Positions 1-64,000 of a stretch of 64,000 nucleotides of DNA are shown here, piece after piece. The notes under the pieces are model-generated. The model did no database searches and was not told where the DNA came from. It saw only the letters and a program-made list of their open reading frames with translations. Position numbers and translations under genes: made by a program. Each line of letters opens with the position of its first letter. Position 1 is the stretch's first letter. The stretch lies in the NCBI GenBank assembly GCA_045803545.1, contig JBJMOW010000004.1, positions 1,056,001 to 1,120,000 on the forward strand, read 5' to 3'. This DNA is from Gemmatimonadaceae bacterium (GTDB taxonomy: Bacteria; Gemmatimonadota; Gemmatimonadetes; Gemmatimonadales; Gemmatimonadaceae).

Positions 1-236
1 GTCCGCACGATGAAATCGGCTTCGAGCGACAACCGATCGAGGGCTTCGCTCTCGAGAAAACGCTCGAGCTCGGAGCCAGTTCTAACCTTGCTCTCGAAGA
101 CGAGGTTACCGCTCTGAAGCAGCGACCGGACGTTCTCCATGCCGAGCGCCGCCAGGAAATTTCGAAGATCGGTCATCCCGACCTGACGATGGCCGCCGAC
201 GTTGATGCCGCGGACGAGAGCGATATGGGTTGTCAG
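1..236 (-). CDS. DUF1697-family protein, 5' part (runs off window start), apparent CTG start
   Basis: Manual translation LTTHIALVRGINVGGHRQVGMTDLRNFLAALGMENVRSLLQSGNLVF matches the DUF1697 N-terminal motifs (ALLRGINVGG, QSGN.VF). In-frame TAG at 245-243. Not in the ORF track. Confidence 0.8.
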   Translation of the reverse strand, partial: MTTHIALVRGINVGGHRQVGMTDLRNFLAALGMENVRSLLQSGNLVFESKVRTGSELERFLESEALDRLSLEADFIVR

Positions 237-289
237 AACTGGCTACTGGTTTAAGAAGACAGGGGTCTGCTACTGAAAAATATCAGCCG

Positions 290-487
290 GCGGGAGGCGG
301 GAAGCGGGAAGCGGGAAGCGGGAAGCGAGAAGGAGGGCGCGAGAGGCGGGAGGCGAGAGGCGGGAGGAGGATGCATTCGCCTCGCCCTGTCTTCACCGCG
401 CTTCGCTTCCCGCTTCCCGTTTCCCGCCCGCTTCCCGCTTCCCGCCTCCCGCTTCCCGCTTCCCGCTTCCCGCTTCCCGCTTCCCAC
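290..487. repeat. Inverted pair of heptamer tandem arrays: (GCGGGAA/G)~11 at 290-366 and (TTCCCGC)~11 at 407-487
   Basis: Read directly from the sequence. The two arrays are mutually complementary and straddle the stop codon at 393-395. Confidence 0.95.
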
Positions 488-1712
488 TCCTATATGGGCG
501 CTCCCACTCGCGCAGATGATCCAGCAGGTAGTCGAGCGAGAAGACGTGCCGTGAGTTGTCGGCCTTGCGGCGGAAGATCACGCGTGACCAGCCGCGCATC
601 CCCGTCGGGGTGTACCACTCGCCGTTCATGTGCAGCTTGTCGCCATTGATGGCGCGTATCAGTACGCGTTCGTACTGCGACCGCGGAAGCACGCGTTCGG
701 GGAAAAGGTTGTCCCACGTGCAGAGGCGTCCGACGTCCTCGTACCCCGCCGGCCGATCGTCGAGATCCAGCAGTGATGGAGCGCGCCCTTTCATCACCGA
801 GCCAATCAGCCTCAGGGTAAACGGGTCGGAGAAGCGGCGGATGTACGGCCAGAAGTGTTTCGTGATCCGACCGGCCATCTCGCGCAACGTCATGAAACGG
901 CCGTCGGTCGTTGGCCATTTGTCGGTGTCAATGTCGCTGATGAACGGGTTTTCGGGATAGCAATCGAAACGGGCCAGCCATCCTTTGCGCGTCGTGTGCG
1001 GCATTGGACGGAATCCACGAATCACCGGAATGTCGGTGTCGTCAAGCGCGCTGATTTCGTAACTTGGCCACCGCATCACTTCCCGCACAATCCCGACGAT
1101 CAGGGTCGCTGTTGCAATCATGAGCGGTGCGTCGGGAGTGAAGTCGGCAGTGACCTCGATGCGATCGCCGCGCGGCCGCACCCCGATTCCCGTCGAACGC
1201 CGGTTCGCCGCGAGCAGCATCACCGGAATCGGCAGGATGTGCGCGAGCAGATAAGCCAACTGCTCGACGGTGCGCGTCGTCCCCTGCTCGTACTTCGGCA
1301 GCTCGAACGAGATGTTGTAGTGGGTGCTGAAGCCGGCGAGCTGGACGTCGGTGTCGTGTGCCTGCTCCCAGGCATCGAGCTCCTGACGCACGAACAGAAT
1401 CGCTTCCCATAGCGAGCGCCCGGCACGCGCGGCGCAGCCACGCTCGATCTCGATCACTGGCGTCGCCACTTCGATCACGCCCGTATCGAAATACACGGCA
1501 CCGCCAGTTGGCAGGTGATACGACCGTCCTTTGCGGTGCATCATCTTCTCGCGGATGATCCTGCGCGGGCTGCCGAAGAGATCCTCAGGCTTCACCTGCA
1601 CGCCGTCCTGGATCACCGCGAATTCGGCTTCCATGCCGATTGCGGCGAGCTGGATACGCTCGTGCGTGGATGATTTGTTCTCGGGACCTTTCTTTTTCTT
1701 CAGCTCGGTCAT
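393..1712 (-). CDS. Pup-ligase/deamidase (PafA/Dop)-like glutamine-synthetase-fold carboxylate-amine ligase
   Basis: GMEAEF (GxExE), GGAVYFDTGVIEVATP (cf. PafA GARLYLD..HPEYAT), GFSTHYNIS (cf. GCHENY), RGDRIEVTAD (cf. RRLHVIVGD). C-terminus is repeat-derived (SGKREAG)n. Confidence 0.7.
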   Translation of the reverse strand: MTELKKKKGPENKSSTHERIQLAAIGMEAEFAVIQDGVQVKPEDLFGSPRRIIREKMMHRKGRSYHLPTGGAVYFDTGVIEVATPVIEIERGCAARAGRSLWEAILFVRQELDAWEQAHDTDVQLAGFSTHYNISFELPKYEQGTTRTVEQLAYLLAHILPIPVMLLAANRRSTGIGVRPRGDRIEVTADFTPDAPLMIATATLIVGIVREVMRWPSYEISALDDTDIPVIRGFRPMPHTTRKGWLARFDCYPENPFISDIDTDKWPTTDGRFMTLREMAGRITKHFWPYIRRFSDPFTLRLIGSVMKGRAPSLLDLDDRPAGYEDVGRLCTWDNLFPERVLPRSQYERVLIRAINGDKLHMNGEWYTPTGMRGWSRVIFRRKADNSRHVFSLDYLLDHLREWERPYRSGKREAGSGKREAGGGKREAGGKREAGSEAR

Positions 1713-1769
1713 TCTGCCTTCTTACCCAAAGTGCTTCACTCTTTCTGACTCTTTTTCGGGACGATTCCG

Positions 1770-2396
1770 TCAACTTTTAACGTCCCTCGGCACTGAGATG
1801 ACGTATCCCAGGTCGAGGTGTAGATGATCCTCCGCGTAGCCCGTAGGTGTTCCGTAGGGACGCGTCCAAACTCCAGGTAGCGTCTCCCGCGCGATCAGGC
1901 TGAAGCGCTCGATCGCACTTCGGTTGTCCAGGTAAGCGTCGCCAATGCGATAGATATTGGCGGCGGTTCCCCAGGCGTGCGGAGTCGCATTCTTGGAGAA
2001 CCGATGGGAAGGCGACCGATAGCCGCCATTCGCTGAAATGTGAACCAGCGTCCCAACAGCCTCCCGGAACCTCTCCAGACACACTGCAAGGAGGGTTATT
2101 GCGCACGGAACGTACCGGGGGAATGTGCGTAAAGGCGCGGCTTCCCGGACGTCGACCTGTATGAACTCCCAAAGCAGGAAGTGCGTGGAGAGCTCTACCT
2201 TCATCGCCGAGTCCCACGAGGGCACCTCGTAAAAATACCGGGGCAGCTGCCGGGAAAACCCGGTTCCGTCCTTCCATTCCTCCCCCGGTCTCAAGGCTTT
2301 ACGGTACTCAGGCGGCAGGGTCAGGCCGTCAACGACCCGAAGGGGGAAGTTGGGGGACTCATGTCTGGCCTCAGCGAAGCTCGACGGAGCGCTCAT
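1770..2396 (-). CDS. Peptidase M15-like (D-Ala-D-Ala carboxypeptidase fold) protein, no signal peptide
   Basis: GGYRSP, TPHAWGTAAN (cf. SxHxxGxAxD) and EDHLHLD motifs. Overlaps the upstream stop by 4 nt. Confidence 0.7.
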   Translation of the reverse strand: MSAPSSFAEARHESPNFPLRVVDGLTLPPEYRKALRPGEEWKDGTGFSRQLPRYFYEVPSWDSAMKVELSTHFLLWEFIQVDVREAAPLRTFPRYVPCAITLLAVCLERFREAVGTLVHISANGGYRSPSHRFSKNATPHAWGTAANIYRIGDAYLDNRSAIERFSLIARETLPGVWTRPYGTPTGYAEDHLHLDLGYVISVPRDVKS

Positions 2397-3295
2397 TCGT
2401 CGGGTGGGCCTTTGGTGAGGGCTTCATAGATAGCGTGTGAGATGGTGGCGATGGTCCGCGACCGACCCGATGTGTTCGGATCCCATTCCGTAAGAATCAC
2501 CAGCGCGTAAGGTTTGCGCTTGGGCAGGTAGATCACTCCGGCGTCGTGGGCGACGGTGGAAATCTCGCCGGTCTTGTGCGCAACCCGGGTGCCTTTGGGC
2601 AGGCGTGCCGGGATCCCCTGATTGAATTCCTGCCCGTGCATGATGTCCATCATCCGCCGAGACAAAGCCGGTGAGAAGGCTTTTCCCGCCGCCAGCATGA
2701 CGAGAATTCTGAGCAGCCCATTGGCGGTGACGCGGTTATTGATCCCTTTCTCGAACGCGAGCTCGTCCTCGACACCGCGTTTGAGGTCGATGCCTTGCTC
2801 GAGATGCAGCTCGTGCAGGGTCTCGTTGACCGACTGTGGTCCGATGACGCCGAGCACCAGGTTGGTGGCGAGATTGCTCGACGTCGTGATCATGTGGTAA
2901 GCGAGCTCGTCGACGCGCATCATCTTGCCGATGGCGTTGTGGACGGCTGAATTCGCGTCGCGGCCGGACTCGACGCGGAAAGGAATATCTTCGACGACGC
3001 TGAGGAACCGGTTGCGGACGTGGACGCGTGAGTGTGGCAACAAATCGCCCCGGTCAATGGCGGCGAAGACGCCGAGCAGGATCGGTACCTTGATGGTGCT
3101 GGCCGCGTGGAACCAGCGATCGTCGTGGTAATGCAGCTCGAAGCCAGTCTCGAAATCGTGCAGCGCGACGGCGATCGCCTTGGCGCCCGACTCCCTGGCG
3201 ATCTTTTCGATCTGGTTCTCGAGGGCGGACTCACTGGGCGCGGCGGCGCTCACACCGGCTGAATGTGCCGGAGATGTTGTTTCCTTGCTGGTCAT
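2393..3295 (-). CDS. Class A beta-lactamase-like serine hydrolase (Beta-lactamase2 type), no signal peptide
   Basis: AASTIK (SxxK), SSN (SxN), HKTG and HDAG motifs. Confidence 0.9.
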   Translation of the reverse strand: MTSKETTSPAHSAGVSAAAPSESALENQIEKIARESGAKAIAVALHDFETGFELHYHDDRWFHAASTIKVPILLGVFAAIDRGDLLPHSRVHVRNRFLSVVEDIPFRVESGRDANSAVHNAIGKMMRVDELAYHMITTSSNLATNLVLGVIGPQSVNETLHELHLEQGIDLKRGVEDELAFEKGINNRVTANGLLRILVMLAAGKAFSPALSRRMMDIMHGQEFNQGIPARLPKGTRVAHKTGEISTVAHDAGVIYLPKRKPYALVILTEWDPNTSGRSRTIATISHAIYEALTKGPPDE

Positions 3296-3302
3296 CTACC
3301 GC

Positions 3303-4223
3303 TTATGAATACGCTACGCGCGGGTCGGCTTTGGCGTAGGCGAGATCGGTGAGGAGGTTCACCATCACAAACACAACGCTGAGAAAAAGCACCGAGCCCT
3401 GAATGGCGGGCAAGTCCCGTCGCGTGATGGCATTGACGACGTAGCGGCCAAGTCCGGGCCAGCTGAAGATCGTTTCGGTGAGAATGCTTCCCGTCAGGTA
3501 GTATCCGAAATCGAGACCGAGGACGGTGATGATCGGAATGAGTGCGTTGCGGAGTGCGTGGCGCACTATGACGGCGCGTTCCTTCAATCCTTTCGCGCGC
3601 GCGGTTCGCACAAAGTCTCCGCCGAGTACATCCAGCATCGCCGATCGGGTGACTCGCGCGAGGAACGCGATCGAGCGCGAGCCAAGCGCGAACGCAGGGA
3701 GAATCAGATACTTGATTCCGCCGTAGCCGGATGGCGGCAGCCAGCGCAGCATCACCGCGAAGATCAGAATCAGAATCAGCCCGACCCAATACACAGGGAA
3801 AGAGATTCCGAGATAGGCGATGCCGAGACCCAGTCGGTCGAACCAGCCACCTGGAGCCCGGGCACTGAGAACGCCGAGTGTAATACCGAGAATAGAAGCG
3901 AGCAGCATCGCCGATCCGGCGAGAAGCAGCGTTTTCGGGAATCGCTCGAGAATGTCGCGAATGATCGGGCGTTGTGTGATGTACGAGTTGCCCAGATTAC
4001 CGCGCACCACGCCGCCCGCGTACAGTGCGAACTGCTTGAGCCGGGGCTCGTCGAGGTGCAGATCTTTTCTCAAACGCGCGATCGTCGCCGAATCGGCGCG
4101 CTCGCCCACCATCTCGGTTACCGGATCACCCGGTGCGACATTGAGCAAAAGAAATGTCACTACCAGCACCCCGAACAGGGTCGGGATGGCGAGTAGAAGT
4201 CGGCGGACGATGAATGCGAGCAC
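3303..4223 (-). CDS. dppB: Peptide/nickel ABC transporter permease (DppB/OppB type)
   Basis: APGDP, DFVRTARAKGL EAA loop, ETIFSWPGLG, DPRV. Confidence 0.92.
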   Translation of the reverse strand: MLAFIVRRLLLAIPTLFGVLVVTFLLLNVAPGDPVTEMVGERADSATIARLRKDLHLDEPRLKQFALYAGGVVRGNLGNSYITQRPIIRDILERFPKTLLLAGSAMLLASILGITLGVLSARAPGGWFDRLGLGIAYLGISFPVYWVGLILILIFAVMLRWLPPSGYGGIKYLILPAFALGSRSIAFLARVTRSAMLDVLGGDFVRTARAKGLKERAVIVRHALRNALIPIITVLGLDFGYYLTGSILTETIFSWPGLGRYVVNAITRRDLPAIQGSVLFLSVVFVMVNLLTDLAYAKADPRVAYS

Positions 4224-4226
4224 GCC

Positions 4227-5786
4227 CTACTTGCTGATCGTCACGTCAGTCCAACGCTGACCGCTGAACACTGCCGGCACGGCGAAGCCGTGAATCCAGG
4301 GCTGAATGGCGTACATATCCTTGTAGAAAAACAGATACGCCATCGGTGCGTCGGCGAATTGAAGCGAATCCGCCTGCGCGTACAATGCGTTTCGCTTTGA
4401 CTCGTCCTGCTCGCGGTGCGCCTGATCCACCAGCGCGTCGAATTTGGGATTCGAGTAGAAGGAGACGTTGCCGCCGGGCCCTTTGTTCTTGCTGTGCAAC
4501 AGCGGGAACAGGAAGTTCTCCGCGTCGGGATAATCTGCCCACCATTCCTTGACGTAGAGATCGGCGGCTCCTTTGCGCGCTGCCTCGCGCACCGACGATG
4601 CGTCGCGCTGCACGATCTTCGCGCGGATGCCGGCTTCGGCGAGATTGGCCTGAATTGCCTGCGACAGTCGTGGGGACTGGTCGGTCGTGGCCGCCCAGAG
4701 CTCGACGTCGATGCCATTGGGGTGTCCGGCGGCGGTGAGAAGCTGTTTGGCTTTGGCGACGTCGTGCCCATATGGTTTGCGATTGGCGTCGTAGCCGGGG
4801 AGAGTTGGCGGAACGACGCCGTTGGCAACGGCACCGCGGCCGGCCATGACTGCGCTCAGGATGGTGTTGACATCGATTGCGTAGTTCAGCGCCTGTCGCA
4901 CGCGAACATCGGCGAGGGGACCGCGAGTGGTGTTGATCGCGACATACCAGAAGCGAAGCGCGGGAGCGGACTGCAACAGCTTGCTCTTGTCGGGATCCGC
5001 CTGCCACGACTTCCCTGTCTCATCCGGTACGGTCAACACATCGACGTTGCCGGCCTCGAACTCGGCGGTGGCTGTGCTCATCTCGGGAATGATGCGCGCC
5101 ATCAGCGAGTCGCTCTTGGGCAGTCCGTCGAAGTAGTTCGGATTCTTTGCAAACTTGAGGTAATCGTCGTGTTTCCATTCGACGAACTTCCACGGGCCGG
5201 TCCCAATTGGCTTCTGGCCGAAGTCGCTGCCGGCGTTGTCAGGCACGATGGAGTTTACCGGCATTGCCAGCATCTTCGGGAAGATCGAGTAGGGCTCCTT
5301 GAGCGTGATCACGACAGTCGTGTCATTTGGCGCGGCGAGGCCGGTTATCGATGATCCCTTCCCGCCGGCGAAATCCTCAGCGCCTTTGATCGGAAATAGT
5401 GGCCAACCACGCCCGCCCTTCGTCTTAGGGTCGAGGACGCGCTGGAAAGTCGAAACCACATTTTTCGCGGTGAAGTTCGAGCCGTCATGGAACTTGACGC
5501 CGCTGTGCAGGTGAAACGTGTAAGTGAGGCCGTCAGGTGTCACTTCCCAGGACTTGGCGAGTCCGGGGACGACTTTGGCGTCAGCGGTAAATCGAGTGAG
5601 TCCGTCGAAGATGTACGCCACCGCGCGACCGGTCGGCACGTCCGTCGAGAGTGCCGGGTCCATCGATCGCGGGTCGTAAGTATCGCGCGAATCGATCAGT
5701 GTTTTGCGTTGAGGAGCTGATGATTCACCACCACCGCCACCACAGCTGAGAAGTGCGGGTATTACGAAGAGGATTAGTCGCCGCAT
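4227..5786 (-). CDS. Peptide ABC transporter substrate-binding lipoprotein (family 5)
   Basis: Start moved to MRRLILF, lipobox LLSC. Motifs LAKSWEVTPDGLTYTFHL, KFHDG, IGTGPW, VRQALNYAID. Confidence 0.92.
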   Translation of the reverse strand: MRRLILFVIPALLSCGGGGGESSAPQRKTLIDSRDTYDPRSMDPALSTDVPTGRAVAYIFDGLTRFTADAKVVPGLAKSWEVTPDGLTYTFHLHSGVKFHDGSNFTAKNVVSTFQRVLDPKTKGGRGWPLFPIKGAEDFAGGKGSSITGLAAPNDTTVVITLKEPYSIFPKMLAMPVNSIVPDNAGSDFGQKPIGTGPWKFVEWKHDDYLKFAKNPNYFDGLPKSDSLMARIIPEMSTATAEFEAGNVDVLTVPDETGKSWQADPDKSKLLQSAPALRFWYVAINTTRGPLADVRVRQALNYAIDVNTILSAVMAGRGAVANGVVPPTLPGYDANRKPYGHDVAKAKQLLTAAGHPNGIDVELWAATTDQSPRLSQAIQANLAEAGIRAKIVQRDASSVREAARKGAADLYVKEWWADYPDAENFLFPLLHSKNKGPGGNVSFYSNPKFDALVDQAHREQDESKRNALYAQADSLQFADAPMAYLFFYKDMYAIQPWIHGFAVPAVFSGQRWTDVTISK

Positions 5787-5855
5787 GGTGTGCTCTGACG
5801 GTTGACATGAAGGGGCGAAAGTGGAGAACTTTCGCGCACCCAAAAAGGCCTCATC

Positions 5856-6128
5856 GTGAGCGCAGAATACTATTATCGCCGCCAACTCGGCGCCAAGGAT
5901 CTGTTGCCGGCAGTTGGTCTCGGCGTCGCCACGGGTTTGGCCGCGTTCTACATTGTGCAACTCTTAATCCAGCGTACGCCTCTGGTGCCTCAAGGCGATT
6001 TGCCACGGACGCCGACGGCGCCGCCACGGAGAATGCTGGGCGATCGGACCGAGCCGGAGACAGAGACCCACTACGCGCGAGAGCTGCCGGCGGGTCAACC
6101 ACCGGGCGCGCGCGCACTGAAAGGGTGA
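5856..6128 (+). CDS. Small single-TM membrane protein upstream of TamA
   Basis: Hydrophobic segment LLPAVGLGVATGLAAFYIVQLLI. Stop overlaps the next GTG (GTGA). Confidence 0.7.
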   Translation: MSAEYYYRRQLGAKDLLPAVGLGVATGLAAFYIVQLLIQRTPLVPQGDLPRTPTAPPRRMLGDRTEPETETHYARELPAGQPPGARALKG

Positions 6129-8377
6129 AGCTGACCCGGGTTCGACTCGGGCTTTTCACCGTATTCGCCTTCCTCGCAGCGACTCCGCTTGTCAGTGCTC
6201 GCGCTCAGGACATCGAGTGCGAGCGCGGAGACCTCGAGGTAATGCAACTCAATTTCGAGGGCAATCATGCATTGTCCGACGCCGAGCTCGCGCGAGCGAT
6301 TGTAACGACACCGTCCTCGTGGGCCCGCCGCTTCCTGCATCTGCCGTTCACCACCAAGCATTGCCTCGACCGGGTCGAGCTGCCGAACGATAGAGCGCGG
6401 CTGATCATTCTGTATCGACGTCGCGGGTTCCCCAAGGTGAAAGTGGACACGGCGGTGAAGGTGCTGGCGCCGGGCGCAGTCGCGGTCACGTTCACGATCA
6501 ACGAGGGGCCCCCGATGATTCTGCGCGGCTTCGGCGTTCAGGGACTCGACTCTGTTCCGGAAGGGCCGCGCTTGCTGCGATCTATCAGGATTAGCGAAGG
6601 AATGCGGTTCGATCGCACGACGATGGATACCGCTGCCAACAGCATTCGTGAGCGACTGCACAACAGCGGATACCCGCGCGCAGTCGCCGAGAACCATCCC
6701 GTCGTCAATGACAGTTCATTGAGTGGCTGGGACACGCTGGTGGTCACGGCCGGACCACGAACGAGAATCGGGGCGATCAAGATCGACGTGACGCCGCTCA
6801 CCGATAGGAAGCAGCAGATTCCTACCCGCATCGTCAGGAAGATCATGGGTCTCGATTCCGGTCAGCTTTATCGCGAGAGTGAGATTCTCGATTCACAACG
6901 CGCGATCTACCAGACCGAGGCATATCAGCACGTGTCGATCGCGCCGGACAGCGGCGCCGATTCTCTGGTGACGCTTTACGTAAATCTGGCGGAAGCGCCG
7001 ATGCACGCGGCGCGCGTCGGAGCCGGCTACGGCACACTCGATTGCTTTCGGCTCACCGGCGAATACACGGACTACAACTTCCTGAACGGCGCGCGCAGAC
7101 TCGATCTCACCACTCGTGTCTCGAAGATCGGAATCGGGCGGCCGCTGGATTGGGAGCCCAACCTGTGTCCCGCCGCGAAGAAGGATGTCTTCAGCAATCG
7201 GCTCAACTACTACGCCGGCGCAACGCTGCGACAGCCGGTGTTCCTCGGCTTGCGGACGGTGCCGACGCTGACGGTGTACTCGCAGCGGATCTCGGAATAC
7301 AACGCATATCTGCGGACAACGTCCATCGGTGGCGCGGCGTCGTTGATCTGGCGCAGCCTCACACGCACACCGGTGAATCTGACCTACTCGATGGATCTCG
7401 GACGCACCGAAGCGCAGCCGGCTCTGTTCTGCGCGGTGTTCAATCTGTGTGAGGCGGCCGAGCGCGAGCGGATACAACGGACACAGCAGCTGGCGATCCT
7501 GAGCCTCGCGGTAACGCGCGACAACTCGAACAATTTGTTATCGCCAACTCGCGGTTCGGTGATTCGGTTGGAGGCTCGGCATTCTTCGCCGGCGATCCTC
7601 TCCAACAAGGACCTGCAGTTCAACAAGCTGGTCGGCGATGCTTCACGTTACATCGCGGTTGGCAGCTCGGTGATTGCAATGCGCGTCCGTGGCGGGTCGG
7701 TCTTTGGCCGCAACGTTCAATCAGCGACCGGGTTCATCCCGCCGCAGGAGCGTCTCTATGCCGGTGGTCCGACAACTGTGCGCGGATTCGCTCAGAATGA
7801 GCTTGGGTCGCTCATCTACATCTCCGGGTCTCAGGAAGCATTCTTCATCGACAACCCAAACGGGACCCGCGATACGGTGCTGCTGCAGGAGCACACGGAC
7901 AGCGCTGTCCGGCGAACCGTGCCTGTGGGCGGTAACTCTTTGGTTGTGGGGAATCTCGAGCTCAGAATGCGCAGTCCATTCCTGTCGGAGCTGCTGCAAT
8001 GGACCCTTTTTACGGATGCAGGCGAGGTATGGAATCGGGGTACTGGCCAGCTTAAGCAGGTGAAGCTCAAAGTGACGCCAGGAATTCAACTTACGGCGTT
8101 CTCTCCGGTGGGACCTGTGCGTCTAGCAGTAGGGTACAATCCATACCGCCGACCGCCGGGGCCGATCTACTTTGAAGGGACCAGTCTGGGTGGTGAGTTA
8201 TTGTGCGTAAGTCCGTTCAACACCATCAAGACACACATCACGTACGATACGAATGGGAATCCGACGAGCATTAGTCAGGACCCGGGCGGCATCTGTCCCT
8301 CGACGTATCAACCGCCGACGGACAACAGTCTTCGCAGCAAGCTCACGTTCAGCTTCGCGATCGGTCAGGCTTTCTAA
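6125..8377 (+). CDS. tamA: Omp85/TamA (BamA-like) outer-membrane protein with POTRA domains
   Basis: Signal peptide from GTG 6125, FEGN POTRA start, YAGGPTTVRGF loop-6 motif, C-terminal IGQAF. Followed by TamB. Confidence 0.88.
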   Translation: MKLTRVRLGLFTVFAFLAATPLVSARAQDIECERGDLEVMQLNFEGNHALSDAELARAIVTTPSSWARRFLHLPFTTKHCLDRVELPNDRARLIILYRRRGFPKVKVDTAVKVLAPGAVAVTFTINEGPPMILRGFGVQGLDSVPEGPRLLRSIRISEGMRFDRTTMDTAANSIRERLHNSGYPRAVAENHPVVNDSSLSGWDTLVVTAGPRTRIGAIKIDVTPLTDRKQQIPTRIVRKIMGLDSGQLYRESEILDSQRAIYQTEAYQHVSIAPDSGADSLVTLYVNLAEAPMHAARVGAGYGTLDCFRLTGEYTDYNFLNGARRLDLTTRVSKIGIGRPLDWEPNLCPAAKKDVFSNRLNYYAGATLRQPVFLGLRTVPTLTVYSQRISEYNAYLRTTSIGGAASLIWRSLTRTPVNLTYSMDLGRTEAQPALFCAVFNLCEAAERERIQRTQQLAILSLAVTRDNSNNLLSPTRGSVIRLEARHSSPAILSNKDLQFNKLVGDASRYIAVGSSVIAMRVRGGSVFGRNVQSATGFIPPQERLYAGGPTTVRGFAQNELGSLIYISGSQEAFFIDNPNGTRDTVLLQEHTDSAVRRTVPVGGNSLVVGNLELRMRSPFLSELLQWTLFTDAGEVWNRGTGQLKQVKLKVTPGIQLTAFSPVGPVRLAVGYNPYRRPPGPIYFEGTSLGGELLCVSPFNTIKTHITYDTNGNPTSISQDPGGICPSTYQPPTDNSLRSKLTFSFAIGQAF

Positions 8378-8383
8378 GCCGGG

Positions 8384-8411
8384 CTTCCGCCTCTCGCCTC
8401 TCGCCCTCCGC
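8384..8411. repeat. Four heptamers (CTTCCGC/CTCTCGC) filling the tamA-tamB spacer
   Basis: cttccgc ctctcgc ctctcgc cctccgc. Confidence 0.75.
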
Positions 8412-8413
8412 GA

Positions 8414-11400
8414 ATGACCCGGCGTCTCCGCATCGCCATCGGCAGCGCGATCATCCTGTTCGGGTTGATCATGATTGTCGTGCTCGGCTTCATCGGCATC
8501 ACGCATACGAGCGTGGGCCAGGAGCGTGTGCGGAGCATGATCGCGACCCTACTCGAAGGTAAGGTCAAAGGAAGAGTCTATCTCGGCCACCTGAGCGGCG
8601 GCCTCGTCGGCGGAGTCACAATCGACTCGGTCGAAATTCGCGACGACGAGGATTCGGTGTTTTTCGCATCGGGACCAATCACGGTTGCATACGATCCACG
8701 CGATTTGCTGGATCGCCGCATTCTCTTCAGTCGGGTTGAGGCGCAGCGGCCCTACGTGCACCTGCGTCAGCACGAGAACGGCGAGTGGAATTTCCGCCGC
8801 ATTTTCCCGGCGAGCGTGGAGAAGCAGCAGCGAAATCAGCGCGGGTTCGGACAGTACATCGTCGCCGACACGTCGATCGTCCGCGATGCGCGGATGGATC
8901 TGACACTGCCTTGGCACCTGTCCGACACTCTGCGTGGCTACAAGCGCGACAGCGCGGTGCGCTACGAGCTCACGCGCAAAGATCACGAGATTCACAAGAC
9001 GCGTGAGGGTTATGCGCGCACCTGGCGCTGGAGTGATATCGACGCCGACCTCGGCTACGCTCGCATCGCAGATCCTGACACAGTCGGTCGTTTGATTCGC
9101 ATTCGGAATGTCAGCCTGACTGAGACGGATCCGCCGTTCAAGTTCCGAAACGTCGCCGGTACTTTCCTGAATCTTGGCGACTCGGTGTTCATCGATGCCG
9201 ATCATTTTGATCTGCCCGGATCCACCGGTCGCGCGCACGGCAGCGTGATCTGGGGCAGCGATCTGCCTGTTCGCTATTACATACATGTAGTAGGAGACTC
9301 AGTCTCCCTCGCCGATGTAGCGTGGGTGTATCCGACGCTGCCTAAGACGGGCAGTGGCAAGATGGAGCTCGACATCCGCAGCGAGCGAAATCCCAAGCTT
9401 CTCGACTACATCATCAGCAACATGGATGTGCGCTCGACTCGCTCGCACCTGCTCGGCAATATGACGTTTGGCACCGGGGGTAGCGTACTGGCGGTGAAGA
9501 ATGTCGAGCTGCAGGCAGCGCCGGTGAATTTCGACTTGCTGCGGACGCTGAACGGCAAGCCGTTCCCGTACAACTGGCAGGGAAACATCACCGGTACGGT
9601 GCGGGCGTCGGGCGGCCCACTCAATCACTTCAAGGTTGAGGAGTCGGCGTTGATCTTCGACGACGCCAACGTGGCCGGCGCCGAGACCGAGGCGCGCGGC
9701 AATGGCGAGCTGGACATCCTGTTCCCGGCGTTCACTGCCTTTCACGCATTCAACGTCGACGTCGCGACGCTCGATCTGCGCACACTGCAGTACCTCAATC
9801 CGCAGTTCCCGCGGATCAAAGGCACCGTCTCGGGCACTGCGACGCTGGACTCCTCGTGGCTGGACGTTCGCTTCAGCAACGCCAGCCTGTTCCATCACGA
9901 TGGCAACCTCCCGCTGTCGCATGCAACGGGGAATGGCCGCATCACGTGGGGCGAGAAGTATCTCACCTACGATTTGAATCTTCACGCCGAACCGCTGTCG
10001 TTTACCGCGCTGGTGCACTCTTATCCGTTGCTGCCACTGCGCGGCAGCTACCAGGGCCCGGTGCAGGTGAAGGGACAGTCGCCCGGCCTACTGGTGAACG
10101 CGACCCTGACCGGACCGGCCGGCCAGTTCGCGTACAGCGGGCTCGTCGACGCGGATCCTTTGGTCTACGGTGCACGTGGGCGCGCGACTTCGACCGCGCT
10201 CGATTTGCGCACGCTGATGGACAACAGTCAGCTACCGCACACTCAGCTCACCGGGCGCTATGATCTGGATCTGCACGGCGCTGACCTGCCGTCACTCGCG
10301 GGCAGTGCAGTAGCGCAGATCGAGAAGTCGACACTCGGCGGATTCCGCGTCGATCCGTCGGTGGCACGCTTGCATTTCGCGAACGGCGTAGCGACTGTCG
10401 ACACCCTCGCGATCAACGCATCGGGACTGCAGGCGAGCGCGGCCGGCACCTTCGCGCTGACAGGAGCGCACCAGGGCTCGCTGAAGTTTTCGGCGGAGAT
10501 GGATTCGCTGGCGCGGCTGCGCACTCTGGTGCCGGCGCTCGCAACCAACGCTCAACTCGATTCGCTGCGCGGCAGCGGCCAGCTTACCGGCGAGCTCTCG
10601 GGCAGTATTGAGCATCTCGCGCTAAATGGAGTGATCCGCGCCAACGATGTCAGTTTCGGCAGACAGAGCGTAGAGAGCATTCGTGGTACACTGCTTCTCG
10701 CGGACATCACCAAACAGCCTACAGGCTCCTTCCTCTTCGGCGCGGACACCGTCGCGCTTGGACCCGTCGGGTTCAACAGCATGCGGGCAACAATAGCGCT
10801 GACCTCGCCGACGTCCGGGCATTTCAGCGCATCCATGCTGAGTCAGAGCGGCGTGTCGACCGAGCTCGCCGGCAACATCACACGCAGCAAGGACACGACA
10901 ATCGTGCGCCTTGACAGCGCAGCGGTTGACGTCGACGCGGACAACAGATATCGGCTACAGTCGCCGAGCAAGGCGGTATTGTCGAAGGGATTTCTGTCGC
11001 TCGATTCATTGATTCTGCAACACAGCAGCAACGCCAAGCTCATCGTCCAGAACCTGCGCTTTACCGGCGACTCGATCAACGGACACATTCGCACGGACAG
11101 CGTCGACATGCGTCTCTTCCGCGCCTTCGTACCGGGACTGGTAGACGCTCGCGGCGCGATTGTCGCCGACGTCGACGTGCGCGGCGCGGTCAAGCAGCCG
11201 CGTCTCTATGGCCAGATCACGTTGCCGGATGGAACTGCTGCCTTCTCAAACCTCGGCACACGTTTCAATCACATCCGCGCGAACATCACGCTCGACGGCG
11301 ATTCCGTGCACATCAAGCAGTTGTCGGCGGAGACCAACAAGGACCGTCGCGGATCGGCGAACGTGACGGGCACGGTGAGCTTCGAGCATTATGACAATCC

Positions 11401-12577
11401 GTCATTCTCGATCGTGGCAAACGCGTCGAACTTCCACGCCATCGACAAGCCTGGACTGGCAGCGCTCGACATCTCGACTGGACCGCCAGTGACGCTTAGC
11501 GGGTCAACGCAGGACGCGGTTTTGCACGGCGCCGTCCGCGTCGAACGCGGGTCGATCTACATCCCGGAAGTCATCAAGAAGAACGTGATCGACTTGAACG
11601 ATCCCGATCTGCAGACGACCGTCGACACGCTGCTGTCGCAGAATCGAGAAGTGATGCCGCGCGCGCCAAAGGCAGTCGCACGCAATCTCCGGCTTGAAGA
11701 TGTGAACGTCGATATCGGACCCGACGTCTGGCTGCGTTCATCGGAAGCCAACATCAAGCTGGGCGGGTCGCTGAACGTGACGATGGCATCCGGCGGTCCT
11801 GGCCAGCCACCGCAGCTGGCGTTGCAGGGAATCTTGAGCGCAGACAAAGGCACCTATCGACTGAACCTGGTCGACCCATTCGTCCAACCGACCTTCGACG
11901 TGCAACGCGGAACGCTGACGTTCTACGGAGACACTCAGCTGAATCCGCTGCTCGACATCGCCGCCATTCACACGGTTCGTCAGCCGAGGATTCAGACCGC
12001 AAACGGTCGTGACGTGCGTGTGGAGGTCGACATCACCGGTACACTGGCGCGGCCATCGCTCGCGCTCAAGAATCCGGACAACCTGCCGTTGTCCGAGAGC
12101 GACTTGCTCAGTTATCTGGTGACGGGTGAGCCGGCGGTCGGTCTCGACAACACCGGAACGCAGGTCGCCGCCCTCGGCGTCCGTACCGCGGCCAACCTGC
12201 TGGTGAGCGCATTGCCGAGGAACGTCGTCGATTATCTGGAGATCCAGACGGCAGCGCCCGGTAGCGATCCAAATCAGGCGTCCTCACTGTCGCAATACTA
12301 CGGGTTGTTGAACACCCGCGCGATACTCGGCAAGCAGGTTGGCAGCAAGTGGTTTGTCGGCCTCAGCACTGGACTATGTTTCGTAAGCTCCAGTCTTTTC
12401 AAAGAGAATTTGGGCCTGCAGCTCGAGTACAGAATCAGTCCGGTGTTGAGTGCACAGGCCGCAATCGAGCCGGGCTCCAGCGCTCGGTGCGACCCGACTG
12501 GTCAGAAGCTGGTGATCCCGCCGAACCAGACTCCATCACAGCTCGGCTTCGACCTCTTTCGCAACTGGCGTTTCTAA
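8414..12577 (+). CDS. tamB: Translocation/assembly module TamB (AsmA-like, DUF490)
   Basis: 1387 aa with N-terminal TM anchor, beta-rich body and LSESDLLSYLVTG C-terminal motif. Directly follows the Omp85 gene. Confidence 0.88.
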   Translation: MTRRLRIAIGSAIILFGLIMIVVLGFIGITHTSVGQERVRSMIATLLEGKVKGRVYLGHLSGGLVGGVTIDSVEIRDDEDSVFFASGPITVAYDPRDLLDRRILFSRVEAQRPYVHLRQHENGEWNFRRIFPASVEKQQRNQRGFGQYIVADTSIVRDARMDLTLPWHLSDTLRGYKRDSAVRYELTRKDHEIHKTREGYARTWRWSDIDADLGYARIADPDTVGRLIRIRNVSLTETDPPFKFRNVAGTFLNLGDSVFIDADHFDLPGSTGRAHGSVIWGSDLPVRYYIHVVGDSVSLADVAWVYPTLPKTGSGKMELDIRSERNPKLLDYIISNMDVRSTRSHLLGNMTFGTGGSVLAVKNVELQAAPVNFDLLRTLNGKPFPYNWQGNITGTVRASGGPLNHFKVEESALIFDDANVAGAETEARGNGELDILFPAFTAFHAFNVDVATLDLRTLQYLNPQFPRIKGTVSGTATLDSSWLDVRFSNASLFHHDGNLPLSHATGNGRITWGEKYLTYDLNLHAEPLSFTALVHSYPLLPLRGSYQGPVQVKGQSPGLLVNATLTGPAGQFAYSGLVDADPLVYGARGRATSTALDLRTLMDNSQLPHTQLTGRYDLDLHGADLPSLAGSAVAQIEKSTLGGFRVDPSVARLHFANGVATVDTLAINASGLQASAAGTFALTGAHQGSLKFSAEMDSLARLRTLVPALATNAQLDSLRGSGQLTGELSGSIEHLALNGVIRANDVSFGRQSVESIRGTLLLADITKQPTGSFLFGADTVALGPVGFNSMRATIALTSPTSGHFSASMLSQSGVSTELAGNITRSKDTTIVRLDSAAVDVDADNRYRLQSPSKAVLSKGFLSLDSLILQHSSNAKLIVQNLRFTGDSINGHIRTDSVDMRLFRAFVPGLVDARGAIVADVDVRGAVKQPRLYGQITLPDGTAAFSNLGTRFNHIRANITLDGDSVHIKQLSAETNKDRRGSANVTGTVSFEHYDNPSFSIVANASNFHAIDKPGLAALDISTGPPVTLSGSTQDAVLHGAVRVERGSIYIPEVIKKNVIDLNDPDLQTTVDTLLSQNREVMPRAPKAVARNLRLEDVNVDIGPDVWLRSSEANIKLGGSLNVTMASGGPGQPPQLALQGILSADKGTYRLNLVDPFVQPTFDVQRGTLTFYGDTQLNPLLDIAAIHTVRQPRIQTANGRDVRVEVDITGTLARPSLALKNPDNLPLSESDLLSYLVTGEPAVGLDNTGTQVAALGVRTAANLLVSALPRNVVDYLEIQTAAPGSDPNQASSLSQYYGLLNTRAILGKQVGSKWFVGLSTGLCFVSSSLFKENLGLQLEYRISPVLSAQAAIEPGSSARCDPTGQKLVIPPNQTPSQLGFDLFRNWRF

Positions 12578-12648
12578 ACGACGGTTGACTCGTCAGTTAA
12601 CGAGTTTCGGGTCTCTCGGATAGGCAGCATCCTGCAATTGCGAGTGTG

Positions 12649-12861
12649 ATGGCTAACAACCTGCGCGAAAAGGATTCGATGCTTTGCCGCTCCTGCGGTA
12701 ATGAGGAGCGTGCATCCGAAGGCTACCCGTGTACAGATTGCGGAACGTTCATCTGTGTCATCTGCATCTTTCGCGGCGTCACGCTCTGCAAATCATGCGT
12801 CCAGAAACGTCCCGAACCACCGCTGACAGTTCCCCAGAAGCCCGACTGGCCGGAGCATTGA
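12649..12861 (+). CDS. Small 8-Cys zinc-finger protein
   Basis: CRSC-x11-CTDC-x4-CVIC-x7-CKSC. Stop overlaps the next TTG start. Confidence 0.75.
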   Translation: MANNLREKDSMLCRSCGNEERASEGYPCTDCGTFICVICIFRGVTLCKSCVQKRPEPPLTVPQKPDWPEH

Positions 12862-13631
12862 GCGAAAGTGTAACCGCCATCGCGCCAATCGCACCGATGT
12901 TGTGCGAGCCGGATGTGAAAACGACCCAGGTCTCACAGCTATTGCATGGCCACATCGCTCAGGTACTCGAGCGCAGGGGGTTGTGGCTCAACGTGAAAGG
13001 CGCCGACGGTTATCCGGGCTGGGTACATCAGGGCTACGTGGTCATTGTGCCCGAGCCGGTGCCGCCGCTCGAGGACACAGGCTGGAACGATCGGCGACCC
13101 TTATCACTCGGCTGCACTGTCCGCGACGAGCACGGCGCCACGCGCAAACTTCCACTCGGCGCGCTGATCACCGAGGGGCAGGAGCGCTTCGGCGGATTAG
13201 CGATGAGTTATGAAGAGCGGCGTCACGCATTTCCGCCCGCCGCCGACTCGATCAACGCATCAGCGATGACTTTCTTCGAAGGCACATCGTATGAGTGGGG
13301 CGGCGTCACGCCGTGGGGATGCGATTGTTCAGGACTGGTATCGAGCTCGTTTCATCTGCACGGAGTCAATGTTCCGCGCGACGCGTGGATGCAGGCGATG
13401 ACCGGCATTCCGGTCGCGATGAATCAGCTGCAGCCGGCTGATTTGCTGTTCTTCTCCGACGAGCCCGACGGCAAGATCACGCACGTCGCGATCTCTCTGG
13501 GCGGAACTCGAGTCGTTCATCTGGCGCTGGGACGCGGAGGCTACGCGGTCGATGATCTCAAGTCAGGCGACGAATACACCAATCTTCTCACGACAAGGTT
13601 TCGCTTCGCCCGACGAATTTTGGTTGACTGA
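12858..13631 (+). CDS. SH3b + NlpC/P60 (C40) peptidase, YkfC-like
   Basis: SQLLHG and DGYPGWV (SH3b), YEWGG, DCSG catalytic Cys, ADLLFF, THVAI. Confidence 0.88.
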   Translation: MSESVTAIAPIAPMLCEPDVKTTQVSQLLHGHIAQVLERRGLWLNVKGADGYPGWVHQGYVVIVPEPVPPLEDTGWNDRRPLSLGCTVRDEHGATRKLPLGALITEGQERFGGLAMSYEERRHAFPPAADSINASAMTFFEGTSYEWGGVTPWGCDCSGLVSSSFHLHGVNVPRDAWMQAMTGIPVAMNQLQPADLLFFSDEPDGKITHVAISLGGTRVVHLALGRGGYAVDDLKSGDEYTNLLTTRFRFARRILVD

Positions 13632-13678
13632 AATGCTGCGGGATGCGACCGCTGCCGGAGGAGAGGTTAGCTCTTAAC

Positions 13679-13756
13679 CGCAACTAGCCCACATCTCGCA
13701 ACCAGCCCTCGTCTCGCAACTAGCCCGCAACTCGCAACCAGCCCGCAGCTCGCAAC
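13679..13756. repeat. 18-bp tandem repeat, ~4.3 copies (CGCAACYAGCCCnnnnCT)
   Basis: cgcaactagcccacatct / cgcaaccagccctcgtct / cgcaactagcccgcaact / cgcaaccagcccgcagct / cgcaac, located between convergent genes. Confidence 0.9.
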
Positions 13757-13817
13757 AATTAGTTGGCTCTCCTCCCGCAGCGTGCTCGTAGTTAGCTCTC
13801 CTCCCCCAGCCCTCTCG

Positions 13818-14252
13818 CTAGGAAACCATCCCGTTCGGCGTTCCTCCCATGATCCGCGGTTGAATCGGTCCATTCACAAACAGTCTCGCCGACGCGGTCG
13901 GTTTGCCGTCGAGGGTGACCTGCATCTTGTATTGTCCCGCAGAGTTCAGCGGGAGATCGACGACCGCGATGATCGGCAGGTCGACCTCGAACTCGGGATT
14001 CGGCGCCGGCGCGACGTTCATCTCACCCGACGATGACCACAACTCCTCATCGCGCGGACTCAACCAGCGGAAGGTCAGCTTGTGATTGCCTACATCACTA
14101 CCGTCGGCCTTTACGCGCACGATGAAGTGCGTGCGCGGGTGAATCGTCGGTAATCCCGCGACCTGGACTGCATCGAACACGCCGAGGACGTTGAGCTTTC
14201 CCTCCTGGGAAAGGTTGGCGGCGTCGGCGAAAACGGCAAATGAGATGTGCAT
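13818..14252 (-). CDS. DUF6941-like beta-sandwich protein
   Basis: ADAANLSQEGKLNVLGVFD N-terminal motif and G.Y C-terminal strand. Confidence 0.75.
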   Translation of the reverse strand: MHISFAVFADAANLSQEGKLNVLGVFDAVQVAGLPTIHPRTHFIVRVKADGSDVGNHKLTFRWLSPRDEELWSSSGEMNVAPAPNPEFEVDLPIIAVVDLPLNSAGQYKMQVTLDGKPTASARLFVNGPIQPRIMGGTPNGMVS

Positions 14253-14301
14253 CCCGCAAAGTAGCCGCGCTGCAGCTTCACGGGCTAGCTAGTTTTCGGC
14301 G

Positions 14302-15258
14302 ATGACAGAATCGGTTAGCCCGCCGGTCGCAATCGCGGAATTGTCGTCGCATCCCGCATTCGGCGTGACGGATGTGTTGCTGCTCGCGATGGCCACGATC
14401 TGGGGATCCAATTTTGTGGTGGTGAAATACGCGACGCGAATCTTCAATCCCGTCGCTTTCACTGGCTTGCGCGTTGGTACCGTAGCGATCTTCATGATTC
14501 TTTTCGCGCTTTTGCGAAGCGCAGGGAGCGGAGAGCGCGCTACGTCGCGTCGAGCCCAGGCTCGTTCACTGAGCCGTGGTGTCATTACTCGATTGCTATT
14601 GCTCGGGGTGGTCGGCAATGGGCTCTATCAACTCTGTTTCGTCCACGGTGTCGCGCGGACCCGAGCCGGAAACGCTGCCCTCATCGTCGGAGCAGCGCCT
14701 GCGTTCATCGCGCTGGCGGCAAGAGCGAAAGGGCTCGAACGGATCCAGCGAATGACAATGATGGGAATCGTACTATCGGTGTTGGGGGTTGGACTCGTAA
14801 TGCTCGGCAGCGCGAACGCCGGCGCGGGGCAGACGACACTGCTGGGATCCGTCCTCGTATTCCTGGGCGTCGTGTGCTGGACGTTCTACACGATCTTCCT
14901 GCAGCCGTACACCAAGCGCGTCGACGCGATCACATTATCGGCGCTGACTTTGATCGGCGGCGGGGTGCCGCTTTTGATCGCAGCCAGCCCGGCAATCGTC
15001 GCGACAGACTGGTCGCGAATCGGTATCATGGGCTGGATGGCGCTGATCTACTCCAGCATCGTCTCGATGGGTATCGCTTATCTCTTCTATTATCGAGGCT
15101 TGCGAGTACTTGGCCCGACCCGCACGGCGGTTTACTCCAACCTGCAGCCGATCATCGCGCTTCTCATCGCGTGGCCGCTGCTCGGCGAAACTCCGACCAT
15201 TTTCCAGGGCGTCGGCGCGGCCACGATCGTTGCCGGTGTCTTCATGACTCGGGCATGA
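14302..15258 (+). CDS. DMT/EamA family transporter
   Basis: IWGSNF motif, about 10 TM helices, NLQP, LLGE. Confidence 0.92.
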   Translation: MTESVSPPVAIAELSSHPAFGVTDVLLLAMATIWGSNFVVVKYATRIFNPVAFTGLRVGTVAIFMILFALLRSAGSGERATSRRAQARSLSRGVITRLLLLGVVGNGLYQLCFVHGVARTRAGNAALIVGAAPAFIALAARAKGLERIQRMTMMGIVLSVLGVGLVMLGSANAGAGQTTLLGSVLVFLGVVCWTFYTIFLQPYTKRVDAITLSALTLIGGGVPLLIAASPAIVATDWSRIGIMGWMALIYSSIVSMGIAYLFYYRGLRVLGPTRTAVYSNLQPIIALLIAWPLLGETPTIFQGVGAATIVAGVFMTRA

Positions 15259-15947
15259 GGCTAGTTCTCTTCGACATTGACGGGACGCTGCTCAATTCAG
15301 GAGGAATGGGGCGAGCGGCGATGCAGAAGGCGCTTGGCCAGATCTTCGGATCTCCCGGGAATCCGTCCTATCGTTACGATGGCAAAACCGACAAGCAGAT
15401 CGTGCGCGAAGTAATGCGGATGGAAGGACACTCCGATGAGCACATCGATTCGAGAATGGAAAAGTTGGTCGGTGTTTATCTCGAGGGCCTGCGCGAAGCC
15501 GCTGCCAGCCGCAAGTTCAACATCCGTCCGCTCGATGGAATCCCGGAGATTCTCGACGCGTTGGACAATCGGGACGATGTGATTCTTGGACTCCTTACTG
15601 GAAACGTCGAGCCCGGTGCGCGGATCAAGCTGACAGCGGCTGGTATCGATCCGGATCGATTCAAGATCAACGCGTTCGGGTCGGATCACGAGCACCGCCC
15701 GGAGCTGCCGGCAATCGCGCGACGTCGAGCGGGAGAGACACTCGGTCTCGACATCGCCGGCGACCGCCTCGTTGTGATTGGCGACACCCCCGCCGATATC
15801 GAGTGCGGTAGATCGCTCGGCGCCAAAGCGATCGGCGTCGCCAGCGGGCACTATACCGTCGAACAGCTGCAGGCGCATCGCCCTTACGCGGTTTTCTCTT
15901 CGCTCGGCGATACCAGCAAGGTCCTCGACACCATCCTTCATGCGTGA
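15255..15947 (+). CDS. HAD-family phosphatase
   Basis: LVLFDIDGTLL, LTGN, IGDTPADI. ATGA overlap with the DMT stop. Confidence 0.92.
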   Translation: MRLVLFDIDGTLLNSGGMGRAAMQKALGQIFGSPGNPSYRYDGKTDKQIVREVMRMEGHSDEHIDSRMEKLVGVYLEGLREAAASRKFNIRPLDGIPEILDALDNRDDVILGLLTGNVEPGARIKLTAAGIDPDRFKINAFGSDHEHRPELPAIARRRAGETLGLDIAGDRLVVIGDTPADIECGRSLGAKAIGVASGHYTVEQLQAHRPYAVFSSLGDTSKVLDTILHA

Positions 15948-16512
15948 GGTCGAGCTCAAGGCGGTCGTCGACGACGTTGCGGAGCGGCGTCGCAACACCG
16001 AAAACGCGGGCGCGAAACTGTCTTTTGAAGGCAAGATCTCCGACCGGCGCTACGACTTCGCATCGGGCGATCTTTCTTCGCGCGATGAAGTGCTGAGAAT
16101 GCGCACGTACATCAGCAAAACGGGCGCGAAAACCCACATCGACTGGAAAGGCCCGACCGAATTCCGCGACGTCTACAAAGTGCGCGAAGAGATCACTACT
16201 TCTGTCGACGATTCAGTGGCGCTCCACACGATCCTGCAGAAACTTGGTTTCGAGCAGGTCGCCGAGATCGATCGTGAAATCGCAGTGTACGCGTTCGGTG
16301 CTGCGACGATCAGGTTCGAGATCTATCCGCGGATGGACACACTGGTCGAAGTAGAAGGTGAGCCGGAGGCGATCGAGGCGGCGATCGAGGCCACTGGCAT
16401 CTCGCGTGGCACCTTCAGCAATCGGCGATTGGCGGATTTCGTAATCGATTTCGAGCAGCGAACAGGAGTTCAGGCAGCGATCTCGGATCGCGATTTGGAG
16501 TCAGCGATCTAA
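15940..16512 (+). CDS. CYTH-domain (class IV adenylate cyclase/triphosphatase-like) protein
   Basis: MREVELK (ExExK), LRMR, WKGP, REE, VEVEG. Confidence 0.85.
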   Translation: MREVELKAVVDDVAERRRNTENAGAKLSFEGKISDRRYDFASGDLSSRDEVLRMRTYISKTGAKTHIDWKGPTEFRDVYKVREEITTSVDDSVALHTILQKLGFEQVAEIDREIAVYAFGAATIRFEIYPRMDTLVEVEGEPEAIEAAIEATGISRGTFSNRRLADFVIDFEQRTGVQAAISDRDLESAI

Positions 16513-16549
16513 CTACCAGTGCCAATTGCGTATACGCGGTATCCAGATA

Positions 16550-16569
16550 AATTCACTCGGCAATGAATT
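16550..16569. promoter_or_regulatory. Candidate metal-responsive operator AATTCA-N8-TGAATT
   Basis: AT-rich inverted repeat immediately upstream of the iron permease gene. Confidence 0.35.
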
Positions 16570-16577
16570 GTAGATTG

Positions 16578-18362
16578 ATGCGAGGGATCGCTGTCTCGAT
16601 CCTTTCGCTGTTTGCGGCTCGCAGTGTCGCCGCCCAGGAAAACCCGGCAAAGCGATTGGCGAGCATCGTCGGCGTCGCCGTTGAGGAGTACGCCAAAGCC
16701 GTCGACGAAAACGGCAAGCTGATCTCGAAAGACGAATACGACGAGACGAGCGGGTTTCTCAGCGACGCTCGACCGATCGCGACGCGACTCAACAGCTACA
16801 CCGCGCGCACCATACAGGCCCTGCTCGACAGTCTTATCGCTGTAGTGCGCGACCGCAGACCACCGGCGGCAGCACGCGAGCTGCACGCAAGATTTGTCAA
16901 CGCACTCGGTACGGCGGGTGCAATGGACCTTCCGAAAGCGCGGCTCGATACAGTCGAAGGCCACCGTCTCTTTGCCGCGAGCTGCGCTTCCTGTCACGGC
17001 ATTGCCGGAACTGGCGATGGACCAAGCGCCCACACCCTCAGCACCCGGCCACCCGCCATTGGTGTCAGAGGCGAGACCCCAGAGCTGACATCGACTCTCG
17101 CGTACAACGTGATCTCAGTCGGCGTACGCGGCACCGCGATGCCGGCATTCGCAGGTACACTCACTCCGCAGCAACGCTGGAACATCATCAACTACGTCTA
17201 TTCGCTGCGGCAGGAGAAGTTAAAGTTGCCGGTCGCGCGCGCGGATGCTACAGCGATTCCTGGTGATACCGCATCTCCCGTCATTCTGGCGCTACTCGAC
17301 AGCGCCCTCGATTTCGCGCGCAGCGGCAAGACGGCTGAAGCGGGAGATCGCGCGTTTGACGCCTACATCGCCTTCGAGCCGCTCGAGACGCCGGCGCGCG
17401 CCAAGAAGCCCGGACTCGTCTCGACGATGGAGAAGCACTTCGCCGATTTCAAAGGCGCAGTCCGCCGCAGCGACATCATGGCGGCCAAGCATTCGCGTGA
17501 TGCCATCGCCGACGGTTTGCCGTCGGTCATCGATCTAACCCAGAATCCCTCGAGCGGTTGGGAAGCTTTCTTCCAGTCTCTGCTGATCATTTTGCGTGAG
17601 GGGTTCGAGGCGATTCTCGTTATCGGCGCCGTCGTCGCGTTCCTGATCAAGATGGGTCATCGCGAGCGATTGCATTCGATCTGGGTCGGGCTCGCGCTCG
17701 GAGTATTTGCCAGTCTCGCTACCGCAGTTGTTCTGAAGACGCTGCTCGCTGCAATGCCGGCCAGCCGAGAGATCGTCGAGGCAACGACGATGTTGATTGC
17801 GGTGGTCGTGCTTTTCTCGGTGAGCTACTGGCTCATTTCCAAGGTCGAGGCCGCCAAGTGGCAGAAATTCATCCGCGAAAAGGTGACCAGCGCGCTGGAG
17901 CACGGCGGCGGTAAGGCGCTCGCGCTCGTCGCATTCCTGGCAGTGTACCGCGAAGGAGCGGAGACCGCGCTCTTCTACCAGGCGCTGTTCAACGAAGGTC
18001 CCAACGTCGGAATTCCGCTCGCGCTCGGCATCATCGTCGGCCTCGCCCTGTTGACGATCATCTTCACATTGTTCTATCGCTATGGTGTGAAGATTCCGAT
18101 GCGGCCCTTCTTTACAGTGACGAGCCTGCTGCTTTACTACATGGCGTTCGTGTTCATGGGGAAGGGAATCCGGGAGCTGCAGGAAGGGAACATCATGCCG
18201 ATCACCGTGATTCAAAGCGGGCCGCACGTAGAGGCGATGGGAATTTATCCGAGCGTGCAGACGCTCACGGGCCAGGCTATACTCGTCATACTTCTTGTCT
18301 TTGCCACCGTCAAAACGTTCTGGCCAGGGCATCAGGCAGAGGACGGTACCGCCGAGGCGTAG
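16578..18362 (+). CDS. Cytochrome c / FTR1 iron permease fusion (PbrT-like)
   Basis: Signal peptide, CASCH heme motif, GTAMPAF, two RExxE motifs (REGFE, REGAE). Alternative start at 16563. Confidence 0.9.
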   Translation: MRGIAVSILSLFAARSVAAQENPAKRLASIVGVAVEEYAKAVDENGKLISKDEYDETSGFLSDARPIATRLNSYTARTIQALLDSLIAVVRDRRPPAAARELHARFVNALGTAGAMDLPKARLDTVEGHRLFAASCASCHGIAGTGDGPSAHTLSTRPPAIGVRGETPELTSTLAYNVISVGVRGTAMPAFAGTLTPQQRWNIINYVYSLRQEKLKLPVARADATAIPGDTASPVILALLDSALDFARSGKTAEAGDRAFDAYIAFEPLETPARAKKPGLVSTMEKHFADFKGAVRRSDIMAAKHSRDAIADGLPSVIDLTQNPSSGWEAFFQSLLIILREGFEAILVIGAVVAFLIKMGHRERLHSIWVGLALGVFASLATAVVLKTLLAAMPASREIVEATTMLIAVVVLFSVSYWLISKVEAAKWQKFIREKVTSALEHGGGKALALVAFLAVYREGAETALFYQALFNEGPNVGIPLALGIIVGLALLTIIFTLFYRYGVKIPMRPFFTVTSLLLYYMAFVFMGKGIRELQEGNIMPITVIQSGPHVEAMGIYPSVQTLTGQAILVILLVFATVKTFWPGHQAEDGTAEA

Positions 18363-18416
18363 CATTTGCCGCATGCTGATTGCGATGCGCGGAGCTGATT
18401 GCAGGGAGGAAACCGT

Positions 18417-19325
18417 ATGGCGAATGCAGCTTCACCGATCGTAGATGCCGAGCACGGGATTCGGCCGAGCGGGTATCGACTTCCGGAAGCGACGCATCTC
18501 GGTCGAGTCCGGTTGCAGGTCGCAGATCTGGATCGCTCGACCGCCTTCTACGAAAAAGTTCTCGGGCTGAGAAGGATCAGACGCAGCGCCGACACCGTGA
18601 GCCTTGGCACGCACGATGAGCATCGCGAGATCGTCCATCTGCACCAGCTAAGCAGTGCGCGACCGGTACCGCGTCGCGGACTCCTCGGGCTCTATCATTT
18701 CGCGATCCTGCTGCCGGATCGCGCTGCACTTGGAAGATTCCTCGCGCACCTCGCCGAGATCGGGCATTACGCCGGCATGTCGGACCACTTCGTCAGTGAG
18801 GCGGTATATCTCACCGACCCCGACGGACTCGGCATTGAGGTTTACGCCGACCGCCCGCGCGACGCCTGGAAGTACGATGAACGGCAGTTGTATATGACCA
18901 CCAATCATCTCGACGTCGACGATCTAATCGGCGCGGCTGGCGGCGAGAAATGGAAGGGAATGCCGGCCGGCACCGTACTCGGACATGTCCATCTGTACGT
19001 GGGCGACATCGACAAAGCCGAAGCTTTCTACCATGATGCGCTTGGGTTCGACAAAGTTGTCTGGAGCTATCCTGGCGCCCTGTTCATGTCGGCGGGCGGA
19101 TATCATCATCATCTCGGAACGAACACCTGGGCAAGCGGTGCGCCGGCGGCGACCGACGCAGACGCACGACTTCTCGAGTGGGAGATTGTGGTGCCGACAG
19201 GCGAGGACGCCAAACGCGCCGCCGAGCACGTGCGCTCGAAGGGCTACCCTGTGAAAGAGGACAATGGCGAATGGATTCTCACCGATCCGTGGGGTACCAG
19301 TCTGAGGTTAATGGCCGAGCGATGA
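18417..19325 (+). CDS. VOC family protein, CatE-like two-domain
   Basis: GLYHFAILLP, DHFVSEAVYLTDPDG, GHVHL, GGYHHHLGTNTW. GGAGGA RBS. Confidence 0.9.
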   Translation: MANAASPIVDAEHGIRPSGYRLPEATHLGRVRLQVADLDRSTAFYEKVLGLRRIRRSADTVSLGTHDEHREIVHLHQLSSARPVPRRGLLGLYHFAILLPDRAALGRFLAHLAEIGHYAGMSDHFVSEAVYLTDPDGLGIEVYADRPRDAWKYDERQLYMTTNHLDVDDLIGAAGGEKWKGMPAGTVLGHVHLYVGDIDKAEAFYHDALGFDKVVWSYPGALFMSAGGYHHHLGTNTWASGAPAATDADARLLEWEIVVPTGEDAKRAAEHVRSKGYPVKEDNGEWILTDPWGTSLRLMAER

Positions 19326-19780
19326 TGCGAATGCGTCGGGTGCTAGGCGTGGTGATGGTGTCGATGCTGGCCGCGTGCGCGAGTCAGATGGGAACCATCG
19401 GTGGATTTCGCTCGTCTTCAGACGCTGCCGCGATCAAGGCAGTGTTTGATACGACGGCCGCCGGTTGGAATCGTGGCGAGCTTCCGGTCTATCTTTCGGC
19501 GTACGTTGACACGGCGACGGCGATGGGATCGACAGGACTCGTCAGAGGCGTCAGCGGGATTGAAGGTCAGATGCGCGCCGGATTCTGGCGGACCGGGCGT
19601 CCGCTGCAGAATTTGAGCTACGACCATTTGGAGATTCGTCCGATTGGCCCCGATCAGGCGATCGCGACCGGGCAATACATTCTGACCGGTGGTGGTCGCC
19701 CGGATCGCACGGGGTGGTTTACGACGATATGGGTAAGAACGCCGCGCGGCTGGCGGATGGTGCAGGATCACTCGTCCTGA
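19322..19780 (+). CDS. NTF2-like (DUF4440/YybH) lipoprotein
   Basis: Lipobox LAAC, GWNRG, GWRMVQDHSS. Confidence 0.8.
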   Translation: MMRMRRVLGVVMVSMLAACASQMGTIGGFRSSSDAAAIKAVFDTTAAGWNRGELPVYLSAYVDTATAMGSTGLVRGVSGIEGQMRAGFWRTGRPLQNLSYDHLEIRPIGPDQAIATGQYILTGGGRPDRTGWFTTIWVRTPRGWRMVQDHSS

Positions 19781-19808
19781 GCGCTTACGTATTCATGGGA
19801 ATGGCGGA

Positions 19809-20645
19809 ATGAAACCTTTCAAGTCCAAGATCTCTGCGGGCCTCGCGTTCGCATTTCTGGCAGTCACTGCGTGCGGCAGCGATTCGACCGGACCATCCAG
19901 TCTCGACGCGGCGTCCGCACTGAAAAGCCTTGCCATTGGTCTACAGCAGATGGGGACCGAGGGCTCGACGGCGACACTCGCCATGGATGCGAGCTTCGGC
20001 GGAATCGCGCCGTTTCTCAGTCAGGTGAATGTCAACATCGATGGATCAGCTCAAACGATGTTCGGGTTTGCGCTTCACGAAAGTTTCCCGGATGGCACCT
20101 GCTGGGAGACAATCTTCCCGGATGTGATTCCGGCTGACCCGGGTATCTGTACGCCCCCGCAGCTCGGAGTGTCCGTGATGCTGTGGCAGTCACACTCGGC
20201 GTCGCAGCCGCCGGACCGCATCATGGTGCTCGCTGGGGATGTAGGCACCAGCGATTTCAACTTCGATCTCGATACCCCGAATCTTCCGGGCGTCGCGCTA
20301 TACCTCGAGGGGCAGAACAATCTCTGGGTGTCGCAGTCGGGAACGCTGACCAGCGCCGTCAGCGCCACTTCGCAAACGTGCGACATCCCGTTACCACTTT
20401 ATGCCAAGAGTGGCCACTGCAACATCGCAACGTTCGACGAGCAGGGCTCGATCGTACTCAATCAGCTCAACGAGCTGTACTCCGTTAGCACCGCTGGTCC
20501 AACCAAAACGCTGACGATTCCTCATCAGACACTGCATGGATTGTGGATGGCCGTCACAGAGGTTCAGCCGATCGGCCTGACTGCGGTGCGAGTTTCACCG
20601 CCGACGCTGTTTCAGCGATTGAGCGAAACGCGGGCTCGGCGTTAG
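19809..20645 (+). CDS. Hypothetical lipoprotein
   Basis: Lipobox VTAC followed by GSDSTGP. Four additional Cys. Confidence 0.7.
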   Translation: MKPFKSKISAGLAFAFLAVTACGSDSTGPSSLDAASALKSLAIGLQQMGTEGSTATLAMDASFGGIAPFLSQVNVNIDGSAQTMFGFALHESFPDGTCWETIFPDVIPADPGICTPPQLGVSVMLWQSHSASQPPDRIMVLAGDVGTSDFNFDLDTPNLPGVALYLEGQNNLWVSQSGTLTSAVSATSQTCDIPLPLYAKSGHCNIATFDEQGSIVLNQLNELYSVSTAGPTKTLTIPHQTLHGLWMAVTEVQPIGLTAVRVSPPTLFQRLSETRARR

Positions 20646-21094
20646 GGTGCCAGTACCAACAGTTGGGCGACGTAAGGTCTAGACGCAGGCGGCTCTGACT
20701 GACGCGGCGTGGGCGCCAGGCTCACAAACCGAACTTTCACGTCGCCGACAGTAGCCTCATTATTCGGCGGCGTGACGCTGATGACTCGAGTATCACGCGG
20801 AGCGCCGTTGCGTGAAAGCGTCAGCTCGATCTTGGCATCTCCGGCCCAGACGCACTGTACGTCCACCGGGCACCGTGAGTCCTCAGTCACCCGGTTGAAT
20901 GTGATGCGATAGTCAGTGCCATTGATAGTCGCGGATTTACCAACCGCGAGATTGAACTCCGCGCCGGGGTTCGCAACAACGGCAGTGTCGACTGTTGCAC
21001 AGCTCGCGACAGCAACGATCATGCTTGTCGCCAACCATCGACCAGCCCAGCGCTCAGGCAGCTTGCGCAGCGTAGATACCCGGTGCGTTCTCAT
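20642..21094 (-). CDS. Hypothetical lipoprotein with DSRCPxDVQCVWAG motif
   Basis: Recurrent bacterial motif DSRCP..VQCVWAG and lipobox VASC. Start uncertain. Confidence 0.7.
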   Translation of the reverse strand: MRTHRVSTLRKLPERWAGRWLATSMIVAVASCATVDTAVVANPGAEFNLAVGKSATINGTDYRITFNRVTEDSRCPVDVQCVWAGDAKIELTLSRNGAPRDTRVISVTPPNNEATVGDVKVRFVSLAPTPRQSEPPASRPYVAQLLVLAP

Positions 21095-21908
21095 GCGGAT
21101 TACGTCGCACGTACATCCAGATCGCACCGCCAATCGCAAACGCCATCGCGATCACCTGCGCGCCCGTAAAGGTCCCAAAAAGGAAGCGATCGTCCTTGGC
21201 GCGCACAAACTCGATAATGAAGCGCTCGACTCCTGCGAGCACGCAGTACAAACCGAACAGCCAACCCTCGGCATGCTTGTGATCGCGGAGGCGCCACAAG
21301 ATCAGAAACATTACGAACCCGAGTGCGACTTCATAAAGCTGAGTCGGATGGACCGAAAGCACCTGACTTGGTGACGAGCCAAGCGGTTGTGGGATGTGAA
21401 AGAGCTGAGTCATGTTCGCCACCGTCGACGGCGGCGCGCCGTTGGGAAAGCTCACTGCCCACGGGCCATTCCACGGCCGGCCATAGTCGTCGCCGACCGC
21501 CCAGCATCCTGTGCGGCCCAAACTGTAGGCCGCCGCGATCGCGGGAGCAGCGACATCGCTGATGCGCGTGAAGCTGAGTCGCTTGGCGCGAACGACGAAA
21601 TAGCAGGCGACGATGCCGCCCATCAAACCGCCCCAGAACACGAAGCCGGCTCTGCTCAATAACGCACCGGAATCGCGCGTCAAAATGGCGTAGTAGATCT
21701 TGCCGCCAAGCAATCCGCCAATCACCGCGGCAAAAATCAGATCGCCGATCGGCTCAGGGTCGTGGCCACGACGCGTGAGCTCCCGCTGAGCGATGATCTG
21801 AGCAATTACGAATGCAAGCAGCACCGCCAGGCCGAATCCTGTGAGCTGAAGGGGCCCCACCTGATACGAAAGTGGCTGGTGTACGATTGAAGCAAAGAAG
21901 TTGTGCAT
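21054..21908 (-). CDS. lgt: Prolipoprotein diacylglyceryl transferase
   Basis: GRTGC, HPTQLYE, RFIIEFVR. Confidence 0.92.
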   Translation of the reverse strand: MHNFFASIVHQPLSYQVGPLQLTGFGLAVLLAFVIAQIIAQRELTRRGHDPEPIGDLIFAAVIGGLLGGKIYYAILTRDSGALLSRAGFVFWGGLMGGIVACYFVVRAKRLSFTRISDVAAPAIAAAYSLGRTGCWAVGDDYGRPWNGPWAVSFPNGAPPSTVANMTQLFHIPQPLGSSPSQVLSVHPTQLYEVALGFVMFLILWRLRDHKHAEGWLFGLYCVLAGVERFIIEFVRAKDDRFLFGTFTGAQVIAMAFAIGGAIWMYVRRNPHENAPGIYAAQAA

Positions 21909-21918
21909 GGGAAGGAAT

Positions 21919-22959
21919 TTAGGCTGCGACCAGTCCTGGGATAGTGCTGCTCGCGTATGCATTCAGATCGAGGCCAGAGCGCTCACCTTTCTGGAACCTG
22001 AAAATTCCGGCGCGCGCGATCATCGCTGCGTTGTCAGTAGCGAGTCGCGGTGTCGGCGTGAACACCCTGATTCCCTCCGGCTCCAGCTCCGCGTGCATCG
22101 CCGCGGCAAGAGTGCGATTGCACGCTACTCCGCCGCCCAGCACAACGCGATTGCGCCCAAATGCCTCGGCGGCGCGCTTGGTTTTTTCGACCACTGTGTC
22201 GATCAGGGAATCCTGGAATCCGCGCGCGATGTCCGCCTTGTCATCGTCAAGGCTGGTCGACGCGCGCACAGCGTTCAGAACGGCGGTCTTCAATCCACTG
22301 AACGAGAACGCATAGTAATCGTCATCGCGCGCCTGTGCATTGCGCCGGACCATGGGGCGGGCGAAACGGAATCGAGCTGGATTACCCTCGCGCGCGAGCT
22401 GTTCGACATACCGTCCTCCCGGATAAGGAAGACCGAGCAGCTTGGCGACTTTGTCGAACGCTTCGCCGGCGGCATCGTCGCGCGTCGCGCCCAGCAGTCG
22501 ATACCTTCCCCAGGCCTCGACATCGAGCAGCAGCGTATGACCGCCCGAGACAAGGAGGGCGGTAAACGGCGGAACCGCGTCGCGGTGCTCCAGGGCTGCC
22601 GCGAAAAGGTGTCCCTCCATGTGATGGATGCCGATCAGCGGAATGCCGCGCGAGAAAGCGAGCGCTTTGCCATAGCTCATTCCGACCAGCAGTGCTCCGA
22701 CGAGTCCGGGAGTATTGGTTACCGCAACCGCATCCAGATCATCCAACCCGATACCCGCTTCAGCGAGCGAGCGGTCTACCACGGGTACGATGCTGGTGAG
22801 ATGCGCGCGCGATGCGATCTCAGGCACCACCCCGCCAAACACGCGGTGCACATCCTGAGACAGAATCACCAGCGATTTCTGCGTGACATCGTCGCCACTT
22901 CCGTCCAGTACGGCCGCCGACGTCTCATCGCACGACGTCTCGATTCCGAGAATTCTCAC
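21919..22959 (-). CDS. tsaD: tRNA t6A threonylcarbamoyltransferase
   Basis: LGIETSCDET, HHMEGH, DDAAGEAFDK, TDNAAMI. Confidence 0.97.
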   Translation of the reverse strand: MRILGIETSCDETSAAVLDGSGDDVTQKSLVILSQDVHRVFGGVVPEIASRAHLTSIVPVVDRSLAEAGIGLDDLDAVAVTNTPGLVGALLVGMSYGKALAFSRGIPLIGIHHMEGHLFAAALEHRDAVPPFTALLVSGGHTLLLDVEAWGRYRLLGATRDDAAGEAFDKVAKLLGLPYPGGRYVEQLAREGNPARFRFARPMVRRNAQARDDDYYAFSFSGLKTAVLNAVRASTSLDDDKADIARGFQDSLIDTVVEKTKRAAEAFGRNRVVLGGGVACNRTLAAAMHAELEPEGIRVFTPTPRLATDNAAMIARAGIFRFQKGERSGLDLNAYASSTIPGLVAA

Positions 22960-22993
22960 TACCCCTCCCGCCTCCCCGCCTCCCGGCTGCCGC

Positions 22994-23545
22994 TCATTCC
23001 GTTCGCTCCGTGAGCAGTCGATCCATCAAAGCCCTTGAATCGGGCGTATTCCAATCCGTCGCCTGCATCAGCTTTTTGCGGATGATGCCGTCGCGGCCGA
23101 CGATGAAGGTTTCCGGATACCCGGTGATGTCGTACGCGTCGACGATTTGTTTGTCCGGGTCGTGGAGAATCTCGAATGTCAGCTTGTACTGTTGGGCGAA
23201 CGTGCGGATCGCGGCGTCGGTTCCCGGGTCGTCGATACTGACGGCGACGATCTTGAGACCCTTCGCTGCGTAATCTTTCTGCAGCGCTTCAATGCTCGGC
23301 ATCTCCACCCGGCAGGGCAGGCACCACGTCGCCCACACGTTGATCATCAACACCTGACCACGGTAATCCGCGAGGGTCTTTGCTTTCCGGGTTGAATCGA
23401 GGGTGTAAGCTGTGAAGTTCGGCGCCTTGCTTCCCAGCTCGACTGGGAAAAGCTCCTTACGCAGATAGTGTGTCGCGCCCCAGGCGATGGCGCCGGCGAC
23501 GCCGACCACCACGGCAGCGATCGCGAATTGCTGCCTGCCCGTCAT
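22994..23545 (-). CDS. TlpA/ResA thiol-disulfide oxidoreductase
   Basis: WATWCLPC, GYPET, N-terminal TM segment. Confidence 0.9.
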   Translation of the reverse strand: MTGRQQFAIAAVVVGVAGAIAWGATHYLRKELFPVELGSKAPNFTAYTLDSTRKAKTLADYRGQVLMINVWATWCLPCRVEMPSIEALQKDYAAKGLKIVAVSIDDPGTDAAIRTFAQQYKLTFEILHDPDKQIVDAYDITGYPETFIVGRDGIIRKKLMQATDWNTPDSRALMDRLLTERTE

Positions 23546-24207
23546 ACCTGAGTCGTGCAGCGCTTGCGGAGCTCGGCGATCTCGGCTTGCGGATCCTTCG
23601 CCGAGAAAATCGCGTTGCCCGCGACGAACGTGTCAGCGCCGGCCTCCCACACCGATTTGATGGTCTTGCGGTCGATCCCGCCGTCTACTTCAAGAAACTC
23701 TTTGCTGCCGTTGGCGCCGAGCATCTCGCGCGCGCGCCGAATTTTGTCGAGCGAGCTCTTGATGAATTTCTGGCCGCCGAATCCCGGGTTGACCGTCATC
23801 ACCAGCAGCAGGTCGATGTCGGCGACCACTTCGCTCACTGTCGATAGCGACGTGCCGGGATTCACAACAGCGCCGGCTCGGCAACCGAGCTCGCGGATGC
23901 GATTGAGCTGGCGCTGCAGATGCGGCGATACTTCGGTGTGAATGGACATTCCGTTGGCACCGGCGGCTGCAAAGTCGTCGAAGTAGTTCTCGGGCTGAAC
24001 GACCATCAGATGGACGTCGAGCGGCAACTTCGTGAGCTTCCGCACCGACTCGATCACCTTGGCGCCGAACGTGAGATTCGGCACAAACCTGCCGTCCATC
24101 ACATCGATGTGAATCCAGTCCGCGCCACCTGCCTCGAGCATCGCGATTTCGTCAGCGAGTTTCGACAGATCAGCGCTAAGAATTGAAGGCGCGATCCGAA
24201 CGGTCAT
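23542..24207 (-). CDS. rpe: Ribulose-phosphate 3-epimerase
   Basis: IAPSILSAD, HIDVMDG, VNPGFGGQ, EVDGG. Confidence 0.97.
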   Translation of the reverse strand: MTVRIAPSILSADLSKLADEIAMLEAGGADWIHIDVMDGRFVPNLTFGAKVIESVRKLTKLPLDVHLMVVQPENYFDDFAAAGANGMSIHTEVSPHLQRQLNRIRELGCRAGAVVNPGTSLSTVSEVVADIDLLLVMTVNPGFGGQKFIKSSLDKIRRAREMLGANGSKEFLEVDGGIDRKTIKSVWEAGADTFVAGNAIFSAKDPQAEIAELRKRCTTQV

Positions 24208-25034
24208 TCGGGGCGCGGGAGGCGGGAGGCGGGAAGCGGGAAGCGGAAGACGGTCGCGGAAGGTGGGGGTGCTGCCACGCCGGTGTCCATTCTCAGTGTC
24301 GGTGGCGGCGGGAAATGAGATACGGTTAGACTCACCGGGCCGCCGGCTGAAATCGTCTGGCCCGCGGCCGGAAGCTGGCGGATGACAGTGTTCTCCGGCT
24401 GCAGCGAGCTGGTGTCGCGTGAGACTCCAGCGATGCGAAGACCGATTTGCTCGACCATCGATCGAGCCTCACCGACGCTACGGCCGTACAGGTCGGGCAT
24501 CTGTACAGTCGCTGGTCCTTTGCTGATTACGATGTCGACGCTGCCTGGCAACTGTACCTGGGTCCCCGCCGCAGGCGAGCTCGAGATGACGAGTCCGCGC
24601 GGAGCGTCTGCCAGCTGCTCGGTAACGTTGCCCATGGTGAGTCCGGTGTTCTCGATCGCGATGCGCGCCTGTTGCTGCGACATGTTGGTCGTCACCGGAA
24701 CTTCGGCCGTCTTCTGGCCGGCGCTTAGAGCGAGCACGACCGTCGTCCCGCGTTTTTGCCTGCTTCCTGCCGGCGGATCCTCCTGAATCACGACGTTCGC
24801 AGGGATCGTCTTGTGAAAGCGAGACTCGCCCTGCTGCGACGGGAACCCCGCCTTCTGCAGAATCGCTGATGCATCTTCGAAGGTCTTGCCGACTACATTC
24901 GGTAGAATTCCGTCGTCGGGAAGCACCTGCGCCGGAAATGCAAACAGAAAAACCGCGGCGTAGGAGATGAGAAATCCACCGGCCGCGGCAATCAGGTATG
25001 GCAACGCGCGACGGGGCGCCGAGCGCCAGTTCAT
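24204..25034 (-). CDS. PASTA-domain protein (3 PASTA) with repeat-derived C-terminus
   Basis: TM segment then PNVVG / VPVTT / MPDLYG repeats. Tail FRFPLPASRLP is encoded by heptamers at 24215-24249. Confidence 0.88.
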   Translation of the reverse strand: MNWRSAPRRALPYLIAAAGGFLISYAAVFLFAFPAQVLPDDGILPNVVGKTFEDASAILQKAGFPSQQGESRFHKTIPANVVIQEDPPAGSRQKRGTTVVLALSAGQKTAEVPVTTNMSQQQARIAIENTGLTMGNVTEQLADAPRGLVISSSPAAGTQVQLPGSVDIVISKGPATVQMPDLYGRSVGEARSMVEQIGLRIAGVSRDTSSLQPENTVIRQLPAAGQTISAGGPVSLTVSHFPPPPTLRMDTGVAAPPPSATVFRFPLPASRLPRPE

Positions 25035-26366
25035 TTAGCTGACCCTGCGCAGCCGCGCAGCGAACGCTCCATCCGTACCGTGACGCTGGGGCAGCGCGCG
25101 CAACTTGCCGTTGTCCAGAAGATCGGGGTGTACCGCTCCGTCCGGGGGCGCCTCGAGCACGAAGTTCAGATTCTCCGACAGGAACCAGTCGATCTGTGAG
25201 TCGTTCTCCTCGGGCTCGAGCGAGCACGTGCTGTAAATCAGCAGCCCGCCAGGCTTAACTGCTTCAGCCGCCGCGGCCAGAATTGTCCGCTGCAGTTGAG
25301 ACATCACTGCGAAGTCCGAGACCTTGATGCGCCAACGTGCATCCGGATGGCGACGGAAGGTTCCGGTCCCGGTGCAGGGAACATCGATCAGCACCACGTC
25401 CACCGGCTTGATCGCCGGCTGCCGTGCGTCGCCAACGAATGGATAAACGTTGAGACTTTCGAGCCGCTTCTGATTTGCGAGCAGCCGCTGCAGGCGAGCA
25501 AACGATTTGTCAGACCCCACTACCCGGCTGGCGGTGCGCGAGAGCTCCAGTGCTTTCCCGCCCGGCGCTGCGCAGAGATCGGCAACTGTCGAACCGGTCT
25601 GGATCGCCGCGTACATCGTCACCAGCGTTGCCGCCGGATCCTGGACGAAGAACAGTCCTTTCTTGAACGCGCCCAGCTCGGTGAATGTCGTACCACCCGA
25701 AATGGCGATGCTGTCGCGTGCATAGGGAGCTTCGGCGACGTGAACGCCGGCAGCTTCCATCATCGCCTCCAGCTGCTCACGCACTATTCCGTATGGCCGA
25801 ATGATGACCGGCGCTTCAGCATTGTTGAGAGTCAGCAGCCGCTCGGTGTCCTGCTCACCGAAGCGCTCGATCCAGCGCGCGATCAACCAGCGTGGATGCG
25901 AATACTTGAGCGCCAGCATGTCGACCGTTTCCCCGGTGGGGGAAGTAGATAGACTCTCTCTTTCGCGATCCGTGCGGCGCAGCACAGCGTTGACGAGTTT
26001 GCTCGCTCCCAGTCCGTGACGTCGCTTCGCCAGCTCCACCGTCTGGGCGATTGCCGCGTACGCCGGCACGCTTCCCATGAACAGCAGCTGATACACGCCG
26101 AGTCGCAGCAGGTCGATGACATCGGGATCGAGGCGTACGAGTCCGCCGCGCACCCGCTCCGAGAGAATCGCATCGATACCAGCGCGATGACGGAGCATGC
26201 CATACACGAGCTCGCGAGTCCAGCGACGGTCCCGCGCATCGAGCGGACCAATGCGGCGCTCGAATGACTGATCGAGGAATTCTCCGCGACGCAGGTCGAC
26301 GCAGACTTCCGCTGCCACCGCGCGGGCGGCAGTGACCGGGCTGGTAGATGTAACGGTAGCGCTCAT
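25035..26366 (-). CDS. rsmB: 16S rRNA m5C967 methyltransferase RsmB
   Basis: NusB-like N-terminus, DLCAAPGGK, DVPCTGTG, YSTCS, DGAF. Confidence 0.95.
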   Translation of the reverse strand: MSATVTSTSPVTAARAVAAEVCVDLRRGEFLDQSFERRIGPLDARDRRWTRELVYGMLRHRAGIDAILSERVRGGLVRLDPDVIDLLRLGVYQLLFMGSVPAYAAIAQTVELAKRRHGLGASKLVNAVLRRTDRERESLSTSPTGETVDMLALKYSHPRWLIARWIERFGEQDTERLLTLNNAEAPVIIRPYGIVREQLEAMMEAAGVHVAEAPYARDSIAISGGTTFTELGAFKKGLFFVQDPAATLVTMYAAIQTGSTVADLCAAPGGKALELSRTASRVVGSDKSFARLQRLLANQKRLESLNVYPFVGDARQPAIKPVDVVLIDVPCTGTGTFRRHPDARWRIKVSDFAVMSQLQRTILAAAAEAVKPGGLLIYSTCSLEPEENDSQIDWFLSENLNFVLEAPPDGAVHPDLLDNGKLRALPQRHGTDGAFAARLRRVS

Positions 26367-27184
26367 GAGCCGAGCATCCCTGCTGTCGGTGATGACGGAA
26401 CTGCAACCTCGCGTCTCGGCATTCTGCCGGCGAGATACGCATTGCGGCCGGATTCGACCGCGGCTCTCATCGCCGCCGCCATCCGCACCGGATCCTGTGC
26501 TGCTGCAATTCCCGTGTTCATGAGGATTCCGTCCACGCCTTGCTCCATCACGATGCAAGCATCAGACGCGGTGCCGACTCCAGCATCGACGATCACCGGC
26601 ACCGAAAGGCGCTGCTTGATCGTGCGAATCGCATAAGGATTGAGCATGCCCAGCCCCGAGCCGATCGGCGAAGCGAGCGGCATCACCGCAACAGCTCCGG
26701 CATCTTCCAGCTTGAGCGCTGTTATCAGGTCATCGTTGGTGTACGCCAGAACCTTGAATCCCTCATCGACCAGAGTTTTTGTCGCCTGCAACAGGCCATC
26801 GGTGTCGGGCAAAAGCGTTTGCTGATCGCCAATGACTTCGAGCTTCACCCATTCATTGAATCCGGCCGCCCGAGCGAGACGAGCGTACCGAATTGCATCG
26901 CCCGCGTTGTAGCAGCCGGCAGTATTTGCCAGCAGGAAATAATGATCGGAATCCAGGTGATGGAGTATTCCTTCCTCTTTCGACCGGTCCAGATCTACGC
27001 GCCGTACTGCGACCGTCACGACCTCGGCGCCTGATGCGTCGATTGCATCGATCATGACCGAGTTGGATGGGTACTTCCCCGTGCCCACCATTAAGCGCGA
27101 GCGAAATTCCCGTCCCGCGATGGTGAATGGCCGTGGATCGGACAGCGTGTGTGCGGCGGGCGAGATAAGGTCAGCGTGTGCCAC
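26363..27184 (-). CDS. thiG: Thiazole synthase
   Basis: SRLMVGTGKY, WVKLEV, PIGSGLG, VDAGVG. Confidence 0.97.
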   Translation of the reverse strand: MAHADLISPAAHTLSDPRPFTIAGREFRSRLMVGTGKYPSNSVMIDAIDASGAEVVTVAVRRVDLDRSKEEGILHHLDSDHYFLLANTAGCYNAGDAIRYARLARAAGFNEWVKLEVIGDQQTLLPDTDGLLQATKTLVDEGFKVLAYTNDDLITALKLEDAGAVAVMPLASPIGSGLGMLNPYAIRTIKQRLSVPVIVDAGVGTASDACIVMEQGVDGILMNTGIAAAQDPVRMAAAMRAAVESGRNAYLAGRMPRREVAVPSSPTAGMLGS

Positions 27185-27186
27185 GA

Positions 27187-27414
27187 TCAGCCTCCACCCA
27201 CGAAGTGGACTATCTCGAGCGCATCGTCTGATTCGAGCGCGAGCGAGGCAAACGTCGAGCGATCCCGGAGAATAATCCCATTGCGTTCGATCACGATCGC
27301 GCGCGCATCAAGGTCGAGGGACGCGAGAAGATCCGACAGCGTCCAGCCGGTTGGGATCCGACGCTCATCGCCGTTCACCGTTATCGGGAAGGCGTCCAAA
27401 GGTGCTACCGTCAT
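27187..27414 (-). CDS. thiS: Sulfur carrier protein ThiS
   Basis: C-terminal EIVHFVGGG, adjacent to thiG. Confidence 0.95.
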   Translation of the reverse strand: MTVAPLDAFPITVNGDERRIPTGWTLSDLLASLDLDARAIVIERNGIILRDRSTFASLALESDDALEIVHFVGGG

Positions 27415-28067
27415 ACCTGAGAAAGATAGCGGCTCGCCGCGAGTTCGGCATTCTCATCATTCCATATTCCGCGAATTGCGGCGACGCCGTACGCGCCACG
27501 ATGGACCAGGGATCGAACGTGCTCCGGCCTGATGCCGCCGATCGCAATTACAGGCACCTTCACAGCCGCGACAACCTCGGGAATGAAATTGTTCTCCCGC
27601 CGAGGCTCGCCGGGGTGGGATGGCGTCTCAAACACGTGCCCGGCCACGCACCAATCTGCTCCCGCCTGCTCGGCGTCGCGCGCTTCATGGGCCGAGTGCA
27701 CGCTGGCGCCGATGAGAAGCGCGGGAGCGATCCGCTGGACGTCGGGAACCGCAATCGACTTATGGGTCAGCTGGACACCCTGGACGCCGCAAGCGAGCGC
27801 AACGTCGACTCGGTCATTTACGATGCACCAGCACTTGGTCTGCTCATGCAGCTCTAGAAGCGCCAGCGTGATCGAGTAAAGGGTCGGGGTATCGAGAAGC
27901 TGAGACCGGATGTGTATGGCGCCTTTGGCTTGCAACACTCGCATGATGCCCATCGCCTTTCGCAGGAATCCGGGGCGGAGCATGATCTCGTCATTGGTGA
28001 CGGCGTGAACGACCGGCAGCTCCTCGATCGGCGCTTTGACGGGTGACGGAGTCGCCGCGGTAGTCAA
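27411..28067 (-). CDS. ThiE/TenI family protein, TenI (thiazole tautomerase)-like
   Basis: IVNDRVDVA, IGASVHS, GHVFETPSH, AIGGI. Confidence 0.85.
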   Translation of the reverse strand: MTTAATPSPVKAPIEELPVVHAVTNDEIMLRPGFLRKAMGIMRVLQAKGAIHIRSQLLDTPTLYSITLALLELHEQTKCWCIVNDRVDVALACGVQGVQLTHKSIAVPDVQRIAPALLIGASVHSAHEARDAEQAGADWCVAGHVFETPSHPGEPRRENNFIPEVVAAVKVPVIAIGGIRPEHVRSLVHRGAYGVAAIRGIWNDENAELAASRYLSQV

Positions 28068-28999
28068 CTATCGCCTCCGAGGACTTCGCCGACCTCAGCG
28101 GCGCGGCCGCGCGTCCAATCGTGCGCCGCCATCCGGCTTTTACCAGCTGGCTGAACTTCGCTGATGCGCAACGCATCGAGGCCGCACGCCACGATAAGCT
28201 CGGCTTTGGTTTTGAGGACCTCGCCGGGTTTGCCTGTGATGCCATCCATCACTCTCGGGCCAAACAGTTTCACATCGCCCTTCGATGTCCTGGTGAAGGC
28301 GCCGGGTTTGGGGTCGAAAGCCCGGATTTGTCGTGAGATTTCCAGCGCGCTCTTTTGCCAATCAATGCGCGCGGACTCACGTGTGATCTTGGGCGCGAAG
28401 GTCGCCCGCGACTCATCCTGCGGTTGCTCGGCAACCTTTCCGGACAGGCTGTAAAGAGTGAGCGCCTCGACGAGGGTGAGGGCGCCCAGCTCTGACAAAC
28501 GGTTCTGCAGCTCGCCATAGGTCTCGTCATCGACGACCGGCGTCTCGGACTGCAAAATCATCGGACCAGCGTCGAGCTTCTGCACTACCCGCATCACCGT
28601 GACGCCGGTCTCGGTGAATCCCTCGAGGATAGCGGCCTGGATCGGCGCCGCGCCACGCAACAGTGGTAGTAGCGAAGCATGGACGTTGAGCGTGCCCAGT
28701 CGAGGCACGTCAATGATTTTCTGCGGGAGAATGTGCCCGTAAGCGACAACGACCGAGATGTCGGGCTTCAATTTCTCGAGCGTGTTGTAAAGCTCGAGAT
28801 CTCTGGCATTCTTCGGCTGAAATATCTCGAGCTCTTCGTCGAGCGCGATCTGCTTGATCGCCGACGGAATTATCTCGCGTGAGCGACCCTGCGGCTTGTC
28901 CGGCTGAGTGACGACGCCGATGACGTCGAATCCCTCACCGAGCAGGGCGCGCAGCGACGGCGCGGCGAATTCCGGTGTGCCCCAGAAAACGACGCGCAC
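28064..28999 (-). CDS. fmt: Methionyl-tRNA formyltransferase
   Basis: VFWGTPEFA, NVHASLLP, RGAAPIQ, LDAG. GTG start overlaps the def stop. Confidence 0.96.
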   Translation of the reverse strand: MRVVFWGTPEFAAPSLRALLGEGFDVIGVVTQPDKPQGRSREIIPSAIKQIALDEELEIFQPKNARDLELYNTLEKLKPDISVVVAYGHILPQKIIDVPRLGTLNVHASLLPLLRGAAPIQAAILEGFTETGVTVMRVVQKLDAGPMILQSETPVVDDETYGELQNRLSELGALTLVEALTLYSLSGKVAEQPQDESRATFAPKITRESARIDWQKSALEISRQIRAFDPKPGAFTRTSKGDVKLFGPRVMDGITGKPGEVLKTKAELIVACGLDALRISEVQPAGKSRMAAHDWTRGRAAEVGEVLGGDS

Positions 29000-29556
29000 T
29001 ACATCTCCGTTTCGTGATGATGCTCGCCGGGAACTTCCGCTTTGACTTTCCTGATAAATCCAGGATACTCGGTCTTTGACTTCTCCCATTTCGCCATCGC
29101 GGACTTGCGTTTGAGCGGGCTCAGGTAATCCACGAAAAGCTTGCCGTCGAGATGATCGATCTCGTGCTGAAAGCATCGGCCGAGCAGCTCCGACGCCGTC
29201 GCCTCGTACTGCTCGCCGTTTTCATTGGTGGCGCGAATCGTCACGGTAAACGGCCGCTCGACATCGCCGTAGATCTCGGGAATCGACAGGCATCCCTCTT
29301 CTGCCTTGTCGATGTCGCCAGTGCGCTCTATCACCTCGGGATTGATGAGTGTGAACTTCTGACCCTCGACGTCCACTACGGCCAGACGTTCGGTGCGGCC
29401 GACTTGGGGTGCGGCGAGGCCAATGCCCTCCGCGGCGTACATCGTCTCGAACATGTCGGCGACGAGCTGTCGCAGCTCGTCGGTGATTTCGGTGACGTGC
29501 TTTGTCGGCTTCCGCAGAACCGGGTCGCCCAGCACCCGGATGTCTAGAATGCTCAC
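28999..29556 (-). CDS. def: Peptide deformylase
   Basis: GIGLAAPQ, EGCLS, QHEIDHL. Confidence 0.97.
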   Translation of the reverse strand: MSILDIRVLGDPVLRKPTKHVTEITDELRQLVADMFETMYAAEGIGLAAPQVGRTERLAVVDVEGQKFTLINPEVIERTGDIDKAEEGCLSIPEIYGDVERPFTVTIRATNENGEQYEATASELLGRCFQHEIDHLDGKLFVDYLSPLKRKSAMAKWEKSKTEYPGFIRKVKAEVPGEHHHETEM

Positions 29557-29873
29557 CCAGCCGTCGCGGTGGAGGTGCCAGTATGTCTGCTGATCTTGGC
29601 GATGCGGCCGCGCTCGATAACGACACGCGTGTCGCCGGTCTTGATGGTGACTCGATCTTCCATGCTGCCGCCGTCGGCACCGACTTCCTTGATGAAGACG
29701 ACCTCGCCGACGAGGCCGCCGTTGGTGACGATCTCATCCCCTTTCTTGAGCGTGCGTACCATCTCGTCGTGCTTCTTGCGCTGGGTCTGTTGCGGACGAA
29801 TGAGTACGAAATAGAAAATCGCGAAAATCGCTCCATACATGAAAATGGAGCCGATGATTGGATTGCTTTGCAT
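29553..29873 (-). CDS. yajC: Preprotein translocase subunit YajC
   Basis: FYFVLIRPQQ, LKKGDEIVTNGG. Follows tgt. Confidence 0.95.
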   Translation of the reverse strand: MQSNPIIGSIFMYGAIFAIFYFVLIRPQQTQRKKHDEMVRTLKKGDEIVTNGGLVGEVVFIKEVGADGGSMEDRVTIKTGDTRVVIERGRIAKISRHTGTSTATAG

Positions 29874-29909
29874 GTGCCTGGGGCCCGGTACCGGTTCAGT
29901 GCGAGATGA

Positions 29910-31138
<1,229 letters not shown>

Positions 31139-31159
31139 TGTCTCTTGAAGGCCACGAAA

Positions 31160-32017
31160 ATGCCAGACGGCAAAGTGTGGTTCATCACCGGCTGCTCCAC
31201 CGGCTTCGGTCGCGAGCTCGCCAAGACGGTGCTCGAACGCGGGTATCGATGCGTCGTAACGGCGCGGGATCCGGCGAAGGCGGAAGACATCGCCAGGGGA
31301 CGTGAAGACCGCGCGCTGGTCCTCGAGCTCGACGTCACCGACCACGTGCAGGTCAACGCCGCAGTGAGCAGCGCGGTCGAGCACTTTGGCAAAATCGATG
31401 TGCTCGTAAACAACGCCGGCATCGGCTACTTCGGGTCCGTTGAGGAAAGCGACGAAGAAGAATTCCGCTGGATGTTCGAAATCAACTTTTTCGGCTTGTC
31501 GGCGATGACGCGCGCAGTGCTGCCGATTATGCGCAAGCAACGCAGCGGACAGATCGTCAACATCTCGTCGATCGGCGGCCTGCGCAGTTTTCCGGCACTC
31601 GCGTATTACAACGCGACCAAGTACGCCGTCGAGGGGTTTTCGGAATCGCTCGCACTAGAGGTCGCGCCGCTGGGTATCAAGGTTACGCTGGTCGAACCGA
31701 GCGGATTCCGCACCGATTGGGCTGGGCGATCGGCGGGAGAGACGAAATCGGGAATTGCCGATTATGCCGACACCGCGTGGAAGAACATTCAGAACCTGCG
31801 CGCGTCGAGCGGCAAACAGCCCGGTGATCCGGTGCGCGCTGCTGCCGCCATCATCGACGCTGTCGAATCGCCGAATCCTCCTCTCCGCCTGCTGCTTGGA
31901 AAGGCAGCCCTCAAAGGAGCACGCATCAAACTCGACATTCTGAAGCGGGATTTCGACGCATGGGAGCAAACGACCGTAGACGCCGATACTCCCGAGGCCG
32001 ATCCCGAAGCGGTTTGA
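31160..32017 (+). CDS. Short-chain dehydrogenase/reductase
   Basis: TGCSTGFG, NNAG, YNATK (YxxxK). Confidence 0.93.
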   Translation: MPDGKVWFITGCSTGFGRELAKTVLERGYRCVVTARDPAKAEDIARGREDRALVLELDVTDHVQVNAAVSSAVEHFGKIDVLVNNAGIGYFGSVEESDEEEFRWMFEINFFGLSAMTRAVLPIMRKQRSGQIVNISSIGGLRSFPALAYYNATKYAVEGFSESLALEVAPLGIKVTLVEPSGFRTDWAGRSAGETKSGIADYADTAWKNIQNLRASSGKQPGDPVRAAAAIIDAVESPNPPLRLLLGKAALKGARIKLDILKRDFDAWEQTTVDADTPEADPEAV

Positions 32018-32042
32018 TTTTGTTACGCTTCGACTAATTCCT

Positions 32043-32486
32043 TCAGTTCGTTCGACTTTGCGCCTGGAGCGTAACCCCGCCAACACTCTTGAAGAATCGA
32101 ACTTTGTTCGACAGCCCTATCTCATCGCCTGCACCAATGGCTTCCAGCTTTCCAATCATGAAGTCGCCTGGATAAACGAGGCCGTCAAACCGCAAAACGC
32201 TCACTTGCCCAGGCGTCGGCACGGTGCTGACTGACGTTATCGTGAGGTGAAGCCCTTTTGAGTCGGTAGTCCCGACGATGGTGGAGTTCGCACAAGGGCC
32301 TGCTTCACCACAACCGTCGCCGGTCCCCGAAATGTCGGATCCGTTCGCGGACAGCGTCATCTCGAAGAAACCACCGGGAATGCCACCCTGATCCTGATAC
32401 CAGATTCCCTGAATCAACGTGGGATTTAACGGCGACGAGCAACCACTCACTGCCAAGCCTGCCAACACCAACAACGCAGAACGCAT
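32043..32486 (-). CDS. Hypothetical lipoprotein
   Basis: GGAGG RBS, MRSALLVLAGLAVSGC lipobox. Confidence 0.65.
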   Translation of the reverse strand: MRSALLVLAGLAVSGCSSPLNPTLIQGIWYQDQGGIPGGFFEMTLSANGSDISGTGDGCGEAGPCANSTIVGTTDSKGLHLTITSVSTVPTPGQVSVLRFDGLVYPGDFMIGKLEAIGAGDEIGLSNKVRFFKSVGGVTLQAQSRTN

Positions 32487-32549
32487 ACGCGCCTCCATTA
32501 GGATGGATGCTCCCATATTACGCTCGGCGCAGCGATGTACAAGAAGCTC

Positions 32550-33590
32550 CTAAATCACAGCCATTGCGTCGCCATAGGAATAGAACCGATAGCCCTCGGC
32601 GATCGCCTCCTGATACGCGTACATCGTGAGCTCGAACCCTGCGAACGCAGCAACGAGCATGATCAGCGTCGATCGTGGCAGGTGAAAGTTGGTGATCAGG
32701 CGATCGACGCCGCGAAACTCATAGGGCGGCCGAATGAAGATGCGGGTGTCTGAAGATTTCTCGCGGAACATGCGATCTTCACCAACCGCGCTCTCCAGTG
32801 TTCGCACGCTCGTCGTTCCGACTGCCCAGATTTTTCCGCCGTTCGAGCGGGTGTCATTCAAAACCACCGCTGTGCGCGCAGGCAGGATGTAGGATTCCTC
32901 GTGCATCACGTGATCGGCAGGGTGCTCGGTGTCGACGGGCTTGAACGTTCCCGCTCCAATGTGAAGGATCACATCCGCGCGGCTCACCCCTTTCGTGGCC
33001 AATCGACCGAGCAGCTCCGGCGTGAAGTGGAGGCCGGCGGTCGGAGCTGCTACTGATCCGCTTTCTTTGGCATAGACCGTTTGGTAGCGCTCAATGTCAG
33101 CGGGTTGATCCGTTCGCGTGATGTAAGGGGGCAAAGGAATGTGGCCGTATTTCTCGATCGCATCATCAATCTCGAGCGGTGTATTCAATCGTACGACGCG
33201 CGTGCGCCGCTCCGTCGTCGCCACGATCTCGGCGTTGAAGTCATCGGCGAACTTCACCACCCGGCCCGGCTTGAGCTTGCCGCCGGGATGAACCATCGCT
33301 TCCCACTCCAATCCGCCAAGTGAACGCAACAACAAGACCTCTGCGGGGGTTCCATTGTCCCGCACGCCGAGCAGCCGCGCGCGAAATACGCGCGTGGTGT
33401 TGAGCACCAGCGAGTCACCAGCGGGAATCAGGTCAGCGAGGCCCGCAAAATCCTTGTGCTCGATTTCGCCAGTCGATCGATTCACGACGAGCAGCCGGCT
33501 CTCGCCGCGTCGCTCGGCAGGAAATTGGGCGACGCGATCGGCGGGAAGATCGAAATCGTAATGAGAGGTGCGAGAGCCGTCGCGGTTCAA
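32550..33590 (-). CDS. queA: SAM:tRNA ribosyltransferase-isomerase
   Basis: YDFDLP, PLPPYI, AAPTAGLHF, TNFHLP, YRFYSYGDAM. TTG start is approximate. Confidence 0.96.
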   Translation of the reverse strand: MNRDGSRTSHYDFDLPADRVAQFPAERRGESRLLVVNRSTGEIEHKDFAGLADLIPAGDSLVLNTTRVFRARLLGVRDNGTPAEVLLLRSLGGLEWEAMVHPGGKLKPGRVVKFADDFNAEIVATTERRTRVVRLNTPLEIDDAIEKYGHIPLPPYITRTDQPADIERYQTVYAKESGSVAAPTAGLHFTPELLGRLATKGVSRADVILHIGAGTFKPVDTEHPADHVMHEESYILPARTAVVLNDTRSNGGKIWAVGTTSVRTLESAVGEDRMFREKSSDTRIFIRPPYEFRGVDRLITNFHLPRSTLIMLVAAFAGFELTMYAYQEAIAEGYRFYSYGDAMAVI

Positions 33591-33633
33591 ACGATTGGAT
33601 GAAGGGGTCCTGAATGTGCAAACCGAACTCCAT

Positions 33634-34308
33634 GTGAAAACTATTCGACGTCGACAGGTCTCAGGAAACGCCGTGTTGGCCATTGCATTCGCGGCTGCCT
33701 GTGCGCTGCCGCGCGAGCGGCGGGAGATCCTGGCCGCTGACGCCGAGACTTTTGACGCGATCGTGCGCTCGCAGGTGAGCGACAGCGTCGGCACGGCATT
33801 TCTCCGCGTTGACTCTCGACCGGCTGGCGACAAGGAGATTCTGTCGTCGACGCCGTCTACCGCGGGAGGACTCGATCCCGATTCAGCAGTTGATTCCGCC
33901 CCTGAGAGCGATGCGCGCGCTATCACCGATCAGCGCAAGGAGATTCTGCGCGACCTGCGTGTTGAGGAAGGAGGTCCGTTCGTCTACCCCGATTGTGGCG
34001 GTTTTCGCACGAGTCGTTTCCGCGACACTGCCGCCGTGCACGCCAATCCGGATTGCCCGAACGCGTTTCATCGCTATGTGACAGTGGGTGTGCCCACCCG
34101 CGGTGCGAGCTCGGCGGTGACTAAGGCCCGCAGGCCCGACGCTCCGTCTTCCGATACCACCGGCGAGCAATGGACTGTCCTCGTGACTGAAACGGCCGTC
34201 GGGCCCGGCGGCCAGCAGTTTCACCAGTATGCGTGGCTTTTCCGCCGAGACGTCCAGACCGGTAAGCTTGGAGTGATCGAGAAGTACCTGCTCTCCTGGG
34301 CTGAGTAG
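33634..34308 (+). CDS. Hypothetical lipoprotein, paralog A (see 36994-37755)
   Basis: Lipobox AAAC and shared motifs with the 36994 ORF. Confidence 0.75.
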   Translation: MKTIRRRQVSGNAVLAIAFAAACALPRERREILAADAETFDAIVRSQVSDSVGTAFLRVDSRPAGDKEILSSTPSTAGGLDPDSAVDSAPESDARAITDQRKEILRDLRVEEGGPFVYPDCGGFRTSRFRDTAAVHANPDCPNAFHRYVTVGVPTRGASSAVTKARRPDAPSSDTTGEQWTVLVTETAVGPGGQQFHQYAWLFRRDVQTGKLGVIEKYLLSWAE

Positions 34309-34388
34309 TGGGTGAGGGAGGCGAAGAGGCGGCACACCTTCGATCCGGTTCCCGCCCCTGCCTCCCCGCCTCCCGCCTCCCGCCTTCA

Positions 34389-34456
34389 TGCAACCTAGGG
34401 GTTGCGCATTAAAAGGAACCATGCTAGGATATATGCAACCAGGAGGTTGCATATAT
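34389..34456. promoter_or_regulatory. Two GCAACC-N4-GGTTGC operators, probably ArsR autoregulatory sites
   Basis: TGCAACC-tagg-GGTTGC (34389-34405) and perfect ATATATGCAACC-agga-GGTTGCATATAT (34429-34456) overlapping the RBS and ATG. Confidence 0.8.
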
Positions 34457-34931
34457 GACGAGCACAATGGTGGAACCCATGACCAGCACTGACCGTATCG
34501 AAAAGAAAGTCGTCCTGCGCGCGCCAATCGGCAAAGTGTGGCACGCAATCGCCGACTCGAAACAGTTTGGCGAGTGGTTTCGCGTCAAACTCGCCGAGCC
34601 TTTCGCCGCCGGCAAGAAAGTGATGGGAAAGCTCACCATCCCCAATTACGAGCACCTCCAGTTCGAGATGGAAGTAGAGCGCATCGAGCCGCAGAACTAC
34701 TTCTCCTATCGCTGGCATCCGTACGCGATCGATCCGAAGACGGATTATTCCAAGGAGCCGACGACCCTCGTAGAGTTCAGTCTTCAGGAAGTCAAAGAGG
34801 GAACCGCGCTCACCATCACCGAGTCCGGATTCGATCGCCTGCCGGCTTCGCGCCGCGCCGAGGCGTTCCGCATGAACGACAACGGCTGGGCAGGGCAGGC
34901 GAAGCAGATTGCCGCCTATGTCGAGAAGTAG
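34455..34931 (+). CDS. SRPBCC/AHSA1-domain protein
   Basis: VWHAIAD..FGEWF, FSYRWHP, TITESGF, NGW. Confidence 0.9.
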   Translation: MTSTMVEPMTSTDRIEKKVVLRAPIGKVWHAIADSKQFGEWFRVKLAEPFAAGKKVMGKLTIPNYEHLQFEMEVERIEPQNYFSYRWHPYAIDPKTDYSKEPTTLVEFSLQEVKEGTALTITESGFDRLPASRRAEAFRMNDNGWAGQAKQIAAYVEK

Positions 34932-35274
34932 CGCTGCCGCAAAGCTGGTCGAAGCAGCGCCCGTATTCGCCGCGCTCGGCGATCCGACTCGCGTCGGTAT
35001 CGTCGCGCGGCTTTGCGTGGATGGGCCGTCGTCGACGACCCATCTCAGCAAAGGAGCTGGCGTTACCCGTCAGGCTATCACCAAACATCTCAACGCGCTT
35101 GGCGAAGCCGGCCTTGTGAAAGACAAATGGCAGGGCCGGCAGCGAATCTGGGAGCTTGAGACGCACCGCCTGGAGAAAGCGCGGCGCGTCCTCGACCAGG
35201 TGTCGCACGAGTGGGATGCTGCAATCGATCGCCTTCGAGCGTTTGTCGAAGACGATCGTCCTGCTCGCGATTAA
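34918..35274 (+). CDS. ArsR/SmtB-family transcriptional regulator
   Basis: VFAALGDPTR, TRQAITKHL, EAGLV, GR. Confidence 0.9.
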   Translation: MSRSSAAAKLVEAAPVFAALGDPTRVGIVARLCVDGPSSTTHLSKGAGVTRQAITKHLNALGEAGLVKDKWQGRQRIWELETHRLEKARRVLDQVSHEWDAAIDRLRAFVEDDRPARD

Positions 35275-36863
35275 TCGCGCAGAGTATCCGGCCTGATGCG
35301 GCGGTCGAGATCCTGTCCGATCTCGACCACCAGCTTCGGCAGCGCGCGCACGTCATCCAGCGTCGTTCGGAAGTTCACGATGCAGGCGCGCAGAACGTAG
35401 CGCTCACCGAGATGAGCGTTGGAGACCAGCGCGCCACCACTGCGACGAAGCGACGTCGCGATACGCGCATTCAGCTCGTTGAGATACGATGTGAGCGGCC
35501 CGGTCTCCGTCGCGCGACTGCGCAGGTCTGCGGGCACGTATCGAAATGTGGTGATACTGAGATTCCACGTTCCCCGCTCGAGCAGTTCCTGATCGCCGAC
35601 GAACTCGTGCAGTCGTCTGGCGAGCTCGATGTCGTCGGCGATCATTCGGCGGTAACCGCTTGCTCCTGCCTGGAGGAAGCCCAGCCAGATCTTGAGCGCG
35701 CGGAAGCCGCGTGAATTCTGTGGGCCGAACTCGAAGTAGTTCTTTACTTCCTGGCCTTCGTTGTCATCGAACTGGTAGTACGTCGGCTTGAATGCGAAAG
35801 CTTCCTGCAGATCCTCGCGGTCGCGCACGAGCGTGCAGCCGGCTTCGAGCGGCGCATAAAGCCATTTGTGCGGATCGATCGCTATGGAGTCGGCCAGCCG
35901 TAATCCTCTGAGGCTCGGCGACGCGTTATCGAGCGCGACCGCGGGTGCGCCGTAAGCTCCGTCGACGTGGAACCACAATCCGTACTCACCACAGATCTTC
36001 GCGATCTCCGGCAGCGGATCAGTCGCGCCCGTGCCGACCGTTCCGGCAGTGCCTACCGCCATGATCGGCAGCATCCCGGCCGCGGCATCCGCAGCCACCT
36101 GACGCCGCAGCGCATCCGGAATCAGTTGATGGTTGTCGTCGGTCGGCACCCAGCGCACCGCGGCAGTGCCGAGACCGCAAATGTCGGCGGCCTTGTTGAT
36201 CCAGGTGTGCATTTCGGTGGAACCATAGACGACCATGCGCCGCGCCTGGGCATCTGTCAAACCCTTGCCGCGGAGGTCCCAGGTTGCCTTCGCGCGTCGG
36301 CCGACGATGAAACCGACGATGTTGGCCATGTTGCCACCGCTAACGATGATGCCGTCCCATTTGCCAGTGAGTCCGAGAAACTTCGAAAGCCAGCGGATGC
36401 ACTCGTTTTCGATCTCAGTCGCAACGGGAGAAAGCGCCCAGGCGCCGCAATTTGGATTGACCGCAGACGCGAGCAGATCGGCGAGCGCGCCGACCGGTGC
36501 TGCCGACGAAGTGATGTAGCCCCAGAAGCGCGGACTGCCGTTGTGCGTCGATTCCTCGAAGAAGAGCTTGGCGAATTTCGACAGGACAGGTCCGATCTGG
36601 GTGCCGTTCTCGGGCAGATCGCGCTTGCCGAGTTTCTCTCGCAGCGCGTTGGGCAGAAGGGGCGAGGCGGTGGGAAGATTCGGCAGCTTCTCGTAAAAAT
36701 CTGCGATGTCGTCAATCAACCGATGACCGAGCGCGCGAAACTTCGCGGGCGACATGTTGGACGGCGCAGTTCGCTTTGTTAGCGAACCGGACTTATCGCT
36801 GGATTTGCCTCGAGTGGTCCTTGTTCCGGCTGATTTGCGGGGGCGAGCTTTCGTCTTTGGCAC
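35271..36863 (-). CDS. PLP-dependent group II (aromatic amino acid-type) decarboxylase
   Basis: SGGNMAN, HVDGAYG, DPHKWL, SRGFRALK. Confidence 0.92.
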   Translation of the reverse strand: MPKTKARPRKSAGTRTTRGKSSDKSGSLTKRTAPSNMSPAKFRALGHRLIDDIADFYEKLPNLPTASPLLPNALREKLGKRDLPENGTQIGPVLSKFAKLFFEESTHNGSPRFWGYITSSAAPVGALADLLASAVNPNCGAWALSPVATEIENECIRWLSKFLGLTGKWDGIIVSGGNMANIVGFIVGRRAKATWDLRGKGLTDAQARRMVVYGSTEMHTWINKAADICGLGTAAVRWVPTDDNHQLIPDALRRQVAADAAAGMLPIMAVGTAGTVGTGATDPLPEIAKICGEYGLWFHVDGAYGAPAVALDNASPSLRGLRLADSIAIDPHKWLYAPLEAGCTLVRDREDLQEAFAFKPTYYQFDDNEGQEVKNYFEFGPQNSRGFRALKIWLGFLQAGASGYRRMIADDIELARRLHEFVGDQELLERGTWNLSITTFRYVPADLRSRATETGPLTSYLNELNARIATSLRRSGGALVSNAHLGERYVLRACIVNFRTTLDDVRALPKLVVEIGQDLDRRIRPDTLRD

Positions 36864-36993
36864 TTTGGTGCGGGCAATGGAAGTGTGAAAATATCACGCC
36901 TCCGGCACAATCTCGAATCCCGATTCTTGCGCTCAAATTGTGTTTGTAGCGCAGTCGCCCGGCGCGGCCCTTTTTGTGCAAATTGCTGCGACA

Positions 36994-37755
36994 ATGATTC
37001 CCAGCCGCCGCGCGCTCTTTACCATTGTCTGCAGCGCCTTCGGGTCTGCCGCCTGCAAATCCGCTCCAGCCGCGGTCGAGACCCGCCCTATAGTCTCGCT
37101 TCCGAAGCGGCCAGCGACCCGCGAAGAGGAGATGACTCTGATCAGCGCCGACTCCGAGGTGTTTGCCGCCGTGGTTCGCGCTCAATTGCGCGCGGGCAGC
37201 GACGGTTATCCACTGCACATCGACGAGCTACGGTACGATCCGCGTCCCTACGGCTCGCGCGACGGATATCCGGAGCTGGGTGCGGGAGTGCAGGGTTCCG
37301 CGCCCGAGCTCTCGTTCCCCCGCGCGAGTGAGGAAGCGGTCCGTGAAATCGCGGAAAATCGGCGCCGCATTCTCGACGCGCACAACATCCCTGAAGGGAC
37401 GCCGTTCTTTTATCCGCAATGCGCCGGCATCAGCGTGCCGCGTCCGCCACCGCCGCGCCGGTCGGCTTCGCGCGGAGGCACCACCAACGTGCACGCAGGA
37501 TGTCCCAAGCAACCCGAGAGCTACGTGACGGTCGGACTCCCCCTGCGCGGTCAGCCGGAAGGACTCAGAAAAGTTCGCGATACTCGCGGCGACTACGTCG
37601 ATGTCGGGGACGATGCGTGGACGACGCTCGTCGAGGAGGTGGTCGCTGGCCCGACTGGCTGGAGTCGACGTCAATACGCGTGGGTGTTCAGGCGAAGCCG
37701 ATGGACAGGAAGGCTCGATCTCGCAGCCACGATTATGACCGGAGTCGTTGAGTGA
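36994..37755 (+). CDS. Hypothetical lipoprotein, paralog B (see 33634-34308)
   Basis: Lipobox SAAC and shared motifs with the 33634 ORF. Confidence 0.75.
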   Translation: MIPSRRALFTIVCSAFGSAACKSAPAAVETRPIVSLPKRPATREEEMTLISADSEVFAAVVRAQLRAGSDGYPLHIDELRYDPRPYGSRDGYPELGAGVQGSAPELSFPRASEEAVREIAENRRRILDAHNIPEGTPFFYPQCAGISVPRPPPPRRSASRGGTTNVHAGCPKQPESYVTVGLPLRGQPEGLRKVRDTRGDYVDVGDDAWTTLVEEVVAGPTGWSRRQYAWVFRRSRWTGRLDLAATIMTGVVE

Positions 37756-37777
37756 CGACCTAGCCGGCTTTCGACGT

Positions 37778-38002
37778 TTAGACGTCGGCGTAGTCGCCGC
37801 GCATAATGCTATCGATCTCGGTTTTTCCCCAATTCTCCTCTTCAGAGGCGAAGAACCGATCGCTGCCGGCGTTGATGCGTTCGCGCATGATGGGTGCTCC
37901 AGTCCTCCGATCGAGCCAGCCGATCAACATTCGCGTATAGCTAAACACTACGCCGACCGTTACGACGCTCATCAGGCGCACTATCGCGTGCGAAAACGAC
38001 AT
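37778..38002 (-). CDS. Small hypothetical membrane protein
   Basis: 74 aa with an N-terminal hydrophobic helix. Starts 4 nt after the TonB-domain gene. Confidence 0.5.
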   Translation of the reverse strand: MSFSHAIVRLMSVVTVGVVFSYTRMLIGWLDRRTGAPIMRERINAGSDRFFASEEENWGKTEIDSIMRGDYADV

Positions 38003-38006
38003 CGCT

Positions 38007-38834
38007 TTAAGATCCGGGTGGTCGGCGTGTTGGTCGTCGCGTTGGGACCTCGAAAGGCTTCACCGGCAACACCGCGTTCAATTTGAAATCGATCGGGTAC
38101 TGCACCAGCTGCTCGATCTTGTGGCCCTCGATCGTGGCCGGAGTGAACTCCATCATCTTCACTGCGTCGATTGCCGCCAGCGCGAAATCCTTGTACGTCG
38201 CCTGCACGCAAAGGATCGTCTCTGGTCTTGCCTTGCCCGTCGTGTCGACGATGAACTGCACCAGCGCAGATCCGCTTCGATTTGCGAGCTTTGGCCCGCG
38301 CGGATAGACGTAGTTGATGTGCTTTGCCAGCTCGATTGGCTTTTGCTGGATGGGCCCCTGTTTGAGCAGCTCAGCGTCAGTCAACAGCGTTGCCGCCGCC
38401 ACACCCCGCAACAGCAGCTCGAGAAACTCTTCCATTCCGTCCTTGTCGGTGACCACCTGGCGTGACACGCCGTTGGTGTCGGCGACAGTTAGTAAAAATC
38501 CGATCGTCATGCTGTCCGATGCGAAAGGCTGCACCAGCACAGTGTTGCCGAGTACGTACTGCGGCCGTGCAGGTTTATCGAGATCGTTGAACAGCTGTTG
38601 GTGAAACGTCCGCACCGAATCCGGTGGCAACTGATCGCCCATCAGTTTGGACGTATCGAGCTGCGCGTAGACGCGGATGGTATGCCGAGACGATACGTCG
38701 ACGCGGGTGAAGAAACGCCCCATCTTGAGAGAGCGCACTTCGCGCCAGTTGGTCTGCGCCATCGTCGATGACGCTGGAGAGAGCACGACCGCGGCGGTGA
38801 AAACGTACAGAACGATGTTGACGTGATGTCTCAT
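38007..38834 (-). CDS. Secreted protein with C-terminal TonB_C domain
   Basis: Signal peptide, YP...GSALVQFIVDTTGK...FTPA...PIDF. Confidence 0.8.
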   Translation of the reverse strand: MRHHVNIVLYVFTAAVVLSPASSTMAQTNWREVRSLKMGRFFTRVDVSSRHTIRVYAQLDTSKLMGDQLPPDSVRTFHQQLFNDLDKPARPQYVLGNTVLVQPFASDSMTIGFLLTVADTNGVSRQVVTDKDGMEEFLELLLRGVAAATLLTDAELLKQGPIQQKPIELAKHINYVYPRGPKLANRSGSALVQFIVDTTGKARPETILCVQATYKDFALAAIDAVKMMEFTPATIEGHKIEQLVQYPIDFKLNAVLPVKPFEVPTRRPTRRPPGS

Positions 38835-38932
38835 CGATTCTCCTCTGCCGCGTCCAGCGCGGCCCCTGCTCGTCGTGACTACAATTTAGGATGCTGCAAC
38901 GATCCTGCCTACGCCAGTGACTCCGGAGTGCC

Positions 38933-39607
38933 GTGACCGCTGACGCCGCTAAAGATCATATCATTGTCGAGGCTGCTGTCGAAACGATCGACGGTGCGCT
39001 GGCAGCGGAGCGCGCTGGCGCCGACCGGCTGGAGCTGTGTGCCGATCTCGCGAACGGCGGAACAACGCCGAGTCTGGAGCTGATCGACGCTGTCCGTAGG
39101 GCGACGGCACTTCCAGTCCAGGTGATGGTGCGTCCTCGCCCCGGCAGCTTCGTCTACACCGACTCGGACATCGCGCGGATGACGAGGGACATCGAGCTCA
39201 TTGGCGCGCGCAAGCTGTCGGGAATTGTGACGGGCGCCATCAACGCCGATCGTCAGCTGGACGTCCCGAGTGTGAAGCGACTCATAGCGGCAGCGAACAC
39301 GATACCAATAACATTCCATCGCGCGTTCGACCGTCTTGCCAGTCCGGTCGACGTGCTGGACGAGCTTGTTGAATTGGGTGTGAGCCGACTGCTCACATCA
39401 GGCGGCGCATTGTCAGCCAGCGAGGGCGTTGACGGGTTAGCCGCGCTGGTCGAACGCGCTCGTAGACGCATCGTAATCCTCGCCGGCGGCGGCGTACGCG
39501 CCCACAACGTGCGTGAAATCATTGCGCGAACGGGCGTTCGCGAAGTACATGCTCGGTTTGTCGATTACGCGCAGATGAAAGATCTGGTCGCGGCGGCCCG
39601 GGATTAG
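38933..39607 (+). CDS. cutC: CutC family protein
   Basis: GADRLELC, GGTTPS, MVRPRPG, TFHRAFD, LTSGG. Confidence 0.93.
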   Translation: MTADAAKDHIIVEAAVETIDGALAAERAGADRLELCADLANGGTTPSLELIDAVRRATALPVQVMVRPRPGSFVYTDSDIARMTRDIELIGARKLSGIVTGAINADRQLDVPSVKRLIAAANTIPITFHRAFDRLASPVDVLDELVELGVSRLLTSGGALSASEGVDGLAALVERARRRIVILAGGGVRAHNVREIIARTGVREVHARFVDYAQMKDLVAAARD

Positions 39608-39626
39608 CTCATAGCCACCTTACACC

Positions 39627-40472
39627 ATGAATCTCAAATCCTCTATAGCATCGCTGCAGCTGGCAGCAGCCATCACATTCGCCGCGGCGCCATCACTCGC
39701 GGCACAGTCGCCGCCCGCGCAATCTCCCGATACTACGAAAGGCGCGCCGCTCTTCACCGGGCGCGATGCAATCAGAGCTGTTGGATTCGCCGGTCTCACG
39801 GTCGCAATGTTTCCGCTTGACCGCTCGATTGCACGCCGGCTCACCAACGAGAGATCGAAGGCGAACAGGTTCCTCAACGGCGCATCGAAGGGCGTTGAAT
39901 ACATCGCCGATCCCGGGTCCATCGTAATTGGATCGTCGCTTTATCTGATCGGCCGATTTACCAATCATCCTGGCGTCGAAGATCTGGGTTGGCACGGCAC
40001 CGAAGCAGTCCTGCTCGGCGCGGGGACGGCGTGGGTTCTTAAAGGATTGGCTGGTCGCGCAAGGCCGTATGTCACGGGTGACACTACCGCGCACGATTTC
40101 AAGTTCGGCGGCGGTTTCACCAACGGGAACCGTCAGTCATTCCCGTCGGGTCATACGACCGCCGCCTTCGCCGCAGCTTCGGCCGTTGTCAGCGAAGCCG
40201 AGCGTGGATGGCCGGGCCATTTCTGGCTGGTGGCACCGGCGATGTACGGCGGTGCGACGCTGGTCGGAATATCACGCATGTACCATGACAAGCATTGGGC
40301 GAGCGATGTCGCGGTCGGCGCGGCGATCGGCACCTTTAGTGGGCTCAAAGTTGTTCGCTACGCACACGAACACCCACAGAACTTTCTAGACCGCGCGATT
40401 CTGCGGGTTGATGCGGGCCCGACCGGTTCAGGTCGCGACGTGTTGCTGACAGTCGCCATTCCTGTGAACTGA
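39627..40472 (+). CDS. PAP2-family phosphatase
   Basis: KGLAGRARP, SFPSGH, SRMYHDKHWASDV. Confidence 0.9.
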   Translation: MNLKSSIASLQLAAAITFAAAPSLAAQSPPAQSPDTTKGAPLFTGRDAIRAVGFAGLTVAMFPLDRSIARRLTNERSKANRFLNGASKGVEYIADPGSIVIGSSLYLIGRFTNHPGVEDLGWHGTEAVLLGAGTAWVLKGLAGRARPYVTGDTTAHDFKFGGGFTNGNRQSFPSGHTTAAFAAASAVVSEAERGWPGHFWLVAPAMYGGATLVGISRMYHDKHWASDVAVGAAIGTFSGLKVVRYAHEHPQNFLDRAILRVDAGPTGSGRDVLLTVAIPVN

Positions 40473-40582
40473 TCACGAGACCACATCTCTTCTACGTCAT
40501 TTGACCGATAGATCGACTAGCTGATTCGTGCGACTGTTGGCGGAGTAATGATCCCCGTTCGCCAACCCAAACTCGACGGCTT

Positions 40583-41059
40583 ATGACGAAATCTCTCCAC
40601 CACACGCTTCTCGCTTTCGGAGCGATCTGTCTCGGCTCGTGTGTCGCAACTGCGGGCGCTCAGGATCCAAACGACTTCCATACTACAACCAGCGGTTCAA
40701 TGGGTGGCATCCACTACGGCGTGCCTCTCAAATGGTCCCTGGCCCTCGGCTATGTACTGCCAGGCGAATACAAGGATTGGCAGCCATTCGTCGGCGCTGA
40801 GCCCGGGCTTGGCGGATGGCGCGCAGGACTTGGGGCGCTGAAGATGACCAACGAGCTGGGTGGCGCATACGTCATGCGCTTCGGCGCGCTTCGGACCACC
40901 AGGAAAGCGTGGCGCGCGCCATCATCGGCAACTTTTGTTGGCCCTGAGTTTCAGTTCATGCCAATCTTTGCGATTGGCGCTCGCGTAGGTGGATTCTTTC
41001 GCGTCGGGGGCAAAGGTAGCCGCGCGTTGTTGACTAGCGACCTGAACGTGATGTTCTAA
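40583..41059 (+). CDS. Hypothetical exported protein, possibly a small outer-membrane beta-barrel
   Basis: Signal peptide, Gly/aromatic-rich strands, terminal Phe. Confidence 0.6.
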   Translation: MTKSLHHTLLAFGAICLGSCVATAGAQDPNDFHTTTSGSMGGIHYGVPLKWSLALGYVLPGEYKDWQPFVGAEPGLGGWRAGLGALKMTNELGGAYVMRFGALRTTRKAWRAPSSATFVGPEFQFMPIFAIGARVGGFFRVGGKGSRALLTSDLNVMF

Positions 41060-41173
41060 GGCTCGCTGAAGGCGCGCGTCATCGTCCCGTATTCAAAATG
41101 TAAACGACTCCTTTCGCGCTTCGCGACGTAGTGCCCCCTGAACTGGCTGGCACCTCTAGCTCGGAGGCGGATC

Positions 41174-41902
41174 GTGTCGGACGAAGTTGTCGAAGAGAAT
41201 ACATCAGAGCTGCGAAAGCCTCTTACGAGCGCGTTGTTCCTCGTGCTCGTACTCGCGCTCATCTCCTTCTGGTCGTTCCGCGGAGCAGTCGGCGCTGATG
41301 CGATCGCGCGGATTGCTCGTATTGGACGCCCGCTTCTCTACCTGCGTACGATCGTCTTCGAGTGGGTAATGCTCGGTGTGGTGCTCATCGGCTTAAGGCT
41401 TCAAGGGTCGTCCTTTCAAGCTGTCCTCGGCAGACGATGGCGTTCAGGAAAAGAAATCATTCGCGACATCGGCATTGCCGCGGCGTTCTGGATCGTTTCG
41501 ACGATAGTCCTGTCGATGATTACACTGCACCCCCATGACGCGCCGCCGAACCCGCTGGTGCAGGTGATGTTGCCTCAGGGGTTTTTCGAGTCGGTCATCT
41601 GGATCGCGCTCTCGATCACCGCCGGGATTTGTGAAGAGGCTGTCTACCGCGGCTACCTTCAGCGTCAGCTGATGGCGATGACGAAAAGCGTCACGCTCGG
41701 GATTGCGTTGTCTGCCATCGCGTTTGCCGTCGCGCACTCATATAAAGGCTTGTCAGGAGCCTTTGGGATTTTTGTAGACGGCGTGATGCTGGGAAGCCTG
41801 GCTTACTGGCGAAGGAGCGTTCGCCCCGGGATGATCGCGCACGCATTCACCGATTCCTTCGCGGGTGTCATTGCCCGGCTGCTCAAGATCGGGATCACTT
41901 GA
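41174..41902 (+). CDS. CPBP (CAAX/Abi) intramembrane metalloprotease
   Basis: EEAVYRG, FAVAH, AHAFTD. Confidence 0.9.
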   Translation: MSDEVVEENTSELRKPLTSALFLVLVLALISFWSFRGAVGADAIARIARIGRPLLYLRTIVFEWVMLGVVLIGLRLQGSSFQAVLGRRWRSGKEIIRDIGIAAAFWIVSTIVLSMITLHPHDAPPNPLVQVMLPQGFFESVIWIALSITAGICEEAVYRGYLQRQLMAMTKSVTLGIALSAIAFAVAHSYKGLSGAFGIFVDGVMLGSLAYWRRSVRPGMIAHAFTDSFAGVIARLLKIGIT

Positions 41903-41914
41903 GCGCCAGCGTTG

Positions 41915-42265
41915 TCAATGCGGTGTGATGTGCTCTGGCTTCCGCTCGCGGACCGGCAGCGCTGCCAGGCGATCGTGCTCGGCCTTTTCCGAAAGAAGTC
42001 TGGCAACGAAGCGATGCCCTTCTGAGAGCCGCTCGACTTCCACCGAGAGCACGTCCATCGCCTGCATTATCTGTTGAAATTGCGGCGAGCCGGAAACTTC
42101 TTTCGCCAGTTCGCTGGCAACACGGCTCGCCGATCTGCGGCTGGCGAGATGACTGCCGATCCAAGCGCCGACGAATCCAGCGACTAAAGCCACGCCTCCG
42201 GCGAGGCTGAAGAGCACGATGTAATGCTCTCGCAGTGTGCCGAAAAAGACCTGGGGAAAATTCAT
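41915..42265 (-). CDS. Hypothetical TM + coiled-coil protein (EVERLSEGHRF motif)
   Basis: GAGG RBS before MNFPQV, one TM helix. The upstream part of the ORF-track call overlaps ruvB. Confidence 0.7.
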   Translation of the reverse strand: MNFPQVFFGTLREHYIVLFSLAGGVALVAGFVGAWIGSHLASRRSASRVASELAKEVSGSPQFQQIMQAMDVLSVEVERLSEGHRFVARLLSEKAEHDRLAALPVRERKPEHITPH

Positions 42266-42311
42266 CGTTGCCTCAAATTGGAAGTATGACTCTCTTCCTA
42301 CGAGCGGCGAT

Positions 42312-43346
42312 CTAAAAAAGAGTCGGCTGCTGCGAGTTGGAGTTCGTCGTCGGGGGGTTGAACCCGAAATGCCGATACGCTTGCGCGGTAGCCACGCGTC
42401 CGCGTGGCGTGCGCTGCAGGAATCCGTTCTGGACCAGGAACGGCTCGTAGACTTCCTCGAGGGTTCCCGCATCCTCGCCGATAGCGGCGGCGATGGTGCC
42501 GACACCAACAGGTCCTCCTTCGAACTTCTCGATGATGGTCTTGAGGATGCGCGTGTCCATGTCGTCGAGGCCGAGCTGATCGACTTCAAGTAAAACGAGG
42601 GCGTCAGCGGCGACCTTGCGGGTGATCTTTCCGCCCGCCCGCACCTGCGCAAAATCGCGAATGCGGCGGAGCAGGCGATTGGCGACACGCGGAGTGCCGC
42701 GCGCTCTCTTCGCGATTTCCTGCGCTCCGTCATCGTCGATCTCCACCTGCATCACCTCGGCGGTGCGGTGGACAATCTGCTCGAGATCAGCGGCGGGATA
42801 GAAGTTGAGCCGCTGTTCGATTCCGAAACGCGCACGCATCGGCGGCGTCAGCATCCCGAGTCGCGTGGTCGCGCCGATAAGCGTGAACTTCTCGATCGGC
42901 ATCGTGATCGTTTGCGCCTTCGGTCCTTCAGAGAGGCGGATCTCGATCTTGTAATCCTCCATCGCCGGATAGAGAAACTCTTCGATGATGGGTTTCAGTC
43001 GATGAATCTCATCGATGAACAGGATGTCACCTTCTCTGAGATTGGTGAGCGTCCCGACCAAATCTCCCGGCTTCTCGAGCGCCGGTCCCGAAGTGGTTCG
43101 GATATTCACGCCGAGCTCTCTCGCGATCAGCTCGGCGAGCGTGGTCTTGCCGAGTCCAGGCGGTCCGAAGAAAAGCGTATGGTCGAGCGGGTCGCGGCGG
43201 GCGAGCGCGGCGTCGATGTAAATGCGCAGAGACTCCTTTACGCGATCCTGGCCAATGAACTCGGACAGGCGCTGGGGTCTGAGTGAGAGCTCGACTACGC
43301 TCTCTTCTACGATGATTTCCGGGGTGGTGATTTCAGCTCGGGTCAT
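42312..43346 (-). CDS. ruvB: Holliday junction helicase RuvB
   Basis: [26 protein letters not shown]. Confidence 0.98.
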
Positions 43347-43488
43347 CACGTCAAAGGATCACACTGTCCGTATGCGATTCGGTATCCCAGAAATGTACCC
43401 GAAGATAGACCGAAATTCGAGAGCGGGTGTTGCGCCGCCTCGGAAATCATCCGCCGTAAAAACTATCCCCACAAACGCTTCCGGGAAA

Positions 43489-43507
43489 TGTAGGACAACC
43501 GCTGACA
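43489..43507. promoter_or_regulatory. Candidate response-regulator box TGTAGG-N7-CTGACA
   Basis: Near-identical to the site at 46758-46776. Confidence 0.55.
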
Positions 43508-43641
43508 CCGCCCGTGCCGAAACGGTGACTCGTTTCACCTCCCGGGACGACGCCGCGAGCCGTTCGACCGCACTACCCTGGTGCAAACCAAATCGGCCGG
43601 CTGTTATGAACACAACGACTTTATTTGCCAGGGAGCCATTC

Positions 43642-44082
43642 ATGGCTCCTGACTCCCGGAGCCAGAGACCCCTCCTGATTCTCGTCGCCGCGCCATACCG
43701 CTCGGGTACTGACGATGATCCGTGGCTCGTCGATGCGAATGTGGCGGTGATGGCGGAGGTCTCTCTCAGATTGCTGAGAGCCGGACACCTTCCGGTCGTT
43801 AGCGAGTGGCTAGCACTTCCGCTCATCGAGCACGCCGGCTCCGGGCAAATCGGCGATCAGATCTTCAACAGTATTTTCGAAACGGTCGCCGCCGAGCTGC
43901 TCGATAAATGCGATGCGATCCTCCGCATCGGTGGACCTTCAGAAGACGCCGACGATGTCGTCGCTACAGCCTGGAATCGCGGGAAGACAGTCTACTTCGC
44001 GCTCGAAGATGTTCCGCCGGTCCATACCGCTGCTATTTCAATAAATCGTGGGCGACGACGTAGCGCACGAGGTCCTGCTTAG
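43642..44082 (+). CDS. DUF4406-like / nucleoside deoxyribosyltransferase-fold protein
   Basis: ILVAAPYRSG, GHLPV, CDAILRIGGPS. GGAG RBS. Confidence 0.7.
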   Translation: MAPDSRSQRPLLILVAAPYRSGTDDDPWLVDANVAVMAEVSLRLLRAGHLPVVSEWLALPLIEHAGSGQIGDQIFNSIFETVAAELLDKCDAILRIGGPSEDADDVVATAWNRGKTVYFALEDVPPVHTAAISINRGRRRSARGPA

Positions 44083-44665
44083 TCTTGAGTCCCATCTTCT
44101 CGAGTAGCCGGGTCCGGTAGGTACTCACCGTCTTCGCGCTCAACCCCAGTTGGGCGGCGACGTCTTTCACCATCATCCCGCTGCCAAGCGCGCGCAGCAC
44201 CTCGAACTCGCGATCGCTGAGGCTTTCGTGCACCGCGCGGTTCTGGCCACTGTCGATCATATCGGCCAGACGCTCTGCCATCGACTCGCTCACGTACTTG
44301 CCGCCGCGCGCCACCCGTCCAATTGCGAGTACCAGCTGCTCGGGTGATCGATCCTTGGTGAGATAGCCGCTCGCACCGGCTCGCAAAGACCGTCCGGCCC
44401 ATTGATCTTCCGGGTGCGCGCTGATCACTAGCAGCTTCACACTCGGATGCTCTCGCCGCAGATCCTTGAGCGTGTCGATGTAGGTCGCGCCAGGCATGCT
44501 GACGTCGAGCAACACGACGTCGACGGCGGCCGCCGCGAGCAAACGAAACAGCTCCACTGCGCTCGACGCTTCGCCAACCACCGAAATGCCCGGATGCTCG
44601 CTGACGATGCGTCGAAGACCTTCACGAACAATCGGATGATCATCCGCTATGGCGACTCGAATCAC
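44033..44665 (-). CDS. NarL/UvrY-type response regulator (REC + LuxR HTH)
   Basis: ADDHPIVREG, LLDVSMP, GYLTK, LSDREFEV, KTVSTYR. Confidence 0.93.
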   Translation of the reverse strand: MIRVAIADDHPIVREGLRRIVSEHPGISVVGEASSAVELFRLLAAAAVDVVLLDVSMPGATYIDTLKDLRREHPSVKLLVISAHPEDQWAGRSLRAGASGYLTKDRSPEQLVLAIGRVARGGKYVSESMAERLADMIDSGQNRAVHESLSDREFEVLRALGSGMMVKDVAAQLGLSAKTVSTYRTRLLEKMGLKTKQDLVRYVVAHDLLK

Positions 44666-45786
44666 GCTGGTGCCTCGGCGAGCGGCACGCGCAACAACAC
44701 TTTCGTTCCCAGATCGGGAATGCCGGTGATGGTGAATTCGCCGCCGCATGCAAGTGCTCGCTCGCGCATCCCGACGACGCCGAGCGAGCGGGTGCCACCC
44801 AGGCGCTCGAAGGATGCGCCGACGCCATTGTCAGCAACCTCGAGCGTGAGTAGCGAAGGTGTCTGATCGAGCCGGATCCAGACGTTGGTCGCCTGCGCGT
44901 GGCGCAGTACATTGGTCAGCGATTCCTGCAGGATCCGAAAAACAGGACTGCCGAGATGGTCGGGGATCGGCGTGTCATCGCTATGAATCTCGACCGAGAC
45001 ATCGATGCCTGTGCGTGCGCGAAACTCCTGCCCCTGCCACTCCAGCGCCGCTGTCAGGCCCAGCTGGTCGAGAATGCTCGGCCGCAGCTCGGTGGCGATG
45101 CGACGCACCGCGGTCAGTGTTTGATCGATACGCTCAATGACCGAACCGCACTGGGCCATCATCGCGTGGTCGCGTGGCAGCCGATGCTTCATCCACGCGA
45201 TGTCGAGTTTGAGTCCGGTGAGGGCTTGCCCAAGCTCGTCGTGAATCTCGCGCGCGATTTCGGTGCGTTCCTCCTCGCGCACTGTCTGCAGGCGCGTGGC
45301 GAGGGCGCGGAGCTGTTCCGCGGACGCGCGGATCTGCTCGGTGGCGAGATGTTTGTCGGTGATGTCGCGCTGAATACCGAAATGTCCCGCGATCCGACCG
45401 CGATCATCGTGAATGACCATGTAGTCGCCCTCGATCCGCATCGGCGTCCCGTCGAGCCGTCTCTCGTCCGTTTCGGTATGCAGGTAACCGGCATCGAAGA
45501 ACTCGCGCCAGCGATCGCGCGCTGTTGCGACATCATGCGCAAAGAACTGCGCCGGGGTCATCCCGAGGAGATCAGATGGTGCTGCCGCATTGAACTGAGC
45601 AAGGATTGCGGCGTTGACCTTGGTCATCCGCTGATGCTCGAACACGTAGTCGAGCACTCTCTCCTTGTCGACGCCGGCTCTCCACTCGACCGGTTCGTCC
45701 AGCATCATGAAAAAGAACCCGTCGAGGGACTGTGAGAAGAACAGTTCCAGCAGTCGCTCATTCTCGATGCCCGCGGGTACTGCCAT
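44662..45786 (-). CDS. Cytoplasmic PAS sensor histidine kinase (HisKA_3)
   Basis: IAREIHDELGQ, ESLTNVLRHA, DNGVG, GMRERA. No TM segment. Confidence 0.92.
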   Translation of the reverse strand: MAVPAGIENERLLELFFSQSLDGFFFMMLDEPVEWRAGVDKERVLDYVFEHQRMTKVNAAILAQFNAAAPSDLLGMTPAQFFAHDVATARDRWREFFDAGYLHTETDERRLDGTPMRIEGDYMVIHDDRGRIAGHFGIQRDITDKHLATEQIRASAEQLRALATRLQTVREEERTEIAREIHDELGQALTGLKLDIAWMKHRLPRDHAMMAQCGSVIERIDQTLTAVRRIATELRPSILDQLGLTAALEWQGQEFRARTGIDVSVEIHSDDTPIPDHLGSPVFRILQESLTNVLRHAQATNVWIRLDQTPSLLTLEVADNGVGASFERLGGTRSLGVVGMRERALACGGEFTITGIPDLGTKVLLRVPLAEAPA

Positions 45787-45840
45787 GGAACGGTGCCATG
45801 GATTGGGAGTGTTAAAAGGTACGCCTCGTATCATCTGAAT

Positions 45841-45878
45841 ACAAAGAGGGCCGAGCTTTGCGGCTCGACCCCCTTTGT
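45841..45878 (-). terminator. Rho-independent terminator-like hairpin
   Basis: ACAAAGAGGGCCGAGC-tttgcg-GCTCGACCCCCTTTGT just after the stop at 45885. Confidence 0.7.
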
Positions 45879-45884
45879 CGGTGT

Positions 45885-46654
45885 TCAGAAAGCTTTCTTC
45901 GGTTCGCCATAAATCATATTGTCAAGGACAACGAGATCCGCCGTTCCGCCGTCGGTGATGTCGTTGACGCCTGCTGCCAGCGCCCCAGTGCCCAGGGTGA
46001 CTCGAACGCGGGCGATGATTGCGTCGGGGAAAGTGACGCCGAGGAAAGACAGGCCGGCGGCGTCGGACCGGACCGGAGCTGGAAAGCTCCCCAGGCTGGA
46101 GCCATCCTGCGCGAACAACTGAATAGTCGTCTTGTCGGCCACGTCGACATCGCTGAACACGATCCCGATGCCTCGTGTTACTGCCGGCGTCGGCTGCCCT
46201 GCGACTTCGAAGAGTTGGTCGAGCTGGTTGCTGCCGACTGGTGCGAAAATCTTGTTGGCGCTGAGAAGGCGAATTGCGCCGCGTACTCCGGATTGATCTC
46301 CGCGAAATCGGTCGAGTCGTTGCGGAAGCCAGTGCCCGACGTTGTGAAAACCGCGCCAGCCTTCACATTGGTGTTGAAGAAGTTCGCCGGAAAATCGTTT
46401 TTGTTGTCGAACGGATTCGCGCCGGCGCCGTCCCAGTTGATTTCCCGCCTGCCCGTCGGTTGCTCACCGGCGACTGCGCCGTTGGCGACTCCGAGCACGT
46501 TGCGGAACTCGTCAACCTTAGTGGCGATTGCACCGGTGGCCGAATAGACCGTTGCCTGAGGGCCAGGCGGTGGCGGTGGTGGTGCTGCGACCTTGTCGCT
46601 GCCACACGCGACGATTCCAGCAAGGGTCGCGAGGGTTATAAGCGTTTTAAGCAT
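45885..46654 (-). pseudogene. Lipoprotein gene (RREINWDG motif) split by a 1-nt frameshift near 46265
   Basis: Restoring one T in ttc-(t)tc-agc joins ...YAAQFAF to FSANKIFAPVGSNQLDQLFEVAGQPTPAVTRGIGIVFSDVD, which continues into the 45885-46160 ORF. Confidence 0.75.
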
Positions 46655-46757
46655 CTGCGTCTCCGAAGGGATTCGAAAACGCCAAGCTTAGATCGCTACA
46701 CGCGAGTGCAGGATCGGTACGATCGTTCGATTTGCAGTGATTTGCGGCGACGACGGA

Positions 46758-46776
46758 TGTAGGACGGAGCCTTACA
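46758..46776. promoter_or_regulatory. Candidate response-regulator box TGTAGG-N7-CTTACA
   Basis: Near-identical to the site at 43489-43507. Confidence 0.55.
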
Positions 46777-46781
46777 CCGCG

Positions 46782-47951
46782 TCAGACGCGTGCCTGCAGA
46801 GCGACCAGTCTCTCGGCTGCCTTGGTCAGCGTCTCGATCTTCTTGCAGAACGCGAAGCGCGTGACGGACTTGCCGAGCTCCGGTCGGGAATAAAAGCTCA
46901 TCCCCGGCACCGTCGCGACGCCGACCTCTTTTGCCAACCACATGGCGAAATCCTTCGACTCGAGATCCGAGAACTCGGAGAAGTCGGCAAGTATATAGTA
47001 TGCGCCCTCGGGCGCGGCGTACTTGAAGCCGGCTTCATCGAGGGCGGAGCACATGATGTCGCGCCGCGCCCGATACTCGAGCGCGAGATGGTTGTAATAA
47101 TCGGAGTCGAACGCCATTCCGATTGCGCCGGCTGCCTGCAGCGGCGCGGGCGCACCCACCGTCAAAAAGTCGTGAACTTTCCGAATCGGGGACGAGAGCT
47201 CGTACGGCGCGATTGCGTAGCCAAGTCGCCAGCCGGTGCACGAAAAAGTCTTGGATAAACCGGAGATGGTTACCGTGCGTTCGCGCATTCCAGGCCAGGT
47301 CGCCAGCACGTGATGACCACCAGCGTAGCGAATGTGCTCGTAAATCTCGTCGGTAACAGCGATCACATCGAACTTCTGACACAGCTCTGCGATCAATGAG
47401 ATCTCTTCGCGTGTAAAGACCCGTCCCGTCGGATTGTGCGGCGTGTTGACGATGATCGCGCGCGTCCTGTCGTTGAACGCAGCGCGCAGCTTGTCCGGAT
47501 CAATCTTCCAGTCCGGTGCCTCCATCGGTACGAAGACTGGTTTTGCACCGGCGAGAATCGCGTCAGGTCCGTAGTTCTCGTAATACGGCTCGAACACGAT
47601 CACCTCGTCGCCGGGATCGACGAGCGCGAGAAAAACTGACGCCATCGCCTCCGTTGCCCCGCAGCAGACGGTGATCTCGCGCTCCGGATCGACTTCCATG
47701 TCGTACCATTGCCGGTACTTCTCGGCGATCGCGACGCGGAGCGCGGGACTGCCCCACGTGATTGCGTACTGATTGACGTCGCCCTTGATCGCCGCGCACG
47801 CCGCGTCCTTCATCGGCTCGGGCATCGGGAAATCGGGGAAGCCCTGCGCGAGATTGATCGCGCCGTACTGATTGGAGATCCGCGTCATCTCGCGGATCAC
47901 CGACTCCGTGAACGTTTGTGCGCGGGCGGCGGTCGCCGCTCTTTTCGACAT
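46782..47951 (-). CDS. Class I/II PLP aminotransferase (YbdL-like)
   Basis: NLAQGFPD, NTPHNPTG, DEIY, SKTFSCTGWRLG. Confidence 0.93.
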   Translation of the reverse strand: MSKRAATAARAQTFTESVIREMTRISNQYGAINLAQGFPDFPMPEPMKDAACAAIKGDVNQYAITWGSPALRVAIAEKYRQWYDMEVDPEREITVCCGATEAMASVFLALVDPGDEVIVFEPYYENYGPDAILAGAKPVFVPMEAPDWKIDPDKLRAAFNDRTRAIIVNTPHNPTGRVFTREEISLIAELCQKFDVIAVTDEIYEHIRYAGGHHVLATWPGMRERTVTISGLSKTFSCTGWRLGYAIAPYELSSPIRKVHDFLTVGAPAPLQAAGAIGMAFDSDYYNHLALEYRARRDIMCSALDEAGFKYAAPEGAYYILADFSEFSDLESKDFAMWLAKEVGVATVPGMSFYSRPELGKSVTRFAFCKKIETLTKAAERLVALQARV

Positions 47952-47973
47952 CGCCGCCGAGTCTGTCACCGAG

Positions 47974-48384
47974 CTATTGCTGCCCGGCACCCTTCGACAT
48001 CACCTCGATCACGCCGCTGGCACCACCCTTGATTCCGAACCTCGCCCCGGCCTGAGTTACGTCGTAGTAGTGAAGCGTTCCGACGTTGTAACCCGCGATG
48101 TTCTTCAGCGAATTGACATCGCCGTATTGCTGGCCATCAACGAAAACCACGGGGTAATTCGTACCCGCATTGTAGTAACCCGACGTCGGGCCCTTTGGCG
48201 CGAGCCAGTTCGGTCTCAGCCGCGCGATTGCATCATACGCCGTCGTCGCATCCGCATGCGCCTGAGTCATTTCCTCGGCGGTTAGAACAGCCTGGCTTTG
48301 CCGAGCAATACCAGGATTCGCGCCCGTGGTCGCGCAGCCGAGAACAACTGCCGCTGTGAGTATGTAGAAGTATCTCGATGACAT
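47974..48384 (-). CDS. Stand-alone TonB-plug-like lipoprotein 1
   Basis: Lipobox VLGC, AYDAIARLRPNWL, VFVDG, ARFG, GVIEV. Confidence 0.75.
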   Translation of the reverse strand: MSSRYFYILTAAVVLGCATTGANPGIARQSQAVLTAEEMTQAHADATTAYDAIARLRPNWLAPKGPTSGYYNAGTNYPVVFVDGQQYGDVNSLKNIAGYNVGTLHYYDVTQAGARFGIKGGASGVIEVMSKGAGQQ

Positions 48385-48529
48385 TGGTAAATCCTCCCTC
48401 GTTCCGCCTTCGTGAAGGTGCAGTTGGAACCGCTCGTTTGCAACCTTACCCTACGAGCGGATCTGTCATCCAGTTTGACAATCGCAAAGGCAGTAGCGAT
48501 GATGGCAAAATCAAACTCGGGCGGGATCA

Positions 48530-48616
48530 ATGAGCGTCAGCGTCATCGTCGGAATCGTCGTCGCAATCGTTGTCATCGGGCTGCTCTGGCGTCGGGGAAA
48601 GCCGCCAGTACCGTAA
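48530..48616 (+). CDS. Putative 28-aa single-TM small protein
   Basis: MSVSVIVGIVVAIVVIGLLWRRGKPPVP*, GC3-rich codons, fills an intergenic gap. Confidence 0.6.
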   Translation: MSVSVIVGIVVAIVVIGLLWRRGKPPVP

Positions 48617-48622
48617 GCCCAG

Positions 48623-49018
48623 CTATTGCCGGGTCGTAACGTCGATTACTCCGCTTCCCGCGGTCATCCCGAACTTGCCCCCGGCCATTGTCGCATCGTA
48701 GTACCTGACCATCGACACCTGGCTGGGAATCAGGCTGCGTAAAGAAGTGATGTCTCCGTACTGCCGGCCGTCGACGTAGACCAGCGGATAATCACTCGCG
48801 GTGCTCCCGCCAAGCGTTGACTGACCACGGGAGCGCAGCATGTTTGGACGAACCTTCGATACCAGATCGTACAGATTGTTGGCCGGAACGGCCCGAATCT
48901 CCTCTTCCGTAATGACGTTGCGGTCCCCGGCGCCCGGCGTGATCGCCGCCCGATCGGATTTGGGGCTGGATGCGCACGCCCCCACCATCACCAGCGCGAT
49001 GAGATAACTCTTCTTCAT
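48623..49018 (-). CDS. Stand-alone TonB-plug-like lipoprotein 2
   Basis: Lipobox VGAC, VITEEEI, LYDLVSKVRPNML, VYVDG, GKFG, GVIDVTTR. Confidence 0.75.
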   Translation of the reverse strand: MKKSYLIALVMVGACASSPKSDRAAITPGAGDRNVITEEEIRAVPANNLYDLVSKVRPNMLRSRGQSTLGGSTASDYPLVYVDGRQYGDITSLRSLIPSQVSMVRYYDATMAGGKFGMTAGSGVIDVTTRQ

Positions 49019-49039
49019 CGTTTCACTCCTCCAAAAAGT

Positions 49040-49525
49040 TCAGCTTGCGACCCGCTTCGCTTCCCACGCACTTAGCAGCCAACGGCCTTCCCGCCGCACG
49101 TAGATCTCGGTGAAACGAACCGTGACTTTGCTCGAGCCCTTGGCATCGCGCACATGCTGCTCCGCGCGTCCCGTCGCGAGTGCGAGTCCGTGATACACCC
49201 GCACCCGAACGTCGTGAGCCGCGATCGAGTCGTACACAGTCGAACGCTTCTTGATTGCGTTGAGGAATTCCGTTCTCGACTGGATCGACCCCTTGCCAGG
49301 AACGTAGGTGAGCTCTTCGTCGAGGAGAGTGTCCAACGCGACGACATCGCGGTTCATCATCGCCTCGAATCGCTGCTGCTCGGCGACTCGCACTTCACCC
49401 TCGGCTACCAGCGTAGCCAGCGCCTTGCTGGAGGTGTGGCCGCGCAGCGACAGCCGCAGGATGCTGGGCCGAGCGCAACCGCCGAGCAGTGCGACGAGCA
49501 GGACCGCCGAAGCAGCGCGTGTCAT
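49040..49525 (-). CDS. NTF2-like (DUF4440) lipoprotein
   Basis: Lipobox LGGC, RFTEIYVRREGRW. Confidence 0.8.
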   Translation of the reverse strand: MTRAASAVLLVALLGGCARPSILRLSLRGHTSSKALATLVAEGEVRVAEQQRFEAMMNRDVVALDTLLDEELTYVPGKGSIQSRTEFLNAIKKRSTVYDSIAAHDVRVRVYHGLALATGRAEQHVRDAKGSSKVTVRFTEIYVRREGRWLLSAWEAKRVAS

Positions 49526-49915
49526 CTATCGCGTTCTGATCTCGATGACGCCATTGCCATACTGCATTCCATACCGCGTCACTGACTCATTAGATGGCAG
49601 ATAGCGAATTTCCTTGATGTTGATCGAGGGGATGTTGCCCAGGCTGTTCAGGTCACCGTAAAACTGGCTGTCGACAAACACCGCCGCGTATTCGCTGGCG
49701 ACAGACGGCGCGGTCTGGATCGTGGTACGCCCACGGGTCTTCAGATACTGGGGGCGCAGATGACTGATTACGTCGTACGCATTGACGCCATTCTGGGCGG
49801 TAATCTCGCTTTGGGAGATCACGTTGTAGTCCTTTGCCCGATGACTCGTCGCGCCGGCGCTGGCGCAGGCGGCGAGCCCAACCGCCGCCAAAACGTGGAA
49901 AGACTTCCTCAACAT
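49526..49915 (-). CDS. Stand-alone TonB-plug-like lipoprotein 3
   Basis: Lipobox LAAC, VISQSEI, AYDVISHLRPQYL, VFVDS, TRYG, GVIEIRTR. Confidence 0.75.
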   Translation of the reverse strand: MLRKSFHVLAAVGLAACASAGATSHRAKDYNVISQSEITAQNGVNAYDVISHLRPQYLKTRGRTTIQTAPSVASEYAAVFVDSQFYGDLNSLGNIPSINIKEIRYLPSNESVTRYGMQYGNGVIEIRTR

Positions 49916-50515
49916 TTACTTACCTCCGAGTTTCGATAATGCTGTCCTGATCAATTCTGCCGCCGACTTTCCCCCGCCGCCAGCATCCAGCGCTGCCCGG
50001 ACACCCCGTTCCGCGTCAGCGTTGGTATAGCCCAGCGAGACCAGCGCCCGCATCGCATCGTCAGCGGCTGCCGAGGCTGGTGCCGTGCTGGCTCCGGTTG
50101 TCTCGCCAAGCCCATCGAGCTTATCGCCCAGATCGAGAATCAGCCGCTCGGCTTTCTTCCTACCTACGCGAGGAACGCCCTGAAGTGTCGGAATGTCTTT
50201 TTCACGGATCGCGCGGATGAGGCGCGTTGCCGATAAAGCCGACAGCATGCCGATGGCGAGCGAGGGCCCGATGCCGTTTGCAGTGAGGAGCTTTTCGAAC
50301 AACCGCTTCTCGAACAAGCTCGTAAACCCGAACAGCTGCCACGAGTCTTCCTTCACCACCAGCGAAGTGTGAAGAAAGATGTCGTCTTCCAGCCGGGGGA
50401 GCGACTCGAACACGTTGAGCGGAATCGTCAGCTCGTAAGCGACTCCGCCGTCCGTCATCACTTCCACCGAATCGAGATCCTTCGCGACGAGCTTGCCTTT
50501 GAGCCGTGCGATCAA
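49916..50515 (-). CDS. ruvA: Holliday junction DNA-binding protein RuvA
   Basis: GGVAYE, LFGF, HhH motifs (GIGP, VGRKKAERL), ALVSLGY. Confidence 0.96.
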   Translation of the reverse strand: MIARLKGKLVAKDLDSVEVMTDGGVAYELTIPLNVFESLPRLEDDIFLHTSLVVKEDSWQLFGFTSLFEKRLFEKLLTANGIGPSLAIGMLSALSATRLIRAIREKDIPTLQGVPRVGRKKAERLILDLGDKLDGLGETTGASTAPASAAADDAMRALVSLGYTNADAERGVRAALDAGGGGKSAAELIRTALSKLGGK

Positions 50516-51033
50516 GCGAATCTCACAGGTTCGAGCTTCGGCAGCTCCGGCATCAGCGCAAAGGCGAGCGCCGCCGCTACTCCGTCAGCGGCGTCCGCCG
50601 GCTGGGGCGCAGATTTCAGTCGCAGCAACCGCGTCACCATGAATTGAATCTGCAGCTTGGTCGCCGCGCCGGTCCCCGCGACCGCTTTCTTGATCTCGGA
50701 CGGCGGATACTCGTGAATGTCGAGACCGGCTTGTACGCCCGCGAGCAAAATCACACCACGTGCGTGACCGAGCACGACCGTCGTGCGCACGTTCCGCGCG
50801 TAAAAGATGTCTTCGATCGATAGCACCGATGGCTGATGCCGTCGAATCAGCTCCGCGACACCATCGTGGATCTCGGCGAGTCGGCGCGGCAGATCGTCGC
50901 GGGGTCTCGTGCGAATGACCCCACACTCGATGAGGGTCAGCGGATGCCGACCTTCCTTGCGTACTACTCCGTAACCGGTGACGGCCGTGCCTGGATCAAT
51001 GCCGAGCACGGTAACTGGTCTGGCATCACGCAC
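50512..51033 (-). CDS. ruvC: Holliday junction resolvase RuvC
   Basis: LGIDPG, TGYGV, IED, DAADG. Confidence 0.96.
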   Translation of the reverse strand: MRDARPVTVLGIDPGTAVTGYGVVRKEGRHPLTLIECGVIRTRPRDDLPRRLAEIHDGVAELIRRHQPSVLSIEDIFYARNVRTTVVLGHARGVILLAGVQAGLDIHEYPPSEIKKAVAGTGAATKLQIQFMVTRLLRLKSAPQPADAADGVAAALAFALMPELPKLEPVRFA

Positions 51034-51769
51034 CGGACATTTGCTCGACGTCCATGTCGAAATTCGCAGAAACTTTCTGGACGTCGTCGAGATCCTCGAG
51101 CTCGTCGAGCAGCTTAACCAGTGACTCGGCGGTCTTGCCTTCGACGCGCACCGTCGACTTTGGAATGAACGCAACCTCGGCTTCAACGGTCTCGATGCCT
51201 GCTTTCCTGATCGCGTCTTCGACCGTGTGAACGCCATGCGGGTCGGTCGTCACCACGAACTGCTCGCCCTCCGCTTTGAAATCTTCCGCGCCGGCGTCGA
51301 GCGCGACCTCGAGTACCTTGTCTTCTTCGTACTTGGTCCCGTCGATGTAGATCTGGCCTTTCCGATCGAAGAGGTATGATACGGAGCCAGTTGAACCGAG
51401 ATTCCCGCCGAGTCGCGACATCTTGTGTCTGATGTCCGCAACGGTACGCGTCGGATTGTCGCTGAGTGCCGAGATGAGAATTGCGACGCCGCCGGGACCG
51501 TAGCCTTCGTATTGGACTTCGGTGTACTGCACACCCTCGAGGTCTCCTGTCCCTTTTTTGATCGCGCGCTCGATATTCTCCTTCGGCATCGAGGCGGCTT
51601 TCGCCGCGTCGATCGCTGTTCGCAATCTGGGATTTCCGTCAGGATCACCGCCGCCGATCTTGGCAGCCATCGTGATCTCTCGAATCAGCTTGGTGAAATG
51701 GGCGCCGCGCTTGGCATCAGCGGCAGCTTTGTAATGCTTGATTTGCTTCCACTTACTATGGCCGGCCAT
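51026..51769 (-). CDS. yebC: YebC/PmpR family protein
   Basis: MAGHSKW, NPRLR, YEGYGPGG, DLDDVQ. Confidence 0.97.
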   Translation of the reverse strand: MAGHSKWKQIKHYKAAADAKRGAHFTKLIREITMAAKIGGGDPDGNPRLRTAIDAAKAASMPKENIERAIKKGTGDLEGVQYTEVQYEGYGPGGVAILISALSDNPTRTVADIRHKMSRLGGNLGSTGSVSYLFDRKGQIYIDGTKYEEDKVLEVALDAGAEDFKAEGEQFVVTTDPHGVHTVEDAIRKAGIETVEAEVAFIPKSTVRVEGKTAESLVKLLDELEDLDDVQKVSANFDMDVEQMSGA

Positions 51770-51770
51770 G

Positions 51771-52229
51771 TCAGCTCGGTGGTAAAGTTGAACCAGGTGG
51801 CGCGCTCGGGCGCGCGTGCGGAGCCGTCGCGGTGGTTCCAGCGAGCTCCTGAATGAGGTGGGTGAGCTCCATCCTCGATGCCTCATCTAAATGCGATGGC
51901 GCGGCTTTGACAAGATCTTCGAATGCCACTGCCAGCCGCGCGCGATCGTGACCCGTTATAGCGCCGAGTATGCCGAACGCGGTCGATCTGATTCCGCTCG
52001 GAACCGCGAGGGAAGACAGCCACTGTTTGGTGTTTTCGGTGCGTTCGATGGTCTGTTCCCGCGTCAGCTCGAAAGGAGGCAGCATTCCGGCGCAAAGCCT
52101 CCCGAGCTGCAGGGCCGCGAGCAGGGTTTCGCGATCTCCTCCCAGCGACGCTCGTCCGGCCGCCGCTGCGAGCGAGCGGAACCGAAACGAGGGTGTAACG
52201 AGTGCAAACTTGGGTAGCTGGCCGAGCAC
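51771..52229 (-). CDS. Hypothetical helical protein upstream of yebC
   Basis: 152-aa ORF ending 1 nt before the yebC start. TAGATT lies 6 nt before its GTG. Confidence 0.7.
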   Translation of the reverse strand: MLGQLPKFALVTPSFRFRSLAAAAGRASLGGDRETLLAALQLGRLCAGMLPPFELTREQTIERTENTKQWLSSLAVPSGIRSTAFGILGAITGHDRARLAVAFEDLVKAAPSHLDEASRMELTHLIQELAGTTATAPHARPSAPPGSTLPPS

Positions 52230-52275
52230 ACTCCGAATCTAGGCACGGAGTTGGCCTCCGGCTACATTCACGAGT

Positions 52276-53859
52276 ATGGCCGTACCGGTCCTAAACCCCC
52301 CAAAATCAATACTGTGGGTAGACGATGAGGGTGAGCTCCTCGAGCCCCATCGCATCTTTCTGCGCTCGAAAGGCTATACCGTAGAGTGGGCGTCAAACGC
52401 GGACGATGCCATCGAGCTCCTGAGGCGTCGTCCGTTCGACATCCTTCTGCTCGACGAGCAGATGCCAGGCAAGCGAGGCCTCGAAGTGTTTCGCGATGTG
52501 CGCGAGCTCGCGCCGTCGCTTCCGGTCGTGATGGTGACGAAGAGCGAGGAGGATTCCACGCTCAAAGAGGCGATCGGCGCCAACGTTCGCGACTATCTCG
52601 TTAAGCCGATCAACCCACGGCAGGTGCTAACCGTTGTGACGCGGATTCTGGAAGGTCCGCGCATTCGTCAGCAGGCAATTGCACGCAGCTTCGTGGACAG
52701 ATTCCGCGCGATCGAGCTCGAGCGCGATCGCAATCTCGATTGGCGCGGCTGGATCGATCGCTACGACGAGCTAATGCGCTGGGATGTCGACCTTGCCGCA
52801 GCCGGTGAAATGGGATTGTACGAGTCGCTGCAGGGACTTTATCCCGACATGCACCGCGAGTTCGCGGGTTTCATCAAAGAGAACTATCCGGGCTGGCTAA
52901 CAAATCTCGAGAGCAACCGGCCTCCGCTCTCGATCGATATCGTCGGCGAATTTCTGCTCCCGATTCTCGAGCGCGACAAAAACGCGGTCTTCATCGTCGT
53001 CGATTGTCTGAGACTCGACCAGTGGCGCGCGCTGGAACCGCTGATGGCGCCCTACTTCGACGTCGAAACGACGCACTACTACGCGGTGCTGCCCACGGCG
53101 ACGCCCTACTCCCGTAACGCGCTGTTCAGCGGGTTGTTCCCCGGCGAGATCGCTGCACGACTGCCGGACTGGTGGGGCAATGCCGATCGCGAAGACGAGT
53201 CTCTGAATGCGCACGAGCGCGAGTTGCTCGAGACGCATCTCGAGGAGATTTGTGGCGGGAAGACTCCGGTGCGTTACCAGAAAATCTCGACCGCCGCCAA
53301 CTCCGACGAGCTCGAACGACATCTCGGCACAGCGATCGGTCCGGAAGGTGTGAGCGCTTTCGTCTTCAACTTCGTCGATCTGCTCACCCACGGCCGCAGC
53401 GAGTCGCAGATACTATATGAAGTAGCACGCGACGAGATCGCCTTGCGACAGATCACCCGCCAGTGGTTCCAGCGCTCGGCGCTGTTCAGTGTGCTGAAGG
53501 AAGCATCGCGCCGAAAAATCTCGGTTCTGCTGACCACCGATCACGGATCGATTCACTGCAATACGCCAGCGACCGTTTATGCCAAGCGGGATGCGAGCGC
53601 GAATTTGAGATACAAATTCGGTGAGGATCTTCGCGCCGAAAGGCCCGATCAGGCGCTGCTGTTCCCCAATGAAGACATGTTGCGGCTGCCGAGGCGCGGC
53701 GCGGGTGGAAATACGCTGCTGGCGACGAACGACTGCTTCTTCGTTTATCCAACCAAGCTGCGCGAGTATCAGAGCCGGTATCGTGGATCCTTTCTCCACG
53801 GCGGCGTCACGCCGGAGGAAGTGATTCTGCCGCTGGCGCTGCTTACGCCTCGCCGGTAA
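52276..53859 (+). CDS. PorX-like response regulator: REC + PglZ (alkaline phosphatase superfamily) domain
   Basis: ILWVDDE, LLDEQMPG, VTKSEE; VVDCLRLDQW, LPTATPYSRNALFSG, NFVDLLTH, TTDHG, HGGVTPEE. Confidence 0.9.
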   Translation: MAVPVLNPPKSILWVDDEGELLEPHRIFLRSKGYTVEWASNADDAIELLRRRPFDILLLDEQMPGKRGLEVFRDVRELAPSLPVVMVTKSEEDSTLKEAIGANVRDYLVKPINPRQVLTVVTRILEGPRIRQQAIARSFVDRFRAIELERDRNLDWRGWIDRYDELMRWDVDLAAAGEMGLYESLQGLYPDMHREFAGFIKENYPGWLTNLESNRPPLSIDIVGEFLLPILERDKNAVFIVVDCLRLDQWRALEPLMAPYFDVETTHYYAVLPTATPYSRNALFSGLFPGEIAARLPDWWGNADREDESLNAHERELLETHLEEICGGKTPVRYQKISTAANSDELERHLGTAIGPEGVSAFVFNFVDLLTHGRSESQILYEVARDEIALRQITRQWFQRSALFSVLKEASRRKISVLLTTDHGSIHCNTPATVYAKRDASANLRYKFGEDLRAERPDQALLFPNEDMLRLPRRGAGGNTLLATNDCFFVYPTKLREYQSRYRGSFLHGGVTPEEVILPLALLTPRR

Positions 53860-53862
53860 AAG

Positions 53863-55749
53863 GTGCGGGAAGCGGGAGCCGCCTCCACTTCGGCTTACAA
53901 GCGGCTGGTGCCGTATCTGCGTCCACACGCCTGGCGGATGGCGATCACCATCGCCTGCAATTTGCTGGCGGCACTGCTCGATGGATTTGCGATCGCGCTG
54001 CTGATCCCCTTCCTCAACATCCTATTTCATCAGCCGGCGACGGCCCTGAAATCGGGGTGGGTCTCCAAGCTGCTCGATGCCACGGTCGGTTCGCAGATCG
54101 TGCCGGGCGACGAGATGCGCTCGCTGCGCAACGTCATCCTGCTCGTCCTGACGGCGGTGCTGCTCAAGAACGTTTTCGTCTGGATCGCAGGTCAGTTCGG
54201 CGCCACCCTGCAGGAGTACGTGACTCGAGATCTGAGGAACTCGGTCTACAGGCATCTCGCGCACCTCCCGCTTGGCTACTTCACGCAGATGAAGGCCGGA
54301 CAGATCCTCTCGCGCGTAATCAATGACACCTTCGAGACGCGACTGATCCTCACCCAGATCGTGACCCAGTCCCTGCAGAGCGCATCGCTGGTAATCGTCT
54401 ACATCGCGATTCTGTTCAGCATCTCGTGGAAGCTGTCGCTGATTGCGCTGATCATACTGCCGCTGCTCGGTGTGTCGCTGCAGCCAATGCTTAAAAGACT
54501 GCGTCGCGGCAATCTCCGTCGCGGCAACGTGCACGGCGAGATGACCAGCGTATTGCAGGAGACCATCAGCGGCATTCGACTCGTTAAGGCGAGCGGCACT
54601 GAAGCGTACGAAGAGGCGCGCTTTGCCGACGGAAGCAACAAGTACGCGCGCAGCAGCCTCAAGATGACTCGGCTCGCTCTGGTTGCGCCGCCCGTCACCG
54701 AGATCATCGGCACTTTGATCGCTGTGCTCGTACTCTGGGTCGGCGCGTGGCAGGTGCTCAGCGCGGGCACGATGACCGGCGCAACGCTGCTCGCGTTCCT
54801 GACGCTTGTGCTGCGGCTGCTGCAGCCACTGAAGCAGCTTTCGCAAATGCGTACCACCGCGCAGTCGTCGCTCGCCTCGGCCGAGAGGTTGTTCGAGATC
54901 CTCGATTCGCCGGCTGAGTTTCAGCGCGACCGCGGTACCCGAGACAAGCCGACCTTCGAGCAGGAGCTGAAGTTTGACGACGTGACCTTTGCCTACGGCG
55001 ACGCACCTGTGCTCCGCAACGTAGATCTCAGTGTGCGCAAAGGAGAGGTCATCGCGATTGTGGGGCCGAGTGGCTCGGGGAAGAGCACGCTGGTCGACCT
55101 TATCCCCCGGTTTTACGAGCCGACTCGCGGACGTATTCTCATCGACGGTGTCGACACGCGTGAGATCAAACTGCCTTCGCTGCGCGGCCTCACCGGCATC
55201 GTCAGTCAGGAGACTGTGCTGTTCCATGACACAGTTCGCAACAACATCGCGTACGGCGCACCAGGCCGTTACACGCAACAGCAGATCGAGGATGCTGCGA
55301 AGGCCGCCAACGCGCACACATTCATCATGGAGCTGCCGAACGGCTACGACACATTGCTGGGTGAGCGCGGAACGCGACTCTCAGGGGGTCAACGCCAGCG
55401 TCTGGCGATTGCACGAGCCTTGCTCAGTGATCCGCCCATCCTCATCCTCGACGAAGCGACTTCCGCACTGGACACGGAATCCGAACGTCTGGTTCAGGAA
55501 GCCGTGGATCGTTTACTCCAGGGGAGAACTGTCTTTGTGATTGCACACCGCCTGTCGACAATTACGCACGCCGACAGAATCATTTTCCTCGATCGCGGCG
55601 AGATCGTGGAACAGGGAAATCATACCGAGCTCCTCGCACTTGCCGGCGCGTATTCGCGCCTTTACGCGCTGCAGTTCGGCGACGTGAACGGTCAAAACGA
55701 GACGATAGCGGGAAAGTTGGCCGGCCGTCTCGCTGAATCGACCGGCTAA
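53863..55749 (+). CDS. msbA: MsbA-like lipid A ABC exporter
   Basis: 6 TM helices, GPSGSGKS, LSGGQRQ, DEATSALD. Adjacent to glycosyltransferases and lpxL. Confidence 0.85.
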   Translation: MREAGAASTSAYKRLVPYLRPHAWRMAITIACNLLAALLDGFAIALLIPFLNILFHQPATALKSGWVSKLLDATVGSQIVPGDEMRSLRNVILLVLTAVLLKNVFVWIAGQFGATLQEYVTRDLRNSVYRHLAHLPLGYFTQMKAGQILSRVINDTFETRLILTQIVTQSLQSASLVIVYIAILFSISWKLSLIALIILPLLGVSLQPMLKRLRRGNLRRGNVHGEMTSVLQETISGIRLVKASGTEAYEEARFADGSNKYARSSLKMTRLALVAPPVTEIIGTLIAVLVLWVGAWQVLSAGTMTGATLLAFLTLVLRLLQPLKQLSQMRTTAQSSLASAERLFEILDSPAEFQRDRGTRDKPTFEQELKFDDVTFAYGDAPVLRNVDLSVRKGEVIAIVGPSGSGKSTLVDLIPRFYEPTRGRILIDGVDTREIKLPSLRGLTGIVSQETVLFHDTVRNNIAYGAPGRYTQQQIEDAAKAANAHTFIMELPNGYDTLLGERGTRLSGGQRQRLAIARALLSDPPILILDEATSALDTESERLVQEAVDRLLQGRTVFVIAHRLSTITHADRIIFLDRGEIVEQGNHTELLALAGAYSRLYALQFGDVNGQNETIAGKLAGRLAESTG

Positions 55750-55758
55750 AGAGCATCA

Positions 55759-56907
55759 GTGCACGTTTTATTTCTGCATAGCGCACGCGAGTGGTCGGGA
55801 ACCGCGCGGTTGTTTGCGCGCGCGGGTCGCGGTATTTCCGAGCGCGGCGCCAAGGTGACATTTCTGGTCGCGCCCGACAGCAACGTGCACCTCGCGGTGT
55901 CACCGCGCCGTCAGCCCGGCCAGGCGCGTCACACCCCGATCCCCGAGCCGTTCGAGATCATTCCGTTTTCGACGGAAGGATGGTTCCTGTCGGCGGCCCG
56001 TCGCCTGCGGCGAATTTTTCGCCGCTGGGATGCGGACACGATCTTCGTGAGCACCAATCGCGAGCACCTCATCGCATCAACTGCGTGCTGGCTGAGTCGC
56101 AACGGCTCCGTTGTGCGTTGGACGCCGGCGGGGAAAAGACTGGACCTGGATTTCGCCGGGAATGTAGCGTCGCGGCTGGCGCGGACGACGTATCTGTTCG
56201 CAAGCGAGAACGACCGTCGACAGACCACGCTGCCCAAGAACGCAGTGGACGCGTTGGTCGCGAAAATAGGAGTCGATGTCTCGACGTATTCCCGTGACGC
56301 CGAAAAACCTTCGGAGCCTGAGGCCGGAACATCTCCCGGTGAGATCCAGACGCCGTCGAAGTACATCGTCTGCGTCTATGATCCGACTTCACGCGGACGC
56401 GCGGCAACGGCAATCCGCACGATCTCGATGCTGGCACCAAGGCATCCGGATCTGCGGCTGATCATCGTCGGCCCGCGTTCTGACGACGAAGATTTGCGAA
56501 TGCAGGCGGCGGCGCTTCGGGTTCTGCACCTCGTCCGCTTCCTCGGAGAACGCGATGACGTCATCAACCTGATGATGGATGCGCACCTCGGCTGGGTCGT
56601 CGCTGAAGCAGACACCGGCGCGTATGGCATTCTCGATTTGATGGCCCTCGGCGTTCCGGCTGTCGCGAGTGAGAGCGGCGTTGCCGACCGCTATATCGCC
56701 AACGGCATTACCGGGGCGTTGTATCCGCCCGATGACTCCGCGTCTACAGCGGCGACCGTGGCGGGGCTGCTCCTCAGCGACGAGGCCCGGTTGGCGATGG
56801 GGAAGGCCGGTCGCACCAGAGTGGCGAGAGAATTCCCTGAGACGGACATGATCGAAGGATTCGACCGCGCTGCCAACAGTGCTCGCACCCGGAGTCGTCG
56901 GGGGTGA
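55759..56907 (+). CDS. GT4-like glycosyltransferase, degenerate motif
   Basis: GT-B features (FLGERDDV, MALGVPAV, GITGAL). The usual E-x7-E is replaced by D-x7-D. Confidence 0.75.
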   Translation: MHVLFLHSAREWSGTARLFARAGRGISERGAKVTFLVAPDSNVHLAVSPRRQPGQARHTPIPEPFEIIPFSTEGWFLSAARRLRRIFRRWDADTIFVSTNREHLIASTACWLSRNGSVVRWTPAGKRLDLDFAGNVASRLARTTYLFASENDRRQTTLPKNAVDALVAKIGVDVSTYSRDAEKPSEPEAGTSPGEIQTPSKYIVCVYDPTSRGRAATAIRTISMLAPRHPDLRLIIVGPRSDDEDLRMQAAALRVLHLVRFLGERDDVINLMMDAHLGWVVAEADTGAYGILDLMALGVPAVASESGVADRYIANGITGALYPPDDSASTAATVAGLLLSDEARLAMGKAGRTRVAREFPETDMIEGFDRAANSARTRSRRG

Positions 56908-57683
56908 GTCCCCAGGGCCGCGGCTCCCCCGACGTGACGGCGGTGATCGCGGCACACAACGAATCCGCGAACATCGAAGCCTGTATCGCCAGCGTCGACT
57001 GGGCTCGCGAGGTGATTGTCGTCGAGAACGACTCCCTCGATGATACGATCGAGCGCGCCCGCGGCGCCGGCGCGAACGTCATCAGCCCCGCATTCACAAC
57101 GATCGGCGCCGCTCGCAACAACGCCATCGAACGCGCGCAGACGCCCTGGGTGCTGGTCCTGGATGCAGACGAGCGCTCTACACCTGAGCTTGCCGCGGAG
57201 ATTCGCGAGCGCGTGAAGATGCCGGGCGACAACGTCGCGTTCAGGATCCCGCGTCGGAACTTCTTCCTCGGCAAGGAGATCCGTCACGGAGGTTGGGGCA
57301 GCGACAAACCGATCCGGCTCTTTCGCCGAGAATTCCGTTACAACGCCAATCTGGTGCATGAGCACGTCAATGTGACCAAAGGCGGAATCGGTGAAGTCAG
57401 AAACTCGCTTCTTCACTACACCTACACATCGCTCGACCAATACTTTGAAAAGTTCGATCGTTACAGTAAGTGGTGGGCGCAGCAGAATCTCGTCAACGGG
57501 CGACGAACGAGTGCGGCTGCGGTATTATTCAAACCCCCGGCGCGCTTCGTCTCGATGTATTTGCTGAAAGGCGGATTCCGCGATGGCGGTCACGGTTTGA
57601 TCCTCGCTGCACTCGCGTCCGCGAGTGTGATGGCGAAGTATGCGAGACTCTGGGAACGGTCTAGAACGGCGGCACGGCGTTGA
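56904..57683 (+). CDS. GT2 glycosyltransferase, WaaE/KdtX-like
   Basis: NE..NI..C, WVLVLDADE, VHE, HYTY, KFDRYS. Confidence 0.88.
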   Translation: MSPQGRGSPDVTAVIAAHNESANIEACIASVDWAREVIVVENDSLDDTIERARGAGANVISPAFTTIGAARNNAIERAQTPWVLVLDADERSTPELAAEIRERVKMPGDNVAFRIPRRNFFLGKEIRHGGWGSDKPIRLFRREFRYNANLVHEHVNVTKGGIGEVRNSLLHYTYTSLDQYFEKFDRYSKWWAQQNLVNGRRTSAAAVLFKPPARFVSMYLLKGGFRDGGHGLILAALASASVMAKYARLWERSRTAARR

Positions 57684-58642
57684 GAGTCCTCATCATCGGC
57701 AGCAACAAGAAATGGAGAATGGAGCGCAGCACCGAGCGCGCGCTCAGACGGGCGGGCCACACCACTCGGCTGTTCGACGACAAGCGCAGCAAGCAACTGA
57801 TCGGGTCGAGCTTCGTCCAGCGTCGCGCGTTGTCGATCGCGAATTCATTCAAGCCCGATTTCGTGCTGCTGGGAAAATGTCAGGCGCTGACGCTCGATAC
57901 AGTGGGCAAAATCATCTCCGGCAAGCCGAACGCGATGTGGTACCACGATCCGCCGTCGTTCCGCAACATCAAGCGTCCCGATATCAAGCACATTGCCGAT
58001 GTCGGCAAATTGTCGCAGACATTCTTCGTGTCGGGATTCGTCGACGAATGGAGAAAGCTCGGCTTGCCGGCAAAGTTTCTCCCTTCAGCCGCCGACCGGG
58101 AGCTCGGCCCCAGAAAGCCCGAGAATAACCTCGGGTCCGACGTCACTTTCATCGGTACTGGTTACGATCGGTCGCGCGCGACGTTCCTCGCGAAAATCGC
58201 AAAGCGGTTCGAGCTCAAGGTTTGGGGGCCGGGCTGGGAAGAATGGCGGAAGGAGCTCCGGTGGACTGGCCGCACTGTTTACGGCCCAGCCTTCGCCAGT
58301 GTCTGCTCGAGCTCGAAGATTGTCCTCGGCATCAACCCGACCATCGCGCGTGGCGCGACCAACTACACCTCAGACAGGACGTGGATGGTCATTCAGGCGG
58401 GCGGATTCTACCTGGGCGAAGGAACGGACGGCATCACCACGCTCTTGCGCGAAGGTGATCATTGCGCCTGGTACAAGGATCTGGAGCAGTGTCTCGACCG
58501 CTGTACGTACTACCTTGGCAATCCCGCCGCGCGTGAGCGCGTGCGAAGGCAGGGGCAGCACTTCGTCGCCGAGCACCACACCTTCGACCAACGAATCCAC
58601 AATCTTCTTTCCAGCGAAGAGTTCCATAATCCACTCGGCTAG
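57680..58642 (+). CDS. CgeB-like (Glyco_trans_1_2) glycosyltransferase
   Basis: DVTFIG, VWGPGW, SKIVLGIN, SDR, HTFDQR. Confidence 0.8.
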   Translation: MRVLIIGSNKKWRMERSTERALRRAGHTTRLFDDKRSKQLIGSSFVQRRALSIANSFKPDFVLLGKCQALTLDTVGKIISGKPNAMWYHDPPSFRNIKRPDIKHIADVGKLSQTFFVSGFVDEWRKLGLPAKFLPSAADRELGPRKPENNLGSDVTFIGTGYDRSRATFLAKIAKRFELKVWGPGWEEWRKELRWTGRTVYGPAFASVCSSSKIVLGINPTIARGATNYTSDRTWMVIQAGGFYLGEGTDGITTLLREGDHCAWYKDLEQCLDRCTYYLGNPAARERVRRQGQHFVAEHHTFDQRIHNLLSSEEFHNPLG

Positions 58643-58648
58643 GTATCC

Positions 58649-59833
58649 GTGAGTCGACATTTATTTGTCACTCAGGATTACGGCCCCGATCTCGGTGGAA
58701 TGGCGCGTCGGCACGTGGAGTTGTGCCGACGGTTTGGCGACGGCGAAGACACTGTGATGAGCGTATCCACAGTTGCGTCGCCCGGCGCCGATGCGTTCGA
58801 CCAGCACGAGGGTTACCGGATATTCCGGCAACCGTTTCCTTTTCAGCGCGCCAACCGCTTCTCGAATCAGCTGCGGTGGGCGCGATGGCTGACGTCCAAT
58901 CGCGCGACAAACGTCGACGTGCTGCACTGCGGCAACATTCGCCCCGTCGGTTACGGTGTCCGCTGGGCCAATCGGCGACTGGGTCTGCCGTACCTTGTCT
59001 ATGTGAACGGCGGAGATCTGTTGCGTGAGCGCAGGAAGGCGGAGCGCAGTGCGGTCAAGCGCATGTCCGCGCGCTCGATCATGGGCAACGCGTCGGGAGT
59101 GGTCGCGACATCGAAATGGGTCGCTCAGCTCGCGACCGATGTGATGCACGAGGTCGGCGTTGAGAAATTGCCGCCGGTTGCCGCACTCGATCTCGGCACC
59201 GATCCTGTCCACTTCAATCCATCGCGCGATACCGGAGCGCTCCGTCGACGTTGGGGTGTTGGGGATGCGCCTATTATGCTGACGGTCGCGCGCCTGGTTC
59301 CGCACAAGGGTCAGGATATGGGAATCAGGGCACTCGCGATGTTGGCGCGCGACTTCCCCCAGCTTCGCTACATAATGGTAGGGGAGGGACACGACGAGCA
59401 GCGCCTGCGCGCCCTGGCCCGCGAGCTGGGCGTGAGCGATAAAATCGGGTTCGTGGGACCTATGCGCGACGACGAATTGCCGGAGGCATATGCGACTTCG
59501 ACGATCTATCTCGGCGCTTCTCGCGTAGACCGTGACATCAACGTGGAAGGCTTCGGCATTTCGTTTCTCGAGGCGGGAGCCTCGGGCATTCCGTCGGTTG
59601 CGGGCGACTCCGGGGGAGTACGTTCAGCGGTGCGAGACGGCGAGACCGGGATCGTCGTTCCGCCAACCGATCTCGATGCAATCGCCGACGCGATTCGCTC
59701 GCTCCTCGTGAACTCCGACCGACGGAAGCAGTTAGGCCAGGCCGCGCGGCGTGCGATCGAGACGCACTACAACTGGGATCGCGTTGCGCGCGACACTCGC
59801 GATTTCACGAGTCGCGTCGTGGGATCCGGGTGA
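58649..59833 (+). CDS. GT4 glycosyltransferase (PimB-like)
   Basis: GGM, TVARLVPHKG, EGFGISFLEA. Confidence 0.9.
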   Translation: MSRHLFVTQDYGPDLGGMARRHVELCRRFGDGEDTVMSVSTVASPGADAFDQHEGYRIFRQPFPFQRANRFSNQLRWARWLTSNRATNVDVLHCGNIRPVGYGVRWANRRLGLPYLVYVNGGDLLRERRKAERSAVKRMSARSIMGNASGVVATSKWVAQLATDVMHEVGVEKLPPVAALDLGTDPVHFNPSRDTGALRRRWGVGDAPIMLTVARLVPHKGQDMGIRALAMLARDFPQLRYIMVGEGHDEQRLRALARELGVSDKIGFVGPMRDDELPEAYATSTIYLGASRVDRDINVEGFGISFLEAGASGIPSVAGDSGGVRSAVRDGETGIVVPPTDLDAIADAIRSLLVNSDRRKQLGQAARRAIETHYNWDRVARDTRDFTSRVVGSG

Positions 59834-60771
59834 CGACCAAGGTCAGGAAAAAACCCACACTCGCCCACCGCGCCGAGTACTACGCAATGCGCGGCATTGT
59901 TGGCGTGCTGCGCACGATGAGCTGGGAGGCCGCGTGCAGGTTCGGTGAGCGGCTCGGCGTGCTGGGTTACCGGCCGCTCAACATCCGTAAGCGTGTAGTC
60001 GAGAAGCAAATCGCGGCCGCTTTTCCGAATCTCAATCGCGAGCAAGTGAAAGAGCTTGCCCGCCAATCTTACGCCCACTTAGGCCGCACTTTCGTCGAGT
60101 CGGCGCTGTTCGACACCATCGGTAAGGAGGGCGTGCTCGATATCGTCGACGAGGTTCACGGCTGGGAGCACATCGACAGACAGATCGCGCAAGGGCAGGG
60201 CATTGTATTTGTCACCGGACACCACGGAAATTGGGAGCTTGCCGGCGCCTATGTCGCGGCGCGCGACGTTCCGGTCGATGCGATTGCGCGCGGGATGGCG
60301 AACCCCCTGACCGACGACTACGTGACTCGGGTGCGGGAAGCGACGGGGATGGTGATCGTCCATGACGCTGACGCAGTTCGCCGCGCGCCGAGATCGCTGC
60401 GCGCCGGACGGGGCGTCGCGTTCATCGCCGACCAGGGGGTTTTGGGGCTCGCGTCGACGTTCGTTCCGTTCTTCGGACGGCCTGCAAAGACTCCTCGCGG
60501 TGCCGCGGTATTCGCCTTGCGATTCGAAGTGCCCGTAATTTTCATGGTCGCACTGCGAAAGCCCAGTGGAAAGTTTCGCGTCATCGTCGAGCGAATCGAG
60601 TCTAGGCGAACAGGCGACATGGATAAGGACGTGGACAGTATTGTAGCGGAGTTCACCAGGCGACTCGAGCACTGGGTGCGTGAGGAGCCGGCGCAGTATT
60701 TCTGGCAGCATCGCCGTTGGCGAAGACAGCCTCCCGACACACCGCCGGCGCTGCGAGATCCATCGGCCTGA
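59830..60771 (+). CDS. lpxL: Lipid A late acyltransferase (LpxL/HtrB family)
   Basis: HHGNWE, ADQ, VPFFGRPA, PAQYFWQHRRW. Confidence 0.88.
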   Translation: MTTKVRKKPTLAHRAEYYAMRGIVGVLRTMSWEAACRFGERLGVLGYRPLNIRKRVVEKQIAAAFPNLNREQVKELARQSYAHLGRTFVESALFDTIGKEGVLDIVDEVHGWEHIDRQIAQGQGIVFVTGHHGNWELAGAYVAARDVPVDAIARGMANPLTDDYVTRVREATGMVIVHDADAVRRAPRSLRAGRGVAFIADQGVLGLASTFVPFFGRPAKTPRGAAVFALRFEVPVIFMVALRKPSGKFRVIVERIESRRTGDMDKDVDSIVAEFTRRLEHWVREEPAQYFWQHRRWRRQPPDTPPALRDPSA

Positions 60772-60792
60772 GTAAGAGGAGCAACAGACTGG

Positions 60793-61692
60793 ATGCTCGA
60801 TCCAAAACAGCGGCACAGATTCTTTCACGATAATCGCGCGCGCGTTGGGATCGGCGTCGTCATCGTCATGGGGCTGGCCGCCATTCTTGCTCCGCTGATA
60901 GCCCGGCAAAGTCCGGTCACGATCGATCTGCTTCACATCCTGCAGCGCCCGAACGCGCAGCACTGGCTCGGAACCGACATTCAGGGCCGCGACATCTGGT
61001 CGCGACTGCTTTATGGCGCGAGAGTGTCACTGACGGTTGGCCTGATCTCGCAGGGGATCGCGCTGTTGCTCGGCGTGACCATGGGTCTGCTCGCCGGATT
61101 TTACGGCGGCTGGGTCGACGAGATCGTGATGCGTCTCGCCGACGTGACACTGGCGTTTCCGACGCTGCTGCTGCTGATCGCGATGGTCGCAGCGCTGCAG
61201 CCCTCGATGACCGTTGTTTTCGCGGTCATTGGATTCGTAGGCTGGGCAGGAATGGCGCGAATCGTTCGTGGTCAGGTGCTGGTGGTAAGACAGCTGGAGT
61301 ACGTGCAGGCGATCAGGGCGCTAGGCGCGGGTGATTTCCGGATCATGGCACAACACGTATTGCCGAACGTCATCGCGCCAGTGGTGATCGCGGCGACGCT
61401 CGGCGTTGCCGGAGCAATCATGGCTGAGGCAGCGCTGTCTTTTCTCGGACTTGGCGTGCCGCCGCCGGCGCCCAGCTGGGGTTCGATGATTGCTGACGGG
61501 CGCGATCTGGATCAACTTCGACGCGCGCCGTGGACGTCGGTTTTTCCGGGAATGGCGATCGGCGCCGCCGTTCTTGGTTTCAACTTGCTCGGCGACGCGC
61601 TGCGCGATGCGCTCGATCCGCGAGTTTACTATCGCGAGATCAAGGAGACTAAGGAGAAAGAGCAAACAACTCAGTCTGCCACCCAACCTTAA
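60793..61692 (+). CDS. dppC: Peptide ABC transporter permease (DppC/OppC type)
   Basis: HWLGTD..GRD, EAALSFLGLG, PSWG, NLLGDALRDALDP. Confidence 0.92.
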   Translation: MLDPKQRHRFFHDNRARVGIGVVIVMGLAAILAPLIARQSPVTIDLLHILQRPNAQHWLGTDIQGRDIWSRLLYGARVSLTVGLISQGIALLLGVTMGLLAGFYGGWVDEIVMRLADVTLAFPTLLLLIAMVAALQPSMTVVFAVIGFVGWAGMARIVRGQVLVVRQLEYVQAIRALGAGDFRIMAQHVLPNVIAPVVIAATLGVAGAIMAEAALSFLGLGVPPPAPSWGSMIADGRDLDQLRRAPWTSVFPGMAIGAAVLGFNLLGDALRDALDPRVYYREIKETKEKEQTTQSATQP

Positions 61693-61712
61693 TTGCCAAC
61701 CGGAGGATGATC

Positions 61713-62483
61713 ATGCTGCTCCAGGTCACGACGCAGGCACCTGTTCAGACTGTTCCGGTTCAAACGCAGGTCGTTCACCCCACGTTCACTGATACTCTAG
61801 TCGGGTCATTCCGCGACGCGTTCTCGATGATACTCGGCGCGATTCCACGAATTCTTGGCTTCATTGTCGTCGTTGCGATTGGCTGGTTCGTGTCGACGCT
61901 GCTTGCTCGCGCACTGCTCGGCTTGTTGCGCGCGATCCGTTTCGACGAACTGATGCAGCGATCCGGCATCGCTGACTTCATGAACAAAATGGCGACCGGC
62001 ACCGATTCGGCCGGAATCGTCGCCGCAGTTGTGAAGTGGATCATCCGGGTCGTCGTATTGCTGGTTGCGTTCGACGTGCTCGGCTTGCCGGCTGTGTCAG
62101 ATGTCATGCGCCAGTTGCTGCTGTGGCTGCCGAATCTGGTGGTGGCCGTCTTCGTACTTTTCATTGGCGGCATCGCGGCCCGTGCGATAGCCAATATCGT
62201 GCGCGGGGCGACGGCGGAAGCCGGCTTCGCGAATCCGGAGACGCTGGCAAACGTCGTTCGGACGACGGTGTGGGCGTTCGCGATCGTGGTCGCGATCAAT
62301 CAGCTCGGAATTGCGACCAATCTGATCAACACACTCTTCACCGGTTTCGTCGGTGCTCTCGCGCTAGCCTGTGGTCTCGCGTTCGGTCTCGGTGGCCGCG
62401 ATCTCGCCTCGCGCTCACTCGAGAATTGGTACGATCAAGCACAAGAGGTCAAACCGCGCCGCCGCAATCGAATAGACGAATAG
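61713..62483 (+). CDS. MscS-associated TM-helix repeat protein (CmpX-like)
   Basis: Repeated PRI/PNL..A helices, LAFGLGGRD. ATG spaced from GGAGG. Confidence 0.8.
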   Translation: MLLQVTTQAPVQTVPVQTQVVHPTFTDTLVGSFRDAFSMILGAIPRILGFIVVVAIGWFVSTLLARALLGLLRAIRFDELMQRSGIADFMNKMATGTDSAGIVAAVVKWIIRVVVLLVAFDVLGLPAVSDVMRQLLLWLPNLVVAVFVLFIGGIAARAIANIVRGATAEAGFANPETLANVVRTTVWAFAIVVAINQLGIATNLINTLFTGFVGALALACGLAFGLGGRDLASRSLENWYDQAQEVKPRRRNRIDE

Positions 62484-62631
62484 ACCGAGGCCCGAGGACT
62501 AAGTGCATCTATGATTGCTGACTAATTGCTGATCGAGGGCAACCGAGGAGACAAGCACTGAAAGTCCTTGGTTGTCTGCAATCCTCACTTAATCAGCAAT
62601 CATAGATGCCGTTAGTCCTCAGGCCTCGGTC
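62483..62631. repeat. 149-bp nested inverted-repeat element (MITE-like or structured RNA)
   Basis: 43-bp outer arms with 4 mismatches plus a 13-bp inner stem, located between convergent genes. Confidence 0.85.
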
Positions 62632-62652
62632 AAAAGCTCGAAGCTGCTCAGC

Positions 62653-63030
62653 TCAGCGCTCGAACGCCGTCGGATGCTTCGGTTGATATAGGCCGACATT
62701 CGCGCCACTCGGCAGCGCGAAAGTCGTCACGATTCCCCACGGTGGTTCGACGACGCGCGTGAAGTTCACCTTCTTGCCACGCAGCGATTTCATTGTCGCT
62801 TCGAGATCGTCGCACATCAGGTAAACCGCTGCCCCGGTGACGGCATCTTCAGAGTTCGGTGGGACGGTCGCATCGCCCGGATGAACCGCGATTTCGCCTG
62901 GCGGAAGCGCGAATATCATCCAGCCGCGGCCGACATCTACGGACGAAAGCTCCAGGATGTCCTTCAAAAACGCCCGGTCCGCATCAGCATTGGTGCTGTA
63001 TATCAGGAAATGCGCGCCGAAAATCGCCAT
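62653..63030 (-). CDS. VOC/glyoxalase family protein
   Basis: GWMIFALPP, YLMCDD, PWG, LYQPKHP. Confidence 0.88.
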   Translation of the reverse strand: MAIFGAHFLIYSTNADADRAFLKDILELSSVDVGRGWMIFALPPGEIAVHPGDATVPPNSEDAVTGAAVYLMCDDLEATMKSLRGKKVNFTRVVEPPWGIVTTFALPSGANVGLYQPKHPTAFER

Positions 63031-63050
63031 AGCCGTTCCTCTGATTCGAT

Positions 63051-64000
63051 TCAGGCTCGAATTAAACCGTAATCTCGTGCTCCTTTGCGCAGCAAGTGGT
63101 AGCCCCCGGCAAGCGGAGCGGAGGAGCTGAGAGTTGTGTCCGCATTGGCGCGCTGGCCATTGAGATAAACCCCGCCCTGCTCCAGGAGCCTTCTGGCAGC
63201 GCTCTTCGATGCGGCGAGACCAAGGACAACCAGCGCATCGATTACAGACGATGCCTGAGTCTCCGAGTACGGCACCTCGCGGCTCAGCGCTGTAAGCACC
63301 GGCTCCGAAAGACCCGTTGGCTCTGCCTTCCCAAACAGAACCTTCGATACGTCCTCGGCGACCCGTGCTGCATCGTCGCCGTGCACTCGCGCCGTGACAT
63401 CGCGCGCTAGAGCCTGCTGCGCCAATCGCTTTTCCGGCGCGGTCTCTATCGATCGCTCGAGCGACTCGATCTCATCGTGCGATAGCAGCGTGAACATGCG
63501 CAGGAATTTGCCGGCGTCGCGATCGTCGACGTTGATCCAGTACTGGTAGAACTTGTATGGGGATGTCCGCGATGGATCCAGCCACACCGCGCCGGCTTCC
63601 GTCTTGCCGAATTTCGTTCCGCTCGCCGTCGTCACCAGCGGCAGCGTGAGCGCATGCGCTGTCTTGCCCTCGACGCGGCGAATCAGCTCCATACCGGCGG
63701 TAATGTTACCCCACTGATCACTGCCGCCCATTTGCAGACTCACACCTTCGCGGCGGTTGAGCTCCAGATAATCGTAGGCCTGCAGGAGCATGTAGGAGAA
63801 TTCGGTGAAGGAGATCCCTCCCTCGATTCTCGACTGCACCGACTCCTTCGCCAGCATGTAGTTCACTGTGAAGTGCTTGCCAATATCGCGCATGAACTCG
63901 ACGGTCTTGAGCTGCGTCAGCCACGTTGCGTTATCGCGCATTCGCGCCGCGCGAGGTCCGCTGAAGTCGAGAAAGTGAGAGAGCTGTTTCTCGATGGCGC
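63051..64000 (-). CDS. tyrS: Tyrosyl-tRNA synthetase, 3' part (runs off window end)
   Basis: SFTEFSY..LQAYD, QMGGSDQWGNI, KFGKT, C-terminal S4 domain. Confidence 0.97.
   Translation of the reverse strand, partial: AIEKQLSHFLDFSGPRAARMRDNATWLTQLKTVEFMRDIGKHFTVNYMLAKESVQSRIEGGISFTEFSYMLLQAYDYLELNRREGVSLQMGGSDQWGNITAGMELIRRVEGKTAHALTLPLVTTASGTKFGKTEAGAVWLDPSRTSPYKFYQYWINVDDRDAGKFLRMFTLLSHDEIESLERSIETAPEKRLAQQALARDVTARVHGDDAARVAEDVSKVLFGKAEPTGLSEPVLTALSREVPYSETQASSVIDALVVLGLAASKSAARRLLEQGGVYLNGQRANADTTLSSSAPLAGGYHLLRKGARDYGLIRA

Follow-up and report, generated by a model that had tools for sequence, protein, structure and literature searches.

A conserved three-gene bacterial cassette that joins a predicted glutamine-synthetase-fold enzyme nearest PafA/Dop to two peptidase-fold proteins

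We describe a cassette of three genes, kept together in Gemmatimonadota, Acidobacteriota and the family of Ramlibacter, which codes for a PBP-A-like serine hydrolase, an M15A-fold protein and a 439-aa ligase-like enzyme. The structural model of this enzyme has a glutamine-synthetase (GS/GCS) fold, nearest to PafA and Dop. Clustering at 90% identity divides its abundant, unannotated family into at least 4,926 clusters, and among enzymes that do not belong to the Pup system we found none structurally nearer to PafA/Dop. We tentatively propose, as a quite possible reading, that the cassette carries out salvage or editing of stem peptides in the cytoplasm, with peptide-bound glutamate activated by its ligase at the gamma-carboxyl.

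Organization of the locus

The locus lies in a 64,000-nt stretch of a Gemmatimonadaceae genome (GCA_045803545.1), referred to as the window. A first-pass annotation had described five co-oriented genes separated by 3, 7, -4 and 57 nt, together with their motifs, and ORF calls, Pfam searches and the sequence bore all of this out (Table 1). The hydrolase and M15-like genes overlap by 4 nt. For the binding protein, a start at the ATG of its lipoprotein-type signal gives 519 aa.

Table 1. Features of the locus, in positions of the window
Feature	Position	Strand	Remarks
Family-5 solute-binding lipoprotein gene	4227..5786	-	SBP_bac_5 (Pfam); outside conserved cassette
DppB/OppB-type permease gene	3303..4223	-	306 aa; BPD_transp_1 (Pfam); outside conserved cassette
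PF13354 serine hydrolase gene	2393..3295	-	300 aa; Beta-lactamase2 (Pfam)
M15A-fold protein gene (Zn DD-peptidase/Hedgehog-like)	1770..2396	-	208 aa; conserved family-specific N-terminal part
Glutamine-synthetase-fold enzyme gene	393..1712	-	439 aa; unannotated family nearest PafA/Dop
Two 7-nt repeat arrays in opposite orientation, ligase gene end	289..485 (289-367 + 404-485)	.	dispersed repeat

The second repeat array (404-485), overlooked in the first-pass annotation, makes up the final ~30 codons of the ligase gene. The repeat is dispersed genome-wide, and residues ~410-439 of the ligase are a repeat-encoded tail, not a domain. A promoter and terminator scan of the locus gave chance levels. 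Nine soil metatranscriptomes contain 5-8% of the locus words; contigs from four runs cover every gene in part, and some of these stretches are 99-100% identical. Strand and level are not visible in contigs and DNA may be the source, so these matches are not counted as expression.

The conserved unit comprises three genes

The order hydrolase-M15-ligase is kept in 111 of 115 loci (30 of 34 sequence clusters), so that the neighbourhood survey suggested by the first-pass annotation found a conserved triad. Trees of its members are congruent, the ligase and the M15 orthologue occur in the identical 12 of 301 genomes, and in one case, P0394, the two are fused. A second candidate fusion, P0395, of ligase with metallo-beta-lactamase, was rejected; it reads as frameshifted. 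The triad is patchy, mobile and present at many genomic sites; plasmids and viral contigs contained no relative. There are four ligase paralogues without partners, and four Acidobacteriota genomes carry a second ligase paralogue. The most distant homologues (34-47% identity; P0126, P0138, P0140 and P0150) lie outside the context counts. A fourth conserved gene was also sought and rejected, as a comparison of ORFs of at least 70 aa leaves just three families with a presence above 7 of 42 clusters. The literature searched contained no account of the cassette; the supplementary neighbourhood lists of PMC2588565 and of the 2009 amidoligase survey were outside the scope of this search.

The first-pass annotation had counted a peptide importer as part of the system and read the five genes as one dedicated import-and-process system. 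The gaps of 3 and 7 nt do make co-transcription likely in the clade of the window, and in the cluster that includes the window's locus all 52 loci have the permease upstream of the triad. Against this, the permease is upstream in only 2 of 32 clusters, and binding protein and permease hold the same core locus, with no triad at the site, in 8/8 relatives examined, two of which (G281 and G076) have the triad elsewhere. The ABC genes are core neighbours of the insertion site and not cassette parts; the conserved unit is three genes, not five. A single five-gene system is very improbable and, as a general claim, largely refuted.

A glutamine-synthetase-fold enzyme nearest PafA and Dop

The ligase has no Pfam or NCBIfam match at E ≤ 0.1. 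The models PF03136, TIGR03686 and TIGR03688 were matched neither by the protein, nor by its 92 alignment members, nor by the host genome, and the YbdK/GCS2 models PF04107 and TIGR02050 did not match the ligase; the host carries a separate GCS2-family gene. PDB sequence searches with the ligase or its profile returned nothing meaningful.

The AF2 model of the ligase (pLDDT 90.9) has only GS-fold chains among its best 18 structural matches. PafA/Dop are matched with a Foldseek E of 2e-9 (Z 18.3, rmsd 4.1, 321 residues), Dop scoring equally to PafA (Z 18.3), and YbdK is about tied (Z 17.3, rmsd 3.6, 258 residues). The alignment with PafA pairs model residues 22-405 with chain residues 10-471 and reaches the PafA C-terminal domain, whereas that with YbdK ends at residue 332. 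The fold check proposed in the first-pass annotation (AlphaFold model and Foldseek against PafA, Dop and GCS2) is therefore answered, at the level of models, by a GS/GCS fold with PafA/Dop nearest. The predicted domains are a catalytic core of about residues 22-345 and a small C-terminal beta domain (345-405), whose Trp375 is kept in 40 of 41 cluster representatives.

The motifs of the ligase are GxExE (26-30), YFD..IEVATP (74-85), STHYN (129-133) and RGDRIEV (181-187). Residues E28, E30, D76, E81, H131, N133, R179, R181, R184, E186 and D190 are invariant in all 41 representatives, and therefore the motifs are not due to chance. PMC2588565 describes as features of the GS-fold superfamily a GhExE in strand 1, acids in strands 2/3, [HQD]x[NH] in strand 4 and Arg in strand 5. 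Their counterparts, present in 41/41, are G26-E28-E30 (strand 1), D76 and E81 (strands 2/3), H131-N133 (strand 4) and R179/R181 (strand 5). In strand 6, R184-x-E186-x-T188-x-D190 is invariant; the polar residue is kept, with a spacing that is neither Ex[RK]x2D nor [QH]x4D.

With PafA/Dop (PDB 4BJR, 5LRT, 9CKU; ~11-13% identity) the ligase shares GhExE, YxD, ExxTP, HxN, an Arg before strand 6 and probably the small C-terminal domain with its conserved Trp, which in PafA/Dop sits at the nucleotide pocket. It differs in lacking a His between the strand-2 Asp and the strand-3 Glu, in having Glu instead of His in strand 6, and in a strand 4 to strand 5 segment that is shorter by ~22 residues. Where the PafA alpha-loop has two Thr and an Arg, the ligase has N170-x-x-S173-T-G and then R179/R181, in a region where the alignment is unreliable. 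By profile comparison, the strand-1 to strand-3 region resembles PafA at P 3e-6 to 7e-6, versus 0.046 for a 6-sequence YbdK profile. YbdK/GCS2 enzymes (PDB 1TT4, 1R8G) share with the ligase the GS fold, Arg-Pro in strand 5 and Glu in strand 6, but their Ex[RK]x2D is E-x-T-x-D here, the C-terminal domain of the ligase is extra, and the profiles do not match. Because PafA-like and GCS2-like motifs are mixed, the ligase bears on the origin of pupylation from a small-molecule ligase, as proposed in PMC2588565. The same paper, by Iyer et al. (2008), describes GS-fold amidoligases (Rv2566-like and CJD_1902-like) which, as here, lie beside peptidases with no Pup-like ORF; their partners are transglutaminase-like, glutamine-amidotransferase-like or Aig2 proteins, in contrast to the PF13354 and M15A folds of the cassette, and the present ligase family matches no Pfam model.

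Absence of Pup and the proteasome

In mycobacteria, a PafA-type ligase tags proteins for destruction. The first-pass annotation had seen no Pup or proteasome genes in the window, and this extends to the whole host genome (one genome, 93% complete, searched with PF05639 and PF00227): Pup (PF05639) was not found, and the sole proteasome-family (PF00227) match is HslV, beside HslU. No Pup ligase (PF03136) was found in the host and 22 other carriers (23 genomes). Genes of the PafA family occur in 7 of 301 genomes and the ligase family in 12, and these genomes differ. On these grounds, and for want of a PF03136 or TIGR match, identity of the ligase with PafA was rejected. A conserved terminal Glu or Gln is absent from all three cassette proteins; the idea that a partner protein ends in an acidic tail like that of Pup was rejected as well, the terminal residues being variable.

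These data bear on Pup-independent protein tagging, in which the ligase would put on protein lysines a small gamma-glutamyl tag, be it glutamate itself, a short peptide or a stem peptide after trimming, and the peptidase-fold partners would mature or erase this tag. PafA as the nearest structure speaks for it, as do the alignment into a C-terminal domain described in PMC8599861 as unique to pupylation enzymes, the invariant strand-2 Asp, and the second Acidobacteriota paralogue, which recalls the PafA/Dop pair. But the C-terminal domain has no profile match to that of PafA (P 0.12), even though the structural range reaches it, there is no proteasome, the three proteins have no conserved terminal Glu/Gln, and neither a small ORF nor a fourth gene is conserved among the ORFs compared. 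Folds of D-amino-acid peptidases would also be unexpected as erasers, and we regard such tagging as unlikely. A variant that we put forward as quite improbable is that the ligase belongs to a sister family of the Pup ligase and joins wall-derived L-Ala-gamma-D-Glu, sized by the peptidase-fold partners, to lysines of cytoplasmic proteins, as a post-translational tag whose modifier would not be genetically encoded.

The two peptidase-fold partners

The hydrolase has the catalytic motifs S66-x-x-K69, S139-S-N141 and K241-T-G, and SxxK, SxN and KTG are kept in 34/34 hydrolases. Its nearest solved relative is PBP-A of Thermosynechococcus (Tll2115, PDB 2J7V; E 2.8e-26), with which it shares these motifs; it differs by invariant RNRF and RGVED motifs of its own, the lack of a signal peptide and its fixed partners. 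PBP-A, described from cyanobacteria, is a DD-carboxy/endopeptidase that prefers D-iGln peptides, according to PMC11189452. Glu176, kept in 33 of 34 hydrolases, may be the equivalent of omega-loop E166, with alignments across the loop gapped and their register not fixed. The class A beta-lactamase model NF033103 gives the hydrolase 114 bits, below its cut-off of 200.

The M15-like protein has no Pfam or NCBIfam match at E ≤ 0.1, and PF08291 weakly matches 30 of 69 family members (best E 0.001). Its best structural match is the M15A Zn DD-carboxypeptidase of Streptomyces albus (PDB 1LBU; Z 9.9, rmsd 3.0, 113 residues), with further M15 and Hedgehog chains ranked next; MepK and VanX/DdpX are grouped with this enzyme. 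The NGGxRS and HxxGxAA motifs of 1LBU align with the protein, which differs in its extra conserved N-terminal part, its cytoplasmic location and one zinc ligand. The ligand positions are His140, Asn147 (Asp in 1LBU) and His193. Both His are invariant, and position 147 is Asn in 26 of 35 clusters, the host included, and Asp in nine. Thus the M15 fold claimed in the first-pass annotation stands, but the host protein lacks the full His-x6-Asp plus His ligand set, and its peptidase activity is uncertain because Asn replaces the Asp.

A hydrophobic N-terminal stretch (10-residue Kyte-Doolittle mean ≥ 2.0) was found in 1/31 hydrolases, 1/35 M15-like proteins and 1/41 ligases, versus 55/55 binding proteins. 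This agrees with the earlier statement that the three enzymes have no signal peptide, and supports the cytoplasmic location deduced from it.

Association with mpl and a possible role in stem-peptide salvage

An mpl gene lies ~750 nt past the ligase stop in the host (TIGR01081, 426 bits; cut-off 389). Three arrangements of mpl and triad exist: convergent in the host genus, head-to-head in genus g21, and convergent at another site in G187; in each of the 85 loci that show mpl, it runs on the opposite strand. In the sample of the host genus, mpl is present in nine carriers and was not found in four non-carriers. At E ≤ 1e-100, mpl-like genes occur in 16/20 carriers versus 5/20 non-carriers, all hand-picked kin. 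A count of 15/251 for mpl covers one subtype only; its single query missed divergent mpl-like genes (G281, G076). MurE and two genes of the S66 LD-carboxypeptidase family are present alike in three carriers and two non-carriers, so the cassette as a replacement for MurE or LdcA was rejected.

In E. coli, cytoplasmic recycling of muropeptides employs Opp/MppA, LdcA, Mpl and MpaA. Stem peptides are trimmed there in the cytoplasm with Mpl, a likeness to the cassette beside mpl, but no cytoplasmic GS-fold enzyme, PBP-like enzyme or M15A protein takes part, and S66-family genes are present separately. We propose that the cassette would handle peptidoglycan stem peptides after their uptake, often beside the recycling ligase Mpl. 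The serine enzyme would remove D-Ala5 or split D,D cross-links in imported peptides, and the M15A-fold protein would trim or bind the product, with weak catalysis or none in those members that have Asn for the Asp ligand. Using ATP and Mg, the ligase would act on a terminal glutamate that is N-acylated, L-Ala-D-Glu for example; the gamma-carboxyl of this glutamate would be phosphorylated and passed to an amine such as that of mDAP, Lys or Orn. The gamma-D-Glu-diamino-acid bond would be rebuilt or edited, and own or foreign peptides could enter Mpl-type recycling. L-Ala-gamma-D-Glu-mDAP and Pup-Glu(gamma)-Lys share one topology: in both, a glutamate is N-acylated, keeps its alpha-carboxylate free and carries an amide at the gamma position. 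By analogy this may map onto the ligase.

The muropeptide option of the first-pass annotation thereby gains independent support from mpl, while substrate and direction are what we infer. Also for salvage speak the model's proximity to PafA/Dop, which act on peptide-bound glutamate, the PafA-like profile of strands 1 to 3 and PafA-like Glu-Asp spacing, the stem-peptide peptidase folds of both partners (PBP-A, 1LBU), the strict co-inheritance, and the lack of Pup, PafA or a proteasome to supply a protein tag. Against it stand the limited adjacency of mpl (only 4 of 42 clusters, plus genus g21), its place on the opposite strand, its not being found in four of the 20 carriers, the hand-picked choice of the genomes compared, the M15 Asn, the partnerless ligase paralogues and the possible E166 equivalent; to our knowledge, not all PF13354 proteins are DD-peptidases. 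Since the importer is outside the cassette, the entry route of peptides is unexplained, and we know of no GS-fold enzyme that accepts D-Glu peptides.

The same genes could instead form a catabolic route with a Dop-like hydrolase, in which stem peptides are cleaved stepwise (first D-Ala5, next D-Ala4 or the cross-link, finally the gamma-D-Glu-diamino-acid amide) or the third enzyme takes off an amide. Hydrolase folds in two of the three genes and the tie of Dop with PafA fit such a route, and Dop is active without its loop according to PMC7947786. The same paper reports water as nucleophile to be unique to Dop in the superfamily. The E28-D76 spacing is 48 residues, the same as in PafA-like L225 and shorter than in Dop-like L218, so the ligase lacks the 40-65 residues that the Dop loop adds ahead of strand 2. 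Mpl needs an intact tripeptide, so its association argues against the destruction of this peptide. We find the route decidedly unlikely.

Rather unlikely, too, is small-molecule chemistry unrelated to the wall, be it a gamma-glutamyl peptide metabolite or the inactivation of soil antibiotics by beta-lactam opening, VanX-like cleavage or gamma-glutamylation. The patchy, mobile unit, YbdK within 1 Z unit of PafA and the retained Glu176 favour it, and other GS-fold ligases beside peptidases were proposed as makers of peptide metabolites (PMC2588565). Yet the serine enzyme has no signal peptide and falls short of the class A cut-off, conservation does not extend to any tailoring, export or regulator gene, and the mpl link would be left unexplained.

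If the salvage reading is true, the cassette would hold a GS-fold enzyme acting on D-glutamyl wall peptides and an undescribed recycling step of soil Gemmatimonadota and Acidobacteriota; if the ligase modifies proteins, it would be a new tagging system. With three small soluble proteins, either claim is directly testable. PADLOC models matched 0/3 cassette proteins, although an undescribed anti-phage system would escape such models. A complex prediction of all three, in which the M15-like protein was the partner, is counted neither for nor against binding: it scored 0.78, compared with 0.00 and 0.00 when the partner was replaced and 0.76 when the ligase was replaced.

A three-gene cassette within the five-gene locus

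The first-pass annotation had read five minus-strand genes, spaced by 3, 7, -4 and 57 nt, as one system uniting a Pup-ligase-like enzyme, two peptidase-fold enzymes and a peptide importer. All five genes and their spacings were reproduced (see table). Pfam assigns the family-5 binding protein, the permease and the PF13354 serine hydrolase; the 208-aa (M15-like) and 439-aa (ligase) proteins match neither Pfam nor NCBIfam models, and the closest homologues with a name are Gemmatimonadaceae proteins labelled hypothetical. In a hydrophobicity screen of representatives, a signal-like stretch was found in 55/55 binding proteins and in just one each of 31 hydrolases, 35 M15-like proteins and 41 ligases, in agreement with the claim that the three enzymes lack signal peptides.

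Features of the locus and related genes, with strand where assigned
Feature	Position	Strand	Remark
Ligase, 439 aa	window 393-1712	-	
M15-like protein, 208 aa	window 1770-2396	-	
PF13354 serine hydrolase, 300 aa	window 2393-3295	-	
Permease	window 3303-4223	-	
Family-5 binding protein	window 4227-5786	-	
7-nt repeat arrays	window 289-367 and 404-485		extended ligase C-terminus
90-aa ORF, then Omp85/POTRA gene and 1,387-aa gene (product presumably TamB-like)	window 5856-6128, 6116-12577	+	divergent from binding protein
mpl, 176-aa gene, second lspA-like gene	L001:14260-15642 = G000:C2:1054260-1055642		just left of window
Second PF13354-like gene	G000:C3:101938-102771		41% identity to cassette hydrolase
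Multiple divergent PafA/Dop-family matches	G189:C11; G003:C15 and C171; G018:C39; G223:C1		
ERR/DRR group	L198, L201, L203, L204; P0123, P0124, P0127, P0133		

Conservation was surveyed over 177 ligase loci (42 clusters at 80% identity, 107 loci in the window's own cluster), with 38 loci excluded for short flanks. The hydrolase, M15-like, ligase order is conserved: it occurs at 111 of the 115 loci with at least 2.6 kb upstream, and in 30/34 clusters. The four exceptions are second ligase copies, all in Acidobacteriota genomes where the triad is present as well. Among 301 Gemmatimonadota genomes, strong M15 matches fall in exactly the 12 with the ligase (a count that includes the window's own genome and an unpublished one, G096), with weak-only matches in four more. 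The three protein trees have 14-16 of 30 splits in common, where chance gives no more than 3, and one M15-ligase fusion was found. The triad is present in 41/251 genomes of its own family, 9/301 of Acidobacteriota and 3/201 of the family of Ramlibacter. Any fourth gene family is confined to at most 7 of the 42 clusters.

The importer did not hold up as a component. A permease lies upstream of the triad in 2/32 clusters, and all eight relatives examined keep binding protein and permease at the same locus without the triad, the permease directly abutting a trxB-like gene in three relatives of the window's genus. The transporter locus is therefore core, and the triad was gained or lost there as part of a block. 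Co-transcription of the transporter genes with the triad is plausible in the window's clade, without defining the system; that all five genes form one functional unit we regard as highly improbable.

Several minor features accompany these loci. The last ~30 ligase codons derive from a dispersed, REP-like 7-nt tandem repeat, of which a pattern search found 63 arrays in the genome, often oppositely oriented at gene ends; it is found around hslV too. Stand-alone ligase paralogues (L199, L200, L202, L205) belong to one Acidobacteriota clade, in triad-bearing genomes, and have unrelated neighbours; a division of labour like that of PafA and Dop is possible. The sole named isolate found is Ramlibacter terrae H242 (locus L074, CP053418.1), whose hydrolase and ligase are each split over two frames, through either decay or assembly error.

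The predicted ligase and its relation to PafA and Dop

The 439-aa protein has 4,926 relatives among 7,999 candidates scored (437 at the 50% level). The GS/GCS fold expected from its motifs was recovered by AlphaFold (pLDDT 90.9) and Foldseek, with PafA (E 2e-9; Z 18.3, rmsd 4.1, 321 residues), Dop (Z 18.3) and YbdK (Z 17.3, 258 residues) as top matches, followed by further GCS and GS chains. As one Z unit lies between them, fold alone does not separate PafA/Dop from YbdK. By the features of Iyer et al. 2008 (PMC2588565), 41/41 cluster representatives keep GhExE, the acids of strands 2 and 3, HxN and the Arg of strand 5 without change. Against a profile of 15 PafA/Dop-family proteins from Gemmatimonadota, the match covers the 60 N-terminal residues (P 3e-6 and 7e-6); a 6-sequence YbdK profile gives no match (P 0.046). 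Strand 6, R-x-E-x-T-x-D, mixes the PafA form with that of GCS2. The structural alignment with PafA extends to residue 405, inside the small beta domain bearing W375; PMC8599861 describes PafA's and Dop's C-terminal domain as unique to those two. Profile comparison of this domain (P 0.12) does not confirm the structural match. By prediction the protein acts as a carboxylate-amine ligase on the PafA side, and it is itself outside the PafA family.

The first Glu and the strand-2 Asp are 48 residues apart, exactly as in PafA-like L225, so the ligase lacks a Dop loop. With this loop absent, and hydrolysis reported for Dop only (PMC7947786), the reaction would run towards ligation, though the same source finds the loop dispensable for Dop. 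Dop-like catabolism is rather improbable.

Pup-system genes were sought with the models PF03136, PF05639 and PF00227. The annotation had noted none in the window, and this extends to the whole genome (93% complete), which has no PF03136 or PF05639 match; its sole PF00227 match is what we take from sequence to be HslV, adjoining HslU. PF03136 is found in 0/22 other carriers, and among the 301 genomes PafA-family genes (in 7) and the ligase (in 12) never overlap. Recognition of proteins by PafA runs through rim arginines (PMC10465538), a part that the invariant arginines of the ligase might play. Use of the PafA-side ligase for protein tagging appears unlikely.

In some Gemmatimonadota genomes the divergent PafA/Dop-family matches number as many as four or five, several of them without typical motifs. 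Ligases of one clade (L087, L088, L143-L146, L148) end in a ubiquitin-like Arg-Gly-Gly, seen in none of the remaining clades. In several ligases a long stretch of low complexity, containing ERR/DRR motifs, is inserted between the GS and C-terminal domains, and their M15 partners have similar motifs at their ends.

The peptidase-fold partners

SxxK, SxN and KTG are retained in 34/34 serine enzymes. The closest solved relative is PBP-A (E 2.8e-26), characterized in PMC11189452 as a DD-carboxy/endopeptidase preferring D-iGln peptides; the enzyme's score falls below the class A cut-off, and its E176 may be the counterpart of E166. The genome holds a second PF13354-like gene.

The M15 assignment of the 208-aa protein stands for its fold, M15A (1LBU, Z 9.9; Foldseek alone gives no match under E 0.001), and less so for its activity. 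His140 and His193 are invariant among clusters, but the Asp ligand of 1LBU is replaced by Asn147 in 26/35 clusters, the window's protein included, which makes catalysis uncertain.

Association with mpl and proposed function

A convergent mpl (TIGR01081 above cut-off) lies ~750 nt past the ligase stop, outside the window. Together with a 176-aa gene (no NCBIfam match) and a second lspA-like gene, it shares the triad's block and is absent from the empty site. It flanks the triad in 64/68 loci of the window's cluster; elsewhere it is head-to-head with the hydrolase (genus g21), convergent at another site (genome G187) or 4.6 kb distant (locus L148). The window's mpl subtype occurs in 15/251 family genomes, 13 of them carriers; genome G909 has it without an adjoining triad, and in G892 it lies at a contig end. 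By the family model, in hand-picked kin, an mpl-like gene at E<=1e-100 is present in 16/20 carriers versus 5/20 non-carriers (above cut-off, 11/20 versus 3/20); by phylum, at E<=1e-100, the counts are 5/6 versus 1/12 in Gemmatimonadota and 9/11 versus 4/8 in Acidobacteriota. Because the kin were hand-picked, and mpl is elsewhere in the genome for most carriers and always opposite in strand to the triad, we treat it as a supporting association, not a fourth subunit.

Peptidase folds without export signals, the recurring Mpl and a ligase from a branch acting on peptide-bound glutamate point to stem-peptide processing in the cytoplasm, the reading we adopt, at somewhat less than an even chance. 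The serine enzyme, perhaps with the M15 protein, would trim stem peptides, and the ligase would transfer gamma-glutamyl with ATP, so that the gamma-D-Glu-diamino-acid bond is rebuilt or edited. MurE and S66 genes occur irrespective of the cassette, which makes it an add-on, used, we infer, for example on foreign or modified peptides in soil. Small-molecule or antibiotic chemistry seems unlikely, hardly more probable than Dop-like catabolism.

A literature search, covering neither supplements nor two relevant papers, returned no account of the ligase family or cassette. Operons pairing a ligase with a peptidase are of a kind already known; the ligase family, its PF13354 and M15A partners and the link to mpl are new.
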